Positions 1 to 64,000 of a DNA stretch of 64,000 nucleotides are shown piece after piece. Position numbers and translations under genes: made by a program. Below the pieces are notes generated by a model. The model made no database searches and was not told the origin of the DNA. It worked only from the letters and a program-made list of their open reading frames with translations. This stretch comes from an uncultured bacterium (GTDB lineage Bacteria; Myxococcota_A; UBA9160; SMWR01): contig CALDCK010000066.1 in assembly GCA_937937315.1 (NCBI GenBank), positions 16,684-80,683 of the forward strand, given 5' to 3'. Every line of letters begins with the position of its first letter. The stretch's first letter is position 1.

Positions 1-1619
1 TGGCTCGAGATCGGTGTCACGGCGGCGAGCCCTCCCGAGTAGTACCAGCCGAAATACTGGTTGAGGGCGGGGACGTCGACGATCTCGGCGAGAGGATCCC
101 CCACGCGGTAGATCCATTCTCGCCTCGGGAGACCGAGCAGCGCGGGGACGTAGCTCGAGAGGAAGAAGCGCGCGAGGGAGGCGGGGCTCGTCACCAGAGC
201 GGCGGTAATCGGGCGGGTCGAGTCGAGGGCGCGCACGTGCTCGGCCATGGCGAGCATGAAGGCGTGACGGTCGTCGCCGATCGGCGTCTCGTTGCCGAGG
301 CTCCAGAGGATCACTGCGGCGCGGTTGCGGTCGCGCGCGATCAGCTCCGAGAGCTGGCGTCGGGTGCGCTCCCGGGCCCGCTCGCTCGCGAAGTCGACGT
401 TCCAGTACACGGGGACCTCGCTCCAGACCAGCAGCCCCGTTTCGTCGGCGACGCGTACCATGTGCTCGTTGTGGGGATAGTGGGCGAGGCGCACGAAGTT
501 GCAGCCGAGGTCGCGGGCCCAGCCGAGGAGTGTCTCTGCGTGCTTTCGGCTTCGCGCGCGCCCCTCGCCGTGGGGGGCCTCCTCGTGGATGGAGATGCCG
601 CGCAGGAAGATCGACTTGCCGTTGAGCAGGATCTCTCCGCCGGCCGCCTCGATCGTGCGGAAGCCGATGTCCTCCTCGACGACGTCCTCGCCGGCTCGGA
701 TCACCACCCGGTAGCGTCGGGGCTCGACGGGGGACCAGCGCTCCGGGCGGGCCGGCAGTTCGAAGCGCGCCGTCCCGGTTGCGTCGGTGCGCGCCTCGAC
801 CTCGAGCCCGAGCTCGGGAATCGACAGGCCGGCGGCGCCGGGACCCGGTGGATCCACCTGGACCTCCGCGAGGACCCGGTCGCCCTCGGGCGAGAGGTGC
901 AGCGCGTAGCTGCGGACGAACCGCCGGGGCACCTGGACCGCCAGGACGTCTCGGGTGAGCCCGCCGTAGTTGTGCCAGTCGGTGAGAGCCGTCGGCACGT
1001 CCTCGGGCCCCTTGCGGTTGTCGACCTGGACGACGAGGAGGTTGGAGCCGTTCCGGAGAAGCTCGGTGACCTCGTAGTTGAAGGGGGTGAAGCCGCCTTC
1101 GTGCTCGCCCACGAGCTCGCCGTTGAGGTAGATCGAGGTCCGGTAGTTCGCCGCGCCGAACCACAGGAAGGTTCGCCGGTCGCGGCGCCTCTGCAGCTCG
1201 AATTCCCGCTTGTACCACACGATGCCCTGGTAGAAGACGAGTCGGGGGTCCTGGGAGTTCCAGTCGCCGGGAACCTCGAGGGTGAGCCCGTCTTCGAAGG
1301 AGAACTCCCCCAGGTCGCTCGGGGCCTCGGGCCCGTGGGCGCGGGCCGCCATGCCGCCGAGCTCGCCACGGCCGTAGGGGTCGATCACCGCCTGCCAGGT
1401 GCCGCCGAGGGAGGTGACGTCGCGGGCGCGGACGTTTCCGATCAGGGGTTCCGGCGGGCGGGCGAGGTTCTCGCCGAGGGATCGATAGTGATCGACGACC
1501 TGGCGCGTGCGCTGGGGCCAGTCGCCGAACCAGAGGTAGGCGGTGAGCGCCAGTCCGCCAATGCCGGCCAGGAATGCGACGACGCTGACGATCGTCCAGA
1601 GCCTTCTCACGGCGGGCAT
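1..1619 (-). CDS. Glycoside hydrolase family 2 (beta-glucuronidase/beta-galactosidase-like), N-terminal signal anchor; 3' end runs off the left window edge
   Basis: Absent from the supplied ORF track because it has no stop in the window. Manual minus-strand translation from ATG (complement of 1617-1619) gives MPAVRRLWTIVSVVAFLAGIGGLALTAY... GH2-type motifs are present: IVWYKREF, DWHNYGGLTRDV, ILWSLGNE (NE acid/base) and NQYFGWYY. Track ORF 237..1976(+) is its Arg/Gly-rich antisense shadow. Confidence 0.85.
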   Translation of the reverse strand, partial: MPAVRRLWTIVSVVAFLAGIGGLALTAYLWFGDWPQRTRQVVDHYRSLGENLARPPEPLIGNVRARDVTSLGGTWQAVIDPYGRGELGGMAARAHGPEAPSDLGEFSFEDGLTLEVPGDWNSQDPRLVFYQGIVWYKREFELQRRRDRRTFLWFGAANYRTSIYLNGELVGEHEGGFTPFNYEVTELLRNGSNLLVVQVDNRKGPEDVPTALTDWHNYGGLTRDVLAVQVPRRFVRSYALHLSPEGDRVLAEVQVDPPGPGAAGLSIPELGLEVEARTDATGTARFELPARPERWSPVEPRRYRVVIRAGEDVVEEDIGFRTIEAAGGEILLNGKSIFLRGISIHEEAPHGEGRARSRKHAETLLGWARDLGCNFVRLAHYPHNEHMVRVADETGLLVWSEVPVYWNVDFASERARERTRRQLSELIARDRNRAAVILWSLGNETPIGDDRHAFMLAMAEHVRALDSTRPITAALVTSPASLARFFLSSYVPALLGLPRREWIYRVGDPLAEIVDVPALNQYFGWYYSGGLAAVTPISS

Positions 1620-1686
1620 TATAGTAGGGGGGGCCGGGTCGACGTCGGCGTTCCGATCCTTCAAGGTCTGGGCGTGGCGCCGGCGG

Positions 1687-2136
1687 ATGACCCCCGGCGG
1701 CGAGGAGGACGCGATGGACGGCATGCGGACCGGGCTCGCACATCGTCTGCGGCGAACCGAGAAGCAGATCGTCGAGCAGCACCGTCACATCCGGGAGATC
1801 GGACGCGAGCTCGATCAGGCTGCGGAGAAGGGCCGTTCCGCCGACGTGCGGACCTGGCTCCACCGCCTCGAGGAGGCCCTGAGCGCGCACTTCGAGCTGG
1901 AGGAAGACGTGGTGTTCCCGGCGCTGCACGGCCTCGCGCCGAGCCAGGGCGACGCTCTGGAGGGTCTCGTCCGTGAGCACGGCGAGCTCCTGGTGACACT
2001 GCGTCACGTGCGGGAGGCGACGAGTGAGGCCGAGCAGGGAGACGTGTCCGACGAGCTGCCGGCGTTGCGCGATCGCCTGGGGGACCACGAGCGTCGAGAG
2101 GAGGCCCTCGTCAAGGCGGCGATGTCGCGCGGGTGA
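1687..2136 (+). CDS. Hemerythrin-like (HHE cation-binding) domain protein
   Basis: Tail of track ORF 1543..2136. The sequence has H/E-rich four-helix signatures (EQHRHI, SAHFELEEDVVFPAL, VREHGELL, GDHERREE). Start trimmed to ATG 1687; ATG 1714 is also possible. The upstream part overlaps the GH2 start region. Confidence 0.7.
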   Translation: MTPGGEEDAMDGMRTGLAHRLRRTEKQIVEQHRHIREIGRELDQAAEKGRSADVRTWLHRLEEALSAHFELEEDVVFPALHGLAPSQGDALEGLVREHGELLVTLRHVREATSEAEQGDVSDELPALRDRLGDHERREEALVKAAMSRG

Positions 2137-2246
2137 CGGCTCTGGCGACTTCCTTGGCCCCTGTCGACGGTTTCCTGCGAGGGACCTCGCTGCACGCCGA
2201 GCGGGGAGCTCGGCGCGGGCTCCCTCCCGACCTCGACCGACCTGCG

Positions 2247-2699
2247 TCAGCCCGTCGTCATGTCGATCGAGACGACGTCGTCGCGGAGGACGTCGGGATC
2301 GAGGAAGAACTCCTCCTCCTCGTCCATGTCGGCCCGGAGCGTCTCGATCAGATCCCGGATGTGTGCGGCCAGAATGACCGGCGGCTTCTGCTGCTCCTGG
2401 AGCTCCGCCACCACCCAGGCCAGGAGCTCGCGCTGCTCCCGGTGCTCCTGCTCGAAGCGTTCCGCCCGCTCCTCGCCCCAGGCATCGGACTCGCGCAGGG
2501 CCGGCACGAGATAGCGGTCCTCCCAGCGCATGTGCTCCCGTAGGATCGAGAGCAGGGTCTCCGATGCTTCGCGCAGGTCTCCTACCTGCCTCTGCTCGTC
2601 CTGGCTCAGCGCTCGCGCCAGGCTCTCGACCCGCGTGAGCCGCGCTCGCAGGCCCTCGTGGTCTCGCAGAATTCGGTGGCGGACCTCACTGGGCTGCAT
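2247..2699 (-). CDS. Hemerythrin-like (HHE) domain protein
   Basis: 150-aa ORF with RDHEGLRARL, LREHMRWEDRYLVPAL, FEQEHREQRELL and MDEEEEFFL. This spacing is typical of hemerythrin/HHE metal ligands. Codon third positions are GC-rich. Confidence 0.75.
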   Translation of the reverse strand: MQPSEVRHRILRDHEGLRARLTRVESLARALSQDEQRQVGDLREASETLLSILREHMRWEDRYLVPALRESDAWGEERAERFEQEHREQRELLAWVVAELQEQQKPPVILAAHIRDLIETLRADMDEEEEFFLDPDVLRDDVVSIDMTTG

Positions 2700-2902
2700 C
2701 CGATCCTCCTTCCTCCCACTCGGTGGGAAACCGTCCCTGAGAATCGAAGCAAGATTCGATCCAGCGCCCGAGACGTCACCCAGAGTGCGGAGAGACCTCC
2801 GTCCGGTCGCCGCGACGGGGTACGCGGACCCAGCGAGGGGTTATCTGCCCCAGGTCGAGCCGGCTTCCGGTCGAGCCCGAGGCCCAGAGATGTCCCGGGG
2901 GC

Positions 2903-2918
2903 TGGCACCGTTCGTGCA
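2903..2918 (+). promoter_or_regulatory. Sigma-54 (RpoN) -24/-12 promoter P1: TGGCACCGTTCGTGCA
   Basis: Exact TGGCAC, 5 nt, then GTGCA, so GG and GC have the canonical spacing. It lies 53 nt upstream of the CBS operon ATG (2971). The same architecture recurs at 4643-4658(-) and 6178-6193(+), and a sigma-54 activator gene is in the cluster. Confidence 0.7.
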
Positions 2919-2970
2919 ATTCCATGGACTCCGCTCCGCACGGTTTCGCCGAGCAGCGGAGGAGTCGAGG

Positions 2971-3441
2971 ATGAAGCATTTCGAAGAGCCGGTCTCCCAG
3001 GCGATGGAGACCGAGGTCGTGACACTCCAGAGGGATGATCGGCTCGACCTGGCCGAGGACATCATGCGCCTGGGTCGTATCCGCCATATCCCCGTGCTCG
3101 AGGGCGAGCGCGTAGTAGGCGTTCTCACGAATCGCGACCTGCTGTCCGCGTCGCTCTCCCACGCGCTGGAGTTCGACCCGAGCGAGCGCCGGGCCTTCAT
3201 CCGCTCCGTCGAGGTGAAGGAGGTGATGACGGCGACCGTGGAGACGGTCCCGCCCCACGCCTCGCTGCGCGATGCAGGTCGGACGATGCTGCGCCTGCGG
3301 ATCGGGTGTCTCCCGGTCGTCGACGATGCGGGTGTCTTTCTGGGAATGTTGACCGAGACCGATCTCCTTCGCGCCGCCCTCGAGGTGGACGAAGAGGAGG
3401 ACGCGATCGTCGTCTCGGAATCGAAAGAAGGAGGAGAATAG
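2971..3441 (+). CDS. Stand-alone CBS-pair domain protein
   Basis: Tail of track ORF 2530..3441. Start is ATG 2971, preceded by GGAGGAG. Two CBS repeats are visible (VVTLQRDDRLDLAEDIMRLGRIRHIPVLEGERVVGVLTNRDLL and VMTATVETVPPHASLRDAGRTMLRLRIGCLPVVDDAGVFLGMLTETDLL). Confidence 0.85.
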   Translation: MKHFEEPVSQAMETEVVTLQRDDRLDLAEDIMRLGRIRHIPVLEGERVVGVLTNRDLLSASLSHALEFDPSERRAFIRSVEVKEVMTATVETVPPHASLRDAGRTMLRLRIGCLPVVDDAGVFLGMLTETDLLRAALEVDEEEDAIVVSESKEGGE

Positions 3442-3705
3442 ATGAGTGAGGCGAAGGGTCGCTTCGACGACGAGCTCGACGAGCTGCGCCGGGTGCGCGA
3501 TGAGTTGCGCGTGCAGGCGAGTCTGGGCAAGGCCGAGGCGACAGAGCTCTGGGAGAAGCTCGAGCACCGTTTCGAGGAGCTCGAGGGCAAGGTGAAGGCC
3601 AAAGCGAAGGCCGCCGGCGAGCCTCTGGCGGACATCGGTGACGCGGCCCAGATGCTGGCCGAAGAGATCCGTAACGGCTACCGACGGCTTCGAGACATTC
3701 TCTGA
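3442..3705 (+). CDS. Small charged coiled-coil protein, unknown function
   Basis: 87-aa ORF whose ATG immediately follows the TAG of the upstream CBS gene. Codon usage looks good. The sequence is helical and K/E-rich. No family recognised. Confidence 0.55.
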   Translation: MSEAKGRFDDELDELRRVRDELRVQASLGKAEATELWEKLEHRFEELEGKVKAKAKAAGEPLADIGDAAQMLAEEIRNGYRRLRDIL

Positions 3706-3723
3706 CGACGAGGCGGGGTCCGG

Positions 3724-4161
3724 ATGTACGAGTTTCTCGACTGGCAGGTGCGCGACGTGATGTCGAAGCCCGTCACGACCTCGCCGGGGGCGACCTTGGC
3801 CGAGGTCGAGAGCGTGCTCGAGCATCACGGCTTCGACGGGGTGCCCGTCGTCGATGACGAGGGGCACCTGCTCGGGCTGGCCACGTCGCTGGATCTCCTG
3901 GCCGCCTTCGGCTTCAGTGAGGACTCGACCCTTCCCGCCTACGTCGAGATCATGCAGCGCCCGGTTTCCCGGGTGATGTCGAAGGACGTGCGGACGGTTT
4001 GCCCGAGGACGCCGCTCACTCGTGTCCTCGAGAAGGTCGTCGACACACGGACGCGAAGCTTCCCGGTGGTCGACGACGATCGGGTGGTCGGCGTGGTCTC
4101 CCGGGCGGACGTGATGAGTGCTTTGCGCCGCGCCGGTCTCGGCGAGGTGCCCTCGCCCTGA
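3724..4161 (+). CDS. Stand-alone CBS-pair domain protein
   Basis: 145 aa. CBS repeats are visible (VMSKPVTTSPGATLAEVESVLEHHGFDGVPVVDDEGHLLGLATSLDLL and VMSKDVRTVCPRTPLTRVLEKVVDTRTRSFPVVDDDRVVGVVSRADVM). Confidence 0.85.
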   Translation: MYEFLDWQVRDVMSKPVTTSPGATLAEVESVLEHHGFDGVPVVDDEGHLLGLATSLDLLAAFGFSEDSTLPAYVEIMQRPVSRVMSKDVRTVCPRTPLTRVLEKVVDTRTRSFPVVDDDRVVGVVSRADVMSALRRAGLGEVPSP

Positions 4162-4170
4162 ACGGCCCTG

Positions 4171-4596
4171 CTAGCCGTCGAAGCGGGAGGTTGGCCTTCC
4201 GAAGGCCACGCGCAGCAGGTCGGTCTCGGTGACGACTCCGAGTACGCGGGGAGTCTCGTAGTTCGCCTCTCCTTCCTCGACGACGGGGAGGCAGCCCAGC
4301 CGGTAGTGACATAGCCGCCCGGCGGCTTCGGCGAGGGTGGTGCTCGGCGTGGCGACGAACGGCGCCCGAACCATGGCGTCGGCGACGGTGGCCGACGGAC
4401 TGGGAGAGCGGAAGGTGGAGTCGGAGAGGAGCCACTCCACCAGGTCCCGATAGGACAGGAGGCCTACCAGTCGGTCGTCCTGCGTCACCATCAGGTATCG
4501 CAGCCGGGCGAGCCGCATCGTCTGGTGCGCCTCGGGCAGCCCGTCGCTGGGATCTGCCGTGACGAAATGACGCCTCATGATGTCGAACACGACCAT
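4171..4596 (-). CDS. Stand-alone CBS-pair domain protein
   Basis: 141 aa. CBS repeats are visible (IMRRHFVTADPSDGLPEAHQTMRLARLRYLMVTQDDRLVGLLSYRDLV and the second repeat ...HYRLGCLPVVEEG...VLGVVTETDLL). A GGTG RBS precedes the ATG. Confidence 0.85.
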   Translation of the reverse strand: MVVFDIMRRHFVTADPSDGLPEAHQTMRLARLRYLMVTQDDRLVGLLSYRDLVEWLLSDSTFRSPSPSATVADAMVRAPFVATPSTTLAEAAGRLCHYRLGCLPVVEEGEANYETPRVLGVVTETDLLRVAFGRPTSRFDG

Positions 4597-4642
4597 CGCC
4601 GTTCACCTTGCCCGGGACACTATCGAGTTGGCGACATTGCTC

Positions 4643-4658
4643 TGCACCCCCCGTGCCA
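4643..4658 (-). promoter_or_regulatory. Sigma-54 -24/-12 promoter P2 (minus strand reads TGGCACGGGGGGTGCA)
   Basis: The reverse complement of 4643-4658 is TGGCAC-GGGGG-GTGCA. It lies about 47 nt upstream of the minus-strand CBS gene start (4596). The architecture matches P1 and P3. Confidence 0.65.
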
Positions 4659-4795
4659 GCTCGACGTCCTCAGCGGCGCTGGCATCGACCGCCGGGCTGG
4701 GCGCCGCTCCCCAGTCCAGGGTGGCCGACGGGTCCATGTGCCCCGCCGATTCCCTGGCCGGTTGACAGAACGCCGCAACGAGCCACGATTCGACG

Positions 4796-6067
4796 ATGGC
4801 GGCCCGCGACGACCTCGAGCAGCGCCTCGCGTACCTGAATCTCGACGATGAGGATCGAGAGCTGCTGCGGAGGCTCGGGCCCCTGCTCGAGAAGCAGGCG
4901 GATTCCTTCGTGGCGGCATTCTACCGCCATCTCCTCTCCTTCGGCCCCACCCGCGATCTGCTCTCCGACCCGGCGGTGAAGAGCCGGCTGCTGGAGAAGC
5001 AGCGCGAGTATCTGTTGAGTCTGACCGATCCCCGCTTCGATGCGCAGTACCTGGCGGACCGACGCAGCATCGGAGAGGTCCACGAGCGGGTCGGCCTCGA
5101 GCCGCGCTGGTATCTGGGGGCCTACGCCCTGTATTTCTCGCTGCTTACGCCCCTCATCTGCGACGCATTCTCGTCGGAGCCGGATCACGGGGTGCGGGCG
5201 GTCACGGCGCTCCAGAAGATCCTCACCCTCGATGCGCAGCTCGCGATGGAGGCCTACATCAGCGCCAGCGAGCAGCACCTCGAGTACCTCACCCGGGAGC
5301 TCGCCGAGCAGAGCCGCAACCTCGCCCGAGAGTACGACGATCAGGCGGCGCGCCTTCGCCGGACCACCGAGGAGGCGCGAGCCGCCGAGGAGCTCGCCTC
5401 GATCGCGACCCTGGTGACCGGGCTCGCCCACGAGGTGGGGACGCCGATGGGGGTGATCCAGGGTCACGCAAAGATGCTGGAGTCTGCAGTCTCCGGAGAC
5501 GACGCCCGCTGGCGGCTCCAGACGATCCAGACCCAGATCTCCCGGATCTCGCGCATCATCCAGATGCTCCTGGGGATGGCGAGGCCGCGGCGCTCGCGAC
5601 GCCAGCCGGTCGCGATGAAGGCTCTCGTCGAGACGACCCTGTCCTTCGTCTCGGAGAAGATGGCCCGTCGTTCCATCGAGGTGGATCGAAGGATCGAGTC
5701 GGTCCCGAGCGTCATTGGCGACTCGGAGCGTCTCCAGCAGCTGCTGCTCAATCTCCTGCTGAACGCGGCCGACGCGATGCCCGACGGCGGGGGTCTCAAG
5801 GTCTCCCTCTGTCAGCGAGACGAGGAGATCGAGATCCAGATCCACGACACCGGCGCGGGCATCCCGGAGCGGGATCTCGACAAGGTCTTCGACCCCTTCT
5901 TCACCACCAAACCGGCCGGAGAGGGTAACGGTCTCGGGCTCATGGTGTGCAAGGGCATCGCGCTGGATCACGGCGGCTCGATCACGGTCCGCAGCCAGGA
6001 GGGCACCGGCACCGAGTTCGAGGTGCGCCTTCCCCTCCCCTCGGGGTCGCCGCCAGAGGCGAGCTGA
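4796..6067 (+). CDS. Globin-coupled sensor histidine kinase (heme-globin sensor domain + HisKA + HATPase_c)
   Basis: The N-terminus has the globin-coupled-sensor pattern (FVAAFYRHLLSF; RRSIGEVHERVGLEPRWYLGAYALYF, with a candidate proximal His). It continues with a coiled-coil linker, H-box GLAHEVGTPMG, N-box LLNLLLNAADAM, G1 IHDTGAGI and G2 GNGLGL. No transmembrane segment is seen. Confidence 0.8.
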   Translation: MAARDDLEQRLAYLNLDDEDRELLRRLGPLLEKQADSFVAAFYRHLLSFGPTRDLLSDPAVKSRLLEKQREYLLSLTDPRFDAQYLADRRSIGEVHERVGLEPRWYLGAYALYFSLLTPLICDAFSSEPDHGVRAVTALQKILTLDAQLAMEAYISASEQHLEYLTRELAEQSRNLAREYDDQAARLRRTTEEARAAEELASIATLVTGLAHEVGTPMGVIQGHAKMLESAVSGDDARWRLQTIQTQISRISRIIQMLLGMARPRRSRRQPVAMKALVETTLSFVSEKMARRSIEVDRRIESVPSVIGDSERLQQLLLNLLLNAADAMPDGGGLKVSLCQRDEEIEIQIHDTGAGIPERDLDKVFDPFFTTKPAGEGNGLGLMVCKGIALDHGGSITVRSQEGTGTEFEVRLPLPSGSPPEAS

Positions 6068-6177
6068 CGCGCTCGGCCGACAGGGGCACATGAGGCAATA
6101 AGCCCCACACAGGGCGGCCGATCTGTGGCATTATACCTCGGGACCTGCACCGGAGCGTGCCTCGTTCCTTCTTCCGC

Positions 6178-6193
6178 TGGCACGCGACGTGCT
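6178..6193 (+). promoter_or_regulatory. Sigma-54 -24/-12 promoter P3: TGGCACGCGACGTGCT
   Basis: Exact TGGCAC-N5-GTGCT located 14 nt upstream of the activator ATG (6207), in the 139-nt gap after the kinase gene. Confidence 0.55.
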
Positions 6194-6206
6194 CCTCTGC
6201 GAGCCC

Positions 6207-7589
<1,383 letters not shown>

Positions 7590-7675
7590 CGTACGGGCAC
7601 CGCCCGCACGTTCCCCCGAGACGGGCTGCGAGGCTTGCAATGGATCGGGCGTGGAGTGGGGTCCCGCGGTCGGGG

Positions 7676-9136
7676 ATGAGGGGACGCGATTCGATGTGGA
7701 GGCCCCAGCTCGCCAGCCTCGGCCTGGCGCTCTTGTGCGCCTGCGCCACCAATCCGGTGACCGGTCGCCCCGAGCTCGTGTTCATGAGCGAGGCCCAGGA
7801 GATCGCTCTCGGTCGGCAGGCTGCGCCGGAGATCGCCGCCGGCATGGGGATCTACGAAGACGATGCGCTCCAGCGCTACGTGGAGGGCATCGGTCTGCGC
7901 ATGGCCCAGGAGTCGGAGCGCCCGGGGCTGCCCTGGCAGTTCCTCGTGGTGGACGATCCCACCGTGAACGCCTTCGCCGTACCCGGCGGGTTCATCTACG
8001 TGACCCGGGGGATCCTCGCCCACATGTCGAGCGAGGCCGAGCTCGCGAGCGTGCTCGGTCACGAGATCGGGCACGTCACCGCGCGGCACTCGGTGAGCCA
8101 GTACACGAAGCAGATGGGAGCGCAGCTGGTGCTGCTCCCGACCGTCTTCCTCCCGGCGGAGCTCCAGGGCTTCAGCGGGGCCTTGCTGGGATCCGGCTTC
8201 CAGCTGCTCTTTCTCAAGTACAGCCGCGACGACGAGCGTCAGTCCGACGAGCTCGGCCTGGCCTACATGTCCCGCGCCGGATACGACCCGAACGAGATGG
8301 TGGACATGTTCCGCACCCTGGGGCGCTCGAGTCGCTCGTCGGGCGGAGGGCGGGTTCCCGAGTGGCTTGCGACCCATCCGAATCCGGAGAACCGGGAAGA
8401 GATGATCCAGCAGCGCATCGCGCTCCTGCCCGTCGACGCTCGCAGCGGGACCGTGGGGAGGGCGGCGTTCATGCAGCGCCTGGACGGTCTCGCCTACGGG
8501 GAGGACCCGCGCCAGGGCTTCTTCAGCGAGGCGAACGTCTTCCATCACCCGGAGCTCGCCTTCCGGGTGGAGTTCCCGAGCGACTGGAAGACCGTCAATC
8601 AGCGCCAGAGGGTGGCGGCCCTGAGTCCGGAGCAGGACGCGGTGATCCAGCTGTCCCTCGCCGAGGGGGACGATCCGGAGGAGGTGGCTCGGCAGTTCGT
8701 CGCCAGTGACGGGGTCAGCGGCGCCGCCCCCCAGCGCACCTCGGTCAACGGACTGGTCGCGGCGAACACCGAGTTCACGGCCAGCGCCGACGGCACCCCG
8801 ATCCGGGGGCTCGCGACCTTCGTGAAGCACGGGGACCACGTCTTCGGTCTGCTGGGCTATGCACCGCAGTCGAAGTTCGGGGCGAGACTGACGGCCCTGC
8901 GCGGAGCCCTGGCGAGCTTCGCGAGAGAGACCGATCCAGCGGTGCTGGGCGCCCAGCCCTGGCGGATCGATGTCGTGTCGCCGGAGCGCCGGATGAGCCA
9001 GGCCGCCTTCGCCCGCGCCTATCCCGGGCCCGCTTCGGCGGACGAGCTCGCACTCCTCAACCAGCTCGACGCCGGCGAGTTCTACCCGGCGGGCGCTCCG
9101 GCGAAGCGGATCGTGGGGCAGGCACTGCCCCGCTGA
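7676..9136 (+). CDS. M48 family zinc metallopeptidase, probable lipoprotein
   Basis: HEIGH zinc motif (LGHEIGHVTARH) inside a typical M48 core (NAFAVPGGFIYVTRGIL). The N-terminus LGLALLCACATNP looks like a lipobox. Start is ambiguous: 7640, 7676 or 7694. Confidence 0.8.
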   Translation: MRGRDSMWRPQLASLGLALLCACATNPVTGRPELVFMSEAQEIALGRQAAPEIAAGMGIYEDDALQRYVEGIGLRMAQESERPGLPWQFLVVDDPTVNAFAVPGGFIYVTRGILAHMSSEAELASVLGHEIGHVTARHSVSQYTKQMGAQLVLLPTVFLPAELQGFSGALLGSGFQLLFLKYSRDDERQSDELGLAYMSRAGYDPNEMVDMFRTLGRSSRSSGGGRVPEWLATHPNPENREEMIQQRIALLPVDARSGTVGRAAFMQRLDGLAYGEDPRQGFFSEANVFHHPELAFRVEFPSDWKTVNQRQRVAALSPEQDAVIQLSLAEGDDPEEVARQFVASDGVSGAAPQRTSVNGLVAANTEFTASADGTPIRGLATFVKHGDHVFGLLGYAPQSKFGARLTALRGALASFARETDPAVLGAQPWRIDVVSPERRMSQAAFARAYPGPASADELALLNQLDAGEFYPAGAPAKRIVGQALPR

Positions 9137-9242
9137 GCCCGCTCAGTCCACCCATGTCCTCGCGGAGCGAGCAGGTTCGCTCGCGGAGGGTGGTGGAAGG
9201 TGAACTCCTTCGCGCGCATTCCATCCCCCGGTACGTGGCGAT

Positions 9243-11591
9243 TCAGCCTAGCGACACGCGGGTGGGAAGGATCTTCCGCGGGGAGATCTCCCGCGCAGGT
9301 CCCTCGATGTCGAAGCGCGCCGTCGCGCGGATGTCCTCGGCGGAGGCGCCGACCCGCGCTTCGAAGCGCCCCGGCTCGACGACGAGTCGCATGGATGGGT
9401 CGTAGAGCGCAAGCTGGCTCGGATCGAGCTCGAAGGCGACCCGGCACCGAGCGCCGGGCTCGAGGGCGGCGCGCGCGAAGCCAGCGAGCTGCTGGAGCGG
9501 GCGCGTGGTGCTCGCCACCGGGTCGTGAACGTAGAGCTGGACCATCTCCGCACCGGCGCGATCGCCGATGTTCGCGATCTCGAGGGAGATGGAGATCGTC
9601 TCGCCCTGGGCCGCGGTGGGGGGGCTCACCTCGATCTCGCCGTAGTCGAAGCGGGTGTAGGTCAGTCCTGAGCCGAAGGCGAAGAGCGGCGTGTCCTCGA
9701 CGTCGCTGTAGTCCGAGCGATCCCACTTACGGGCGGCGTGGAGCGGGACCTGGCCGACCTCGCGCGGAACGCTGACCGGCAGGCGACCCGTCGGCTCGAC
9801 CCGGCCGAAGAGCAGGTCTGCGAGACCGTTGCCCCCCTCCTCGCCGGGAAGCCAGGCCTGTACGATCGCGTCGGCGTGCTCTGCGATCCAGGGCAGCGCG
9901 AGCACTCGACCGGCGATCAGCACGACCACCACCGGGGTACCGGTCGCGACGACCGCCTCCACCAGCTCCTGCTGCAGGCCGGTGAGCGCCAGGCTCGCCG
10001 CGTCCCGGAACTCGCCGCTGGTGCAGCCCGGGATCAGGCCCGACTTCCCCCCAACGCAGACGATCGCGACGTCTGCTCCTCGCGCACAGGCCACGGCCTC
10101 CTCGATCCCCGACGCGTCGTCGCCGAGGATGGCGCAGCCGGGGGCGTGCTCGACCCGCGTCCCCTCCACCGCCGATCGGATGCCCTCGAGGGGCGTCACC
10201 ATGGGGACGAAGTAGGGTCCCGGACGGAAGGCCGTGTCGCCGGACTGTGGCAGCCACTCGTTCGCCCCGGCGACGTCGCGTTCGTAGATGATCTCCAGAT
10301 GGGCGGGATAGCTGTAGTCGCCCTGGAGGAGCCGGCGGTCGTCGGCGCAGGGACCGACCACGGCGATCCGGCAGAGGTCCGTCCTCAGGGGAAGGAGCCC
10401 TTCCCGGTTCTTCAGCAGCACCATCGACTTCGACGCGGCCTCGCGGGAGAGCGCACGCTGGGCCGGGGTCTGATAGACCTCGGCTGCGGCGGCATCGTCG
10501 ACGGTGGCTTCCTCGAAGAGGCCCAGGGCGAACTTGATCTCCAGGGCGCGCCGGACCGAGCGATCCACCCAGGCGAGGGGAACGCTGCCCTCCTCGATCC
10601 GGGCCCGCAGCGGCTCGCCGTAACAGTCGAGCGCGGGCAGCTCGATGTCGAGGCCGGCTCCCAGGGCCACCGCCGCCGCCTCGCCCTTGTCGCCGGCGAC
10701 CCGGTGGGCCTGGATCAGCAGGAGGGTGGTGAAGTAGTCCGCGACCACGACGCCGGCGAAGCCCAGCTCGCCGCGCAGCAGGTCGTCGAGGATCTCCTTC
10801 GATCCACCGCAGGGTAGACCGTCGACGTCGTTGTAGGCGTTCATGACCGATGCCAGACCCGCCTCCTCGATGGCCGCGGCGAAGGGCCGCGCGAAGACCT
10901 CGCGCAGCTCGCGTGGACCGACGTGGACGGGTTTGTGGTTGCGGCCTCCTTCGGAGATCCCGTAGCCGAGGAAGTGCTTCGCGGTGGCCGCGACTCCCTT
11001 GGTGAGGTCGTCGCCCTGGAGTCCGCGCACGTAGGCGACACCGATTCGGCTCACCAGATAGGGGTCTTCCCCATAGGTCTCCTCGGTGCGCCCCCAGCGC
11101 GGATCCCGGGCGACGTCGAGGACCGGGGCGAGGGTCTGTCGGGCACCGACGGCGCGCATCTGCTCGCGGATCACCCCGGCGATGCGCTCGATCAGGTCCG
11201 GGTCCCAGGTGCTGGCGAGGCCCAGGGCCTGGGGAAACTGGCTGGCGTCCCGGGCGGTGAAGCCGGCGGTGCTCTCCTCGTGCACGATCGCGGGAATCCC
11301 GAGACGGGTCTCGTCGCGCAGGTATCGCTGGATTGCGTTCGCGAAGGCGGCGCTGGCGCGGGGGCGCAAGCCCGTCGACGCGCCGATTCGGGTGACGTGG
11401 CCCGTGCCGTGGCCGAGGCGCTCTCGCGCCTTCGCTGGCGAGAAGGCCTCGTTCTCTACCAGGGTCGTGGACCAGACGCAGCCGAGCTGGGCGAGCTTCT
11501 CGTCGAGGTCCATGCGCCCGAGGAGGTCCTCGACGCGGGTCTCGAGGTCGAGCCCCGGATCCCGATAGGGCGTGGTGTGGGCTTCGGACAT
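9243..11591 (-). CDS. Glycoside hydrolase family 3 (beta-glucosidase-like)
   Basis: 782 aa with GH3 signatures (DLDEKLAQL near the N-terminus, AKHFLGYG, GFAGVVVADY, C-terminal FGSGLTYT and a fibronectin-like end). No signal peptide is seen. Confidence 0.85.
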   Translation of the reverse strand: MSEAHTTPYRDPGLDLETRVEDLLGRMDLDEKLAQLGCVWSTTLVENEAFSPAKARERLGHGTGHVTRIGASTGLRPRASAAFANAIQRYLRDETRLGIPAIVHEESTAGFTARDASQFPQALGLASTWDPDLIERIAGVIREQMRAVGARQTLAPVLDVARDPRWGRTEETYGEDPYLVSRIGVAYVRGLQGDDLTKGVAATAKHFLGYGISEGGRNHKPVHVGPRELREVFARPFAAAIEEAGLASVMNAYNDVDGLPCGGSKEILDDLLRGELGFAGVVVADYFTTLLLIQAHRVAGDKGEAAAVALGAGLDIELPALDCYGEPLRARIEEGSVPLAWVDRSVRRALEIKFALGLFEEATVDDAAAAEVYQTPAQRALSREAASKSMVLLKNREGLLPLRTDLCRIAVVGPCADDRRLLQGDYSYPAHLEIIYERDVAGANEWLPQSGDTAFRPGPYFVPMVTPLEGIRSAVEGTRVEHAPGCAILGDDASGIEEAVACARGADVAIVCVGGKSGLIPGCTSGEFRDAASLALTGLQQELVEAVVATGTPVVVVLIAGRVLALPWIAEHADAIVQAWLPGEEGGNGLADLLFGRVEPTGRLPVSVPREVGQVPLHAARKWDRSDYSDVEDTPLFAFGSGLTYTRFDYGEIEVSPPTAAQGETISISLEIANIGDRAGAEMVQLYVHDPVASTTRPLQQLAGFARAALEPGARCRVAFELDPSQLALYDPSMRLVVEPGRFEARVGASAEDIRATARFDIEGPAREISPRKILPTRVSLG

Positions 11592-11613
11592 GGCGGGCCT
11601 CCGGGGGACCGGG

Positions 11614-12369
11614 TCACGTTGCGGCTCGCGCCGCGTTGGGAAGCTCGACGACCACTCCCGCCTGGGAATCGTCCTCGATCAGCGCCAGGACGGCCGCGGC
11701 GATCTCCCCGGGCTCGATGGGAACGAGCGCGGCGTAGACGGGCTTCAGGTAGTCGGCCATGCCGCGTCCACCGGCTCCGGTCGTCTGGAGCATGGGAGTC
11801 TCGGTGATGCCAGGGCATACGCAGTTGACGCGCACGCCGTGGCTCTCGCCCAGCGCCGCGCAGCTCTGGGTGAACATCGTGACGCCGACCTTCGTCGCGC
11901 AATAGATCGCCTCGGGCGGGAGGGGTGTGCGGGCCGCCATCGAAGCCGTGTTGACGATGGCGCCGCCGCCGCATCGGGCCATGCGGGGCAGGGCGAGCCG
12001 CGTGCCGAAGAGGACGCCCTTCAGGTTCACGTCGACGAGCTTCGCGATCCGGTCCACGGAGATGTCGGGCCAGGTGGGGGTGCCGCCCGAGAGTCCGGCG
12101 TTGTTGTGGAGGATATCGAGGCCGCCGCCGTCGGCTTCGGCGCGATCGAAGAGGCGCTCGAGGGCTTCCGGGTCGCTCACGTCCGTTGCGACCCAGGGCG
12201 CCTGGCTTCCGGCCTCCTCGACCCTCCGCGCCGTCTCGGCGAGACCCGACTCGTCGACGTCTCCGAGGACCACCCGCCGCGCACCGGCGCGGGCGAGAGC
12301 GACGGCGGTCGCGCGACCAATGCCCGACGCAGCGCCCGTGACCACCGCTACTCGTTCCCGGATCTCCAT
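11614..12369 (-). CDS. Short-chain dehydrogenase/reductase (SDR)
   Basis: VVTGAASGIGRA, NNAG and Y-x3-K (IYCATKVGV). Start trimmed to ATG 12369 (MEIRERVAVVTG). It lies 23 nt upstream of the GH3 start on the same strand. Confidence 0.8.
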   Translation of the reverse strand: MEIRERVAVVTGAASGIGRATAVALARAGARRVVLGDVDESGLAETARRVEEAGSQAPWVATDVSDPEALERLFDRAEADGGGLDILHNNAGLSGGTPTWPDISVDRIAKLVDVNLKGVLFGTRLALPRMARCGGGAIVNTASMAARTPLPPEAIYCATKVGVTMFTQSCAALGESHGVRVNCVCPGITETPMLQTTGAGGRGMADYLKPVYAALVPIEPGEIAAAVLALIEDDSQAGVVVELPNAARAAT

Positions 12370-12496
12370 CTCGTCCCCACTCGATGTTTCGGCTCGTAAT
12401 GGTCCGGGATTATGACGCTTCCCGTGACGCATTCGCGATATGCTTCTCGCCCCGGGAGAGGCGCCGCCCGGCCGGGCGCGCCGGAAGGAGGCCGAG

Positions 12497-13552
12497 GTGA
12501 CCTACCGAGTGATCCAGTGGGCCACGGGCAACGTGGGTCGTGCGGCGATCGAAGGCATCGCAGCGCATCCGGAGCTCGAGCTCGCCGGGGTCTGGGTCCA
12601 CGCCGAATCGAAATCCGGGAAGGACGCCGGCGCGATAGCGGGCATCGGCCCCCTGGGAGTCCACGCCACCTGCGACGTCGAGGCCCTGCTCGCCCTCGAT
12701 GCAGACTGCGTGCTCTACAGCCCCATGCTCGCGAACACCGCCGAGGTGGTGCGCATCCTCGAGTCCGGGAAGAACGTCGTGACCCCGCTCGGCTGGTTCT
12801 ATCCCTTCTCGAGCGCGGGCGTCGCCGAGGTGGAGGCCGCCTGTCGCAGGGGCGGCGCGACGCTGCACGGCACGGGCATCCACCCTGGCGGCATCACCGA
12901 ACGGTTCCCCCTCGTGCTCTCCGCACTCTGTCGGAAGATCCGCCACGTTCGCGCCGAGGAGTTCTCGGACATCCGGAGCTACGCGACCGAGTTCGTGGTG
13001 CGCGAGGTGATGCTCTTCGGGAAGTCCCTCGAGGAGGCGACGAAGAGCTCGATGCCGCAGCTCCTCGGCGCCGGATTCCAGCAGTCGATAGACATGGTGG
13101 CGGCAGGCCTCGGGCTCACCCTCGACCCCGAGAAGCGCACCACCCACGAGATGGCGGTGGCCACGGCGCCGATCGACACACCCGTGGGTGTGATCGAGCC
13201 CGGCACGGTCGCGGCCCAGCGCTTCGCCTGGGAAGGGACGGTCCGGGGCGAGCCGGTCATCACGGCGCGGGTCAATTGGCTGATGGGAGACGAGTCCCTC
13301 GAGCCCGCCTGGAAGCTCGGCGGCGAGCGATTCGAGATCGCCTTCGATGCGGAGCCGCCGCTCGCGGTCACCTTCCACGGCCTCCACCCGCCCGACGTGC
13401 ACCGGGATCTCGATCGCAATCCGGGAATCGCCGCGACGGCGATGCACTGCGTCAACTCGATCCCGATCGTCTGCGAGGCCGAGCCCGGCATCCGCACCTA
13501 CCTGGATCTTCCCCTCGTGAGTGGTCGGGCAGACCCGTCGCTGCTGAGATGA
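12497..13552 (+). CDS. NAD(P)-binding oxidoreductase with DapB-like N-terminal domain (amine-dehydrogenase/DapB-like family)
   Basis: VTYRVIQWATGNVGRAAIEGI is a Rossmann N-terminus typical of this family. The GTG start at 12497 follows GGAAGGAGG. Family assignment is from recalled similarity only. Confidence 0.55.
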   Translation: MTYRVIQWATGNVGRAAIEGIAAHPELELAGVWVHAESKSGKDAGAIAGIGPLGVHATCDVEALLALDADCVLYSPMLANTAEVVRILESGKNVVTPLGWFYPFSSAGVAEVEAACRRGGATLHGTGIHPGGITERFPLVLSALCRKIRHVRAEEFSDIRSYATEFVVREVMLFGKSLEEATKSSMPQLLGAGFQQSIDMVAAGLGLTLDPEKRTTHEMAVATAPIDTPVGVIEPGTVAAQRFAWEGTVRGEPVITARVNWLMGDESLEPAWKLGGERFEIAFDAEPPLAVTFHGLHPPDVHRDLDRNPGIAATAMHCVNSIPIVCEAEPGIRTYLDLPLVSGRADPSLLR

Positions 13553-14337
13553 TCCTCGATCGCTTCCGTCTCACGGACCGGGTCGCCATCGTCACCGGAG
13601 CGGGGAAGGGGATCGGCCGGGGCATCGCCCTGGCCTTCGCCGAGGCGGGCGCGGATGTGGTGTGTGCGGCCCGCACCGAGGCCGACATCGAGGCGACGGC
13701 CGCGGCCGTGCGCGAGCGCGGACGTCGCGCCGAGGCGATTCGTTGCGACGTGACGGTGACGGCGGATCTCGAGGCTCTCGTGGCCGCCGCGGCGAAGGCC
13801 TTCGGGCGCATCGACGTGCTCGTCAACAACGCGGGCGGCACGCCCCCACGCCCGGCCCTCGACACGAGTGAGGGATTCTTCGAGCGGGCCCTGCGCTTCA
13901 ACCTCACTTCGGCCTTCCTGCTCTCGAAGCTGGTCGTGCCCCACATGCTGACCCATGGCGGCGGATCCGTGGTGAACATCTCCTCCCGCGCGGGGGGGAT
14001 GGTGCAGACCGGCTTCGTCGCCTACGGCACGGCGAAGGCCGGGCTCTCCTTCATGACGAAGAATCTGGCGGCGGATCTCGCTCCGAAGGTGCGGGTGAAC
14101 GCGATCGCCGTAGGGGGCGTGGCGACCGCCGCCCTCGAGAGCGTGCTCACGAACGACGCGATCCGGCGGCAGATGGAGGCCGGCACGCCGATGGGTCGGA
14201 TCGGCGAGCCCGAGGACGTCGCGGCCTGCGCGCTCTACCTGGCCTCGCCGGCGGCATCCTGGGTGACGGGGAAGGTCTTCGAGGTGGACGGCGGCGCCGA
14301 GTCCCCGGCCTTTCGGATCCCGGTTCCGGAGCTCTGA
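13549..14337 (+). CDS. SDR oxidoreductase
   Basis: IVTGAGKGIGRG, NNAGG and YGTAKAG. The ATG overlaps the upstream stop (ATGA), which suggests translational coupling. The track fuses it into a 641-aa off-target ORF. Confidence 0.85.
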   Translation: MILDRFRLTDRVAIVTGAGKGIGRGIALAFAEAGADVVCAARTEADIEATAAAVRERGRRAEAIRCDVTVTADLEALVAAAAKAFGRIDVLVNNAGGTPPRPALDTSEGFFERALRFNLTSAFLLSKLVVPHMLTHGGGSVVNISSRAGGMVQTGFVAYGTAKAGLSFMTKNLAADLAPKVRVNAIAVGGVATAALESVLTNDAIRRQMEAGTPMGRIGEPEDVAACALYLASPAASWVTGKVFEVDGGAESPAFRIPVPEL

Positions 14338-14376
14338 TTCCGCGATCCGGGGCCCCCTCGTCGGCCTGCGCGGCGC

Positions 14377-15312
14377 TCAAGCGCGCTCGGCCGGGTCGCC
14401 CGCGTTCGGCTTGAGCATGCCGGTCGCGATGGCGATCATCGAGCCCACATCGCTCAGGTTCGCCGGCACGACGAAGGTGTTGCCCTTCTGGGCGAGCCGC
14501 CCGAACTCCTGGATGTACTGCTCGGCGATCCGCAGCTGCATGGCGGCCTCTCCGCCGCTCGTGGTGAGGGCCTCGCCCACGCTGCGCAGACCGTCGGCGG
14601 TGGCGGTGGCGATGGCGCGAATCGCCGCGGCCTGTCCCTCGGCCTCGTTGATCTGCTGTTGCTGCTTAGCCTCGGATTGCTTGATGACGCGCTGCTTCTC
14701 GCCCTCGGCCTCGTTGATCTTCGCGTCTCGTTCGCCCTCGGAGGTCAGGATCACGGCGCGCTTCTCCCGCTCGGCGCGCATCTGCTTCTCCATCGCTCCC
14801 AGGACGTCGGCCGGCGGGTTGATGTTGCGGATCTCGTAGCGCAGCACCTTCACGCCCCAGGGCTCCGAGGCCTTGTCGAGCTCGCTGACGACGGAGGCGT
14901 TGATGTTCGCGCGCTCGAGGAAGGTCCGGTCGAGATCGATCTTCCCCACCTCGCTGCGCAGCGTGGTCTGGGCGAGCTGGGAGATGGCAAAGACGTAGTT
15001 CGAGATGCCGTAGGAGGCCCGGCGCGGGTCGAGCACCTTGAGGTAGAGCACGCCGTCGACACCCACCTGGACGTTGTCGCGGGTGATGCACACCTGCTCC
15101 TGGATGTCGGTGGCCTGCTCCTTCAGCGTGTGCTTGTAGGCGGCGCGTTCGACGAAGGGAACGAGGATGTGGAAGCCGGCCTCGAGAGTCCGGCTGTACT
15201 TGCCGAGGTATTCCACGACGGACGCGCTCTGCTGTGGGACGACCACGGCGGTGCGGGCGATCACGAAGACGACGAGGACGACGACTCCGACGACGGCGAT
15301 GACGGTCTCCAT
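14377..15312 (-). CDS. SPFH/band-7 (stomatin/paraslipin-like) membrane protein
   Basis: N-terminal TM helix followed by the SPFH core (VVPQQSASVVEYLGKYSRTLEAGFHILVPF..., TRDNVQVGVDGVLYLKV, LRSEVGKIDLDRTF) and an A/E/Q-rich coiled coil. Confidence 0.9.
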   Translation of the reverse strand: METVIAVVGVVVLVVFVIARTAVVVPQQSASVVEYLGKYSRTLEAGFHILVPFVERAAYKHTLKEQATDIQEQVCITRDNVQVGVDGVLYLKVLDPRRASYGISNYVFAISQLAQTTLRSEVGKIDLDRTFLERANINASVVSELDKASEPWGVKVLRYEIRNINPPADVLGAMEKQMRAEREKRAVILTSEGERDAKINEAEGEKQRVIKQSEAKQQQQINEAEGQAAAIRAIATATADGLRSVGEALTTSGGEAAMQLRIAEQYIQEFGRLAQKGNTFVVPANLSDVGSMIAIATGMLKPNAGDPAERA

Positions 15313-15336
15313 GACGCTCCTCCGAATGCGGGCCCC

Positions 15337-15780
15337 TCAGGGCTCGCGGGTGACCTCGAGGGTCAGGCCGTCGACCTCGAGGGCGCGCAGGCGGTCGCCC
15401 GGGGCGAGGGCCTCACTGCCGACGTTGTGGGCGGTCCAGAGCGTGCCGCGCAGCTCGGCCTGACCGATACCACCCGGCGCGATGGCGTCGCGGGCGGTGC
15501 CGGCCTCGCCGACCACGCGGTCGCGAATCCGCGCGCTCTCGGGGCCGACGAGCGCGGCGAAGCGGCGTCGGAATCCGACGAGGAAGACGACCGAGAGGCT
15601 GGCGAAAGCGAGCCACTGCTGCCAAGCCGGGGGCTCGAAGGCGAGCAGGCCGAAGAGGCCCACGGCGAGCGCCGCCACCCCGAGGAACACGAGGTAGAAC
15701 TCGGTCGTGACGAAGAGCTCGGATCCAAGGAGGATCGCGGCAACGAGAATCCAACCCCACCAGGGCATCGACACCCCCAC
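15337..15780 (-). CDS. NfeD-family membrane protein
   Basis: Several TM helices followed by a C-terminal OB-like soluble domain (GIGQAELRGTLWTAHNVGSEALAPGDRLRALEVDGLTLEVT). It sits directly upstream of the SPFH gene, the classic nfeD-SPFH operon. Confidence 0.8.
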   Translation of the reverse strand: MGVSMPWWGWILVAAILLGSELFVTTEFYLVFLGVAALAVGLFGLLAFEPPAWQQWLAFASLSVVFLVGFRRRFAALVGPESARIRDRVVGEAGTARDAIAPGGIGQAELRGTLWTAHNVGSEALAPGDRLRALEVDGLTLEVTREP

Positions 15781-15823
15781 CCGTGGCCGGAGTGTATCGC
15801 CCCTGGTCTCCGGGGTCCGGTGC

Positions 15824-16564
15824 CTATTCCGGGTCGAGCCAGGCCTTCAGCTCGACCTGCCACTCCCGCACGCTGCCTTCGATCACCTCGCCGCGGATCT
15901 TCGAGACCTCGATCCAGTGGAGCCTCGGAACGGCTCGGCAGGCCTGGGCGAGGGCGTCGTCCACCGCGCCCTGAATCGACTCGGCGGAGGCGCCGACGAG
16001 CTGGAGCGGGGCCTCCTGGGAGGTGAGGAAGACGCTCGAGCGCGCAGCCGTCTTCGAGAAGAAGCGCTGGCGAGCGCGCTGGATCCCTTCGGCCAGCAGG
16101 GCGTCCGCCACCTGGTCCGGCAGCTCGAGCTCGGAGCGGAGCTGAGTCAGGAAGCGCTCTTCGTCCGGGTCGAGCTCCTGGTCCTCGAGCACGCGATCGA
16201 CGGCGGACCCGTAGACCTGGCCCGCGATCTCGTCGTGGATGCGCCGGGCGTCGGAGTCCTCCAGGTGGAGCAGGCCCCGCAGGTGTCGCAGGTCCTCGCT
16301 CTCCTCGGACGAGAGCGCGTGATCGATGAGGCAGTGCTCGAAGAAGCGGCGGTAGAGGTGCATCCGCGGCGTGCGGCAGCGCCTCTTCATGTCGACCCCG
16401 TGGCGCTCCGCCACCTCGGCGACGGTATCCGTCGCGACGTCGCTCACCCGGTCGGCGCGGGCCAGCAGCGTCTCGATCTCCTGGATGGCACTCGACTTGT
16501 TCTGGCCGGGCAGCACTCTCGCGAGGCGCCCGCGGGACTCTCGGTTCTCGAAGGGTTCGGCCAA
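15824..16564 (-). CDS. Fusion protein: TerB-like helical N-terminal region + C-terminal dodecin domain
   Basis: The last ~60 aa (LQLVGASAESIQGAVDDALAQACRAVPRLHWIEVSKIRGEVIEGSVREWQVELKAWLDPE) match my recalled bacterial dodecin pattern (..VGTSEE..AI..A...A.KTLR.L.WFEV.EIRG.I.....EYQV.L.VGF.LE). The N-terminal ~180 aa has repeated acidic 'D..LS.EE...L..L' helices. Confidence 0.6.
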   Translation of the reverse strand: MAEPFENRESRGRLARVLPGQNKSSAIQEIETLLARADRVSDVATDTVAEVAERHGVDMKRRCRTPRMHLYRRFFEHCLIDHALSSEESEDLRHLRGLLHLEDSDARRIHDEIAGQVYGSAVDRVLEDQELDPDEERFLTQLRSELELPDQVADALLAEGIQRARQRFFSKTAARSSVFLTSQEAPLQLVGASAESIQGAVDDALAQACRAVPRLHWIEVSKIRGEVIEGSVREWQVELKAWLDPE

Positions 16565-16618
16565 ACGTCCGGCTCCTGGAATCGGGTTCCGGCGTAGGCT
16601 ATCACGCCGCCCGGGCCC

Positions 16619-17404
16619 TCAAGGCAGGAACTTCCTGAAGTCCGGGTCGCGCTTCTCGACCAGCGCGCGCCCTCCCTCCTTCGACTCTTCCGTCTCGTAG
16701 TAGAGGGCGAGCGCCTGCATGCCGAGGCCTCCGATGCCCCGGATGCTCTCCGTGTCGGCATTGAAGGAGCGCTTGGCGATCGCGATGGCCGTGGGACTGC
16801 GCTGTACCAGCTCGGCGCACCAGCCGTCGACCTCCGCGTCGAGGGCCTCGTCGGGTACGACGGCGTTGACGAGCCCCATCTCGAGGGCCTCCCGGGCCGT
16901 GTACCGGCGGCACAGGTACCACATCTCGCGGGCCTTCTTCTCTCCGACGATGCGCGCCAGGTAGGCCGTGCCGAAGCCCGGGTCCACGGATCCCATGCGC
17001 GGGCCGACCTGCCCGAAGATCGCGCTCTCGCCGGCGATGGTGAGGTCGCAGATTGCCGCCAGCACGTTGCCGCCGCCGATCGCGTAGCCCCTCACCTTCG
17101 CGACCACGGGCTTCGGCACGTCGCGGATCACGGTCTGGACCTCGTCGATGGGCATGCCGATGACTCCTCGGCCCCCAACGTATTGACCCTCGTGTCCCGA
17201 CTGATCCCCCCCGCTGCAGAACGCGCGCTCGCCGGCTCCGGTGAGCACGATGGCGCCGACGTCGCGGTCGTAGCCCGCCTCGCCGAAGGCCCGGATGAGC
17301 TCGATGCAGGTCTGGGCGCGGAACGCGTTGTAGACCTCGGGCCGGTTCAAGGTGATGGTGGCGACCTGGTTCTCGACGTCGTAGTCGATGTCTTCGTAGC
17401 TCAT
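16619..17404 (-). CDS. badI: MenB/BadI-family crotonase; best match 2-ketocyclohexanecarboxyl-CoA hydrolase (BadI-like)
   Basis: Near-colinear with my recalled R. palustris BadI over the full length (NRPEVYNAFR, AFCSGGDQS, VPKPVVAKVRGYAIGGGNVLAAICDLTI, FGQVGPRMGSVDPGFGTAYLARIVGEKKAREMWY, SPTAIAIAKRSFN, EKRDPDFRKF). It is adjacent to a BadH-like SDR. Confidence 0.7.
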   Translation of the reverse strand: MSYEDIDYDVENQVATITLNRPEVYNAFRAQTCIELIRAFGEAGYDRDVGAIVLTGAGERAFCSGGDQSGHEGQYVGGRGVIGMPIDEVQTVIRDVPKPVVAKVRGYAIGGGNVLAAICDLTIAGESAIFGQVGPRMGSVDPGFGTAYLARIVGEKKAREMWYLCRRYTAREALEMGLVNAVVPDEALDAEVDGWCAELVQRSPTAIAIAKRSFNADTESIRGIGGLGMQALALYYETEESKEGGRALVEKRDPDFRKFLP

Positions 17405-17411
17405 GACCCTC

Positions 17412-18176
17412 TCATCCGTGCATCGTGAGTCCGCCGGAGACGCTGATCGTCTGGCCGGTGATGAAGGCGGCTTCGTCGGAGAGCAGGAAGGCGACGAGGC
17501 CGGGGAAGTCGTCCGGACGCGCGAGACGCCCCATCGGGATCGCGCGCTCGAGGGCCTTCGCGAGTCGACCGCTCGCGTCGAAGTCTGCGAAGAGGGGCGT
17601 ATCCGTGGGGCCGGGGGAGACGACGTTCAGGGAGATGCCCCGGCGGGCCATCTCCCGGGCGACCGACTTCGAGAAGGCCACGATCCCGCCCTTGCAGGCG
17701 GCGTAGACGGACTCGCCGGAAGAGCCGACCCGACCCGCGTCGGATGCGATGCTCACGATCCGCCCCGCCTCGGCCCGGGCCATGCGGGAGAGCACGACCT
17801 TCGTCACGTTCAGCGGCCCGACGAGATTGATGTCGATCACCTTGCGCCAGAGCTCCGGATCCGAGTCGAGGAAGTCCGAGGCCACGTCCCAGCCGGCGCA
17901 GTTGACCAGACCTCGGACCTCGCCCTCGACGCCGATGAAGGCTTCGACTGCCGCCTCGACGGCCGCGTAGTCGGTGATGTCGACCCCGTAGGCGCTGGCG
18001 ACGCCCCCCGCTGCGCGGATCGCGGCCTCGGTCTCGGCGCCGCCGGAAGCGTCGCGGTCGAGGATGCCCACGCGGGCGCCTTCATCGGCCAGACGCAGGG
18101 CTATGGCGCGGCCGATGCCGCTTCCGCCGCCGGTCAGTACGACCGGCATTCCCGTGAGTCCCCGCAGCCCCGTCAT
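17412..18176 (-). CDS. badH: SDR; best match 2-hydroxycyclohexanecarboxyl-CoA dehydrogenase (BadH-like)
   Basis: LTGGGSGIGRA, NCAGWD, GRIVSIASDAGRVGSSGESVYAACKGGIVAFSK, VVSPGPTDTPL and the C-terminal GQTISVSGGLTMHG all parallel my recalled BadH. The true start may be ATG 18149. Confidence 0.7.
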   Translation of the reverse strand: MTGLRGLTGMPVVLTGGGSGIGRAIALRLADEGARVGILDRDASGGAETEAAIRAAGGVASAYGVDITDYAAVEAAVEAFIGVEGEVRGLVNCAGWDVASDFLDSDPELWRKVIDINLVGPLNVTKVVLSRMARAEAGRIVSIASDAGRVGSSGESVYAACKGGIVAFSKSVAREMARRGISLNVVSPGPTDTPLFADFDASGRLAKALERAIPMGRLARPDDFPGLVAFLLSDEAAFITGQTISVSGGLTMHG

Positions 18177-18249
18177 GAGACCTCCAAGGCGGAGAGGATG
18201 TCACAACGGGCCGGGGCGGTGCCGGAATTCTGCGCGCTAGAGTGCCGCC

Positions 18250-20211
18250 GTGTACGTCCGACTGTTGGCTTCGCTCGTGGCTGTGTCTCCGATCGGCTGC
18301 GCCGACTCTACGCCCATCGACTACTCGGGCCCCGTCGCCGAGTGGCGGGAGTACGCGGGAGACAAGGGAGGGCTGCACTTCTCGCCCCTCGATCAGATCC
18401 GCCGCGAGAATGTGGGGCGCCTCGAGCGCGTCTGGAGCCACCGCAGCGGCGACGCCCATCCCGGCGACGCGGAGAACGCCCCGACGGCTTTCCAGGTCAC
18501 GCCGCTGGTCGTGAACGAGACGCTCTACTACTGCACCGGCTACATGCGGGTGTTCGCGCTCGATCCCGAGACCGGCGCCGAGCGCTGGGTCTTCGATCCC
18601 GGGCTTCGCGCGAAGGGGACGGGAGGTCCCTATCCCCTCACCTGTCGGGGGGTCGCCTACTGGGAGGCGGAGGCGCCGCAGAGCGGCCGGGCCTGTGAGC
18701 GCCGAATCCTCTACGGGACGAAGGACTCCGAGCTGATCGCCCTCGATGCGGAGACGGGCCGACCCTGCGCCGACTTCGGCGACGCCGGTCGCGTGGCGCT
18801 CCGCGAGGGGATCGGCGACGCGCCTCCCTGGGAGTACTACCCCACCTCCCCGCCGCTGGTGATGGACGATCTCGTCGTTCTTGGAGCGCTCGTGGCGGAT
18901 CAGCTGAAGGTCGACGCGCCCTCCGGCGTCGTTCGTGCCTTCGACGTGCGCAGCGGCCGTCGGGTCTGGGCCTGGGACCCGGTGCCGCCGGGGTTCGACG
19001 TCTCGCGCCGACCGGGCGAGCTCTACCAGCGCGGAACGCCGAACGTCTGGTCCATTCTCTCCGGGGACGAGGAGCGCGGGCTGGTCTTCGTCCCCACCGG
19101 CAATGCGTCGCCTGACAGCTTCGGGGGCGCGCGGCGAGGCCTCGACCACTACGGCAGCTCCACCGTGGCCCTCGACGCGGCCACGGGTCGCGTCGCGTGG
19201 CACTTCCAGACCGTCCACCACGACGTCTGGGACTACGACGTGTCGACCCAGCCGACTCTCTTCCAGATCGACGGCGTCGGCGGTGGCCGTCCGGCCCTGG
19301 CCCAGGCGACGAAGATGGGCCACGTCTTCCTCCTCGATCGGGAGACCGGAGAGCCGCTCTATCCCGTCGAGGAGCGCCCGGTTCCCCAGGGTGGCGTACC
19401 GGGCGAGACGCTCTCGCCGACCCAGCCCTTCCCGACTCATCCGCTTCCGCTCCATCCGACCGAGCTGACTCCGGAGAACCTCTTCGGCTTCACGCCCATC
19501 GACCGCAGCTCCTGCCGGCAGCAGCTCGCCGACCTGCGCTGGGACGGGATCTTCACCCCGCCGACTCTCGAGGGCTCGATCCAGTTCCCCCACACCGCGG
19601 GTGGGATGAACTGGGGTGGCGTGGCGATCGATCCGGCGCGGGGTGTGCTCTACACGAACCAGACCCACATCGCGATGACGGTTCGGCTCGTGCCGCGCGA
19701 CGAGTACGACGCGATGCCCGAGGGCAGCGTCCAGTACCCGCGCGAGGCCTACCCGATGGACGGAACCCCCTACGGCGTCCTGCGCGCGCCTTTCTTCTCC
19801 CGCTTCGGGGCGCCCTGCAATCCCCCGCCCTGGGGCTCGCTCACCGCCGTGGATCTGCGCAGCGGCGAGGTGCTGTGGCGGGTCGGACTCGGGACCACCC
19901 GGGACCAGGCGCCCTTTCCGCTCTGGGCGATTCCGGCCACGGGCCACCTCGGGGCACCGAACTTCGGCGGCGGACTGCTCACCGCCGGGCAGCTCTACTT
20001 CATCGGCGCCACGACGGATCGCTATCTCCGAGCCTTCGACACGGAGACCGGCGAAGAGATCTGGAGCGACCGCATTCCCTTCACCGGCAACGCGACGCCC
20101 ATGAGCTTCCGCCTGCGCGCCGACGCGAAGCAGTTCGTGGTGATCGCCGCCGGCGGAAACCCCCTCACCGGAACCGGCGATGCCCTGCTCGCCTACGCCC
20201 TCTCCGAGTGA
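18250..20211 (+). CDS. PQQ-dependent dehydrogenase (glucose/quinate/shikimate quinoprotein family), probable lipoprotein
   Basis: 653-aa beta-propeller pattern with repeated W-motifs (ERWVFDP, RVWAWDP, RVAWHFQTVHHDVWDYD, EVLWRVGLG, EEIWSD). The N-terminus LVAVSPIGC looks like a lipobox. GTG start. Confidence 0.8.
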   Translation: MYVRLLASLVAVSPIGCADSTPIDYSGPVAEWREYAGDKGGLHFSPLDQIRRENVGRLERVWSHRSGDAHPGDAENAPTAFQVTPLVVNETLYYCTGYMRVFALDPETGAERWVFDPGLRAKGTGGPYPLTCRGVAYWEAEAPQSGRACERRILYGTKDSELIALDAETGRPCADFGDAGRVALREGIGDAPPWEYYPTSPPLVMDDLVVLGALVADQLKVDAPSGVVRAFDVRSGRRVWAWDPVPPGFDVSRRPGELYQRGTPNVWSILSGDEERGLVFVPTGNASPDSFGGARRGLDHYGSSTVALDAATGRVAWHFQTVHHDVWDYDVSTQPTLFQIDGVGGGRPALAQATKMGHVFLLDRETGEPLYPVEERPVPQGGVPGETLSPTQPFPTHPLPLHPTELTPENLFGFTPIDRSSCRQQLADLRWDGIFTPPTLEGSIQFPHTAGGMNWGGVAIDPARGVLYTNQTHIAMTVRLVPRDEYDAMPEGSVQYPREAYPMDGTPYGVLRAPFFSRFGAPCNPPPWGSLTAVDLRSGEVLWRVGLGTTRDQAPFPLWAIPATGHLGAPNFGGGLLTAGQLYFIGATTDRYLRAFDTETGEEIWSDRIPFTGNATPMSFRLRADAKQFVVIAAGGNPLTGTGDALLAYALSE

Positions 20212-21116
20212 ACGCTCGCCCCGGATCTCGAGCCGAGCAGGTCGGGAGACCAGATGTCCTGGTCGGCGCCGAAGATGCGGCGGCCGTCCACCTCCCACTC
20301 GACGAGGCTGATCCAGGCGAACATTCCGGGCGTGGCCTGGAAGGCGAAGCGAGAGAGACAGGTCCCCCGGGCGGCGACGTTGCGACCGTCCCGGCGGTGC
20401 GCCGTCAGGTCGACGCGTCGGGGGAAGCCGCCGGCTGGATCGCGTTCCGTCACCCGACGCTCGCCGCCCACCAGATCGCAGGGGCTTCCGCCGCGGAGCT
20501 CGAAGCCCGCGACGATCGCTCCGTCGTCGTCGCCACCCATCGACATCGCGTGGAGGGCGGAGTCGCCGTCGATGGCGTAGCTGTAACCCGCGCGGGTGGT
20601 GCGCATGTCGTCGCGCACGTGCCAGGAGCGATCGCGCATGTCGAAGCCCTCCACGGCGATCTCCTCGCCGTCGAGCTCGAGCCTCCCGCTGACCCTGCAG
20701 GCCTGATCCAGATGCCCGCGCGCGGGGTCGACCGAGAGCGCGTGGGGCGGGGCGAGCCCCTCGTAGACGAGGTCGAGGGCAATGCGGGCGTCGGCGTAGC
20801 GCACCCGATAACGCGATAGTGGCTCCAGACATCGGAGCGCGAGTCCACCCATCTCGCAGTCGTCGAGGTCACCCTCGGGCATCGGCAGGTGCCAGAGACA
20901 GCGCGAGTAGAGCACGCGCCAGGGCTCGTGGGCCGAGTCGTCCCACACGTGCACGCCCACGGAGCAGGTCCCGAGGTTCGGTCGGAAGAGGGGATAGATC
21001 GCGCCGGCCAGGCGTCTCTCGGGCAGGCTGAAGCCGTACCAGGAGGTCTCGGTCCAGAGCGGATGGTCCTCCGCGGGCGGGTGGAAGCGGTCGTCGGCCG
21101 GGGACGCGGCGGTCAC
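20193..21116 (-). CDS. Conserved hypothetical protein (predicted all-beta; possibly DUF7064/7065-like)
   Basis: This is the C-terminal 308 codons of the artefactual 1764-aa track ORF, and only this part has protein-like composition (HPLWTETSWYGFSLPERRLAGAIYPLF...). Its GTG start overlaps the stop of the upstream kinase gene (GTGA at 21113-21116). The family guess is weak. Confidence 0.55.
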   Translation of the reverse strand: MTAASPADDRFHPPAEDHPLWTETSWYGFSLPERRLAGAIYPLFRPNLGTCSVGVHVWDDSAHEPWRVLYSRCLWHLPMPEGDLDDCEMGGLALRCLEPLSRYRVRYADARIALDLVYEGLAPPHALSVDPARGHLDQACRVSGRLELDGEEIAVEGFDMRDRSWHVRDDMRTTRAGYSYAIDGDSALHAMSMGGDDDGAIVAGFELRGGSPCDLVGGERRVTERDPAGGFPRRVDLTAHRRDGRNVAARGTCLSRFAFQATPGMFAWISLVEWEVDGRRIFGADQDIWSPDLLGSRSGASVHSERA

Positions 21117-22168
21117 GACACCGGAATCGGGTCGAGGCCCCGCGCATGCGCCCGCAGCGTCGGTGAGGCGGCGATCGCCGCCTTGCCTTCGTCGAGCAGG
21201 GCCGCCGTCTCGGCGGGATCGCAGCCGGCGCGCTCGAGGGCCTCGGGGAGCAGCGCCCGCAGGTAGGGCAGGAGCAGGGCGTAGATGCCCGTGTCCATCG
21301 AGCGCTCTCCGCCGTGGCCGAGGGCGATCATGCAGGACACGGTCATGCGGGTCAGCACGAGGGCCCGGTAGTACTCGAGGCGCGCTGCGTCGATCCCCAG
21401 GGCCGTCGCCCGCGACCAGGTGCGATAGCCGAGGGCGAGGTCTCCGAAGCCGCCGAGAAGCTGTGCGCGCACCGCGATCCAGGCGAGGTCGTCTGTGGGG
21501 TCGCCCCAGTGGGCGAACTCCCAGTCGAGCAGAGCCGTGACGCCGTCGTCGTCGAAGAGGAAGTTCCCGGGGCCCGCGTCTCCGTGGCACAGCGCGATTC
21601 GTTCGGCGCCCTCCGGTGCGTGGGTCTCGAGCCAGGCGAAGGCCAGGCCGAGGAGTGCATCGCGCTGGGGCACGCGCGTCGTGGCGATGCGTCGCCACAG
21701 GGCGAGGTCCCCCTGCGCCGCTTCGCGAGGACTCGGGGGGCGCTCGAGATCCGGAATGTCCAGGGTCACCGTGTCGAGGTCGTGAAGGGTGGCCAGGGCT
21801 TCGAAGTAGTCCGAGGCGATGCGCTGGCGCTGCTGCGGATCTCCGATCGCGGCAAAGGCGTCGCTGCCCGACGCGCGCTCTACGAGCAGGGCTCTTCCCT
21901 CCGGATGCGCGGCCACGAGGCGCGGGATCCGCACCGGCGTCGGAGCGAGGGCGCGGTAGACCGCGGCCTCGCGCGCGAGGGTGAGCTCGGTGCCCGAGAG
22001 TGGTCCGTCTCCGGTGTCGCAGCGCAGCACGAGGTGTCGGGTCGCATCGCCCCGGGCGACATCGACCCGCCAGGTGACTCGGGAGGCCCCGGTCGCGATC
22101 CGCTCCGCGGTCTCGACGGGTCCACCGGCTGCCCTGGCGACGAAGTCTGCGAGATCCGGATCGAGCAC
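21113..22168 (-). CDS. Phosphotransferase family protein (APH/choline-kinase-like fold)
   Basis: Brenner/catalytic motif CHGDAGPGNFLF and DWEFAHWGDPTDDLAW. 351 aa. Confidence 0.8.
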   Translation of the reverse strand: MLDPDLADFVARAAGGPVETAERIATGASRVTWRVDVARGDATRHLVLRCDTGDGPLSGTELTLAREAAVYRALAPTPVRIPRLVAAHPEGRALLVERASGSDAFAAIGDPQQRQRIASDYFEALATLHDLDTVTLDIPDLERPPSPREAAQGDLALWRRIATTRVPQRDALLGLAFAWLETHAPEGAERIALCHGDAGPGNFLFDDDGVTALLDWEFAHWGDPTDDLAWIAVRAQLLGGFGDLALGYRTWSRATALGIDAARLEYYRALVLTRMTVSCMIALGHGGERSMDTGIYALLLPYLRALLPEALERAGCDPAETAALLDEGKAAIAASPTLRAHARGLDPIPVS

Positions 22169-22231
22169 GTGCAGAGCATAGGCGGGCGCCGCCGCCTCCG
22201 GGAATCCGAGTGCGAGACCGATGGGCGGTTC

Positions 22232-23707
22232 TCAGCCTGCGGCGGCCCCGGCCCGAGCTCCCGTCTCGGCGGCCCGCTCGAGCTTTCGGACGCCGCGTGC
22301 AAAGCCGTCGGCGATCGATTGCGGATCCGGAAGCAGCTCGCGACAGGCCAGAACGCCCACGTCGACCCGCCCCATGTTGCTGAGGACGGTGATGTTGAGA
22401 CCCATACCCTCTCCGACGGGCCCCATCGGATAGATGGCCTCGACCCGGGCGCCGCCGAAGTAGAGGGGGATCGGGGGACCCATCATATTCGAGACGGCCA
22501 GGTTCATCATCGGACCCGCGCGGTCGACGAGATCGAACTCGGAGACGAGCTGGGCTCCGTAGGTGGTGAGCAGGGGGGGGACGAGCTGGAGCCATCGGGG
22601 GATCAGGCTCGCTTCGACGGCCTGGAAGATGTACTTCGCCTCGACGGTCTCCCGATGAACGGCGCGGAGCACCTCTGCCGGGTCCGCCAGGTGGGTGGGC
22701 AGGCGGATGCGCATGGTGGCGACCTTGTTCGAGAACTCCTTCTTCTCGCTCTCGGTCTTCAAGGACACGGGGACCACACAGACGAGGGGATCGTCGGGTA
22801 GCGCCCCGCGCGCCTCGAGGTAGCTGCGCACGGACAGGGCGCAGGCGGCGAGCACGGCGTCGTTCACCGTGACGCCGAAGGCACGCTTGACGCGCTTCAG
22901 CGCGTCGAGGGGTGCGCTGCCGTAGGCGACGGCACGGTGGGGCGTGATGGCGCGGCTGAAGGGCGTCTCCGGCGCCGCGGTCGAATCCCCCGCGTCCTCC
23001 TTCCCGACCTCCTGCTCGGCGCGTCGCCGATCGCGCATTCCCTTCAGGGTGTCGAAGGCGAGCCGTGCGACATCGAGGGGACTCACGAAGCGGCTTCCCA
23101 CCGATTGCGTCGCCAGCGTCAGCCCCGAGGGCAGTGGTGCGGGCTCCCAGGCCGGTGCCGGCTCGGGCGGCGGAGCGTCGGGCTCGGTGTCCATCAACCC
23201 CGCCATCTGGCTCGACCCCGAAGCGCCGTCGACGATGCAGTGGTGGAGCTTCGTCACCAATCCGATGCGCCCGTCTTCGAGGCCTTCCACCACCCACATC
23301 TCCCACAGCGGCTGATGTCGGTCGAGCCGCCGTCCCGCGAGGTCCCCGACGATCTGGGCCAGCTCGCGCAGGCCCCCGGGCGCGGGCGCCGCCAGGCGAT
23401 GGATGTGATTCTCGAGTCGGAAGTCCGGGTCGGGGGCCATGAGCGGATGTCCGAGACCGAGGGGGACCTCCAGCAGTCGCTCCCGGAAGGGCGGCATGCG
23501 GTGGATGCGCGCCGCCACGGTGTCGACGATTCGTTCGAAGCCGAAGCCGCCGGGTACTTCCTTCGGGTCGAGGATCAGGGTACCCACGGTGTGCATGGGC
23601 ATCGAGAAGGTCTCGGCGTAGACGAACATCGCGTCCTGGCCCGAGAGTCGTCGCGGAGCTTCGCTCCGACCTTCCTCGCTCTCGTCGTCCTTGCGGGTCT
23701 CGCTCAA
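22232..23707 (-). CDS. Wax ester synthase/diacylglycerol acyltransferase (WS/DGAT) family
   Basis: HHCIVDGASG (HHxxxDG active site), an N-terminal LSGQDAMFVYAE and a C-terminal NITVLSNMGRVDVG pattern. Start trimmed to TTG 23707, preceded by GAGGAGG with a 6-nt spacer. The track start 23899 adds an implausible Pro-rich leader. Confidence 0.8.
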   Translation of the reverse strand: MSETRKDDESEEGRSEAPRRLSGQDAMFVYAETFSMPMHTVGTLILDPKEVPGGFGFERIVDTVAARIHRMPPFRERLLEVPLGLGHPLMAPDPDFRLENHIHRLAAPAPGGLRELAQIVGDLAGRRLDRHQPLWEMWVVEGLEDGRIGLVTKLHHCIVDGASGSSQMAGLMDTEPDAPPPEPAPAWEPAPLPSGLTLATQSVGSRFVSPLDVARLAFDTLKGMRDRRRAEQEVGKEDAGDSTAAPETPFSRAITPHRAVAYGSAPLDALKRVKRAFGVTVNDAVLAACALSVRSYLEARGALPDDPLVCVVPVSLKTESEKKEFSNKVATMRIRLPTHLADPAEVLRAVHRETVEAKYIFQAVEASLIPRWLQLVPPLLTTYGAQLVSEFDLVDRAGPMMNLAVSNMMGPPIPLYFGGARVEAIYPMGPVGEGMGLNITVLSNMGRVDVGVLACRELLPDPQSIADGFARGVRKLERAAETGARAGAAAG

Positions 23708-23897
23708 CGGGATCCTCCTCGGGCCATGCCCTTCCCCGAGGACTGCACGGGACGTGCCGCACGGCGCTCCCACGGGTGCCGCCGTGCGTAGGAAGTGTGG
23801 CGAAACGAGACAGGGATGAGACATCGGGCCCCGGTCGACGGTCCCCCAGGGCGGCGGATGTACGCCGGGGGGCACTGGGCTTGCACTTCGAGGGAGC

Positions 23898-25307
23898 ATG
23901 ATCGAGATGTCGGGCTCGGATGCCTACTTCTTCTGGGAGGAGTCCCGGGCGCGGCACATGCACACGCTCAAGGTCATCGTGGTCGATCCGAGCAGCGCCC
24001 ACGCCGCCGTGACCTTCGAGCGGGTGCGAGAGGGTGCGACGCGGGTGATGCCTCGCTGGCCCGCCTTCCGCCGGCGCGCCGTGGCCGCGCCGCTGGGGAT
24101 CGGACACCCCTTCTGGGTGAACGCACCGGCCTTCGACCCGGACTACCACCTTCGCCACGAGGTGCTGCCGCCGGGTAGTCGAGACGACGCCCTCGACGAG
24201 CTGCTGGGTCGCATCGCCAGCGAGCCCCTCGACCGCGACCGACCCCTCTGGCAGGTCTTCTTCGTCGAAGGGCTGGCAGGGGGCCGCGTCGCCTACGTCA
24301 CCAAGCTCCATCACTCCGTAGCCGACGGGCCCGCAAGCGCGGCCCTCGTCCTGCGGACGTTCCAGGCGGGGTCCGAGCCGGCGGTGCTTCCGCGCGCCTA
24401 CGAGGGCGGAAACGAGCCGATCCCCTCGGCCTGGTACCGGCTGCTGTTCGCGCTGTCGCGCGAGGCCCTTCGCCTGCTCACCTTGCCGGGGCTTTTGATC
24501 CGCTCGGTGCGCGCCATCGGCGTCAGCCTTCGCTGGCGGCGATCCGGGCGTCCCCTGCCTCCGCCGCCCTTCTCGGCGCCGGCCGCAGCCTTCAATCGTC
24601 CGATCACCCCGAATCGGGTCTACGCCCACGCGGCACTTCCGCTCGCAGACCTGCGGGAGGTGAAGAAGGCCCTCGACTGCACCGTCAACGACGTCTTCCT
24701 GGCCGTCGTCGGAGGCGTGCTGCGCACCTATCTGGCTGACCACGGCGATGCGAGCGGGCTGGAGCTCACCGCTGCGGTGCCGGTCTCGGTACGGCGAGAG
24801 CAGGATGATCCCCTCTTCGGCAACGCGACCGCCTACTGGTTCGCGACTACCGCGAGCCATGTCGCGGATCCGGTCGAGCGCGTGGGCGCGGTCGCTCGCA
24901 GTACGCGGGCGGCGCGAGCGCACTTCGCAGCCCGGGATCCCCGCCTTCACGTCGACTGGCTCGAGCACTGGCCCCTGCGGCGGCTCTACGTGAGCGACTT
25001 CGCGATGGTGGCGGGCGCCCTCGCGCGTCGTCCGAGCTACAACCTGATCGTCTCGAACGTGCGCGGCCCTTCGAAGCGACTCTTCATCGACGGCGCGCGG
25101 GTCGAGGCCCTGTACTCGATGGGGCCGCTCGCCTCCCAGCAGGGCCTGAACTTCACGGCCTGGAGCTACCTCGACGCGTTCACCGTCGGTGTCCACGCCT
25201 GTCGCGAGCAGGTGCCGGACGTGCGCGCCCTGGCCGATGCGCTGCCCTGGGAGCTCGAGTCCCTCAAGCGTGCGGTGCGGGCGCTGCCACGGGCGGAGGG
25301 GAGCTGA
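23898..25307 (+). CDS. WS/DGAT family acyltransferase (second, divergent paralog)
   Basis: HHSVADGPAS (HHxxxDG) and an N-terminal SGSDAYFFWEE. 469 aa. GAGGGAG RBS. It is divergent from the first WS/DGAT gene. Confidence 0.8.
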   Translation: MIEMSGSDAYFFWEESRARHMHTLKVIVVDPSSAHAAVTFERVREGATRVMPRWPAFRRRAVAAPLGIGHPFWVNAPAFDPDYHLRHEVLPPGSRDDALDELLGRIASEPLDRDRPLWQVFFVEGLAGGRVAYVTKLHHSVADGPASAALVLRTFQAGSEPAVLPRAYEGGNEPIPSAWYRLLFALSREALRLLTLPGLLIRSVRAIGVSLRWRRSGRPLPPPPFSAPAAAFNRPITPNRVYAHAALPLADLREVKKALDCTVNDVFLAVVGGVLRTYLADHGDASGLELTAAVPVSVRREQDDPLFGNATAYWFATTASHVADPVERVGAVARSTRAARAHFAARDPRLHVDWLEHWPLRRLYVSDFAMVAGALARRPSYNLIVSNVRGPSKRLFIDGARVEALYSMGPLASQQGLNFTAWSYLDAFTVGVHACREQVPDVRALADALPWELESLKRAVRALPRAEGS

Positions 25308-26088
25308 CCGACTCGAGCAGCCCGCAGATCGCCGGCGACCAGGCGCGGACCGCGTCGAGGGAGTCCGCGACGCGCAGGTCGGCTCGGGGCAGCAGCTCGG
25401 CGAGCCGCTCGGCCGTCGAGAGGGGATGGGCGGGGTCGCCGCGCCAGGCGAGCACGAGAGCGGGCGCCCCGACTCCGCGCAGGACATCGGGATCCGGGAG
25501 GTCCGAGTCCGCGGCGCCTCGCAGCGCTGCGATCACCGCCCGCGGGTCTGCGCGCCGCAGCGATTCTGCCATCGAGCGCTGGAGCTTCGCCCGATGAGCG
25601 GGCGCCGGCGCGAGCATTCCGAGGGAGATGAGCCACTGGAAGGGCCGGAGTCCGAAGTGCTCGACGGCGGAGGCGACGGCCCGGTAGATCCGCGCCTGCC
25701 GCGGACGGGTGCGCCAGGCGGTCGGCGGCGCCACGAGCACGAGGGCTCGTACCCGGTCCGGCGCGGCCGCTGCCGCGTGGAGCGTCGTCGCGCAGCCCAT
25801 GGACAGGCCGCCGAACACGGCGCGCTCGGCGCCGGCGGCATCGGCCAGGGCCAGCAGATCGCGGCCGAGCTCCGGCCAGCGGTAGTCCTCCGGGGCGAGG
25901 GTCGCCTCGGAAAGACCGTGACCGCGCGCGTCGTAGCGGAGCAGCCGCGAGCGGGTGGCGATGGCGTCCCAGTCGAGGAGATCCGCCAGGTCTTCCTGGG
26001 CCATGCTCCCGAGCAGTCCGTGTCCCCAGAGAAGAGGCACGCCCGTCCCGCTTTCCCGCATGGCCAGGTCGACTCCCCGAACCCGCAT
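25264..26088 (-). CDS. Alpha/beta hydrolase
   Basis: Nucleophile elbow GGLSMGC and an oxyanion-region LLWGHG. ATG 26088 follows GGAGGAG. The 3' end overlaps the convergent WS/DGAT gene by 44 nt. Confidence 0.75.
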   Translation of the reverse strand: MRVRGVDLAMRESGTGVPLLWGHGLLGSMAQEDLADLLDWDAIATRSRLLRYDARGHGLSEATLAPEDYRWPELGRDLLALADAAGAERAVFGGLSMGCATTLHAAAAAPDRVRALVLVAPPTAWRTRPRQARIYRAVASAVEHFGLRPFQWLISLGMLAPAPAHRAKLQRSMAESLRRADPRAVIAALRGAADSDLPDPDVLRGVGAPALVLAWRGDPAHPLSTAERLAELLPRADLRVADSLDAVRAWSPAICGLLESVSSPPPVAAPAPHA

Positions 26089-26259
26089 GTGCTCCTCCGC
26101 CCGGTGGCCTCGTCTTCGAGAGGTACTCAAGCACGATGCGTGCCCAGACACGTGCTGGGGCGCGCTGGGTCTGCGGGGCGCCGCGACCCACATCTCCGTC
26201 GTATGGCTCGGACCCGGTCCAGACTAGAATGCCCGTCCACCGAGGGAAGGAGATCCAGG

Positions 26260-27048
26260 ATGGGCGCACTCGAGGGCAGACGCGCGGTCGTGATCGGGGG
26301 TTCGAGCGGCTTCGGCGAGCAGATCGCCGAGCGGCTGGCCGCGGAGGGAGCCCGGCTGGTCCTGGCTGCCCGGAATCTCGAGCGGCTCGAGCCGGTGGCC
26401 GAGCGCCTGGGCGCCGAGGCCGTGGCCTGCGACATCACCCGCTACGACGAGGTGAAGGGCCTGGCGGCGTCGGTCAGCGATCGGCTCGGAGGCCTCGACG
26501 TGGCCATCAACTCCGCGGGCTACGAGGACATGGCGTCCTTCGAGAGTCTCAGCCCCGAGCGGGTCGAGCCGATGGTGGCCGTGCAGTTCACCGGCGCTCT
26601 CTACGTCATCCAGCAGATGGCGGCGGCGATGGAGAGCGGGGGGTCGATCATCACGATCTCATCCCTCACCGCGACCCTCGTCGCCGAGGGATACGCTCAC
26701 TACGCGGGGGCGAAGGCCGGAATCAATCACGCATCGCGGATCGCCGCCTCGGAGTACGGTGCACGAGGCATCCGGGTGAACGTCGTATCCCCCACGCTGA
26801 TCGAGACACCCATGACGACCCACCTGCTTCAGGCGCCGGGTGTGGCCGACGCATTCATGGCCGAGACTCCCCTGGGTCGGATCGGGCGGATCGACGACGT
26901 GGTGGGCGCCGTCATCTGGCTCGCCGGCGACGAGTCGTCCTTCGTGACCGGGCAGAACCTCCATGTGGATGGCGGCACGTCCCTGCGCAGGCTTCCCCGA
27001 GTCGACGACTTCGTGCGCGCAGCCGCTCGCCAACTCGAGTCGAAGTGA
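26260..27048 (+). CDS. SDR oxidoreductase
   Basis: VIGGSSGFGEQ, YAGAKAG and the C-terminal FVTGQNLHVDGG. ATG 26260 follows GGGAAGGAGA. The track buries it in a 619-aa ORF. Confidence 0.8.
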   Translation: MGALEGRRAVVIGGSSGFGEQIAERLAAEGARLVLAARNLERLEPVAERLGAEAVACDITRYDEVKGLAASVSDRLGGLDVAINSAGYEDMASFESLSPERVEPMVAVQFTGALYVIQQMAAAMESGGSIITISSLTATLVAEGYAHYAGAKAGINHASRIAASEYGARGIRVNVVSPTLIETPMTTHLLQAPGVADAFMAETPLGRIGRIDDVVGAVIWLAGDESSFVTGQNLHVDGGTSLRRLPRVDDFVRAAARQLESK

Positions 27049-27052
27049 CGGA

Positions 27053-27421
27053 TCAGGACGCGCTCGAGGCGAGGGTGTCGATCATTCGCTTCGTCGCCCC
27101 GTGACGCCAGGACGCTTCGAGCAGCTCGCCCAGCGCATCCTCCGAGACGGCGGAGAGACGCACCAGCATCATCCCGGAGCCGGTGTAGTGGTCCGTGATG
27201 TGGAAGGCCTTCGGATCTGCGGCGATCAGGGCGTCGCGCTGGTCGTGGTCGACCCGCACGACGAGGTCTTCACCGTTCTGATGCAGTCGCGCGAAGAGCT
27301 TGCCGCGAACCCTCCACGCCGGAGTGCCGTAGGAGGTGCCCTCCTCCGTGCCGGGGAGGGCGAGTGCGAGGCGTCGCACTGCCGTCGGGGCCACGCCCCG
27401 GATTCGTTGCCGCGCCGCCAT
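27053..27421 (-). CDS. MmcQ/YjbR-family protein
   Basis: 122 aa. The LPGTEEGTSYGTPAWRVRGKLFARL pattern is typical of the YjbR/MmcQ fold. Assignment is from recalled family similarity. Confidence 0.6.
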   Translation of the reverse strand: MAARQRIRGVAPTAVRRLALALPGTEEGTSYGTPAWRVRGKLFARLHQNGEDLVVRVDHDQRDALIAADPKAFHITDHYTGSGMMLVRLSAVSEDALGELLEASWRHGATKRMIDTLASSAS

Positions 27422-27449
27422 GGCGCCAGGCCATCACGCGGCCGTCGGC

Positions 27450-27659
27450 CTATCCCCGCTTCGCCAGGAACTCGCGCATCGCCCGGGCGAACTCGGGTGA
27501 GCCGACGCACTCGGCCATGGCGCGGGCCTCGTCGTCGAGGGCCTCCTCGAGCGTCGCCTCGAAGGCGCGGTTCATGCCGCGCTTGATCGCGGCGAGAGCG
27601 CGGGGCGGAGAGTCCGCCAGGCGCCTCGCCATTCGGGTCGCCTCGGCCAGCGCCTGGCC
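27450..27659 (-). pseudogene. 3' remnant of an enoyl-CoA hydratase/crotonase gene (C-terminal ~68 codons only)
   Basis: Only the last part of track ORF 27450..30209(-) is protein-like. GQALAEATRMARRLADSPPRALAAIKRGMNRAFEATLEEALDDEARAMAECVGSPEFARAMREFLAKRG is the C-terminal helical region of crotonases. Upstream codons are non-homologous and are occupied by a plus-strand SDR gene. Confidence 0.5.
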
Positions 27660-27734
27660 TCGCCCCTCCCGGCTTCGGAGCCTCGTGGTTCGCTCCGTCG
27701 AGTCACTATAGAGTGGGGACCCGCCGGCGACCCG

Positions 27735-28718
27735 GTGGAAGTGGAGGACGATTTGAGCGATCGGAGCTTCGGGAAGGAGTCCACGGCCGAGGCGGTGGCC
27801 GAGGGCATCGACCTCGAGGGGAAGCGCGCGCTGGTCACGGGCGCTTCCGGGGGGCTCGGAGCCGAGACCGCCCGGGTGCTCGCCCTGCGCGGAGCTGCGG
27901 TCACGCTCACGGCGAGGGAGATCGAGAAGGGCGAGGCGGTCGCTGCCGAGATCCGATCCGCCAGTGGAAACGACGCGATCGACGTCATGTCGGTCGAGCT
28001 CTCCGACCCGGCCTCGGTGCGCGCCTTCGCCGCGGACTACCTGGCGCGTCACTCCGCCCTCCAGCTCCTCGTCAACAATGCCGGGGTCATGGGCTGTCCC
28101 CTCGGGCGCACGGCCGAGGGCTACGAGCTCCAGCTCGCTACGAATCATCTCGGGCACTTCCTGCTCACCTGCCTGCTGGTTCCCGCGCTGCGCGCCGGTG
28201 CGCCGGCGCGGGTGGTGAACGTGAGCTCTCGCGGGCATCGCTTCTCCCCCGTCGTGTTCGACGACCTCCACTTCGAGCGGCGGGACTACGACAAGTGGGT
28301 GTCCTACGGCCAATCGAAGACCGCGAACGTGCTGTTCTCGGTTGCCCTCGATGCGCGCCTCGCCGGACTCGGTATCCGGGCATTCGCGCTGCATCCCGGA
28401 GCGATCATGACCGAGCTCGGGCGGCACTTGAGCGCCGAGGACATCGCGGAGCTTCAGGCGCGCGCCCCGGGTGGGAAGGGGATGGAGTGGAAGACCGTGC
28501 CCTGCGGTGCCGCCACCACGGTGTGGGCAGCCACGGCGCCGGAGCTCGAGGGTCGCGGTGGGCTCTACCTCGAGGACTGCGGTGTCGCGGGTCCGCGGAT
28601 CTCCGAGGAGGCGGAGACGGGCTACGAGGCCTACGCCCTCGATGCCGACGCGGCGGAACGGTTGTGGCGCGTGTCCGAGGACCTCGTCCACGAGCGCTTC
28701 GACTGGAGCCACTCCTAG
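27735..28718 (+). CDS. SDR oxidoreductase (retinol-dehydrogenase/WWOX-like subgroup)
   Basis: LVTGASGGLGAE, NNAGVM, ATNHLGHFLL and YGQSKTAN. GTG start. 327 aa. Confidence 0.8.
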   Translation: MEVEDDLSDRSFGKESTAEAVAEGIDLEGKRALVTGASGGLGAETARVLALRGAAVTLTAREIEKGEAVAAEIRSASGNDAIDVMSVELSDPASVRAFAADYLARHSALQLLVNNAGVMGCPLGRTAEGYELQLATNHLGHFLLTCLLVPALRAGAPARVVNVSSRGHRFSPVVFDDLHFERRDYDKWVSYGQSKTANVLFSVALDARLAGLGIRAFALHPGAIMTELGRHLSAEDIAELQARAPGGKGMEWKTVPCGAATTVWAATAPELEGRGGLYLEDCGVAGPRISEEAETGYEAYALDADAAERLWRVSEDLVHERFDWSHS

Positions 28719-30197
28719 ATGGAATGGGGAAGGATTCTGGCCTCGGGGCTGATCTTCGCCTGCGCTGCCTGCAGCAGTGGAGGCGGAAGCGGGGGCGGCT
28801 CCGCCGCCGACGCGGTCACGGCAAAGGCCCAGGGTGCCATCACGGTCATCGGCAGCGCCGCCGTGACGGGAACGGTGTGGGATACGGACGGTGCCGAGGT
28901 GTTCTTCGGGGATGTCGAGGGCGTTCCCGCCGATCTTGCGCCGGGCATGGTCGCGCTCGTCCAGGGCGAGCGTCCCGACGCGCCTGCCGAGGGCACGGCG
29001 TTTCGCGTCGACGTCGAGACGAGTGCGGAGGGCCCGATCGCAAGCCGGGTGGACCTGAGTGAGGACCTCCTGGAGCTGGAGATCGTCGGGCGCACGGTCC
29101 GGGCCGAGCGCGGGGCCACCTTCTTCGGCGGGCTGCCGGCGGATTTCGACTTCGACACATTGGCCGTGGACGACCTGGTCGCGGTGTGGGGCTTCGTCGA
29201 TGGAGACGAGGGCGTCACGGCGACCCGCATCGAGAAGCGGGGAGTGCTCGGCGGCGCCTCGCCGACCGTGCGACTCGAGGGCAGGGCGACGAGCTGGATG
29301 CCCGCCGGCGACGGCGGCAGCTTCGAGATCGGCGACGTCCTGGTGCTCTACGAAGACGCAGATCTCGGCGGGGGCTCCGACGGCGGGGCGACTCTCGCAG
29401 ACGAGCCCTTCGTCACCGTCGATGGCGTCCTGGACACGGCGGCGGACGAGGTCGATGCCGATCGCGTGGTGATCCGGACGGGCTTCGAGGGCGACTTCGA
29501 GGACCTCCAGATCGAGGGCATCCTGAGCGGGTTCATCGATGTGCGCACGCCCTTCGAGGTCGGGGGGCAGCGCGTCGAGCCCATCTTCTTCGTCGACCTC
29601 GTGCCCGACGACCTCGAGAACATCCTCGTGGACGGAGTTCGCGTCGAGGTCGAGGGCCGCCTGCTGGACGGCGTGCTCTCCGCAAGCGTGCTGCGGCTTC
29701 GGGAGGCCGAGGCCCGGGTCGTCGGCGAGATTGCCGAGCCCGAGGACGTGAACGTCGATGCGGGGACGATCGTGCTGCTGGGCGTCACGATTCAGGTGGA
29801 CGGGACCGCCCTCCTCGAGGACCTGGCGAACGATCCGGTCGATCCCCTGACCCTGGCGGACCTCATGGCGGGTGATTCTCTGGACGTGCGCGGCACCGAC
29901 CTCGAGGGGATCGTCCAGGCCACCACCGTCCGACGCACGGAGCCGGGCGACGTGCTGCTCCGGGGTCGGGTCCAGGGGTTCGTGGCACCGCCGGACCACC
30001 AGCGCTTCACGACCCTGGGCGTTCCGATGAGGACCGATGCGACGACCAGCTATTCCGACTTCCCCGTCGATGTGACGACGGAGGACGACTTCTACGCCTT
30101 TCTCTTCGCCAACCTGTACGCCCTGCTCGAGACGACGGATCTCGAGGGGGATCCCACGTTGATCGACCTCGCGGCCTCCGTCGCGTACCGGGAGTAG
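28719..30197 (+). CDS. Acidic lipoprotein with repeated DUF5666-like OB/beta modules
   Basis: Signal peptide plus lipobox (LIFACAAC) and a Gly/Ser linker. These are followed by repeated units of the form 'F.V.G..V......F....L..L..GD.V.V.G'. The protein is very Asp/Glu-rich. Its ATG abuts the TAG of the upstream SDR gene. Confidence 0.6.
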   Translation: MEWGRILASGLIFACAACSSGGGSGGGSAADAVTAKAQGAITVIGSAAVTGTVWDTDGAEVFFGDVEGVPADLAPGMVALVQGERPDAPAEGTAFRVDVETSAEGPIASRVDLSEDLLELEIVGRTVRAERGATFFGGLPADFDFDTLAVDDLVAVWGFVDGDEGVTATRIEKRGVLGGASPTVRLEGRATSWMPAGDGGSFEIGDVLVLYEDADLGGGSDGGATLADEPFVTVDGVLDTAADEVDADRVVIRTGFEGDFEDLQIEGILSGFIDVRTPFEVGGQRVEPIFFVDLVPDDLENILVDGVRVEVEGRLLDGVLSASVLRLREAEARVVGEIAEPEDVNVDAGTIVLLGVTIQVDGTALLEDLANDPVDPLTLADLMAGDSLDVRGTDLEGIVQATTVRRTEPGDVLLRGRVQGFVAPPDHQRFTTLGVPMRTDATTSYSDFPVDVTTEDDFYAFLFANLYALLETTDLEGDPTLIDLAASVAYRE

Positions 30198-30330
30198 CCG
30201 CGGCGCCACCGCCCTCGTTCCGAGCCGGCGCGTCGGGGCGAGATCGGCGACGGAGGTTGCGGTTGCCCCCGGCGAGCGTCTCGCTCATGATGACTGGCGC
30301 CGGCGCCCCCGCGCCTCTGGGAGGATCGAT

Positions 30331-30795
30331 ATGGCCCATTCCGAGCAAGAGATTCGCGCGACCTACGAACGCTACGTCGCCACCCGGGATCGCGTCGAAG
30401 CCGGCGAGCTCGGCTGGAACGCCCTGGCCGCATTCTTCACCGACGACGCGACCTTCATCGATCCGGCCTGGGGTCGGGTGGAGGGAATCGCCGCGATTCG
30501 CGAGTTCCTGGTGGAGAGCATGGTCGGTCTCGAGGACTGGGAGTTCCCCCACGAGTGGGCGATGGTCCAGGGCGACCAGCTGATCTCCCGCTGGCAGAAC
30601 CGGCTGCCGGGCCGTCGTGGTGACGGGAGCTTCTACGAGGCGCCCGGCTACTCGCTCATGACCTACGCCGGCGACGGGCGCTTCTCCCGCGAGGAGGACA
30701 TGCTCAACATGATCCACGTGGGCGAGCTCATTCGCGAGAGTGGGTGGAAGCCCGGGAGCGGCTTCAACGCGCCGCCCCGCAACCCGCGTCGCTGA
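30331..30795 (+). CDS. SnoaL-like/NTF2-fold protein
   Basis: 154 aa. The N-terminal 'IRATYERYVATRD' and 'FTDDATFIDPAWGRVEGIAAIREF' fit the NTF2-like pattern. Confidence 0.6.
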   Translation: MAHSEQEIRATYERYVATRDRVEAGELGWNALAAFFTDDATFIDPAWGRVEGIAAIREFLVESMVGLEDWEFPHEWAMVQGDQLISRWQNRLPGRRGDGSFYEAPGYSLMTYAGDGRFSREEDMLNMIHVGELIRESGWKPGSGFNAPPRNPRR

Positions 30796-30823
30796 TTCAG
30801 CGGAATCCGGACGGAATGGGCTC

Positions 30824-32029
30824 GTGACTCGGGTCGTCGCTGCGGCAGGACTCCTGGCCCTCGGCTGCACGCTCCCCCCCCTCGACCCACGACAGGACGC
30901 TGGAGCGCTCCACCGCGACGCGATCGTCATCGACGGTCACTCGGACACCACGCCCTGGTTCCAGGACCCGGCCTGGCACTTCGACGAGCGCCACGAAGAG
31001 GGACATCAGGATCTGCCGCGCATGCGCGAAGGCGGACTCGACGCCCAGTTCTGGTCCATCTACCTGGGGCCTTCGGAGGGGCGCGGTCGCGCGATCCGCG
31101 AAGCCCTCGAGCGGATCGACGCCGTGCACGAGCTGGCGCGTCGACATCCGACCGAGCTCGAGATCGCGAGGACCGCGGCGGACGTGCGCCGCATCGTCGC
31201 GGCCGGGAAGGTGGCCTGCCTGATGGGTGTCGAGGGGGGACACATCATCGAGGGCAGCCTGGCGGCGCTTCGGACCTTCTACCGGCTGGGCGTGCGCTAC
31301 ATGACTCTCACCCATTCCTTCAACACGACCTGGGCCGACTCCTCGGGCACGAACGAGTCGCCTCCGCCGGAGCACGCTGGCCTCACTGGCTTCGGCGAGT
31401 CCGTCGTCGTCGAGATGAACCGTCTGGGCATGATGGTGGACGTGTCCCACGTCTCCGACGACACCTTCTTCCACGCGCTGCGGGTTACGCGGGCGCCGGT
31501 CATCGCATCCCACTCCTCGGTGCGTGCCGTCGCGGAGCACCCACGCAACCTGAGCGACGAGATGCTGCGCGCCCTGGCCGAGAACGGGGGTGTGGCCATG
31601 ATCAACTTCTACTCGGGCTACGTGGACGCCGCTCTGGTGGAGCCGATCCGCGCCCTCTTCGGCGGACTCGCGCCGGAGATCGCCGCCCTCCGCGAGCGCC
31701 ATCCCGACGATCCGGTCGCCCTGCGGCGCGGCTATCGCAGCCTGCTTCGCGGCGTGGAAGTGCCCCGGACCGATCTCTCCGTGCTCCTCGACCACTTCGA
31801 TCACGCGATCCGGGTCGCGGGCGCGGACCACGTCGGAGTGGGCGCAGACTGGGACGGCGTTGCGAGCATGCCCCGGGGCCTCGAGGATGTGAGTCGACTG
31901 CCGGCGCTGACCGAGGGCCTGCTGGCGCGAGGTCACGGCCCCGTTGTGGTCCGGAAGGTGCTCGGAGAGAATGTGCTCCGGGTGATGGCCGAGGTGGAGG
32001 CGGTGGCGGCGACCGCCCCGAAGGAATAG
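30824..32029 (+). CDS. Membrane dipeptidase (peptidase family M19), lipoprotein
   Basis: IDGHSDT, GGLDAQFWSIY, GVEGGH, VRYMTLTHSFNT, VDVSHVSD and ASHSS motifs. The GTG 30824 start gives the lipobox LLALGC. Confidence 0.85.
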   Translation: MTRVVAAAGLLALGCTLPPLDPRQDAGALHRDAIVIDGHSDTTPWFQDPAWHFDERHEEGHQDLPRMREGGLDAQFWSIYLGPSEGRGRAIREALERIDAVHELARRHPTELEIARTAADVRRIVAAGKVACLMGVEGGHIIEGSLAALRTFYRLGVRYMTLTHSFNTTWADSSGTNESPPPEHAGLTGFGESVVVEMNRLGMMVDVSHVSDDTFFHALRVTRAPVIASHSSVRAVAEHPRNLSDEMLRALAENGGVAMINFYSGYVDAALVEPIRALFGGLAPEIAALRERHPDDPVALRRGYRSLLRGVEVPRTDLSVLLDHFDHAIRVAGADHVGVGADWDGVASMPRGLEDVSRLPALTEGLLARGHGPVVVRKVLGENVLRVMAEVEAVAATAPKE

Positions 32030-32040
32030 GAGGCTGGCGC

Positions 32041-32838
32041 GTGACGGGTCGAGTCGAGGGGAAGGTCGCGATCGTGACGGGAGGCGCCTCGGGAATCGGG
32101 GCGGAGACCTGTCGTCGACTGGCGGCGGAGGGCGCGCGGGTCCTGACGACGGACGTGAACGCGAAGCTCCTGGCCGAGGTGGCGGCAGGGATCGGCGACC
32201 GGGCCGAGCCGTTGATCCACGACGTCTCGGACGAAGGCCGATGGCGCGAGATCGTGGCCCACGCCCTCGATCGCTTCGGCAGGCTCGACGTGCTCGTGAA
32301 CAATGCGGGGATCGCCATCCAGGGGACCATCGAGGAGACCTCCCTCGAGACCTGGCGGCGCATCCACGCCGTCAACTCGGAGGGGGTCTTTCTCGGCTGC
32401 AAGCACGCGATTCCCGCGATGCGCGCGTCGGGTGGAGGGTCGATCGTGAACGTCTCCTCCCTCGCGGCGCTGCGGGGCACACCGATCTACGCCGCGTACA
32501 GTGCCAGCAAGGGTGCGGTCTGCGCGCTCACGAAGACGATCGCGGTCCACTGCATCGAGAGAGGGGATGCGATCCGCTGCAACTCGATCCATCCGGGCGG
32601 GGTGAACACGCCGATGGTGCACGCCCTGTTGAAGCAGGGCACCGGGCTCGACGTCGCCGCGATGGACCCGGTGGTCGTCCGCGAGAACCTGGGCATGGGC
32701 GACCCGGCGGACATCGCGAACCTGATCCTCTTCCTGGCCTCCGACGAGTCGGGCTACGTGAATGGTGCGGAGCTCTGCGTCGACGGCGGTGCCACGGCGG
32801 GCACCCCGCCGCCGCGACCCCGCGCGGCTGCGTCGTGA
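32041..32838 (+). CDS. SDR oxidoreductase
   Basis: IVTGGASGIGAE, NNAGI, YSASKGA and NSIHPGGVNTPM. GTG start. Confidence 0.85.
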   Translation: MTGRVEGKVAIVTGGASGIGAETCRRLAAEGARVLTTDVNAKLLAEVAAGIGDRAEPLIHDVSDEGRWREIVAHALDRFGRLDVLVNNAGIAIQGTIEETSLETWRRIHAVNSEGVFLGCKHAIPAMRASGGGSIVNVSSLAALRGTPIYAAYSASKGAVCALTKTIAVHCIERGDAIRCNSIHPGGVNTPMVHALLKQGTGLDVAAMDPVVVRENLGMGDPADIANLILFLASDESGYVNGAELCVDGGATAGTPPPRPRAAAS

Positions 32839-32911
32839 TCCCCACGCCCACCCGTTCCCCGGCACACGGCTCCCTGCCTGGCCCCGGGCGGAGCTGCTAG
32901 CCTCGCTCGCC

Positions 32912-33832
32912 ATGACGCGACTCCCTCTTCCCGCCGTCGCGCTGGCGGCTGTACCCGGCCGGCGCAAGGCCACCCTCGAGCTCGCCCAGGAGATCGAGCG
33001 GCGCGGCTTCTCCGGCATCTACTGCGCGAGCTTCGGCGACGCCATGGGCCTCTGCGAGGCGCTGGCACTGGTGACGGAGCGCATCCCCTTCGGTACGGCG
33101 ATCGCCAATCTCTACACCCGACACGTCTCGGACTACGCCGTCACGGCGTCCCTGATCCAGGAGCTCTCGGGCGGGCGCTTCCACTTCGGCATCGGGGTGA
33201 GCCACGCGCCCATGAATCGGCGCCTGGGCCTGCGGACGGGCCGACCTCTCGCAGACATGCGCGAGTTCGTCGAATCCCTCCGGGCGGTGCCGCGGGTGGG
33301 TGAGCTGCCCCCCGTCGTCGTCGCAGGAATGCGCCGCAAGATGGTGACGCTCGCGGGCGAGATCGCCGAGGGGGTGGTCTTCGCGAACGCGGCGCGCTCT
33401 CACATGGAGACCTCTCTCGGCGCGCTCAGCGCGGATCAGCGCGCCGCGCCGGGCTTCTTCGTCGGAGATATGATTCCGACCTGCATCTCGGACGATCGCG
33501 AGGCTGCGATGGCGGTCAATCGCAAGACGCTGATGATGTACGTCTCGCTGCCCAACTACCGCAACTACTGGAAGGAGGCGGGGTACGGGGAGGAGATGGA
33601 GGCGATCGAGGCGGCTCTCGCCCGAAACGATCGGGACGCCCTGCCGGGGCTCATGACCGAGCGTTGGCTGTCCGACGTCACGCTCTTCGGCAGCGTGTCG
33701 GAGGTGCGTGAAGGCCTCGAGGCGTGGTACGACGCGGGCGTTCGCACGCCGATCCTGGTGCCTTCGTCGGCGGTCGGGAACCAGATGAAGGCGTTCGCCG
33801 AGCTCTTCGACGCCTTTTCGAGCGACGGGTAG
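32912..33832 (+). CDS. Luciferase-like (LLM class) flavin/F420-dependent oxidoreductase
   Basis: TIM-barrel LLM pattern (GRFHFGIGVSH, LAGEIAEGVVFANA, and C-terminal LFGSVSEVREGLEAWYDAGV). Start trimmed to ATG 32912. Confidence 0.7.
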   Translation: MTRLPLPAVALAAVPGRRKATLELAQEIERRGFSGIYCASFGDAMGLCEALALVTERIPFGTAIANLYTRHVSDYAVTASLIQELSGGRFHFGIGVSHAPMNRRLGLRTGRPLADMREFVESLRAVPRVGELPPVVVAGMRRKMVTLAGEIAEGVVFANAARSHMETSLGALSADQRAAPGFFVGDMIPTCISDDREAAMAVNRKTLMMYVSLPNYRNYWKEAGYGEEMEAIEAALARNDRDALPGLMTERWLSDVTLFGSVSEVREGLEAWYDAGVRTPILVPSSAVGNQMKAFAELFDAFSSDG

Positions 33833-33844
33833 CTTCCCGGGCCG

Positions 33845-34573
33845 ATGGCGGGCGAAGCCCAGAACGGCGGCCGCCTGCGCATCGATCGACGTCGGCTGCT
33901 GGCGAGCGTCTCGATCTTCTCGTCCCTCTCGGACGCGGAGCTCGACAAGCTGCTCGAGGTGACGAGCACCAGGCGCCTAGCCGAGGGGGAGATCCTCTTT
34001 CGCAAGGGCGATGCGGGCCGGCAGCTCTACGGCGTAGTGGAGGGGCGACTTCGGATCTATGCCACGGGCCCCGACGGGAAGGAGATGGTCTTCCACATCG
34101 CCGATCCCGGCGACGTGATCGGCGAGATCGCGCTGCTCGATTCGAATCCGCGATCCGCGAACGTCGTGGCCCTCGAGGACGCCGAGCTCCTCACCCTCGA
34201 CCGGCGCGACTTCCTTCCCTTCCTCGACCGCCATCCCCGGGTCGCGATCCTGCTCGCGGAGCTTCTCGCGGCCCGGGTGCGCCGCCTGTCCGAGCTCGCA
34301 GAGGACTCGATCCTGCTCGCGCTCCGGGCCCGACTGGCGAAGAGGCTCCTCGTCCTCTCCCGCAGCTACGGCGTCGACACGGGGGAGGGCAGGCGAATCG
34401 ATCTCAAGCTGCCCCAACAGGCTCTCGGCGAGATGGTCGGAACGAGTCGCGAGAGCATCAACAAGCAGCTCCGCGACTGGACCCAGCGCGGTCTGGTGCG
34501 CTTCGATCGAGGTACGGTGACCCTCCTCGACGAGAAGGCCCTCGACGCCCTGGCCCACCTCGCCCTGGACTGA
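33845..34573 (+). CDS. Crp/Fnr-family transcriptional regulator (cNMP-binding domain + HTH)
   Basis: cNMP-binding beta-roll (GDAGRQLYGVVEGRLRIY, GDVIGEIALLD, RSANVVA). The recognition helix GTSRESINKQLRDWTQRGLV resembles the actinobacterial CRP/GlxR 'RETVNKAL' type. Confidence 0.85.
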   Translation: MAGEAQNGGRLRIDRRRLLASVSIFSSLSDAELDKLLEVTSTRRLAEGEILFRKGDAGRQLYGVVEGRLRIYATGPDGKEMVFHIADPGDVIGEIALLDSNPRSANVVALEDAELLTLDRRDFLPFLDRHPRVAILLAELLAARVRRLSELAEDSILLALRARLAKRLLVLSRSYGVDTGEGRRIDLKLPQQALGEMVGTSRESINKQLRDWTQRGLVRFDRGTVTLLDEKALDALAHLALD

Positions 34574-34583
34574 GCCGGAGCGA

Positions 34584-34802
34584 TCAGCGGACGGGCAGGC
34601 CGGCCATCCGGTGGAGGCCCTGCTCGGTGTGGTGGAGCAGGCGGTGGAGAGAGTCGTTCCAGCCTTCGACGTGCGACACGCCGGCGGCGGTCGTGGGCGG
34701 GGTCGCAGCGGGCCGGGCCGGGGCGTCGACCTGCCAGATGGTTCCGACGGTCGCGAGGGCGACCGCCAGGGCCAGGGTTGCGGCGGCAAAGCTCGAGTGC
34801 AT
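34584..34802 (-). CDS. Small secreted His-rich protein (72 aa precursor), unknown function
   Basis: Clear signal peptide (MHSSFAAATLALAVALATVGTIWQ). The mature part has 5 His (SHVEGWNDSLHRLLHHTEQGLHRM). Third-position GC is strong. A GGAGGA RBS lies 6 nt before the ATG. Confidence 0.6.
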   Translation of the reverse strand: MHSSFAAATLALAVALATVGTIWQVDAPARPAATPPTTAAGVSHVEGWNDSLHRLLHHTEQGLHRMAGLPVR

Positions 34803-34863
34803 GGCGGATCCTCCGGGGCTCTCGACTACGAGAGGAAGGATCGGCGGCGCGTGACCCCGACGC

Positions 34864-34879
34864 TGTGAACTGCTTCACA
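34864..34879. promoter_or_regulatory. Perfect CRP-type palindrome TGTGA-ACTGCT-TCACA
   Basis: Exact TGTGA-N6-TCACA, centred about 70 nt upstream of the ATG (34802) of the small secreted protein gene. It lies about 300 nt from the end of the Crp-family regulator gene. I found no other such site by eye in the window. Confidence 0.65.
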
Positions 34880-34940
34880 CGAGGCGAAGAAGTTTCGGGG
34901 CGAGAGGCGAAGTGATGGACTTCGCGGGGGAATCCGGAGA

Positions 34941-34970
34941 CCCGGGAGGCGTCGATCGGCGCCTCCCGGG
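34941..34970 (-). terminator. Strong GC hairpin after the DUF1329 gene (11-bp perfect stem, 8-nt loop)
   Basis: CCCGGGAGGCG-tcgatcgg-CGCCTCCCGGG, 15 nt downstream of the DUF1329 stop. No U-tract follows. Confidence 0.55.
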
Positions 34971-34984
34971 CAATCCGAGGGGGC

Positions 34985-36298
34985 TCAACGGCCCTTCGTG
35001 AGACGCCCCACATCGATGAAGCGGCGGATCTTGCCCTTGCTGGGCATGGGCGTGCCCTGGGCGTCCCAGAACTCGATGCGGTTGCCCGTTCCGGTCTGGA
35101 CGTTGGAGATGATGTCACTCACCACGAGGATTGCGCGGGGCTCGGGAACGTCCTCCCAGCCCGGGAACCAGTTGTCGTCGGTGAGCTCCTTGTTCTGACT
35201 CCAGCGGTGGTTGTGCGTGATGATCTTCCACAGCTCGCCCTTCTGATCGTAGGCGAAGGAGTAGAGGGGTGCGTAGGTCTGCCTGTCGAGGTAGATGTCC
35301 TTGTGGTGATAGGGATGATCGGCGTTCTTCGGCTTCATCCGGATCACCCAGGCGTCTCGCAGCTCCCACTTGTCGGTCGCGAAGGACAGGCCGTAGGGCC
35401 CGAAGTTGTGCTCCTTCTCGTAGGGGTAGCCCTTCTGGGTCGTGTTCATCGGTGCGATCATCGGCTTCTCGCCCAGGCAGGTCCACTCGTACTGGGGGAC
35501 GATGCCGTTGAAGGAGCGGAGATCGTCCATCGTGAAGTCGGTTCCCGAGATGGCGTCGGTGCGCTGGGCGGTCGAGATGCGTCTCACGCGGCGCAGCGTC
35601 GGCACGTAGACCCAGGTGTCGTCGTTGCGGGCCTCTGCCCGCGCCTTGTCCGACGACTTGTAGCGGTAGGAGAGGAGCATGATTCCGCGGGCGTCGAAGG
35701 GCGCGTCGACCTGGACACCGTTGGCGTTCTTGCGCTTCTCGCCGCGGAAGATGTCGAAGTCGTTCTTCTCGTGCTTCGCCTCGATACGGTGCGCGAGCTG
35801 CACGCTCTGCCCCGTTCCCTCGTAGTAGAGGGGAAGCTGCTCACCGCGGTCCCAGTAGGAGTAGAAGAAGTGGGCGTGGCCGTCGCCGCCCGCGGCCTGG
35901 AAGTTCCACATGATCTTCGTGCCGGCCGCCGGGTCGCCCTTGCAGTCGATCTCGTCGTGCATGAAAGGCCAGCCCGTCTTCCAGTTCTCGAGACTGTTGT
36001 CGGGCCCGATCCTGCTCTGGCCCCTGAACTTCTCGGTCATCGACATCCACTCCTTCGACGGGGTGTAGTCGTAGTTCGACGGACCGATCTCGAGCTGCAT
36101 GCCCTCGTAGAAGAAGAAGTCCCGGTTGTCCCAGAACTGTTCGGGCAAGAAGGGCCGGAGCTTGTCGATGTCGTCGAAGCTGATGACGTCCCCCTCAGTG
36201 AAGGAGGGGACCGCGCCTCCGGCGTCGGTCTGCTCGGCCTGAGCCGTGATGCAGAAGATCGCCCCCATCAGGGCGGCGATCGCAATTCGCTTGAACAT
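34985..36298 (-). CDS. DUF1329-family (LolA-like fold) periplasmic protein
   Basis: Signal peptide MFKRIAIAALMGAIFCITAQA, followed by an aromatic/Asn/Lys-rich sequence that matches my recollection of DUF1329 (...YVPTLRRVRRISTAQRTDAISGTDFTMDD...). ATG 36298 follows AGGAGG. Confidence 0.65.
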   Translation of the reverse strand: MFKRIAIAALMGAIFCITAQAEQTDAGGAVPSFTEGDVISFDDIDKLRPFLPEQFWDNRDFFFYEGMQLEIGPSNYDYTPSKEWMSMTEKFRGQSRIGPDNSLENWKTGWPFMHDEIDCKGDPAAGTKIMWNFQAAGGDGHAHFFYSYWDRGEQLPLYYEGTGQSVQLAHRIEAKHEKNDFDIFRGEKRKNANGVQVDAPFDARGIMLLSYRYKSSDKARAEARNDDTWVYVPTLRRVRRISTAQRTDAISGTDFTMDDLRSFNGIVPQYEWTCLGEKPMIAPMNTTQKGYPYEKEHNFGPYGLSFATDKWELRDAWVIRMKPKNADHPYHHKDIYLDRQTYAPLYSFAYDQKGELWKIITHNHRWSQNKELTDDNWFPGWEDVPEPRAILVVSDIISNVQTGTGNRIEFWDAQGTPMPSKGKIRRFIDVGRLTKGR

Positions 36299-36647
36299 GA
36301 GTCCTCCTGGGGCGGAGATGGTTGGCGCCACTCGCGGACATTCGGCCGCGTATCCACCGGGGGGGGTGGCACTCGGCGCGCCTTTCGCGTCTCCTGGTCG
36401 AGTAGCTTACGATAACCGGCAGCACGGTGACGAGCCCCACGTGTGCCCCCGGGGTGTGTATCTGGGGCTCGCGGGGCCTTCAGCAGCCCTTCGTCGCTGC
36501 GGGGGAGAGGCGAGATCCGGACCCGTGGCTCCATCGGGCTCCATCGATATGGGCCCCGGTTCGCTTCCACACTGGACCCAGCCCGCGCGAACCGGTAGAA
36601 CGGCATGGCCGCCGGCCATCCAGCGCCGGTGCCCCAAGAGGGTCGAT

Positions 36648-37370
36648 GTGATCGAAGGCTTGAACGAACTGGTCGGCCTCTCACAGCTGGACTCCCAGCT
36701 GGCCGTCCTCGAGGCGGAGCGAGCGGGGATCCCGGAGAAGCGGGCCGCCAGCGCTCAGGAGCGCGAGACCTGCGAGACGCGCCTGGCGGCTGCCAGCGAG
36801 ATCGTCGCGGAGGCGGAGCTGGCACAGCGCCGCTGCGAGACCGACGCCCAGGACAAGGAGGCGCTGCTCGCAAAGCTCGAGAGCCAGCAGCACCAGGTGA
36901 AGACCAACGAGGCCTACTCGGCACTCCTGGCCGAGATGGAGCAGGCCCGGGAGGCCATCTCTCGGGCCGAGACCGGGGTCCTCGAGGCCATGGAGGCCAT
37001 CGAGTCGGCCGGAAACGAGCTGGCGGCACTCGAGGAGCAGATCCGGGCCGTGACCGAACGCCTGGACAGCGAAGAGAAGGCCTGGGACGAGCGCGAGAGT
37101 GAGCTCGATTCCGAGATTACGTCGCTCCGGCAGCGGCGCGAGGAGCAGCTCGGCGCCCTCGATGGCGAGTTGGCCGCGCGATACGAGCGGGTGGCGTCCC
37201 GGCGGAGTCCCGCCGTGGCCGTAATCACCGGCGAGATCTGCCTCGGCTGTCGGGTCGGGATTCCGCCCCAGTCCTTCATCGAGATCCTGACGGGCGAGGC
37301 CCTGGTCTCCTGCAACCACTGCCACCGCATTCTGATCCATCGCGATCAGCTGACCGCCGCCAAGGCCTGA
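36648..37370 (+). CDS. COG1579-type coiled-coil protein with C-terminal C4 zinc ribbon
   Basis: Long coiled coil followed by CLGCRVGIPPQ...SCNHCHRIL (CxxC...CxxC). GTG start at 36648. The upstream part of the track ORF is Pro/Arg-rich junk. Confidence 0.7.
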   Translation: MIEGLNELVGLSQLDSQLAVLEAERAGIPEKRAASAQERETCETRLAAASEIVAEAELAQRRCETDAQDKEALLAKLESQQHQVKTNEAYSALLAEMEQAREAISRAETGVLEAMEAIESAGNELAALEEQIRAVTERLDSEEKAWDERESELDSEITSLRQRREEQLGALDGELAARYERVASRRSPAVAVITGEICLGCRVGIPPQSFIEILTGEALVSCNHCHRILIHRDQLTAAKA

Positions 37371-37371
37371 G

Positions 37372-37391
37372 CCCCCCGGCGCTCCGGGGGG
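37372..37391 (+). terminator. GC hairpin immediately after the zinc-ribbon gene (CCCCCCGG-cgct-CCGGGGGG)
   Basis: 8-bp perfect stem with a 4-nt loop, starting 2 nt after the TGA. No U-tract follows. Confidence 0.5.
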
Positions 37392-37638
37392 ATCCGGACC
37401 GTCCGACGGGCCAACGTGCAAAAACGCCCCAAAACGTCGGTTCAGGCGGGGGTTCTCGGGATGTCTCGGAGCGTGGAATCCGGTCCGGAAAATTTGCAAA
37501 ATCTTCTTTGATCGCAGAGAGTTGCGAGGTTCCTCCGACGGAGATTCCCGCCGCTTCGCGAGACGCGTTTCTGCTATGATGCGCGTTCGACACAACCACC
37601 GCGGCTGGGGTCCCCCCCTCCCTTCCTGCGAACGGGTC

Positions 37639-38676
37639 ATGAAGAACAACGATCGTTACTGGGATTGTCTCGACCAGGCAATGGAGGCATCCCACGGCGG
37701 GCGCACCGAAGAGGCGCTCGCGTGGCTGGATGAGGCGCTCCGCGCTCATCCCGAAGGCGCCGAGGCCCATAATGGCCGCGGCGAGATCCTCTGGGACGAG
37801 GGGCGGGTCGACGAGGCCCTGCACGAGTTCGAGCGCTCGCTGAGTGCGGACCCGAAGTTCCTCACGGCGCACCTGAATCGCGCCGAGCTACTGGTCGAGG
37901 ACCTCGGCGAGTTCGAGCAGGCCGTGCAGCTCTGTGACGAGCTGCTGGGCGGGCACCCCGAGCTCCCCCGCCTCGACCGCAGCACCGAGGGCGAGGTCTA
38001 CTACCTCAAGGCGAAGGCCGTCTTCTACATGGACGACCTGGAGGGCTCCCTCTTCCTGACGCGCCGGGCGGTGAAGACGGCGGGAGAGATCCCGATCTAC
38101 CGCGCCTTCGAGGGGCAGATCCTCTTCGAGCTCGGCCGCTACGAGGACGCGAAGCGCGCCCTGGACACGGCCGTCGCCCTGGACCCGGAAGCCGGCCATG
38201 CGCTCTACCACCTGGCGCTCGTGCTGGAGCGCCTGGCAGATCCCGAGGCGTCGTCCCTCGCCTTCGACCGGGCGAACGCCCTCGATCCGGATCACTACCC
38301 GCTGCCGACCGAGGTGGAGGAGACCTTCTTCCGCCAGGCGGTCACCGAGGCGATCATCAACCTTCCGCGCTCGATCCGGGAGTACGTCGACGACGTACCG
38401 ATCCTCGTGGAGGACTTCCCCTCCCGCGAGCTGCTGGCGCAGGAGTCGATCTCCCCCCAGATCCTCGGCCTCTACATCGGGATGCCGCGGACCGAGGCGG
38501 AGATCACCGCTCAGCCTCTGGAGCCGACCCGGGTGATCCTGTTCAAGCGCAACCTGGAGAAGGTCTGCCGCGATCGAAGCGAGCTGCTGGACCAGATCCA
38601 GATCACCGTGCGGCACGAGATCGGCCATCACCTGGGGCTCTCGGAAGAGGACATGGAGCGCCTGGGGCTGGCCTAG
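37639..38676 (+). CDS. TPR-repeat protein fused to a C-terminal zincin-like metallopeptidase domain (HExxH)
   Basis: N-terminal TPR repeats (AEAHNGRGEILWDEGRVDEALHEFERSLSADP...). The C-terminal ~120 aa ends in ITVRHEIGHHLGLSEEDMERLG, like the small 'possible zinc metallopeptidase' family. Start trimmed to ATG 37639. Confidence 0.65.
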   Translation: MKNNDRYWDCLDQAMEASHGGRTEEALAWLDEALRAHPEGAEAHNGRGEILWDEGRVDEALHEFERSLSADPKFLTAHLNRAELLVEDLGEFEQAVQLCDELLGGHPELPRLDRSTEGEVYYLKAKAVFYMDDLEGSLFLTRRAVKTAGEIPIYRAFEGQILFELGRYEDAKRALDTAVALDPEAGHALYHLALVLERLADPEASSLAFDRANALDPDHYPLPTEVEETFFRQAVTEAIINLPRSIREYVDDVPILVEDFPSRELLAQESISPQILGLYIGMPRTEAEITAQPLEPTRVILFKRNLEKVCRDRSELLDQIQITVRHEIGHHLGLSEEDMERLGLA

Positions 38677-38734
38677 CCCCGCGGAAGGCCTCGCCAGTAC
38701 CGGGCCTCTCGGGGTCTGACCTACACTGCTTCCG

Positions 38735-40171
38735 ATGTCCGACCTCATCGGGGCGCTGCACGGGATCGTCGGCGCGGAGCGCTGTCTGTCCCGGGCCGAG
38801 GAGCTCTTCGTCTACGAGTGCGACGCGCTGACCCTCGATCGGGCGACGCCGGCGGCGGTGGTCTTCCCACATTCGGCGGGAGAGGTGCAGGAGATCGTGC
38901 GCGCCTGTCGCGCCCACGACAGCTCCTTCGTGCCGCGCGGCGCAGGCACGGGCCTGTCCGGAGGAGCGACCGCTCTGGAGGGCGGCGTCGTGATCGAGTG
39001 CTCGCGAATGAATCGGATTCGGGAGGTCGACGCGCCGAACCGCTTCGCCGTCGTCGAGCCCGGAGTGGTGAACTCGGACCTTTCGAAGGCCGTGGCCCGG
39101 CACGGCCTGTTCTACGCGCCCGATCCGTCGAGCCAGCTCGCTTGCACGATCGGCGGCAACGTGGCAGAGAACTCCGGCGGCCCCCACACCCTGAAGTACG
39201 GCACCACCACCAACCACGTGCGGGCGCTCGAGGTGGTGCTCCCGGATGGCGAGCTCGTTCGCCTCGGATCGGCGACGGGCGTGCCGGCCGGCTACGACCT
39301 GGTGGGCGCCTTCGTCGGCAGCGAGGGGACCCTCGGCGTGGTGACGGCGGCCTGGGTGAATCTGGAGGAGCTGCCCGACGGGGTCGAGACGCTCCTCGCG
39401 ATCTTTCCCGACGTCGTCAGCGCATGCCGTGCCGTCGGTGGGATCATCGACGCGGGGCTGGTACCCGCGGCCCTCGAGATCGTGGACCGCCGCACGATCG
39501 AAGCCGTGGAGGCGAGCGTCTACGCCGCCGGACTGCCGACCGACGCGGGTGCGGTGCTCATCATCGAGCTCGACGGCCTGCGCGTCTCGCTGCCGCGTCA
39601 GGTGGAGCGGGTGCGCGAGATCGCCGCAGGCGAGGCTGCCTCGGGAATCGAGGTCGCGCGGGACGATGCCGAGCGTCAGCGCTTCTGGCGCGCTCGCAAG
39701 GGCGCCTTCGGGGCGATGGGTCGGCTCGCTCCGGACCTCTACGTGCACGACGCCGTCGTGCCGCGCACGGTGCTGCCCGAGGTCCTGACGGCGATCTGCG
39801 AGATCGCCGATCGCCACCGGATCAAGCTCTCCAACGTCTTCCACGCCGGCGATGGCAACCTCCACCCCAACATCTCCTTCGATCGGCGCGACGCGGACGA
39901 GCGTCGCCGGGTGGAGGCGGCGGGCGCCGAGATCCTCGAGCTGTGCGTGAAGGTGGGGGGCGTGATCACCGGGGAGCACGGCATCGGCACCGAGAAACGC
40001 GACTTCATGCCCCTGCTCTTCGGACCGGACGACCTCGACGCCATGCGTCGTCTGCGTCTGGCCTTCGATCCCGAGGGCGTCTGCAACCCCGGGAAGGTGC
40101 TCCCTACGCCCCGCTTCTGCGCCGAGGCGAACCCGCACGCCCGCGGCTACGACGCGGTGCCGATCGAATGA
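38735..40171 (+). CDS. glcD: Glycolate oxidase subunit GlcD (FAD-linked oxidase)
   Basis: FAD-binding PCMH domain (VFPHSAGEVQEIVRAC, PRGAGTGLSGGA) and the C-terminal GEHGIGTEK. It is followed by glcE and glcF with ATGA/GTGA overlaps. Confidence 0.85.
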   Translation: MSDLIGALHGIVGAERCLSRAEELFVYECDALTLDRATPAAVVFPHSAGEVQEIVRACRAHDSSFVPRGAGTGLSGGATALEGGVVIECSRMNRIREVDAPNRFAVVEPGVVNSDLSKAVARHGLFYAPDPSSQLACTIGGNVAENSGGPHTLKYGTTTNHVRALEVVLPDGELVRLGSATGVPAGYDLVGAFVGSEGTLGVVTAAWVNLEELPDGVETLLAIFPDVVSACRAVGGIIDAGLVPAALEIVDRRTIEAVEASVYAAGLPTDAGAVLIIELDGLRVSLPRQVERVREIAAGEAASGIEVARDDAERQRFWRARKGAFGAMGRLAPDLYVHDAVVPRTVLPEVLTAICEIADRHRIKLSNVFHAGDGNLHPNISFDRRDADERRRVEAAGAEILELCVKVGGVITGEHGIGTEKRDFMPLLFGPDDLDAMRRLRLAFDPEGVCNPGKVLPTPRFCAEANPHARGYDAVPIE

Positions 40172-41385
40172 GCGGCGCGGGATCCGTCGCCGCCCTCGAG
40201 CGCGAGCTCGGCGCCGATGCGCTGGAGCGTCACGCCACCCTGGAGGTCGACGACCTCGAGATCTCGGCGACGCTACGCCCCACCGACGGAGAGGCCCTGT
40301 CCCGGAGCGTCGCCGCCCTGGGCCGACTGGGGCTGGCCGGAATCGTCCGGGGTGCGGGCCGGCACCTCGCCATCGGCAATCCGCCCGAGCGCGCCGACGT
40401 CTTCCTCGCGACGGACCGACTCGGGGAGGTCGATGCCTTCGAGGCGAGTGAGGGTGTGTGCCACGCCGGATCCGGTGCCCGGATCGCCGACCTTCGGGCG
40501 GTGGTCGAGGCCGAGGGCTGGGAGCTGCCCATCGACGCTACCGACGATACCAGCCTGGGGGGTGCCTTGGCGGCGGCGGTGCTCGGTCCACGAAGCCACG
40601 GCTTCGGCGCCCCTCGCGACGCGGTGCTCGGTCTGGAGGTCGTGCTCGGAACCGGTGAGCGCGCCCGCTGCGGCGGTCGGGTCGTGAAGAACGTGACGGG
40701 CTACGACCTGGCGAAGCTCTACGTCGGATCCCTGGGGACCCTCGCCGTGATCGAAGGCGCCTGGCTGCGCCTGCGCCCTCGACCCGAGACGACGAAGCTG
40801 CTCGCGGCGACCGCTCGGGACCTCGATCAGGGCTGCACCCTCGCCCACCGCGCCTCGCGCTGCGCGACCGCTCGGGCCGTCGCGCTCTGGGGCCGGGCCG
40901 AGGGCGGCTACGAGTGCGTGGTCGAGCTGGCCGGCGACGCGGCGGGCGTGGCCCACGAGGCGGTGGGCCTGCCCCTGGAGGAGGCGCCGGCGGAGAGGCT
41001 CTCCCGTGTGGCGCAGGTCCAGACCGCCGAGGGGAGCGACGATCTCATCGTGCGACTCGCCGCGCTTCCGACCCGACTCGCGGGGATCGCCCGCGGACTG
41101 GCGGAGGCCGGTGCGGAGATCGCGGTCCATCCGGGCCTGTGTCTGGCCTACGGGCGCTTCGCCTGCGTCGACGCGGAGGAGCAGGAGCGGGCGCTCGGCG
41201 CGTCCGAGGCGATCGCCCGAAGGGGAGAGGCCGGGCTCCGCATCGAGCGCGCATCCGCCGAGTCGAAGCGAGGGCGCGACGTGTTCGCCGCCAGCCCCGC
41301 GGAGGTGCGACTCACCCGCGCCCTCAAGGCCCGGTTCGATCCACAGGGCTCCCTCGCACCGGGTCGCGCGGCGGGCCCCACGTGA
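40168..41385 (+). CDS. glcE: Glycolate oxidase FAD-binding subunit GlcE
   Basis: FAD_binding_4-type domain (IVRGAGRHLAIGNP, VKNVTGYDLAKLYVGSLGTLAVI). Its ATG overlaps the glcD stop. Confidence 0.75.
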   Translation: MSGAGSVAALERELGADALERHATLEVDDLEISATLRPTDGEALSRSVAALGRLGLAGIVRGAGRHLAIGNPPERADVFLATDRLGEVDAFEASEGVCHAGSGARIADLRAVVEAEGWELPIDATDDTSLGGALAAAVLGPRSHGFGAPRDAVLGLEVVLGTGERARCGGRVVKNVTGYDLAKLYVGSLGTLAVIEGAWLRLRPRPETTKLLAATARDLDQGCTLAHRASRCATARAVALWGRAEGGYECVVELAGDAAGVAHEAVGLPLEEAPAERLSRVAQVQTAEGSDDLIVRLAALPTRLAGIARGLAEAGAEIAVHPGLCLAYGRFACVDAEEQERALGASEAIARRGEAGLRIERASAESKRGRDVFAASPAEVRLTRALKARFDPQGSLAPGRAAGPT

Positions 41386-42731
41386 GCGCGGGCGTGGAGG
41401 ACGCGGGCAGCCGCGGCGCGGCGCCGGACGAGGACGCGCCCGAGGTCTGGATCCGTCCGGGCTGGGAGGACGTGTACCGGCGCTCTCTCGACTGCGTGCA
41501 CTGCGGCCTCTGCCTCCAGAGCTGTCCCACCTACGTCGAGACCGGGCGCGAGATCTCTTCGCCGCGCGGCCGGATCTACCTGATGCGCGGTGTCGCCGAG
41601 GGCCGAGCGCCGCTGGCCGACACCCTCGTCGACGAGGCCTTCCTGTGTCTCGGCTGCCGCGCCTGCGAGACGGCCTGTCCATCCGGGGTCCGCTACGGCG
41701 CGATGGTGGAGGGCGCCCGGCGCGAGATCGAGCGGGCCGGAATGCGCGCGGGGCTGGCGCACCGCCTCGAGCGATTCGCTCTGCGGTCGGTGGTCCCGCG
41801 CCGGGGGCGACTGCGTCTCACCTTCGACGGGCTCGCCGTCGCCCAGAAGCTCCGCCTGATCGAACTCGTCGCGCCGCTGCTTCCCCGCCGGCTTCGAGAG
41901 GCGGCGGAGCTGTTGCCGCCGGTTCCGCCGCGCGGCGAGCGGCGCCGGCTGCCCGGGCGCGTCCCCGCCGAGGGACCGGTCCGCGGTCGGGTGGGGCTTC
42001 TCAGCGGCTGCGTGATGCAGGAGCTCTTCGGCCGGATCAACGCTGCGACGGTGCGCGTGCTCGCTCGCAACGGCTTCGAGGTGATCGTCCCGCCGGCCCA
42101 GGGCTGCTGCGGGGCCCTCCAGGCCCATGCGGGGGAGGCGGACCTCGCCGCCGACCTCGCGCGCCACAATGCGCGCGTCTTCGCCGACGCGGGGGTCGAC
42201 ATGATCCTCTCGAACTCGGCGGGCTGTGGTGCGGCGATGCGCGACGCTCGGGACTGGATCTCGGAGGAGGGCGCTCTGCTCGCCGAGAGAACCCGGGACG
42301 TCTGCGAGTGGCTGGACGCCGAAGGCCTGGTCGCCCCCCTCGGCGCAGTGCCTCTGCGGGTCTGCTACGACGATCCCTGTCATCTCGTCCACGGCCAGCG
42401 CGTCGAGGCCGCGCCGCGCCGGCTCCTGGCGCGGATCCCCGGGCTCGAGCTCGTCGCGCACCAGGATCCCGGGGCGTGCTGCGGAGCGGCTGGCACCTAC
42501 AACCTGACCCACCCGTCGATGTCCCAGGCGGTGCTCGCCCGAAAGATCGCGGCGCTCTCCGAGGCCGACCCGGACGTCGTCTCCACGGGGAATCCGGGCT
42601 GTCTGATGCAGCTGCGCGCCGGGGGATCCCGGGCTGGACTCCGCGCCGAGGTGCTGCATCCGGTGGAGCTGCTCGATCGCGCCCACGCGGCGGCTCCGGC
42701 GCCTCGGCCGGGGAACGCGACCTACTCGTAG
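41382..42731 (+). CDS. glcF: Glycolate oxidase iron-sulfur subunit GlcF
   Basis: Two 4Fe-4S motifs (CVHCGLCLQSCP, CLGCRACETACP) plus two CCG domains (GCCGA..., CCGAAGTY...NPGC). Its GTG overlaps the glcE stop. Confidence 0.85.
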   Translation: MSAGVEDAGSRGAAPDEDAPEVWIRPGWEDVYRRSLDCVHCGLCLQSCPTYVETGREISSPRGRIYLMRGVAEGRAPLADTLVDEAFLCLGCRACETACPSGVRYGAMVEGARREIERAGMRAGLAHRLERFALRSVVPRRGRLRLTFDGLAVAQKLRLIELVAPLLPRRLREAAELLPPVPPRGERRRLPGRVPAEGPVRGRVGLLSGCVMQELFGRINAATVRVLARNGFEVIVPPAQGCCGALQAHAGEADLAADLARHNARVFADAGVDMILSNSAGCGAAMRDARDWISEEGALLAERTRDVCEWLDAEGLVAPLGAVPLRVCYDDPCHLVHGQRVEAAPRRLLARIPGLELVAHQDPGACCGAAGTYNLTHPSMSQAVLARKIAALSEADPDVVSTGNPGCLMQLRAGGSRAGLRAEVLHPVELLDRAHAAAPAPRPGNATYS

Positions 42732-44980
42732 AGCATCGCGTCGGGGGTGAGCTTCGGCTCGCGCAGGCGCGGGAAGGCGCCGAGGGAGAGGTCGGCGAGG
42801 GAGCCGCGAACGACGATGTCGAAGGGGAGCACCGGCTCCCGGCGTCGCACCACGCCGTAGCGCTCGGACATGCCGCGATAGGAGAAGCTCGCCTCGGCCG
42901 TCGCGCGAGAATCGACGTCGTCGGCGAGTCCCAGCTTCGCCCGCTCGAAGACGAGGTCGCGCCCGGCGTCGGGCACGACCGGATCGTCCTCGTCGAGGAG
43001 TGCGTTGCGGAAGCTCGTCTCCTCCAGGCGCGCGACGATCAGCGCGAAGCGCTCCTCGGAGACCGTCACATACGTGCGCTCGGGATCGTCGTCCTCGTCG
43101 CCGCCGGCGGCGATCGTCCGGATCTCGATTACGCGGCCGCCGATCAGGGCGACCCCGTCGGGATGGAGCTCGCTGTCGTAGGCGTCGTCGTCGAGGAGCG
43201 CGGGGTCGAGGGCCAGGCCGCGGATGCCCGCGACCTCCGGGTTCTCCTCGAGGAAGCCCCGGGTGAGGACGATCTCGTGGGGCGTCCGCTCCTCGATCTC
43301 CTTGCGCGCGAGCCGGCCCGCTTCGTCGCCGGCCTCGGTCTTCGGGAACTTGCGGGTCACGCCCATCAGCAGGGCCTGGCGCATGTCTCGACGCTCTTCC
43401 TGGATCGCGACCTGGAGCGCCTGCCGCGCCGCCTGCTCGCGCAGATCCTGAAGGTCCCCGGGCTCGACGCCGGGTCGGCTCTCGGCGACCCGGAGGGCGC
43501 CCACGAAGTTGCGCCGATCCCGCTCGTAGTCCTCGAGCCAGTCCCGCACCGTGTCGGCTCGCTCGCCCCTCGTCTCCAGCGCGAGGACCCGGCGCGCCTG
43601 CACCGCCGTCGCCTTCGCCGTAGCCGGCGGGGGCATCCAGGGAAACTGGATCACGCGGAGGGGCAGGGTCACGATGGACTGGATGATCGAGGGCAGCCCG
43701 AGCACGCCTTCGAGTACGCCCACCAGGCTGAAGCTTCGCTCTGCGTAGGCGGCGGGACCCAGGAAGACCCAGGCGGTGCGCGCCCGGCGGTCGCGCGTTC
43801 GCGCCTCGACGAAGGTGTCGTAGGGGTTGCGTACCGGGTCGGCCAGCAGAGCCTGGGCGTGCCGGACCATGTTGTCCCGGTCACCATCGCCCTCGGCGAT
43901 CCGTCGGAGCTCGTTCCAGGCGGCGTCGGGATTCGTCGACCCGAGTCCGACGGCCTCGACGAAAGGAGCCTCGGAGGCGAGCTCGCCCCCGGGCGGAACC
44001 GCATGGACGGCCCGCTCCAGGTCGGTCCGGGGATCGAAGAGGGCGAGGGCCAGGCCGCGCGATTGGGGCGGCGTCAGGCGGTGACCCGGCGGCAGCGCGA
44101 AGCGCAGGCTCTCGCGCTGATCCCGGCGAATCACATGGATCCTTTCTGCGGCTTCGTTGCGCACGCGCTCGGCCCGCTTCTCGCCGGCCTCGGGAGCGTG
44201 GCGCATGGCGCGGTCGGCGAGGACCAGGGCCTCGCGGGGCTGCCCCTGGTCGAGGGCGCGCTCCGCGTCGCGCAGGGTGCGCGCCAGGCGCGTCCGGCTC
44301 CAGCGCCGCTGGGCCTCCGCAGCGCGGGCTTTGACCTCGGCGTGTCGGGGGTCGTCCGGGTAGCGCGCCAGGAACTTCTTCCAGTGGGCGAGGGCCTGGC
44401 GCCGGCGAACCGGCAGCGGATCGGCCTTGTAGAGGTCGATGCCGTAGCGCAGCGTCGAGCGCGCGATCCGGATGGGGGCGAGGGCCGTGGCCAGGATCGA
44501 CTGGCCGATGGGCTCGGCGATGGTGTTGAAGAGCTTCGCGAAGGAGCTGAAGCGCGCCTCGCGCACCCGGGCGTCGGCGATCTCGAGAGGATCCGCTTCG
44601 TTGGCGCGTTCGATGCGCTCGCGCAGCGCGGGATCGAGGTCCGGGCGGTCGAGGAGCTCGAGGCTCGCATCGTGGTAGGCGCGACCCGGGCTCGCGACGG
44701 CGTTGAGCAGATCGCGCGCGGCGGGCTCGAGACCGGTGGGCCCCTCGGGTCGGGCGTCGTCGAAGGCCTCGATGGTCGCCGCCGCCCGAGCCGTTCCCTC
44801 CACATCCCCCACGAGAGCGGCCGCGGCCGCATCCGCAGCGGCGACGTCCGCGTCGTCGGGCACGATCGGAGCGAGACGCACCTCGGTCCGGATCGGCTGG
44901 CCGGCGGGCGGCGCCGCCGGCGTGGTGCAGCCCCAGAGCAGGGCGACCGCGCAGAGCAGGGTTCCTCGGCGCGTCGTCAC
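42722..44980 (-). CDS. Large lipoprotein of unknown function (752 aa)
   Basis: Lipobox LLWGC. Composition is protein-like and mostly helical, with Arg/Glu/Ala-rich N-terminal two-thirds. One hydrophobic stretch is present (VFLGPAAYAERSFSLVGVLEGVLGLPSIIQSIVTLPL). No domain recognised. Its start overlaps the stop of the upstream lipoprotein gene by 4 nt. Confidence 0.6.
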   Translation of the reverse strand: MTTRRGTLLCAVALLWGCTTPAAPPAGQPIRTEVRLAPIVPDDADVAAADAAAAALVGDVEGTARAAATIEAFDDARPEGPTGLEPAARDLLNAVASPGRAYHDASLELLDRPDLDPALRERIERANEADPLEIADARVREARFSSFAKLFNTIAEPIGQSILATALAPIRIARSTLRYGIDLYKADPLPVRRRQALAHWKKFLARYPDDPRHAEVKARAAEAQRRWSRTRLARTLRDAERALDQGQPREALVLADRAMRHAPEAGEKRAERVRNEAAERIHVIRRDQRESLRFALPPGHRLTPPQSRGLALALFDPRTDLERAVHAVPPGGELASEAPFVEAVGLGSTNPDAAWNELRRIAEGDGDRDNMVRHAQALLADPVRNPYDTFVEARTRDRRARTAWVFLGPAAYAERSFSLVGVLEGVLGLPSIIQSIVTLPLRVIQFPWMPPPATAKATAVQARRVLALETRGERADTVRDWLEDYERDRRNFVGALRVAESRPGVEPGDLQDLREQAARQALQVAIQEERRDMRQALLMGVTRKFPKTEAGDEAGRLARKEIEERTPHEIVLTRGFLEENPEVAGIRGLALDPALLDDDAYDSELHPDGVALIGGRVIEIRTIAAGGDEDDDPERTYVTVSEERFALIVARLEETSFRNALLDEDDPVVPDAGRDLVFERAKLGLADDVDSRATAEASFSYRGMSERYGVVRRREPVLPFDIVVRGSLADLSLGAFPRLREPKLTPDAMLYE

Positions 44981-45957
44981 GGCGTGAACCGATCGCGGTC
45001 GACGCTCAGGGCGAAGGCGAGGAAGGCCTCGAGGCGTCGCGAAGCCTCGATCTTCTCGGTGGTTCCGTCGCGCGCCGCGACCATCTCGTAGAGACGCGCA
45101 CTCGAATCGACCAGGTCGCGAAACTCCGCGGGATCGAAGTCGAGGGACTCGGGAGGAAAGCGATCGACGTACTCGGCGGAGATCGTGGCGTAGAGGTTCG
45201 CCAGGTCGAGGAGGTGGCGGGGGTAGCGCTTGCTCTCGGCGTGCAGCGTGACCACGCGTTCGAGCTCGGCGGCCGCGCGCACGTCGCCGTCGATGAGCAG
45301 CGAACGGACGCGTACGAAGTAGTGCGCGCGCTCTACATCGTTGCGCTCGATCTCCTCGCGCACGATCACCGCCTGGTGAGAGCCCGCTGCGGCGATCGAG
45401 AGGGTCTCCAGCATCGCGGCGCGGTCCTCGAAGCGGGCGAGGGCCAGGGCCGGCGCGGGGATCTCCAGAAGGTCGGTCTCCTGGGTCGCCATCGGCACCG
45501 GTTCGACGTCGGTGTCGCGCGCGCGTTGGAGATCGTCGCAGAGCTCCGCGCTGCGCAGGGCCTCATCGGCGAGGGTGGCCTCCCGCTCGGCCGCGAGGCG
45601 GTAGGCCTCGGCCGCCAGGGCGTAGGCGCGCAGCCGCTCGAGTGCTCGGGCCTTGCCGAAGGCGATGACGCCATCCATATGGCCCGCACGCAGGGCGTTC
45701 GCATGGATCTGCTCCAGGTTCTCGAGACGCAGGAGCGAGCTCCGGTACACGTTCCGCCCGGTGAAGTCCCGCGCGGGCGGGAAGCGGTAGGTGTCGTCGG
45801 GCACGTGACGCTGGAGCACGGCCAGGACTTCCAGCACGCTCTCCGAGGGCCGGTAGCGCGGGTCGATCTCCGGCTTGCTCGCGCAGCCCGCCGCGACGAG
45901 GGCGCTGGCCGAGAGTGCCGCCAGCGCGAGGTCGGCCACCCGGGAATGGAGGCGCAT
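44977..45957 (-). CDS. Lipoprotein of unknown function (326 aa)
   Basis: Lipobox LVAAGC. The protein is all-helical, possibly TPR-like. It is translationally coupled to the 752-aa lipoprotein gene and begins 30 nt downstream of cimA. Confidence 0.6.
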   Translation of the reverse strand: MRLHSRVADLALAALSASALVAAGCASKPEIDPRYRPSESVLEVLAVLQRHVPDDTYRFPPARDFTGRNVYRSSLLRLENLEQIHANALRAGHMDGVIAFGKARALERLRAYALAAEAYRLAAEREATLADEALRSAELCDDLQRARDTDVEPVPMATQETDLLEIPAPALALARFEDRAAMLETLSIAAAGSHQAVIVREEIERNDVERAHYFVRVRSLLIDGDVRAAAELERVVTLHAESKRYPRHLLDLANLYATISAEYVDRFPPESLDFDPAEFRDLVDSSARLYEMVAARDGTTEKIEASRRLEAFLAFALSVDRDRFTP

Positions 45958-45986
45958 CGCGCCAGGGTATCGCAGCGCTGCCGCCC

Positions 45987-47552
45987 TCAGCCCCGCGTCC
46001 GTCGCCGCGGCTTCGGTCGGGCGGCGAGGGCGTTGAGCATCTTTTCCGTCGCGACCACCGCGGCCGCCAGCTGATCCGAGTCCACGCCGATCGTCGAGAA
46101 GGTGCCCTCGGCGTGAGCCTCGGACTTCCAGGTGATGATCGTCTCGACCAGGGCGGCGGTTCGCCCGCCGGGCGGGATGCGCACGCGGTAGTCCTCGAGG
46201 CGACCGACCGCGAGGCGCAGCTTCTTCGCCGCGAGCCGCAGCGCGGTCATGAAGGCGTCGTAACCGCCGTCGCCGCTCGCCGTCGCCGTCGCCGTCCGCT
46301 TGCGGAAGGCGAGGGTCACCGTGGCGCGCGGCGGCTCGCCGGTCGCGACGGTCACTTCGTAGTCGAGCACCCGAACGAACTGCTCCTCCGGGGTCTTCAG
46401 GACGTCGGCGATGATGTAGGGAAGGTCCTGGACTCCGACGGTGTGCTTCTTGTCGCCGAGCTCGATGATCCGCTTGAGCACGACGTCGCGGTCCGTCGCG
46501 GGGAGTGCGATGCCGAGCAGCTTCAGGTTGTGGTCGAGGGATGCCTTTCCCGAGAGCTTTCCCAGCGCGTAGCGCCGGCGCTGGGCGAAGCGCGCTGGCG
46601 CCAGGCGGCTCGCGTAGAGGTCGCCCTTCGCGTCGCCGTCGGCGTGGATGCCGGCGGTCTGGGTGAAGACGTCGCGCCCGACCAGGGGCGTATTCGCGGC
46701 TACGTCCTTGCCGCTGAAGGTCTCGACGAGGCGCGAGACCGCCGCCAGTCGCGATTCGACCACACCGGTGCGATAGGAGGTGTGGTCGTGGAGGGCGACG
46801 ACGACCTCCGCCAGGCGGGTGTTGCCCGCGCGCTCTCCCATGCCGTTCACGCTGGTGTGCACGCCCTGGGCGCCGGCCTGGACCGCCGCCAGACAGTTCG
46901 CCGTCGCGAGACCGTAGTCGTTGTGCGCGTGGTACTCGAAGCTGACGTCGGGCCAGGTAGCGGTCATGAGGCCCACGTAGCGATTCACGTCGTCGGGGGC
47001 GAGGATACCGAGGGTGTCCGGGAGATAGATGCGCTGGACGCCGGCCTCGCGCATCAGCTGGACCATGGCGAACACGTAGTCGAAGGAGTCGCGGACGCCG
47101 TTCGACCAGTCTTCGAGGTAGGGGTTCAGCTTCAGGCGTTTGCGCTTCGCCGCCTGGATGGTCCGGGTCACGGCGCTGCGATGCTGCTCGGGCGTGACGC
47201 CGAGCTGTCCCCGGCAGTGGGTCTCGGAGCCCTTCACCAGGAGGTTCATCACGCGGCCGCCTGTCGCGGCGATCCAGTCCACCGAGGTGCGCCCGTCGCA
47301 GTAGCCGAGCATCTCGACCCGCGAGAGCAATCGCTGCTTTCGCGCCCAGTCGGTGACGAGGCGCGCGGCCCTGCGCTCGCCCTTCGATACCCGGCTCGAG
47401 GCGATCTCGATGCGATCGACCTTCACCTCGGCGAGGAGCAGGCGCGCGAGCTGGAGCTTCTCGGCGGGCGTGTAGGAGACGTCCGGGGTCTGCTCGCCGT
47501 CGCGCAGGGTCGTGTCCATGATCTGGACGGTCGGGGGGGACTTTCGGCTCAA
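45987..47552 (-). CDS. cimA: (R)-citramalate synthase / LeuA-family (CimA-like)
   Basis: DTTLRDGEQ, HAHNDYGLATAN, GMGERAGNT and FTQTAGIHADGD. The C-terminal regulatory domain (GDGGYDAFM, YRVRIPPGGRTAALVET) is colinear with my recalled Leptospira CimA. Start is TTG 47552 or ATG 47519. Confidence 0.8.
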   Translation of the reverse strand: MSRKSPPTVQIMDTTLRDGEQTPDVSYTPAEKLQLARLLLAEVKVDRIEIASSRVSKGERRAARLVTDWARKQRLLSRVEMLGYCDGRTSVDWIAATGGRVMNLLVKGSETHCRGQLGVTPEQHRSAVTRTIQAAKRKRLKLNPYLEDWSNGVRDSFDYVFAMVQLMREAGVQRIYLPDTLGILAPDDVNRYVGLMTATWPDVSFEYHAHNDYGLATANCLAAVQAGAQGVHTSVNGMGERAGNTRLAEVVVALHDHTSYRTGVVESRLAAVSRLVETFSGKDVAANTPLVGRDVFTQTAGIHADGDAKGDLYASRLAPARFAQRRRYALGKLSGKASLDHNLKLLGIALPATDRDVVLKRIIELGDKKHTVGVQDLPYIIADVLKTPEEQFVRVLDYEVTVATGEPPRATVTLAFRKRTATATASGDGGYDAFMTALRLAAKKLRLAVGRLEDYRVRIPPGGRTAALVETIITWKSEAHAEGTFSTIGVDSDQLAAAVVATEKMLNALAARPKPRRRTRG

Positions 47553-47652
47553 GGGGCGCTCCGGGTCTGCGATTCTGACCGCACGGCGACTCCTGTCAAC
47601 CGAGACGCGTCGCGTCGGGCGTAGGATCCTGCGGAAGGCCTACACTGGTTTC

Positions 47653-48588
47653 GTGAGCGATGCGCCCCAGCTGCTCGAGGTCGGCCCCCCGGAGGCGGGT
47701 CGCCGGCTCGACGTCTTCCTGGCCGAGCGGCTCGGCCTCTCCCGGGCCCAGACCCGGCGCCTGCTAGGACGCGGCGTGGTGCAGGTGGAGGGTCGAGCGG
47801 TCGCCGAGGCGGCGAAGGGTCTCACCGTACGCGCGGGTGAGGTCGTCGCCGTCGCGCCCTTCACGGCGCCGGCCGCCATGCGGGTCCGGCCCGATCCCGG
47901 GGCTTCGCTGCGGATCGTCGCCGAGGGCCCGGGCTGGCTCGCCGTCGACAAGCCCGCGGGTGTGCCGGTGCATCCCCTGGCTGAGGAAGAGGGCGGTACG
48001 CTCCTGAATGCCCTGATCGCGCGCCATCCCGAGGTGCACGGCGTAGGGGAGGGGGCGCTGCGCAGCGGCGTGGTGCACCGCCTCGACGTGGACACGTCGG
48101 GGGTCATGCTCTTCGCCACGGACCAGGAACGCTGGCTCCGGCTGCGACAGGGATTCGCGGAGCACCGGGTCGAGAAGGTGTACCGGGCGATCGTGCGCGG
48201 CCGGCTCGAGGGCTCCGGAGAGATCGTCCTTCCGCTGCTGCTGGCGCGCCATCGGCCCGCCCGCGTGCGCGTGGCCTCCGACGCAGAGGCCTCTCGGGCT
48301 CGCGGCGTGTGGATGTCGTCGCTGGCGTGGAAGGTGCTCGAGCTCTTCGCCGATGCGACACTGATCGAGGTTCGCCCCCGGACCGGCTTCCTGCACCAGA
48401 TCCGCGTGACCTTCGCTCACCTCGGCCACCCCCTCGTCGGCGACCGGACCTACGACGTGTCGGGCCCCCGGGAGGCCGGTCGTCACATGCTCCATGCGGC
48501 ACGGGTTGCTTTCGAAGACGTCGAGGGCCGCGCCGACGATGCGGAGGACTTCGCGGCCTGGCTCGACCGACTGCGAGGGGCGCCGTGA
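47653..48588 (+). CDS. RluA-family pseudouridine synthase (S4 domain + catalytic domain)
   Basis: S4-like N-terminus (RLDVFLAERLGLSRAQTRRLL). The catalytic motif is HRLDVDTSGVMLFA, and the sequence also has HQIRVTFAHLGHPLVGD. GTG start at 47653. Confidence 0.8.
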   Translation: MSDAPQLLEVGPPEAGRRLDVFLAERLGLSRAQTRRLLGRGVVQVEGRAVAEAAKGLTVRAGEVVAVAPFTAPAAMRVRPDPGASLRIVAEGPGWLAVDKPAGVPVHPLAEEEGGTLLNALIARHPEVHGVGEGALRSGVVHRLDVDTSGVMLFATDQERWLRLRQGFAEHRVEKVYRAIVRGRLEGSGEIVLPLLLARHRPARVRVASDAEASRARGVWMSSLAWKVLELFADATLIEVRPRTGFLHQIRVTFAHLGHPLVGDRTYDVSGPREAGRHMLHAARVAFEDVEGRADDAEDFAAWLDRLRGAP

Positions 48589-49130
48589 GGATCCAGATCG
48601 TGGTGGCCTCGGCGACGGGTCGTACTCAGCGGATGGCGGAAGCCTTCGCCGAGGGTGCGCGTCAGGGCGGAGCCGAGGTCGCGATCGCGTCGGCCCACGA
48701 GACGACCGACGCCGACCTCCTCGCCGCCGACGCCATCGCGTTGGGGAGTGGTGTCCACATGGGAGGCATCGCCTCGGAGATGCGCCGCTTCTTCGAGCGG
48801 ACCGCGCCGCTCTGGCTCGAGGGAAGGCTCCAGGGTCGGATCGGCGCGGCCTTTGCTACCGCCGGGGAGGGCGGCCGCGGAGGCGGAGAGCTCTCCCTGC
48901 TGGCCCTGCTCGCCTATCTCGCCGAGAACGGGCTGCTCCTGGTGCCGATGAACAATCGCCTCCCGGGCTTCCGCGCCGCCGGCTGTCACTGGGGTCCCCT
49001 GGCACGAACGAACCCGGGCGCCAACGCCCCGGGCCCCACCGACGCGCAGCTCGAGGCGGCGCGCTCCCACGGTCGGCACGTGGCGGAGTGCACGGCGCGC
49101 TGGCTCGCCGGAGCGCCTTCGGACTCGTGA
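48585..49130 (+). CDS. Flavodoxin-like fold protein (WrbA/NAD(P)H:quinone oxidoreductase-like)
   Basis: IQIVVASATGRTQRMAEAFAEGA... matches the flavodoxin-like pattern. Its GTG overlaps the upstream stop (GTGA). Confidence 0.6.
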   Translation: MRIQIVVASATGRTQRMAEAFAEGARQGGAEVAIASAHETTDADLLAADAIALGSGVHMGGIASEMRRFFERTAPLWLEGRLQGRIGAAFATAGEGGRGGGELSLLALLAYLAENGLLLVPMNNRLPGFRAAGCHWGPLARTNPGANAPGPTDAQLEAARSHGRHVAECTARWLAGAPSDS

Positions 49131-49190
49131 TCCGTCGTGGGGGGCCGGACCGCGGGGCTTCCGGCCCGCGAGGGTCCCGCAGCCCGGCCT

Positions 49191-49946
49191 TCAGCGCGCC
49201 GACCGACCCTGGGCGCGCATCTGGAGCTGCATGGCGATTGCCTTCTCGTCCTCGGCCTCGGGGATCATTCCGCACCGCTGGTAGAGGATGGAGAGGTTGG
49301 TGTGGCTCAGGGGATCGTCGGGCTCGAGCTCGATCAGACGCTTCCCGGCCTCGATGGCGGCGTCGAACTCGCCCTTCTGCCGATAGGCGAGGCTGAGTCC
49401 GTTCCAGGCGAGGGCGAACTCCGGGTCGACTTCGATCGCGCGCTGGAAGACCTCGATCGCCGGATCGATGCGATCGTTCGCGAAGTGCTCGAAGCCCTCC
49501 TTGTAGAGCGGGTGGGCGGGGGAGCGCCCCGCCGAGGCGTTCTCGGCCAGGGATCGACGGGCCTTCGGCGCATCGTCTGCTGCCGGCTCGGGGGCGGACT
49601 CGCCAAGGGCGCGCTGTGCGCGTCGGAGGAACACCCGGGCCTCGTTGCCGGTCTGGAGGTCGCCGGTGCGGTCGGCGAGGTCGGCGGCGGCCTGCAGCGC
49701 CTCACGAGCCGCCAGGGCCTGCCCACAGCCGAGCAGTGCCCGGCCCAGATCGCGGTGAGCGGCCGTGTAGCTCGGGTCCACGGCCGTCGCCCGGCGGAAG
49801 GGCACGATCGCCTCCTTCGCCCGGTCGAGCTCGAGGAGCGCCCGCCCGAGTCCGAACCAGGACATCGCGTCGTCGGGCTCGTCCTCGAGCAGCGCGCGCA
49901 GGCGATCCACCCGTTCCTCGAGCTGGGCCGTCGGGGGCTGTGCCAT
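49191..49946 (-). CDS. TPR-repeat protein
   Basis: Repeated TPR consensus (WFGLGRALLELDRAKEAIVPFRRATAVDP; ALAWNGLSLAYRQKGEFDAAIEAGKRLIELEP). Confidence 0.7.
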   Translation of the reverse strand: MAQPPTAQLEERVDRLRALLEDEPDDAMSWFGLGRALLELDRAKEAIVPFRRATAVDPSYTAAHRDLGRALLGCGQALAAREALQAAADLADRTGDLQTGNEARVFLRRAQRALGESAPEPAADDAPKARRSLAENASAGRSPAHPLYKEGFEHFANDRIDPAIEVFQRAIEVDPEFALAWNGLSLAYRQKGEFDAAIEAGKRLIELEPDDPLSHTNLSILYQRCGMIPEAEDEKAIAMQLQMRAQGRSAR

Positions 49947-50059
49947 GGGGCGACCCTACCGAAGGTAGGCCGGGATCCGCCCCCCTTTGCAGGCCGGCCC
50001 CAGCTCCTAGAATGGCGCCTCTCCCCACAGCGGGCTGTGGTTCCCAGCCGAGACGACCG

Positions 50060-51277
50060 ATGCAGGATTCTATGGACTCCACGAGCGCGCTCCGGGCGAG
50101 GTGGCCGGATCTCCGCCGCCTCTTCTTCGCCCGCCTCGTCTTCAACCTCGCCGCCGTGCTGGGGGTGGCGCAGCTCGTGTTGCTGCACTGGGTCCTGGTG
50201 CTGACCGGGTCGAGCCCGGTCCCGACGCCGACCCTCGTGTCGATCGGTGGCGTCCTGGTCGTTGCGAACGGCCTGGCGGTGCCGCGGGTCACCCGCCTGC
50301 GGCGCTATCCGGGCCCGGCGGGCCTGGCGGCTCGTCTCTACGTCGAGAGCGGCGTGGCGGTCCTGCTGATCGGCGTCGCGATCGCCATTTCCTGGGCCCT
50401 CTTCCTGCCGGCTCGGATCGCCCTGGGCTTCGAGGCAGCGTTGGTGGCCTTCCGGACCGCGAGCCCGGCGCTCGTCGCCCTGGTGGCGGTGGTCGTCGCC
50501 TGGGGCTTCACCGGCGGCCAGGCTCGGGTCGCGCGCACGCGCCTGCGCGTGAAGATCCAAGGGCTCCACCGGGATCTCGACGGCCTGCGGATCGTCCAGA
50601 TCAGCGACCTCCACATCGGCAATGCCCTCGAGGGCGAGCGGCTGTCCCAGATGGTGGATCGGGTGAACGCCGAGAACGCCGACCTCATCGTGCTGACCGG
50701 CGACCTCTTCGACTTCGATCCCGACGTGGTCGACGACGGCGCCCGGCGCCTGGGTGGGCTGCGGGCGCGCCTCGGGGTCTACGCCATCCTGGGGAACCAC
50801 GACGTCTACGTCGGAGCAGATCGGGTGGCCGAGGCGCTGCGATCGAAGGCCCCGCGCCTGCGATTGCTCCGCGACGAGATCGTGCGCATCCCGACCGAGG
50901 AGCCGCTCTATCTGGCCGGCCTGGAAGACCCGGGTCGGCGCTGGTTCGACCGTGGGCTGCGCTACCCGGTGCTGGATGCCCTGGCGGAGCGGCGTCCCAC
51001 CGACGGCCCGGTCCTGCTGCTGGCTCACCAGCCCGAGATCTTCGAGCACGCTGCGGAGCTGGGCTTCCCGCTGGTGCTCGCCGGCCACACCCACGGCGGT
51101 CAGCTCGCCCTGCCGGGAGGGCACTGGAACCTGGCCCGGGTGATGACTCCCCTGACCCGCGGCGTGTTCCGGCGCGGAGGGACGACCCTCTACGTGAACC
51201 GGGGGATCGGCGTCGGCGGTCCCGCCATGCGGGTCAACTGCCCCCGGGAGATCGCCAGCATCGAGCTCGACGCCTGA
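50060..51277 (+). CDS. Membrane-anchored metallophosphoesterase
   Basis: About 4 N-terminal TM helices followed by calcineurin-like motifs (QISDLHIG, TGDLFD, GNHD, GHTHGG). Start trimmed to ATG 50060. Confidence 0.8.
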   Translation: MQDSMDSTSALRARWPDLRRLFFARLVFNLAAVLGVAQLVLLHWVLVLTGSSPVPTPTLVSIGGVLVVANGLAVPRVTRLRRYPGPAGLAARLYVESGVAVLLIGVAIAISWALFLPARIALGFEAALVAFRTASPALVALVAVVVAWGFTGGQARVARTRLRVKIQGLHRDLDGLRIVQISDLHIGNALEGERLSQMVDRVNAENADLIVLTGDLFDFDPDVVDDGARRLGGLRARLGVYAILGNHDVYVGADRVAEALRSKAPRLRLLRDEIVRIPTEEPLYLAGLEDPGRRWFDRGLRYPVLDALAERRPTDGPVLLLAHQPEIFEHAAELGFPLVLAGHTHGGQLALPGGHWNLARVMTPLTRGVFRRGGTTLYVNRGIGVGGPAMRVNCPREIASIELDA

Positions 51278-51304
51278 GCCCCCTTCGCCGGCGCGAGGGC
51301 CGGA

Positions 51305-52195
51305 TCAGCCGAGGGACTTCTCGAGGATGTCGATCAGCCGGTGGCGGCGGAACCCGACGTTCGCATAGGCCCGCAGCGCGGTGCGATTTGCCGGGGAGAG
51401 CATCAGGAGGCCGGACACGGCGCCGGCCTCGAAGCGACGCCGCAGGGCCCAGGAGGTCAGCGCCGAGCCGAGGCCGTGGCCGCGGAGCTCGCGGGAGACG
51501 CCCACGTAGGCGACCCAGACCCGACGCGGCCAGTGGGTCTCGATCTCGACGAAGCCGGCGAGTGAGTCTCCGCGCCGCGCAACGACGTGGGCGTGGCGTC
51601 CATCGCCGAGGACCTTCTGCATCTGCTCGGGGCCGCGCTCCCCGAAGCCGCACTCCCGGAAGAGCGCGAGGATCGCCTCGCCGTCGCCGGGCTGCGCTTC
51701 CTCGAAGACGATGTCCTCGTCCGGCGGCTCTTCGTCTCGCGGCACCACGTCGCAACGCATGAGGAAGGCCTGCTGGTTGGGGCGGAACCCGTGGCTCGTG
51801 AGCAGCGAGTAGCCGGCGCGATTGCGCGTGCCGATGCCCGCGGTGAGGACGCGGATGCCCAGCGTCCCGGTGGCCAGGTCCTGGGCTGCGCGCAGGAGCT
51901 CGCCGCCGATGCCGTGCCCGCGCTCGCCGCGCTTCACGATCGGGCAGAAGATGCCGGCAGCCGAGTCCCCGGGCTGGCGTAGGAAGCCGATCATTCCCAC
52001 CACCTCGCCGTCGCCGCGATCCGCCACCAGCACGTGGTCCTCGGCGGCGATGCCGAAGCGGGCGAACTCGGCCTCGAGCTCCTCCTCGCTCTCCCAGAGC
52101 GGATTGAGCACGAAGTCGGTCTCCCCCCGCGCGCAGTCGCGGGAGAGCGCGACGAGGGCGGGCAGGTCGTTCGGACGCAGAGATCGGATGTCCAT
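51305..52195 (-). CDS. Tandem GNAT-domain N-acetyltransferase
   Basis: Two acetyl-CoA-binding motifs (RGHGIGGELL; RGHGLGSALT) in a 296-aa protein. The architecture resembles MshD. No substrate can be inferred. Confidence 0.7.
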   Translation of the reverse strand: MDIRSLRPNDLPALVALSRDCARGETDFVLNPLWESEEELEAEFARFGIAAEDHVLVADRGDGEVVGMIGFLRQPGDSAAGIFCPIVKRGERGHGIGGELLRAAQDLATGTLGIRVLTAGIGTRNRAGYSLLTSHGFRPNQQAFLMRCDVVPRDEEPPDEDIVFEEAQPGDGEAILALFRECGFGERGPEQMQKVLGDGRHAHVVARRGDSLAGFVEIETHWPRRVWVAYVGVSRELRGHGLGSALTSWALRRRFEAGAVSGLLMLSPANRTALRAYANVGFRRHRLIDILEKSLG

Positions 52196-52370
52196 CGTCA
52201 GGCGCAGCCTCGGAGCGCGCTCGGAGCGAGCCCGCGGTGGGTGGAGTCGAAGGGCCGCGCCCTAGACGGACAGGATCCCGATGTCTGCCCTCGCATCCTG
52301 CTCACGCTCCTAGTATGCCGCCGGGGCGGGACTCGTGGGAAGGGCCATGTCCCCGGCGAGCCGCGTCCCC

Positions 52371-53969
52371 TCACTCGCCCGCTCCGGAGCCGACCCGGCG
52401 CCGGATGGCCTGGACGATCCGCCCGAGGCCGACGTCGCGACCGCGCGGGATCTGGAAGTAATGGTCTCCATCGTCCTTGACCAGGAAGTTGACCCGCTGC
52501 CCGGTCAGCACCTGCTCGAAGGGCTCGCCGTCTCGCGGCGCATGGTCGAGCTTCGCGAACACGCGCTGGCCCTCGATGTCGAGGAGCGCGACGTGGAGCG
52601 GCTCCCCGCCTCCGGAGGTCACGTAGATCGTGGTCGCGGCCAGCACCGTTGCTCGCGCACCGTCGAGGCCGCTCGGCCGCGTCCGCGACCGGTGCCGCGG
52701 GTGCGACTCGAAGTGAACCCGTGGCTGCGCGACCGCGTCGCGTCGCCGGCGCGCGTCGGTTCGCTCGAGAATCGTGACGTAGTTGTTGTTTCCCGGTCCG
52801 CCGATCGAGTGGGAGAGGCCGATGCGCGCCCTCGGCACCTGGGCCTCGCGGTGGGGGAAGCGGTCGGTCAGCTGGAGGTAGTTCTCGGCGATCTGGAAGA
52901 GACCCGTCCCGCCGACGGGATGTCCCCGGGCCTTGAGTCCACCGGAGAGGTTGGTGGGGATGCGGCCCCGCGGCCCGGTGATGGGATTGCGCAGCGGATC
53001 CACCGGATCGCGGCGCAGATCCCCGACCAGCGCCTCGACGGCGTCCTCCGGGTCGACGAGTCCCAGATCGGCGAGTCCGATGGGCAGCAGGCTGTTGAAG
53101 GCGTCGTGGGCCTCGACCACCAGTCCCTCGAGGGCCCGGGGGCTCGCGATGCCCGCGCGCCAATAGGCAATCCGCGCCGCCTGGCGGGTTGCGTCGAGGC
53201 TGGTCAGGGCGCTGCGATCGAGGATCGAGGAGGTCTCGGTGGCGGAGCCGAGGCCGGCGACGCGGACCGCCTGGGGCTTCGCGGTGAGGATCAGCGCGGC
53301 GGCACCGTCGCAGATTGGAGAGCAGTCCTTGCGCATGAGCGGCGTGGCCACCGGTAGATTGCGCGTGGAGTCGTAGTAGGCGTCGAGGGGCTCGGCCCGG
53401 CCGTAGAAGGCGGCCAGGGGGTTCTTCGCTGCGAGGGCGTGGGCGCGGAACATGAGCCGCGCCAGCACGTCGGAGACGGCCTTGCCCGAGAGGCGGCGTT
53501 CGCGAAACCAGGCCTGGGTGATGAGCGCGATCAGCGCCGGCATCGTGAAACCGAAGCGTCGCTCCTCGGGATCGACGGTCTTGGACATGATCGCGGTGGC
53601 GACATCGGTCGTCACCATCTTCATGCGTTCCCCGCCGAGCACGAGCACGCTCTCGAACTCGCCGGAGGCGATCTTGTAATAGGCCTCGTGGAGTGCGGCG
53701 GCGCCGGTGGAAGAGGCGGTCTCGGTCCGGACCGCGGGGATTCCGGTGAGTCCGAGGCGGTCGGCGATCTTGGTGGCGATGTTGGCGCGGTTCTCGAATT
53801 CCTCGCTGTCCATGATGCCGACCTGGACGGCGTCGAAGGTGCGCACCGAGGTGTCGACCAGCGCAGCCCGGTAGGCTTCGGAGAAGAGATCGAAGATCGA
53901 CGCAAAGATACGACCGGTGAGATCGACCTTCGTGAGGCCGACGGCGGCGACATAGACCTCCCTTCCCAT
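52371..53969 (-). CDS. Thiolase-like (SCP-x/archaeal-type) domain fused to a C-terminal DUF35 OB-fold domain; nucleophile Cys replaced by Ser
   Basis: ATG 53969 (MGREVYVAAVGLT). The thiolase-fold motifs are ...TETASSTGAAALHEAYYKIASGEFESVLVLGGERM..., NLSGGLKARGHPVGGTG and SHSIGGPG. The C-terminal ~110 aa has an OB pattern (GARATVLAATTIYVT...LHVALLDIEGQRVFAKL...GQRVNFLV). The upstream part of the track ORF (to 54425) is junk. Confidence 0.7.
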   Translation of the reverse strand: MGREVYVAAVGLTKVDLTGRIFASIFDLFSEAYRAALVDTSVRTFDAVQVGIMDSEEFENRANIATKIADRLGLTGIPAVRTETASSTGAAALHEAYYKIASGEFESVLVLGGERMKMVTTDVATAIMSKTVDPEERRFGFTMPALIALITQAWFRERRLSGKAVSDVLARLMFRAHALAAKNPLAAFYGRAEPLDAYYDSTRNLPVATPLMRKDCSPICDGAAALILTAKPQAVRVAGLGSATETSSILDRSALTSLDATRQAARIAYWRAGIASPRALEGLVVEAHDAFNSLLPIGLADLGLVDPEDAVEALVGDLRRDPVDPLRNPITGPRGRIPTNLSGGLKARGHPVGGTGLFQIAENYLQLTDRFPHREAQVPRARIGLSHSIGGPGNNNYVTILERTDARRRRDAVAQPRVHFESHPRHRSRTRPSGLDGARATVLAATTIYVTSGGGEPLHVALLDIEGQRVFAKLDHAPRDGEPFEQVLTGQRVNFLVKDDGDHYFQIPRGRDVGLGRIVQAIRRRVGSGAGE

Positions 53970-54075
53970 CGCCGCCGAACATAGCCCGAGCGGCGCCCTT
54001 GCCGCGGCCTCCCGCGCGGGAATCCCGGAGGAACCCGCTACGTTCCAGGCCAAGCCGGCCTCTGCCGCCGGCGCT

Positions 54076-55797
54076 ATGGGAGGTGAGATGCGAACGGCAC
54101 GCCGGTTCCTCATCGCGGTCGCAGTGGCGGCCTTTGCGGTCTGGATCCTGCTTCCCGGCGGCGGTCCGCGGATCGAGGACGGCAGCGTCCTCATCCTCGA
54201 CCTGGAGGGCGAGTTCATCGAGACCGCTGAGCCGCCCTTCTTCGCGCGCTTCCTGGGCAACCGGGGCAGACCCTTCGTCTCGATACTCTCGGAGATCGCC
54301 AAAGCGGAGCGCGACGAGCGCCTGGCCACCGTGATCTTCCGCATCCGCGACCTCTCTCTCGGATGGGCGAAGGCCCAGGAGCTCCGCGATGCCATCGCCG
54401 ACCTCTCCGCGGCGGGACGGCACACGGTTGCCTACCTCGAGCTCGCCAACTTCGGCGCCAATCTCGAGTACTACGTGGCGAGTGCGGCCGACGAGACCTA
54501 CGCGGCGCCGGCCGCGCGCGCTCCAGTGGTGGGCCTGGCGGCGGAGTACCTGTTCCTGGGAGGGCTGTGGGAGCGCTTCGGCGTCGAGGTCGAGGTGGAG
54601 CGCATCGGTCGTTATAAGAGCGCCGCCGAGTCCTTCGCCGGCCGGAGCATGAGCGACGCCACCCGGGAGATGGCGGAGTCGCTGCTCGACTCCGTCGACG
54701 CGCAGTTCGTCGAGGGTATCGCCCAGGGGCGCAGCCTGCCCGAGGAGGCCGTGCGAGATGCCATCGCCGCTGCGCCCATCGACCCGGCCGAGATGCAGAC
54801 CTGGGGGCTCGTGGACGGCGTGATGCAGCTCGACGAGCTGGTCGAGCACCTGGGCGGCGGGGACGTCGTGGACGCCGAGGACTACGCGGCGGTCCTGCCG
54901 TCGGACGTGGGCTTCGACCCGGTCGCCCAATTCGCCCTGGTCTACGGGAGCGGCAATGTGGTCACGGGCAAGGGCCGGGCCTCGCCGAACGGCTCGCCGA
55001 TCCTCGCCTCGGACACGGTCGCCGATGCTCTCGAGAAGGCGGCCGAAGACCCGGAGATCGACGCGATCATCTTCCGGATCGACAGCCCCGGCGGCTCCCC
55101 CCTGGCCTCGGACATCGTGTGGCGCGCGACGCAGCGGGTGAAGGCCGAGGGGAAGCCGATCATCGCCTCCTTCTCGGACGTCGCCGCCTCCGGGGGCTAC
55201 TACGTGGCCGCCGGCAGCGACACCATCGTGGCTTCGCCCGCCAGCATCACCGGGTCGATCGGCGTCTTCGTCCTGCGTCCCGTGCTCGGAGGAGCGCTGG
55301 AGAAGCTCGACATCGGCTTCGAGTCCCTGACGCGGGGCCGCCACGCCGACCTCCAGCTCTCGACCCGTCCCCTCAGCGGTCCGAGCCGCGAGCGACTCCG
55401 CGCGGAGGTGCGATCGATCTACGACCTTTTCGTCGAACGCGTCGCCGACGGGCGGGGAGCGGAGCCGGCGGAGATCGACGCCGTAGCTCGCGGTCGCGTC
55501 TGGACCGGCGCCCAGGCACTCGAGGCGGGTCTCATCGACGAGCTGGGCGGCCTGCGCGCCGCGGTGGCGGTGGGAAAGCGGAGGCTCTCCCTCGACGAGG
55601 ACGCCGACGTCGCCCTCGTCGTCTATCCACCGCCTCGCTCCCTCGCCGATCAGCTGGTCGAGGCGATGGGCGGCGCGCGCCTCACCCTCGTCCCCACTCC
55701 CCTCGACGGCGTCGTCGCACGGGCGCGTCCCTGGCTGCGGGCGCTGGCCGACGGGGCGCCCGCTGCCCTGCTTCCCTTCTCCCTCGAGATCCACTGA
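54076..55797 (+). CDS. sppA: Signal peptide peptidase SppA (67K type, two S49 domains)
   Basis: N-terminal TM anchor and a duplicated ClpP/crotonase-like fold. The Ser nucleophile region is FSDVAASGGYYVAAG, and the sequence also has IFRIDSPGGS and GSIGV. The start could be ATG 54088. Confidence 0.85.
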   Translation: MGGEMRTARRFLIAVAVAAFAVWILLPGGGPRIEDGSVLILDLEGEFIETAEPPFFARFLGNRGRPFVSILSEIAKAERDERLATVIFRIRDLSLGWAKAQELRDAIADLSAAGRHTVAYLELANFGANLEYYVASAADETYAAPAARAPVVGLAAEYLFLGGLWERFGVEVEVERIGRYKSAAESFAGRSMSDATREMAESLLDSVDAQFVEGIAQGRSLPEEAVRDAIAAAPIDPAEMQTWGLVDGVMQLDELVEHLGGGDVVDAEDYAAVLPSDVGFDPVAQFALVYGSGNVVTGKGRASPNGSPILASDTVADALEKAAEDPEIDAIIFRIDSPGGSPLASDIVWRATQRVKAEGKPIIASFSDVAASGGYYVAAGSDTIVASPASITGSIGVFVLRPVLGGALEKLDIGFESLTRGRHADLQLSTRPLSGPSRERLRAEVRSIYDLFVERVADGRGAEPAEIDAVARGRVWTGAQALEAGLIDELGGLRAAVAVGKRRLSLDEDADVALVVYPPPRSLADQLVEAMGGARLTLVPTPLDGVVARARPWLRALADGAPAALLPFSLEIH

Positions 55798-55858
55798 CCG
55801 GATCCTGTCGCGCGGGCTTCGGCCCGCGTAGAATGTCGGGAATCCGAGGGAGGTCTGC

Positions 55859-56281
55859 GTGCATCTCGAGAAGGAGTTCGACGTCCGTCAGACCCGGGAC
55901 GCCGCCGCGGAGATCGCCAACCGCGACGAGACGCTCCAGGGTCTCTTCCCCGAGACCGAGACCGAGATCGTCGAGCGCGAGGGCAACCGCCGCACGGCCC
56001 AGAGCCACTACACCGCGCTCGGTCGCAGCGGTACGGCGACCTTCCACTTCACCACCCTCGACGACGGCGACGTGGAGTTCGAGAAGGTCTGCGACGGCAA
56101 TGTGTGGCGCGAGCTCAAGGGAAGGCTGAGCTTCCGCACGCGCGGGAAGCGCACCCGCGTCCGCATCGCCCTGGATGGACGCACCCGACCGCTGGTCCCC
56201 GAGTTCACGATCAAGGGGGCGATGCGGGATCAGATCGAAGAGATGGCCGGTGCCCTGCGTGAGAAGCTGGAGGAGTGCTGA
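55859..56281 (+). CDS. SRPBCC-superfamily (START/CoxG-like) protein
   Basis: 140 aa with a beta-rich core and a C-terminal helix (FTIKGAMRDQIEEMAGALREKLEE). GTG start. Family call is from general pattern only. Confidence 0.5.
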   Translation: MHLEKEFDVRQTRDAAAEIANRDETLQGLFPETETEIVEREGNRRTAQSHYTALGRSGTATFHFTTLDDGDVEFEKVCDGNVWRELKGRLSFRTRGKRTRVRIALDGRTRPLVPEFTIKGAMRDQIEEMAGALREKLEEC

Positions 56282-57105
56282 TGGCGCGCGTGCGCACCGC
56301 CGACGGCTACGAGCTTCACACCGAGGCCCACGGAGAGGGCGTCCCGGTCCTGCTCTCCTGCGGGCTGTGCAATACGACGGAGAACTGGCGCCCCCAGGTC
56401 GAGTCCTTCGTTCGGGCCGGTCTGCAGCTCGTGCTCTGGGACTACCGGGGCCACGGCCGGTCCGATGCCCCGGACGATCCCGAGGCCTACGGAATCGATC
56501 GCGTCGTGGACGATCTCTCGCGGGTGCTCGACTGGGCGTCGCCGGATCGCCCCGCCGTCGTCGGAGGTCTCTCCTTCGGCGGGCTGGCGTCGCTCCACCT
56601 CGCGTTGCGCCGCCCGGAGCGCGTCCGCGGCCTGCTCCTGGTGGACACCGGACCCGGCTTCAAGAACCCGAAGGCCCAGGCGCGCTGGGAGGAGATGGTC
56701 GAGCGGACGGCTTCCTTCGTCGAGAGTCGGGGCATGCGGGCGTTCGTGGAGGGTCGCGCTGCGGACACCACCGTTGGCCTCCATCCCGAGCGGCCGGTGG
56801 CTCGTGCGGCGGCCGACGCCATCGCCGCCCAGGTGCCCCACGGTGTCGCCCACTTCGCCCGCCGGGTCGCCGGCCCGGCGCCGCCGGTGATCGACGAGCT
56901 GAGCGGGATCACGGCTCCGGCCCTCGTCATCGTGGGGGAGAAGGACGACGCCTACCTTCGAGCCGCCGAGGTGATGGAGAGCCGACTTCCGAACGCCCGG
57001 CGCGTCACCATCGCGGGAGCGGGGCATCTGGTGAATCTGGACGAGCCCGAGGCCTTCGACCGGGCCGTGATCGACTTCGTCCTGAAGCTGCCCGAAGACG
57101 GGTAG
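56281..57105 (+). CDS. Alpha/beta hydrolase
   Basis: Nucleophile elbow GGLSFGG, plus WDYRGHGRS and the C-terminal GAGHLVNLDEP. ATG 56281 overlaps the upstream TGA and follows GGAGGAG. Confidence 0.8.
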   Translation: MARVRTADGYELHTEAHGEGVPVLLSCGLCNTTENWRPQVESFVRAGLQLVLWDYRGHGRSDAPDDPEAYGIDRVVDDLSRVLDWASPDRPAVVGGLSFGGLASLHLALRRPERVRGLLLVDTGPGFKNPKAQARWEEMVERTASFVESRGMRAFVEGRAADTTVGLHPERPVARAAADAIAAQVPHGVAHFARRVAGPAPPVIDELSGITAPALVIVGEKDDAYLRAAEVMESRLPNARRVTIAGAGHLVNLDEPEAFDRAVIDFVLKLPEDG

Positions 57106-57246
57106 CCCGGTTCCGCGCGCTGGGAGGGGAGGCGAGGCGGCTCGCCGCAACCGCTCGCCTCCGCCGGCGCCTGGGCGGAGCCGTCGGAGGCGCGCGAACC
57201 CAGGGCGCCCGCCTTCCGCAAGGCCACCCCGGAGCAGCGGCGGTCG

Positions 57247-57558
57247 ATGGAGCGTCAGTGGGAGGGGCGTCGCCAGGGACGCTGGGAGCAGGAGCGCCGG
57301 CGCTTCCGCGAGGCCACGCCCGACGAGCGGTCGAGGATGCGGGAGCGTTTCGAGGACCGGCTGCGAGGCGGCGTGCCGAAGGGGGAGCGCTATCGGGAGC
57401 TCCCGGCGTCGGAGCGGGAGCGGATTCGCGACAATGCGGCCCACTTCCGGTCCCTCACCGACGAGGACCGTGAGCGCCTTCGCGGCGCCCTGCGTCATCT
57501 GCGCGGGCTGTCACCCGACGAGCGTCGACGCACCGTCGAGCGACTGCTCGAGGAGTGA
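57247..57558 (+). CDS. Arg/Glu-rich repeat protein (DUF3106-like), start uncertain
   Basis: Repeated units 'FREATPDERSRMRERFE', 'LPASERERIRDN', 'LTDEDRERLRGAL' and 'LSPDERRRTVERLL'. Another repeat copy (FRKATPEQRRSMERQWE) straddles and precedes the ATG. See findings. Confidence 0.45.
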   Translation: MERQWEGRRQGRWEQERRRFREATPDERSRMRERFEDRLRGGVPKGERYRELPASERERIRDNAAHFRSLTDEDRERLRGALRHLRGLSPDERRRTVERLLEE

Positions 57559-57620
57559 TCGGTGCCGGTGGCGCTCCTGGGATAGGCTCTCGTCGGGGTG
57601 GGTTCGGGCCGGAGCAGTCC

Positions 57621-58022
57621 ATGACCGAGTACTTCGAAGTCGAGACGGAAGCCGCCGAGCAGTCCATCGACATCACCGAGCGCGTGAAGGAGATCGTGAA
57701 GCGGGTCGCGCCGGAGACGGGCACGGCCCAGATCATGGTGCTCCACTCGACGGCCGCGGTCGTCGTGAACGAGACCGCCGATCCGAACATCGGCAAGGAC
57801 GTCCTGCGCGCCCTCGACGCCTTCGCACCGCGCCGCAACGACTGGCTCCACGATCGGATCGACGACAATGCCCACTCCCACGTGAAGGCGTCGCTGCTGG
57901 GCCCCTCCGAGGTGGTGCCCGTCGTGTCTGGCGAGCTGCTGCTGGGCACCTGGCAGGGGATCTGGCTCTTCGAGTTCGACGGACCGCGCACGCGGCGGGT
58001 CGCGGTGCACGTCAGCGCCTAG
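57621..58022 (+). CDS. YjbQ/UPF0047 family protein
   Basis: FEVETEAAEQSIDITERV..., MVLHSTAAVVVNE, DNAHSHVKASLLGPS and LGTWQGIWLFEFDGPR match the YjbQ pattern. Start trimmed to ATG 57621. Confidence 0.75.
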   Translation: MTEYFEVETEAAEQSIDITERVKEIVKRVAPETGTAQIMVLHSTAAVVVNETADPNIGKDVLRALDAFAPRRNDWLHDRIDDNAHSHVKASLLGPSEVVPVVSGELLLGTWQGIWLFEFDGPRTRRVAVHVSA

Positions 58023-58040
58023 CCCGCTGTCACCCGGCTG

Positions 58041-59549
58041 CTAGGAGTCGGCCGAAGGCGCGAGGGCCATGAGGGCGGCCTGCCCGCCCCGGAGATGGTG
58101 GACGCGGAAGTCTTCGCGTCGCATGAGCTCGGCGAGGTGGGCGCTCATGAGTCCGAACTCGCAGGAGAGCACGTACACCGCGCTGCGATCGAAGCTCGGA
58201 TAGGCCTCCAGCGCCTTCGCGAACTCGAGGTGGAGCGCCTCCGGGTGGTGCTGCGCGCGGTACTGCTCGAGAGGTCGCAGGTCGATGAGCCGGGCGCCCG
58301 GGGGCGGTCGGTCGACGGCGAGGCCGGGGACGTCGAGGGACGCCAGGTCGATGGCCCGCAGGTCGAGCACGCTGCGTTCGGCCGCGACCTTCTCGACGAG
58401 ACCCGGCTCGAGTCGGGACTCCTGCTCCTCGATCGCGCGGAGCGCGGCGCGGGTCGCCGGCTTGCGGGGCACCATGGCGCAGTACTCGCCGACCACCTTC
58501 GAGAGCTCGAAGGTTCCGATGCGCTGGGTCTGGGCGATGATCTCGTCCTTGTTCGCTCCGACCAGGGGGCGAAGGATCGGCAGCTCCGTCGCCCGTGACA
58601 CGACCGCCAGGTTCTGGAGGGTCTGGGACGAGACCTGCCCGATCGCGTCGCCGGTAACGATCGCCAGGGCGCGGCGCTCCCGAGCCACGACCTCGGCGGC
58701 GCGCAGCATCAGGCGCTTCAGAATGACCTGCCAGTAGCGGGTCTCGGTCGTCGCGCGGATCGCGGCGGCGACCGGCTCGAAGTCGATGGCGTGGAGGCGG
58801 GGGGTGTGGCCGTAGGACCAGTGGTCCGCCAGCACCTTCGCCACCCGCACCACGCCCTGGAGGTGGCTTTGCCCTCCGAGGTTGCAGAAGACGTAGTCGA
58901 GGGCGACGCCGCGGCGGGCGAGCTGCCAGGCGGCGACCGGCGAGTCGAACCCCCCGGACATCAGCGCGACCGCGTGCCCCTCCACGCCCAGCGGAAGCCC
59001 GCCGGGTCCCGGGATGCGCTCGGAGAAGAAGGATGCGGAGCCCTCGGAGAGCTCGACGTGAGCGCTCACCTCCTGGTGGGTCAGGTCCACACCGGCGGAG
59101 ACCGGGAGCAGCGCCGCGCCGAGGGCGCGGGCCACCTCCATCGACCGCATGCCGCCCGCTCGTCGGTCGCCCACGCGTCGGGCGCGCACCGCGAAGCGGC
59201 GGCCGCGGACCCGCTCGCGAAAGAGGGCCTCGCCGGTGCGGACCACGCTGGCCAGGTCCGGCGCGGGGTGGCGCTCGGCGAAGGAGACGGACTGCACGCC
59301 GAAGACGCGGGTCAGGGCGTGATCGCTCTGGGTTCCGGGATCGTCGATGCCGGGCCCGGAGGGAGGCAGGTGGACGAAGATCCGCGTATGGGCGATCTCG
59401 AGCCGGGGAGGGGGGCCCTCTCCCGCCAGGGCGTCTCGCAGATTGTGCACGAGGCGGGCGCGAAACTGTCGCCGGGTGGCCCGCGCCTTGGTGGTGAGCT
59501 CGCCCGAGAAGCGGATTACCGCCAGTCGGGGGGACGACTCGTCGCCCAC
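58041..59549 (-). CDS. thiI: tRNA 4-thiouridine synthase ThiI (THUMP + PP-loop + C-terminal rhodanese domain)
   Basis: LAVIRFSGELTTKA, PP-loop LMSGGFDSPVAA, GDAIGQVSSQTL and LRPLVGANKDEI. The C-terminal rhodanese has the Cys loop SCEFG. The GTG start at 59549 lies 4 nt after the upstream stop. Confidence 0.85.
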   Translation of the reverse strand: MGDESSPRLAVIRFSGELTTKARATRRQFRARLVHNLRDALAGEGPPPRLEIAHTRIFVHLPPSGPGIDDPGTQSDHALTRVFGVQSVSFAERHPAPDLASVVRTGEALFRERVRGRRFAVRARRVGDRRAGGMRSMEVARALGAALLPVSAGVDLTHQEVSAHVELSEGSASFFSERIPGPGGLPLGVEGHAVALMSGGFDSPVAAWQLARRGVALDYVFCNLGGQSHLQGVVRVAKVLADHWSYGHTPRLHAIDFEPVAAAIRATTETRYWQVILKRLMLRAAEVVARERRALAIVTGDAIGQVSSQTLQNLAVVSRATELPILRPLVGANKDEIIAQTQRIGTFELSKVVGEYCAMVPRKPATRAALRAIEEQESRLEPGLVEKVAAERSVLDLRAIDLASLDVPGLAVDRPPPGARLIDLRPLEQYRAQHHPEALHLEFAKALEAYPSFDRSAVYVLSCEFGLMSAHLAELMRREDFRVHHLRGGQAALMALAPSADS

Positions 59550-59553
59550 GGCT

Positions 59554-59835
59554 TCAGCCCTCTGCGCACAGACGCGAGGCGGCGGCGGCAATGGCGATCA
59601 GGACCCAGAGGGAGGTGCCGCCGATGCGCCGCGCGATGCTCGGCTCGACGAGCTCGTCCTCGGCGGCCGGGCCGGCTTGTACCTCGGCGGTCGCCTCGCG
59701 TCCCGGTCGGGCTGCGCGACCGCCGATGGGCTGGCCGCAGTGGACGCAGCGGCGAGTCCCGAGGGCGAAGCTGGATTGGCAGTGGTAGCAGTACACCTCG
59801 AAGGGGGTCTGCGGTCCTTCGTTACGTTGCAGCAT
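59554..59835 (-). CDS. Small zinc-ribbon protein with C-terminal TM helix
   Basis: CYHC...CVHC (CxxC-N12-CxxC) is followed by a linker and a hydrophobic tail (GGTSLWVLIAIAAAASRL). It sits directly upstream of thiI on the same strand. Confidence 0.55.
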   Translation of the reverse strand: MLQRNEGPQTPFEVYCYHCQSSFALGTRRCVHCGQPIGGRAARPGREATAEVQAGPAAEDELVEPSIARRIGGTSLWVLIAIAAAASRLCAEG

Positions 59836-59900
59836 CCGGGCATGGTATCGAATCCGGAGCCGGGCTCGTGCGAGCCGCCGGCGCGGCCTAAGCTCCCGGC

Positions 59901-60314
59901 GTGGTGGCCCTGCGACCCTACGCCTGGCTCTGTGGCACGGTGGGAGCCGTGCTGGTGCTGATCGGGCTGGTCCTGTTCGTCAGCTTCTTCGCCTACCACG
60001 CGCCCAACAGCCAGCCCGCGATTCCGACCGGGCCCGTGGGCTTCTACTTCGTGGCCTTCGCGGGCTGCGCCCTGGTCGGGTGGGGCGGATCCCTGCTGGC
60101 GACGGCCCGCCGACCCGCGGCCGGTCGGTCGATCGGCAGTGTGACCGCCTTCGCCCTGGTGCTCATGGCCCTGTACCGGTTGGCGGCCTGGGTGGTCGGC
60201 GACTACTACGCCTTCGCGGGAGAGGTCCTCCGGGTCGAAGCCGCCCTGTTCCTCCTGCTGGCCCTCGCGTTCCTGTGGCTGCGCCCGGCTGGCGTCGTCG
60301 CCGAGGTGTCCTGA
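59901..60314 (+). CDS. Integral membrane protein (4 predicted TM helices), unknown function
   Basis: 137 aa with four hydrophobic segments. GTG start. Its stop overlaps the ATG of the downstream peroxiredoxin-like gene (TGATG). Confidence 0.55.
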   Translation: MVALRPYAWLCGTVGAVLVLIGLVLFVSFFAYHAPNSQPAIPTGPVGFYFVAFAGCALVGWGGSLLATARRPAAGRSIGSVTAFALVLMALYRLAAWVVGDYYAFAGEVLRVEAALFLLLALAFLWLRPAGVVAEVS

Positions 60315-60925
60315 TGCTGCGCTGGCTGGCGACCCTGGCGATCGCGGCGCTGCTGCTGCTCACGGCCATGCTGCCCTCGACGAGCATCGGCCGCCGTGGC
60401 GTCGAGGCGGAGCTCCGGGCGGACATCCCCCACGCGGTCGGAGCCGTGGGCGAGAGGCTGCCCGACTTCACCCTTCCCGATCTCGAAGGGACGCCCGTGC
60501 GCCTGGCGGACTTCCGGGGTCACCCGGTGCTCCTCACCTTCGAGCGCAGCGTCGACTGGTGACCCTTCACGAAGGCGCGGCTCGTCGAGCTGCGGAGCGC
60601 CCTCGCCGGGTTCGAGGATCTGCGGATCCTCTACGTGATGGCCAGCGAGCAGATCAACGCCAAGACCCTGCGCTTCATCGACGAGGCCGGCCTGCGGGAA
60701 CAGGTGCGCTTCCTCAGCGACCCGAAGAGCCACGCGATCGAGCGCTTCGGGCTCCTGCTCCAGACCCCCGAGTCCATCGAGGAGGGGGTGCCCCATCCGG
60801 CCACCTACCTGCTCGACCGCGAGGGTCGGGTCCGCCTGGTCGACGTTCGGCGCGACTTCCAGATCTGGCTCGATCCGAGCCTGATCGTGGATGCGCTCGA
60901 GGAGATGGACTCGCCCGCTTCCTGA
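60314..60925 (+). CDS. Signal-anchored thioredoxin-fold peroxiredoxin-like protein (AhpC/TSA 'Prx-like') with in-frame TGA (60560-60562) at the catalytic Cys position: candidate selenoprotein
   Basis: The track splits this gene into the tail of 60080..60562 and 60635..60925, which are in the same frame. The joined translation is ...LPDFTLPDLEGTPVRLADFRGHPVLLTFERSVDW[TGA]PFTKARLVELRSALAGFEDLRILYVMASEQ...FLSDPKSHAIERFGLL...HPATYLLDREGRVRLV. The TGA sits where this family has W-C-P-x-C. Confidence 0.65.
60574..60601 (+). promoter_or_regulatory. SECIS-like stem-loop downstream of the in-frame UGA
   Basis: GGCGCGGCUCGUCGAGCUGCGGAGCGCC begins 12 nt after the UGA. The inner helix CGCGGCUC/GAGCUGCG contains one G-U pair, and the apical GUC (or CGUCG) loop lies about 22 nt after the UGA. 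An outer GGCGC/GCGCC pairing is an alternative fold. Confidence 0.45.
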
Positions 60926-60931
60926 GATCGC

Positions 60932-61381
60932 CTAGCCCGGACTCCGGGTCAGCAGGGCGATCGTGTCCTCCTCGAAGGAGGCCAGATCCGGGTACCAGCG
61001 CGACGGGATGCCGTCGGCGGCGAGACTCTTCAGTGATGGGCCGCAGGCGTCGGAGGCGAGACGGGCGGTGAGCTCGCGGGCCAGGTCCATGGACGCCGAG
61101 CCCGGCTCCGCGTCCATGCGGTGGGCGAGCCAGACGTCTTCGCCGGTCTCCGCGATCACGTCGAAGACGATGGTCCGCACCCCCTCGGGCTCGCCGATCT
61201 CCGCGGCCACGACGAGCAGGACCCGGTCCCAGGGCAGCAGGGCGGATCCGCCGTCCGGCTCCAGATGGTGGAGGCCGGCGGGCTGGATCGCGGGACAGTC
61301 GACCACCCGCGTGAGGTAGGGGGAGGCCGACTCGCGGCTCCGGACTTCCGTACTGGGCTCGTTCATCCCGCCCCCGTGCAT
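60932..61381 (-). CDS. Hypothetical protein
   Basis: 149-aa ORF with protein-like composition and GC3 bias. No motif recognised. The start may be the internal ATG (MNEPST). Confidence 0.4.
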   Translation of the reverse strand: MHGGGMNEPSTEVRSRESASPYLTRVVDCPAIQPAGLHHLEPDGGSALLPWDRVLLVVAAEIGEPEGVRTIVFDVIAETGEDVWLAHRMDAEPGSASMDLARELTARLASDACGPSLKSLAADGIPSRWYPDLASFEEDTIALLTRSPG

Positions 61382-61539
61382 CGGCAGACGGCCCCCTCCG
61401 GTTGACGGGAACGGGCGTGGAGCCGGATCGCGAGATTCGCTACTCCCTGAGGCCTCTCCGGGTCCCCGGCGGGAATACCGTGTCCGCCGCCCTCTGCGGC
61501 CCTCTGAGCCGCCCCCACCCCCACCCCAGGTGTCCCCCC

Positions 61540-62625
61540 ATGAGTTCGTCCCGCCGCCGCGTCGCCGTGCTCGGTGCGACTGGCGTCGCCGGCCAGCAGT
61601 TCCTCGTCTCCCTCGAGCAGCACCCCTGGTTCGAGGTGGTGGCCCTGGCCGCCAGCTCCCGGAGTGCCGGACGCTCCTACCGCGAGGCGATCACGACCGA
61701 GAGCGGGCAGATGCGCTGGGCCTGCGAGGAGCCCCTTCCGGCCCGCTTCGAGGACGTGCCCGTCCAGAACGCCGCCGAGCTCGATCCGGGCTCGGTCGAT
61801 CTGGTCTTCTCCGCCGTCGAGAGCGATGCCGCCCGCGCCCTGGAGGAGCGCTTCGCTCCCCGGGTTCCGGTGGTCTCGACCTCCTCCGCCTTCCGCTACG
61901 AGGACGACGTCCCGATCATCGTGCCCGGGGTGAACCACGAGCACGCCGTCCTGGTCAAGCGCCAGCAGCGGGAGCGGGGCTGGAAGGGCTGCGTGGTCCC
62001 CATCCCGAACTGCACCACCACGGGGCTGGTGGTGGCCCTCGCCCCCCTCGCCCGCCAGTTCGGCGTGGAGGCCGTCATCATGACCTCCATGCAGGCACTT
62101 TCGGGAGCGGGCCGGAGCCCCGGAGTTCTGGGACTCGACGCCCTGGACAACGTCATCCCCTACATCCCGAAGGAGGAGGAGAAGGTCCAGACCGAGACCT
62201 CGAAGATCCTCGGGGCCCTCGAGGGCGATCGAATCGTCCCCCTCGATGTCCCGGTCTCGGCCCACTGCAATCGGGTCAACGTCCGGGACGGCCACACCGA
62301 GTGCGTGAGCCTGGGCCTCGGGAGCCCGGCCTCGCCGGCGGACGTGGCCGAGGCCATGCGCTCCTTCGGCAGCGAATTCACGGACCTGGGGCTGCCCTCG
62401 GCACCCCCGGACCTGATCCACGTGACCGACGACCCCTATCGCCCCCAGCCCCGGGTGGATCGCCGTCTCAACGATGGAATGACCACCGTGGTGGGCCGGG
62501 TGCGAGAAGACCCGGTCCTGCGCAATGGGATCAAGATGGTGCTGCTGTCGCACAACACCAAGCTCGGCGCGGCGAAGGGCGCCACCCTGGTGGCCGAGTA
62601 TCTGGTCGAGCAGGGCCTCGGATAG
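61540..62625 (+). CDS. asd: Aspartate-semialdehyde dehydrogenase
   Basis: VAVLGATGVAGQQF Rossmann N-terminus, active-site IPNCTTTGL, QALSGAG and the C-terminal HNTKLGAAKGA. Start trimmed to ATG 61540. Confidence 0.85.
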   Translation: MSSSRRRVAVLGATGVAGQQFLVSLEQHPWFEVVALAASSRSAGRSYREAITTESGQMRWACEEPLPARFEDVPVQNAAELDPGSVDLVFSAVESDAARALEERFAPRVPVVSTSSAFRYEDDVPIIVPGVNHEHAVLVKRQQRERGWKGCVVPIPNCTTTGLVVALAPLARQFGVEAVIMTSMQALSGAGRSPGVLGLDALDNVIPYIPKEEEKVQTETSKILGALEGDRIVPLDVPVSAHCNRVNVRDGHTECVSLGLGSPASPADVAEAMRSFGSEFTDLGLPSAPPDLIHVTDDPYRPQPRVDRRLNDGMTTVVGRVREDPVLRNGIKMVLLSHNTKLGAAKGATLVAEYLVEQGLG

Positions 62626-62631
62626 GGGATC

Positions 62632-62717
62632 TCGACCCAGGTCGAGCGCCCGAAGGGCGCGCGGAGCGAGGCGGGAGCCGAGCGGAGTTCGACCCGGATC
62701 GAGCGCCCGAAGTGCTC
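62632..62717 (+). repeat. Two copies of a ~29-nt intergenic direct repeat (TCGACCCRGRTCGAGCGCCCGAAG.GC)
   Basis: Copy 1 is 62632-62660 (tcgacccaggtcgagcgcccgaagggcgc). Copy 2 is 62689-62717 (tcgacccggatcgagcgcccgaagtgctc). Copy 1 contains the hairpins CTCGACC-ca-GGTCGAG and GCGCCC-gaa-GGGCGC just after the asd stop. Confidence 0.6.
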
Positions 62718-62873
62718 GATCCTCTCAGACCTTGCCTCCGGGGGGTGGAGCCGCCACCCTATGCGCCAACGAGAGGTTGGGGCGGATTCGTCCGCGCGGT
62801 GCCGGGATGGGGCACGCGGCGCGGCAGCTACGGCATCCGCCTTGCCATCCATGATGCCTTGGAGGAGGGGGAT

Positions 62874-63368
62874 ATGACGCGAGAATCGTTCGCACGGCTC
62901 GCTGGGGCGGCGATCCTGATGCTCGGAATGGGATTGATGGGGTGCCAGACGACCCAGGATGCGGAGCAGACCACGCAGCCCGAGGGCTCCGAGTGGAGAG
63001 AGGCGCCCAGCGAGGACTCGATGCGCGAGTCGCACCCGCTGACCGATCTCCAGACCATCTACTTCGACTTCGACCGCTCGGACATCCGGCCCGATGCGCG
63101 CGATGCGCTTCGGGCGAACGCGGACGAGATCAAGAAGACGACGGGTATCGTCACGATCGAGGGCCATACCGACGAGCGCGGCAGCTCCGAGTACAACCTG
63201 GCGCTCGGCGAGCGTCGGGCCAACGCGGCGAAGCGCTACCTGGTGGACCTGGGCGTGGGCTCTTCGCAGCTGAATACGGTGAGCTTCGGCGAGGACCGGC
63301 CGGCTGTTCAGGGGCACGACGAATCGGCCTGGCGCTACAACCGCCGTGCGGAGTTCGTAGGCAACTAG
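62874..63368 (+). CDS. pal: Peptidoglycan-associated lipoprotein Pal (OmpA-family C-terminal domain)
   Basis: Lipobox LMGC and the OmpA-like core IYFDFDRSDIRPDA...TIEGHTDERGSSEYNLALGERRANAAKRYL. ATG 62874 follows GGAGGAGGGGG. Confidence 0.85.
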   Translation: MTRESFARLAGAAILMLGMGLMGCQTTQDAEQTTQPEGSEWREAPSEDSMRESHPLTDLQTIYFDFDRSDIRPDARDALRANADEIKKTTGIVTIEGHTDERGSSEYNLALGERRANAAKRYLVDLGVGSSQLNTVSFGEDRPAVQGHDESAWRYNRRAEFVGN

Positions 63369-63457
63369 GGGCTCGAGGCGGCGCCTCCGGCGCGCCGAGC
63401 CGCTCTCGGGCTCGGTGCGGGGGGTTCGCCGGCACATCGATCTCCTGGCCATTTCTC

Positions 63458-63491
63458 GAGCGGGGAGCGCACTCTGGTGTGCTTCCCGCTC
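63458..63491 (+). other. Long plus-strand-specific RNA hairpin (15-bp stem including two G-U pairs, tctg loop)
   Basis: GAGCGGGGAGCGCAC-tctg-GTGTGCTTCCCGCTC, followed by GCAGTTTGA. The two wobble pairs exist only in a plus-strand transcript. It lies between pal and the TPP-enzyme gene. Confidence 0.4.
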
Positions 63492-63559
63492 GCAGTTTGA
63501 CCCCGCCTCGGGGCGAGTGATACCGTCGCTCGGCTCGGGGGGCTCATTCGAGGTATGCC

Positions 63560-64000
63560 ATGTCCACGGTTCACGGCGGAAAGCTGGCGGCGCGCGCACT
63601 CAAGGAAGCCGGCGTCGAGTGTGTCTTCACCCTCTGCGGCGGCCACATCATGCCGCTCTACGACGGCTGCAAGGAGGAGGGGATCCGCATCATCGACGTC
63701 CGCCATGAGCAGGCGGCGGTGCATGCGGCGGATGCCTGGGCGCGCTGCAATCCCGGGAAGATCGGCGTCGCCGCGATCACCGCGGGCCCGGGCGTCACCG
63801 ACGGCGTGACCGGCATCGCCAACGCCTGGCGCGCCAACTCGCCCATCCTCGTCTTCGGCGGACAGGGCCCCTTCGAGAACCTGCGCCGCGGCTCTCTCCA
63901 GGAGATGGACCACATCGGCGTCGTGCGCCCCATCACGAAGTTCGCCGACGCCATCTACCAGACCCACCGGATCCCCGAGTACATCGAGCTGGCGATCCGC
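63560..64000 (+). CDS. Thiamine-diphosphate-dependent enzyme (acetolactate synthase/oxalyl-CoA decarboxylase-like), N-terminal part; runs off the right edge
   Basis: Not in the ORF track because it has no stop in the window. Manual translation gives MSTVHGGKLAARALKEAGVECVFTLCGGHIMPLYDG...VRHEQAAVHAADAWAR...AAITAGPGVTDGVTGIANAW...LVFGGQ, the typical TPP_enzyme_N domain. Confidence 0.8.
   Translation, partial: MSTVHGGKLAARALKEAGVECVFTLCGGHIMPLYDGCKEEGIRIIDVRHEQAAVHAADAWARCNPGKIGVAAITAGPGVTDGVTGIANAWRANSPILVFGGQGPFENLRRGSLQEMDHIGVVRPITKFADAIYQTHRIPEYIELAIR

Follow-up and report, generated by a model that had tools for sequence, protein, structure and literature searches.

The minus-strand gene at 52371-53969 of the window (the whole stretch of DNA analysed, 64,000 nucleotides) encodes a protein, P0001, that is a member of a widespread, strongly conserved family of single-chain or split thiolase-like/DUF35 proteins and that, judging from its sequence, cannot be a canonical thiolase. 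Our preferred explanation, to which we assign a probability of roughly 40%, is that P0001 is an active acyl-CoA enzyme that does not catalyse thiolysis and carries its own DUF35 clamp, i.e. the single-chain form of a two-subunit module. The features concerned are as follows:

52371-53969, minus strand: whole gene of P0001, clean translation (532 aa plus stop; GC3 0.87)
52761-53969, minus strand: thiolase-like domain of the archaeal/SCP-x type, residues 1-403 (Pfam, AF2, VIA)
53712-53714, minus strand: Ser86 codon (TCT), where thiolases have the acyl-accepting Cys (aligned with 7yvy and 6esq)
53097-53108, minus strand: HDAF motif, His288-Asp289-Ala290-Phe291 (aligned to EVHDCF of 6esq)
52911-52925, minus strand: GHPVG motif with His350, the thiolase oxyanion-hole His (alignment)
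52656-52760, minus strand: Arg/His-rich linker, residues 404-438, without Cys (AF2, split-form comparison)
52449-52655, minus strand: zinc-less DUF35-type OB fold, residues 439-507 (five strands in the AF2 models; hhalign; Foldseek)
52389-52427, minus strand: basic helix near the C terminus, residues 515-527, IVQAIRRRV... (present in the two AF2 models)
51305-52195, minus strand: downstream tandem-GNAT gene, 296 aa (two GNAT domains)
54076-55797, plus strand: divergent sppA, peptidase S49 (Pfam Peptidase_S49)

The reading frame contains no internal stop, and a start at 53969 is supported because homologues share the same MxxEVY beginning. The gene is single-copy, and its full-length orthologues are 65-80% identical across the window's Myxococcota class. 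An in-frame TGA flagged in two orthologues raised selenocysteine or read-through at the active site, an idea that was rejected on the one of the two that was read, G014, where the TGA is an ordinary stop that the match had overrun.

The archaeal/SCP-x thiolase layout proposed in the initial annotation is borne out. Pfam Thiolase_N and Thiolase_C_1 span residues 24-403 (E 1.3e-14 and 4.4e-23, both above the cut-offs), and the domain, modelled by AF2 with pLDDT above 90, has its best fold match in the archaeal thiolase/HMGCS/DUF35 complex of M. thermolithotrophicus (6esq/6et9), superposing on 6et9_C with a VIA Z of 55.9 and an rmsd of 1.6 A over 376 residues at 33% identity. The Pfam domains and this superposition place it in the archaeal/SCP-x branch of the five-layer thiolase fold. 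Against NCBIfam PRK06064 the protein scores 242 bits, under the 420-bit cut-off, and against AcCoTHIOL_METTL 177.6 bits, the cut-off being 600.

In phmmer alignments, EAACASG of 7yvy and 6esq becomes ETAS86STG in P0001. The nucleophilic Cys is thus missing, as had been claimed, and the column is not mis-registered: Ser occupies it in 97% of 98 family members and Cys in none, and Ser or Thr is found there in all 88 fused relatives placed in a tree. A sequencing error at Ser86 is ruled out by this conservation. The same alignments convert HDCF of 6esq to HDA290F and leave GHPVG intact, its His350 being present in 97/98 family members, so that the retained His motif described earlier also stands. 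The position corresponding to the classical-type C-x-GG reads S388-I-G-G, so the second (acid/base) Cys is absent there as well. It is the replacement of both catalytic Cys positions (by Ser86 and Ala290) that removes P0001 from the canonical thiolases, and the uniform annotation of the family as acetyl-CoA acetyltransferase or thiolase is almost certainly wrong. HDAF occurs also in 12 of 35 Cys-bearing relatives.

Around these substitutions the active site is strongly conserved. Within HDAF, the residues H, D and F are found in 98/98 family members and A in 97/98, and 50 positions are at least 97% conserved among the 98 members, which come from more than 10 phyla. Among these positions, E83, M116, N183, D221, H288, D289, F291, N340, K346, and H350 are common to true thiolases; a family signature (E56, T84, S86, S87, A90, G113, R137, M143, S388, N395, and N396) is absent from the 35 Cys-thiolases, and several of its residues are located in the nucleophile loop and in the one bearing the second catalytic Cys of classical thiolases. 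P0001 retains His288 (HDxF), Asn340, His350 (GHP), and the GG loop 390-391, which are the residues that polarise the carbonyl of a CoA thioester. Fused forms and most split ones have a hydroxyl residue at position 86, either Ser or, in Methylomirabilota, Thr. Two split forms from Thermoplasmata that fall inside the clade carry Pro86 (DNAPASG), and the hydroxyl is therefore not indispensable everywhere.

The C-terminal part had been described as about 110 residues of DUF35 OB fold. The DUF35 assignment survives; the extent can be given more precisely, the region consisting of a 35-aa basic linker (404-438), the OB fold proper (439-507), and, at 515-527, a basic helix. With no Cys anywhere in residues 404-532, a zinc ribbon of the rubredoxin-like Cys4 or Cys3His kind (PF12172, zf-ChsH2) is absent, in agreement with the reported lack of CxxC. 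Although PF01796 (OB_ChsH2_C) gives the tail alone no more than 16.4 bits (E 0.009), short of the 27.1-bit cut-off, a profile of fused tails aligns with the split-form DUF35 partners at 99.3% hhalign probability (E 2.5e-20), and PF01796 is matched at E <= 0.01 by 10/29 family members (best 4.4e-7). Foldseek's 12 top hits for the modelled tail are DUF35 subunits without exception. By VIA, the OB tail scores Z 7.9 against 9vbo_G and 7.5 against 6ok1_B, on a par with ribosomal S12-type OB folds; structure alone was accordingly rejected as proof of DUF35 over any other OB fold, and the assignment rests on sequence profiles and split forms because the VIA scores do not discriminate. On those profiles, residues 439-507 are a DUF35-homologous OB barrel minus its zinc ribbon. 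In the full AF2 model (pLDDT 76-94) the linker has no regular secondary structure; it takes the position occupied in split relatives by the stop/start junction and the zinc ribbon. The helix 515-527 has low pLDDT (57-62) in the full AF2 model; in the alignment, distant fused relatives show basic helical tails as well.

Split relatives place a thiolase-like gene ahead of a gene for a small CxxC-CxxC/OB protein, so that P0001 is indeed the single-chain counterpart of a thiolase-like/DUF35 pair encoded by two separate genes. CxxC...CxxC is present in most of them, and of four split partners that were scanned, two exceed the PF01796 cut-off (33.1 and 44.5 bits). Relatives of either form, 35-50% identical, are spread over at least 10 further phyla plus Thermoplasmata, nearly all with Ser/Thr86, and in a fast tree the Ser/Thr86 clade, fused and split forms together, stands apart from the Cys-bearing thiolases with support 86. 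The carriers comprise many uncultured lineages and a few cultured ones (e.g. Deferribacter desulfuricans, with WP_013008625.1, D. thermophilus, and Dethiosulfatarculus sandiegensis), and our literature searches found no paper describing the Ser86 thiolase-like/DUF35 family. Across the order, identity is 68-80%, compared with 50-73% for the adjoining sppA, GNAT, and hydrolase genes, and about equals that of LeuA. The gene was found in 10/151 sampled Myxococcota genomes and was not found in 11/41 close relatives, some of whose genomes are 94-99% complete; this patchy distribution indicates that it is dispensable.

The neighbours are as first annotated, a tandem GNAT downstream and a divergent sppA upstream, together with an alpha/beta hydrolase and others. 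Within the order, sppA is adjacent and divergent in 13/13 related loci, and the tandem GNAT lies within 10 kb in 9/13; beside family members in other phyla, sppA is not conserved. GNAT as an obligate partner was rejected, co-occurrence being imperfect: among 41 relatives, both genes are present in 23 and neither in 7, while 7 have the thiolase-like gene without the GNAT and 4 the GNAT without the thiolase-like gene. We also clustered the ORFs around 80 related loci. Different lineages share no metabolic partner gene there, and a conserved operon partner across phyla was rejected, since the recurrent neighbours are lineage-specific: dnaX-ybaB-recR upstream (Aquificota-like), a GntR/FCD regulator downstream (Binatia-like), a RodZ-like gene, and a sigma-54 regulator, none of them metabolic. 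This result fits a self-contained enzyme. The initial annotation had seen neither hydratase nor HMG-CoA synthase beside the gene, and both observations stand; as a partner, HMG-CoA synthase was discarded because its domains (PF08540 and PF01154) have no match in the 84.5%-complete genome. The same genome does encode, on contig C475, a conventional HMGS-like-DUF35 and thiolase pair.

Among known systems, the closest are archaeal. The best sequence match is PFC_04095 of P. furiosus (7yvy; phmmer E 3e-47), and the S. acidocaldarius KT/DUF35 pair Saci_1121/1120 is of the same kind, an archaeal acetoacetyl-CoA thiolase with a DUF35 partner. P0001 shares with the archaeal thiolases the HDxF, GHP, and N-x-SGG motifs and the DUF35 OB module. 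It differs from them in having Ser86 for the nucleophilic Cys, Ser for N388, and the family-specific R137, M143, and N395/N396, and in that its DUF35 is fused C-terminally and lacks the zinc ribbon, with no HMGCS found in the genome. The modelled fold of P0001 is nearer to these DUF35-partnered thiolases than to Ltp2 (Z 43.6, 20% identity) or Sal (Z 43.2, 19%).

That distinction matters for the aldolase analogy, which the initial annotation had raised as a possibility. Ltp2-ChsH2(DUF35) (6ok1) and Sal-Shy(DUF35) (9myr) likewise combine a Cys-less thiolase fold with DUF35, and the OB tail of P0001 matches the ChsH2 DUF35 with a Foldseek E of 0.02. These aldolases are defined by a catalytic Tyr, first in the YDHF/YDCY motif that is equivalent to HDCF of SCP2-type thiolases, plus Tyr344 or Cys304 (PMC12329534). 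In P0001 the catalytic Tyr is replaced by His288 and Cys304 of Sal by Ala290. As to the second residue of the suggested Tyr-pair comparison, Tyr344 of Ltp2 appears to be equivalent to the GHP His350, a correspondence drawn from spacing rather than structural alignment, since the Tyr294-Tyr344 distance of 50 equals that from HDAF to GHP in insert-free family members (e.g. H276-H326 in P0141). Furthermore, DUF35 is fused to a hydratase in the Ltp2/Sal systems and to the thiolase-like part in P0001, and the P0001 locus, unlike the Ltp2/Sal operons, has no hydratase or steroid-catabolic genes. P0001 falls outside the Ltp2/Sal aldolase group. What stands of the earlier interpretation is a fused DUF35 pair that is not a canonical thiolase; what falls is the specific likeness to Ltp2.

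An Ltp2/Sal-like function carried out with other residues is a separate matter. P0001 might be a non-covalent C-C lyase that performs a retro-aldol, retro-Claisen, or reverse condensation reaction on a 3-hydroxy- or 3-oxoacyl-CoA, with His288 or His350 as general base or acid, the oxyanion holes steadying the enolate, and Ser86 and Ser388 serving as hydrogen-bond donors only. Such an enzyme would share the overall design of the steroid aldolases (6ok1, 9myr; PMC12329534), would make use of the oxyanion-hole residues that are kept, and would accommodate Pro86 or Thr86 in some clade members more easily, residue 86 being non-nucleophilic. Nevertheless, the substitutions at the aldolase Tyr and at Cys304 (PMC12329534) and the greater closeness to true thiolases speak against it, as does the finding that no MaoC/hot-dog hydratase adjoins the gene or is among the recurrent neighbours at the 80 related loci; we regard it as unlikely.

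The loss of both catalytic Cys could alternatively mean that P0001 is a pseudoenzyme that catalyses nothing and instead binds acyl-CoA or lipid, acts as a scaffold, or regulates, together with a partner whose gene lies elsewhere, comparable to MsTLP1 or to the dead HMGS-DUF35. MsTLP1 (4EGV), a thiolase-like protein without thiolase activity and with its function unassigned (PMC3406046), resembles P0001 in joining, on one chain, a Cys-less thiolase-like domain to a C-terminal antiparallel beta-barrel. DUF35 modules serve as scaffolds in known complexes (PMC12960953), one DUF35 protein, Trf (6htj), functions in translation (PMC6996347), and membranes or nucleic acids are conceivable ligands of the basic linker and the basic helix in the tail. 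The fingerprints of MsTLP1, however, are Gly at the nucleophile position, YSCF for NEAF/HDCF, GGL for GHP, and NGG (PMC3406046), and those of P0001 are S86, HDAF, GHP, and SIGG. 4EGV is among the Foldseek matches with the longest alignment (538 columns); as best structural relative it was rejected, lying outside the top 50 by VIA with 18% identity. A non-catalytic scaffold is disfavoured because the remodelled active-site motifs (HDxF, GHP, Asn340, and the GG loop) are near-invariant over more than 10 phyla, unlike in MsTLP1 (PMC3406046). This conservation, together with the family signature, the hydroxyl at residue 86, and an identity across the order above that of the adjoining genes, is why we favour an enzyme over a relic. 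The family also adds conserved active-site-loop residues of its own, and no adjacent partner gene is conserved in any two lineages. A pseudoenzyme is, in our estimation, rather improbable.

An active, non-thiolytic acyl-CoA enzyme would work as follows. The fused OB fold would act in cis as separate DUF35 subunits do, stabilising the fold and shaping the substrate cleft. The protein would handle acyl-CoA-type thioesters, with Cys-dependent thiolysis or Claisen condensation presumably impossible, and the most likely mechanism, by analogy with DpsC, PhlABC, and MucABC, would be acyl transfer via an acyl-O-Ser86 intermediate activated by His350/His288. Other proteins in which DUF35 is fused to a domain of the thiolase superfamily are known (PMC2954200; PMC12960953), and DUF35 is needed for soluble, active partners (bioRxiv 10.1101/2024.07.05.601840; PMC12960953). 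PhlABC (5m3k) and MucABC (9vbo) have a thiolase-fold catalytic subunit that requires DUF35, and PhlC and MucB are among the best fold matches of P0001 (Z 50-52.7). Differing from P0001, these systems and PfACAT/HMGS-DUF35 still have Cys as the nucleophile (Cys88 in PhlC) but no longer HDxF, and they depend on a third, HMGS-like subunit, and in PfACAT/HMGS-DUF35 the DUF35 is fused to the dead HMGS, not to the thiolase. DpsC shows that a Ser nucleophile functions in the thiolase fold (S118-H297-D302; PMC12664062): like P0001 it has Ser for the nucleophilic Cys, and it still forms an acyl-enzyme. It differs in belonging to the KAS III branch, in having a Ser-His-Asp triad and no DUF35, and in its type II PKS cluster, and we detected no sequence relationship with P0001 beyond the superfamily. 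Several points weigh against this explanation: Pro86 in the two Thermoplasmata split forms, Thr86 in Methylomirabilota, which would be an unusual nucleophile, the lack in P0001 of a third Asp-type residue for a DpsC-like triad, the dispensability of the gene, and the existence of engineered Cys-to-Ser thiolase-fold enzymes, known by title from separate structure entries (3zbl and 9skm).

The substrate may carry a carboxylate, as Arg137 is family-specific. The same residue, which could bind a carboxylate, is compatible with a malonyl-type CoA decarboxylase or decarboxylating condensing enzyme that would use a His-His/Asn oxyanion hole without an acyl-enzyme; slow residual Ser thiolase activity belongs with this option. 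Motif equivalence would align Ser86, His288, and His350 with a KAS I/II-like Cys-His-His set, and TbSLP is cited in PMC12329534 as slowly decarboxylating malonyl-CoA. The rate cited there for TbSLP is nevertheless very low (kcat 0.005 per s), with its true function unassigned, and the surroundings of the gene and of the related loci contain no ACP or PKS/FAS genes. We consider this option, in either form, quite improbable.

Thiolase/DUF35 modules are coming to be seen as versatile C-C bond machines, at work in the archaeal mevalonate pathway, in fatty-acid synthesis, and in steroid aldolases, and serving also as benzoylsuccinyl-CoA thiolase and as Friedel-Crafts acyltransferases. The family described here is a further branch, in which both catalytic cysteines have been lost, the rest of the active site has remained near-invariant, and the DUF35 helper has been internalised. 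We tentatively suggest that the Ser86 thiolase-like/DUF35 proteins are a distinct, ancient family of primary metabolism that performs Ser-dependent acyl transfer or cofactor-free C-C chemistry on a CoA thioester, in a manner new to the thiolase fold. If so, thousands of ‘acetyl-CoA acetyltransferase’ annotations are wrong, and such misannotation would distort metabolic reconstructions of MAG-dominated phyla. Split and fused pairs offer a clean system for determining what DUF35 contributes to its partner, and an active P0001 would provide a natural serine-based thiolase fold, useful for enzymology and biocatalysis.

The Ser86 protein, a Cys-less thiolase-like domain with a C-terminal OB tail, is encoded by an uninterrupted 532-codon frame, and its gene is arranged with its neighbours as follows:

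52371-53969, minus strand: Ser86 gene, 532-codon open reading frame
53712-53714, minus strand: TCT codon of Ser86
52389-52427, minus strand: basic helix, residues 515-527 (AlphaFold2 models)
51305-52195, minus strand: tandem-GNAT gene, 296 aa with two GNAT domains, co-oriented with the Ser86 gene and 175 bp downstream of it
upstream of the Ser86 gene and divergent from it: sppA
55859-56281, plus strand: 140-aa open reading frame with no Pfam match, between sppA and the alpha/beta-hydrolase gene

The window has 70% GC, and the third codon positions of the frame have a GC fraction of 0.87. The frame is open upstream to a GTG at 54425, and homologues start at MxxEVY, matching the ATG at 53969; the start and the coordinates of the initial annotation are therefore right. 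Its account of the neighbours, GNAT and sppA with no adjacent hydratase or HMG-CoA synthase, also agrees with the locus.

Residues 24-403 match Thiolase_N (E 1.3e-14) and Thiolase_C_1 (E 4.4e-23) in Pfam. The best NCBIfam model, PRK06064, has a cut-off of 420 bits and scores 242, which places the protein outside every named thiolase family. In a phmmer search of PDB sequences, its alignments with two thiolases, 7yvy of Pyrococcus furiosus (E 3e-47) and 6esq of Methanothermococcus (E 6e-37), the latter part of a thiolase/HMGCS/DUF35 complex, run from end to end. In these alignments, ETAS86-STG takes the place of EAAC-ASG in both thiolases and EAHDA290F that of EVHDCF in 6esq, and GHPVG (His350) is common to all, as expected from the earlier claim that the nucleophilic Cys is lost and the His motif kept. 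The AlphaFold2 model (98 sequences; mean pLDDT 93.7, pTM 0.93) superposes its thiolase domain on 6et9_C with Z 55.9 and an rmsd of 1.6 A over 376 residues at 33% identity, and reaches Z 43.6 with Ltp2 (6ok1_C) and Z 43.2 with Sal (9myr_A). Many of the top structural matches are DUF35-dependent thiolase-fold subunits (6et9, 9vbt/9vbo, 5m3k, 9skm, 7pxp, 6ok1, and 9myr).

Across 98 family members, fifty thiolase-domain positions show conservation of at least 97%, including the true-thiolase residues E83, M116, E136, N183, D221, R252, E286, H288, D289, F291, N340, K346, and H350; the His/His/Asn oxyanion machinery is present. Eleven positions are family-specific, i.e. at least 90% conserved in the family and at most 20% the same in 35 Cys-thiolases: E56, T84, S86, S87, A90, G113, R137, M143 (Phe in thiolases), S388, N395, and N396. 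S388, which is Asn in thiolases, occupies the column of the classical C-x-GG cysteine, and both cysteines are lost. Within the order, the Ser86 protein is 68-80% conserved, about as much as LeuA, versus 50-73% for sppA, GNAT, and the hydrolase. To judge from the sequences, this pattern is that of a remodelled, selected active site and not of decay.

The tail, which the initial annotation took for a DUF35-type OB domain without a CxxC ribbon, has no Cys in residues 404-532 and is modelled by AlphaFold2 as an unstructured Arg/His-rich linker (residues 404-438), five strands (439-506), and the basic helix. Alone it matches PF01796 (OB_ChsH2_C) weakly (16.4 bits, E 0.009; cut-off 27.1), and 10 of 29 family members reach that model at E <= 0.01 (best 4.4e-7). 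Split relatives occur in Thermoplasmata, Elusimicrobiota, Lindowbacteria, and Methylomirabilota. Their thiolase-like gene ends at about 375 codons, and the next gene, whose start codon usually overlaps the stop codon of the first, encodes a partner of 100-150 aa, in most cases a CxxC...CxxC ribbon plus OB fold; at two Elusimicrobia loci the partner is a bare OB of 70-79 aa. Four partners were scanned: two exceed the PF01796 cut-off (33.1 and 44.5 bits), one stays under it at 22.2 bits, and one, a bare OB, is unmatched; zf-ChsH2 is reached at threshold by one. Profile-profile comparison of 69 fused tails with the split partners gives a match of 69 columns, equivalent to residues 431-507, at 99.3% probability and E 2.5e-20. 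The 12 best Foldseek matches of the isolated tail model (pLDDT 80.6) among 350,542 PDB chains are all DUF35 subunits, at modest E values of 0.007-0.04 (BbsA 7pxp, 6esq_E/F/G, MucABC 9vbo_G, ChsH2 6ok1_B/D, and PhlB 9skh_E). In VIA-align, the tail scores Z 7.9 with 9vbo_G and 7.5 with 6ok1_B, tied with ribosomal S12-type OB folds, and its structure alone therefore indicates an OB fold and no more. Split partners, profile match, and Foldseek matches together settle the origin: the tail is a DUF35 OB domain in cis, with a linker in place of the zinc ribbon.

A basic Arg/Lys-rich C-terminal helix recurs in distant fused relatives (P0129, P0132, P0139, P0141, P0142, and P0143), and Methylomirabilota split DUF35 proteins likewise end in one; such tails might serve to bind a membrane or nucleic acid. 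In one relative genome, a separate 134-aa open frame (G013:C225:13590-13907) matches the OB tail only (residues 425-527, 55% identity) about 1.7 kb from the full-length orthologue; the OB domain may have been duplicated there as a separate gene.

A search of 5.8 billion proteins returned 1121 matches; the best 120 of these are all 525-577 aa bar one fragment, at 74-85% identity, their named members being Myxococcota MAG proteins annotated ‘acetyl-CoA acetyltransferase’. Among 41 relatives of the window genome, 28 carry one full-length orthologue each (68-80% identity) and two carry fragments at contig ends; none was found in the other 11, some of them 94-99% complete. The next best matches per genome are ordinary thiolases at E ~1e-30, so that the orthologue group is sharply separated. 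In one genome counted among the 28, an in-frame TAG is present and the orthologue matches as two overlapping pieces, residues 1-282 and residues 260-529 (G021:C7:613995-615585); perhaps the copy is frameshifted or broken, or the assembly is at fault. Of 151 evenly sampled genomes of the phylum, 10 have the gene, and every one of these belongs to the window's class.

Further afield, a search of 50%-identity representatives found fused relatives (455-543 aa, 33-66% identity), which, according to cluster look-ups and to 185,579 species genomes scanned, belong to Dadabacteria-like MAGs, Thermodesulfobacteriota (Syntrophaceae, Desulfarculaceae, and Dethiosulfatarculus sandiegensis), Aquificota (Thermosulfidibacter), Deferribacter (D. 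desulfuricans SSM1 and D. thermophilus), Binatia, Tectomicrobia, and Nitrospinota. Fused copies from 80 loci all have ETASSxG (one ETTSSTG) bar two broken or truncated ones, and all bar three have HDAF and GHPxG. In a fast tree with several long branches (FastTree, 169 thiolase domains), one group of 111 (support 86) takes in the split forms as well as every one of the 88 fused Ser/Thr86 proteins and is separate from 35 Cys-bearing thiolases; split forms are nested among fused ones, so fusion or fission occurred more than once.

DUF35 fused to thiolase-superfamily domains has been known since 2010 (PMC2954200), the structure of a thiolase-like protein that ends in a barrel dates from 2012 (PMC3406046), and HMGS-DUF35 fusions were characterised in 2026 (PMC12960953). 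Our literature search found no published description of this Ser86, zinc-less, HDAF/GHP-retaining family, which is widely distributed.

Thiolase partners need their DUF35 subunits to be soluble and active (bioRxiv 10.1101/2024.07.05.601840; PMC12960953), and DUF35 also shapes the substrate cleft (PMC12329534); the OB tail would play this role in cis. The substrate would be a CoA-type thioester, and the chemistry something other than Cys-dependent thiolysis. By analogy with DpsC, a self-acylating thiolase-fold enzyme (Ser118-His297-Asp302) that sets a precedent for acyl-Ser (PMC12664062), we tentatively favour acyl transfer through acyl-O-Ser86, at a probability of about 0.4. Against an indispensable Ser nucleophile, residue 86 is Pro in two nested Thermoplasmata split forms and Thr in Methylomirabilota, which keeps this reading close to that of a non-covalent C-C lyase or aldolase acting via His288/His350.

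The latter, which we consider rather unlikely, is akin to the Ltp2/DUF35-type aldolase first suggested, and it shares with Ltp2/Sal the general design of a Cys-less thiolase fold with DUF35. The residues differ, however. Where SCP2-type thiolases have HDCF, Ltp2 and Sal have Y-D-H-F and Y-D-C-Y; the base of TcLtp2 is Tyr294 of this motif and the acid Tyr344, whereas CtSal uses Tyr302 and Cys304 and has Gly at the nucleophile position (PMC12329534). The Ser86 protein reads H-D-A-F, and so has neither catalytic Tyr nor Cys, and no hydratase lies near its gene; of the initial proposal the design thus stands, and the defining features of Ltp2/Sal do not. Tyr294 and Tyr344 are 50 residues apart, as are HDAF and GHP (H276 and H326) in P0141, a family member without the Myxococcota-specific insert, and on this spacing His350 is most likely the counterpart of Tyr344.

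A pseudoenzyme or binding protein, for which the loss of both cysteines and the precedent of MsTLP1 speak, appears unlikely; among thiolase-like proteins of solved structure, only MsTLP1 has a C-terminal beta-barrel, and it lacks thiolase activity and the GHP and NEAF/HDCF motifs (PMC3406046), whereas the Ser86 family keeps GHP and HDxF. Improbable, finally, is a malonyl-type decarboxylase or a residual thiolase; in favour of this reading, Arg137 as a possible carboxylate ligand and the weak activity of TbSLP may be cited. Acyl transfer through Ser86 remains our preferred reading.

The window genome (84.5% complete) holds 11 canonical DUF35 domains, several beside ordinary thiolases, and no HMG-CoA synthase was found in it. 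On contig C475 (~1778-3791; L113, L117), an ACP_syn_III_C/HMGS-like domain and a DUF35 OB share one 526-aa open frame that an ordinary thiolase follows; this module is of the conventional kind published in 2026, against which the fused Ser86 protein can be compared within one genome.

At related loci, sppA accompanies the Ser86 gene in 13 of 13, the 140-aa frame keeps its position in 12 (51-74% identity), and a GNAT gene lies within 10 kb in nine. GNAT as a constant companion was rejected: it often, not always, adjoins the gene within the order, and co-occurrence across the 41 relatives is imperfect (both genes in 23, Ser86 gene only in 7, GNAT only in 4, neither in 7). Neighbours in other phyla differ and are non-metabolic (dnaX-ybaB-recR, a GntR/FCD regulator, a RodZ-like gene, and a sigma-54 regulator); because none is constant across phyla, the gene looks like a self-contained unit without a fixed operon partner. 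At Aquificota/Deferribacteres-like MAG loci (L033-L037, L039, L042, L057, L065, and L076), the fused gene directly follows dnaX-ybaB-recR on the same strand, and a Methyltransf_28 gene often comes next.
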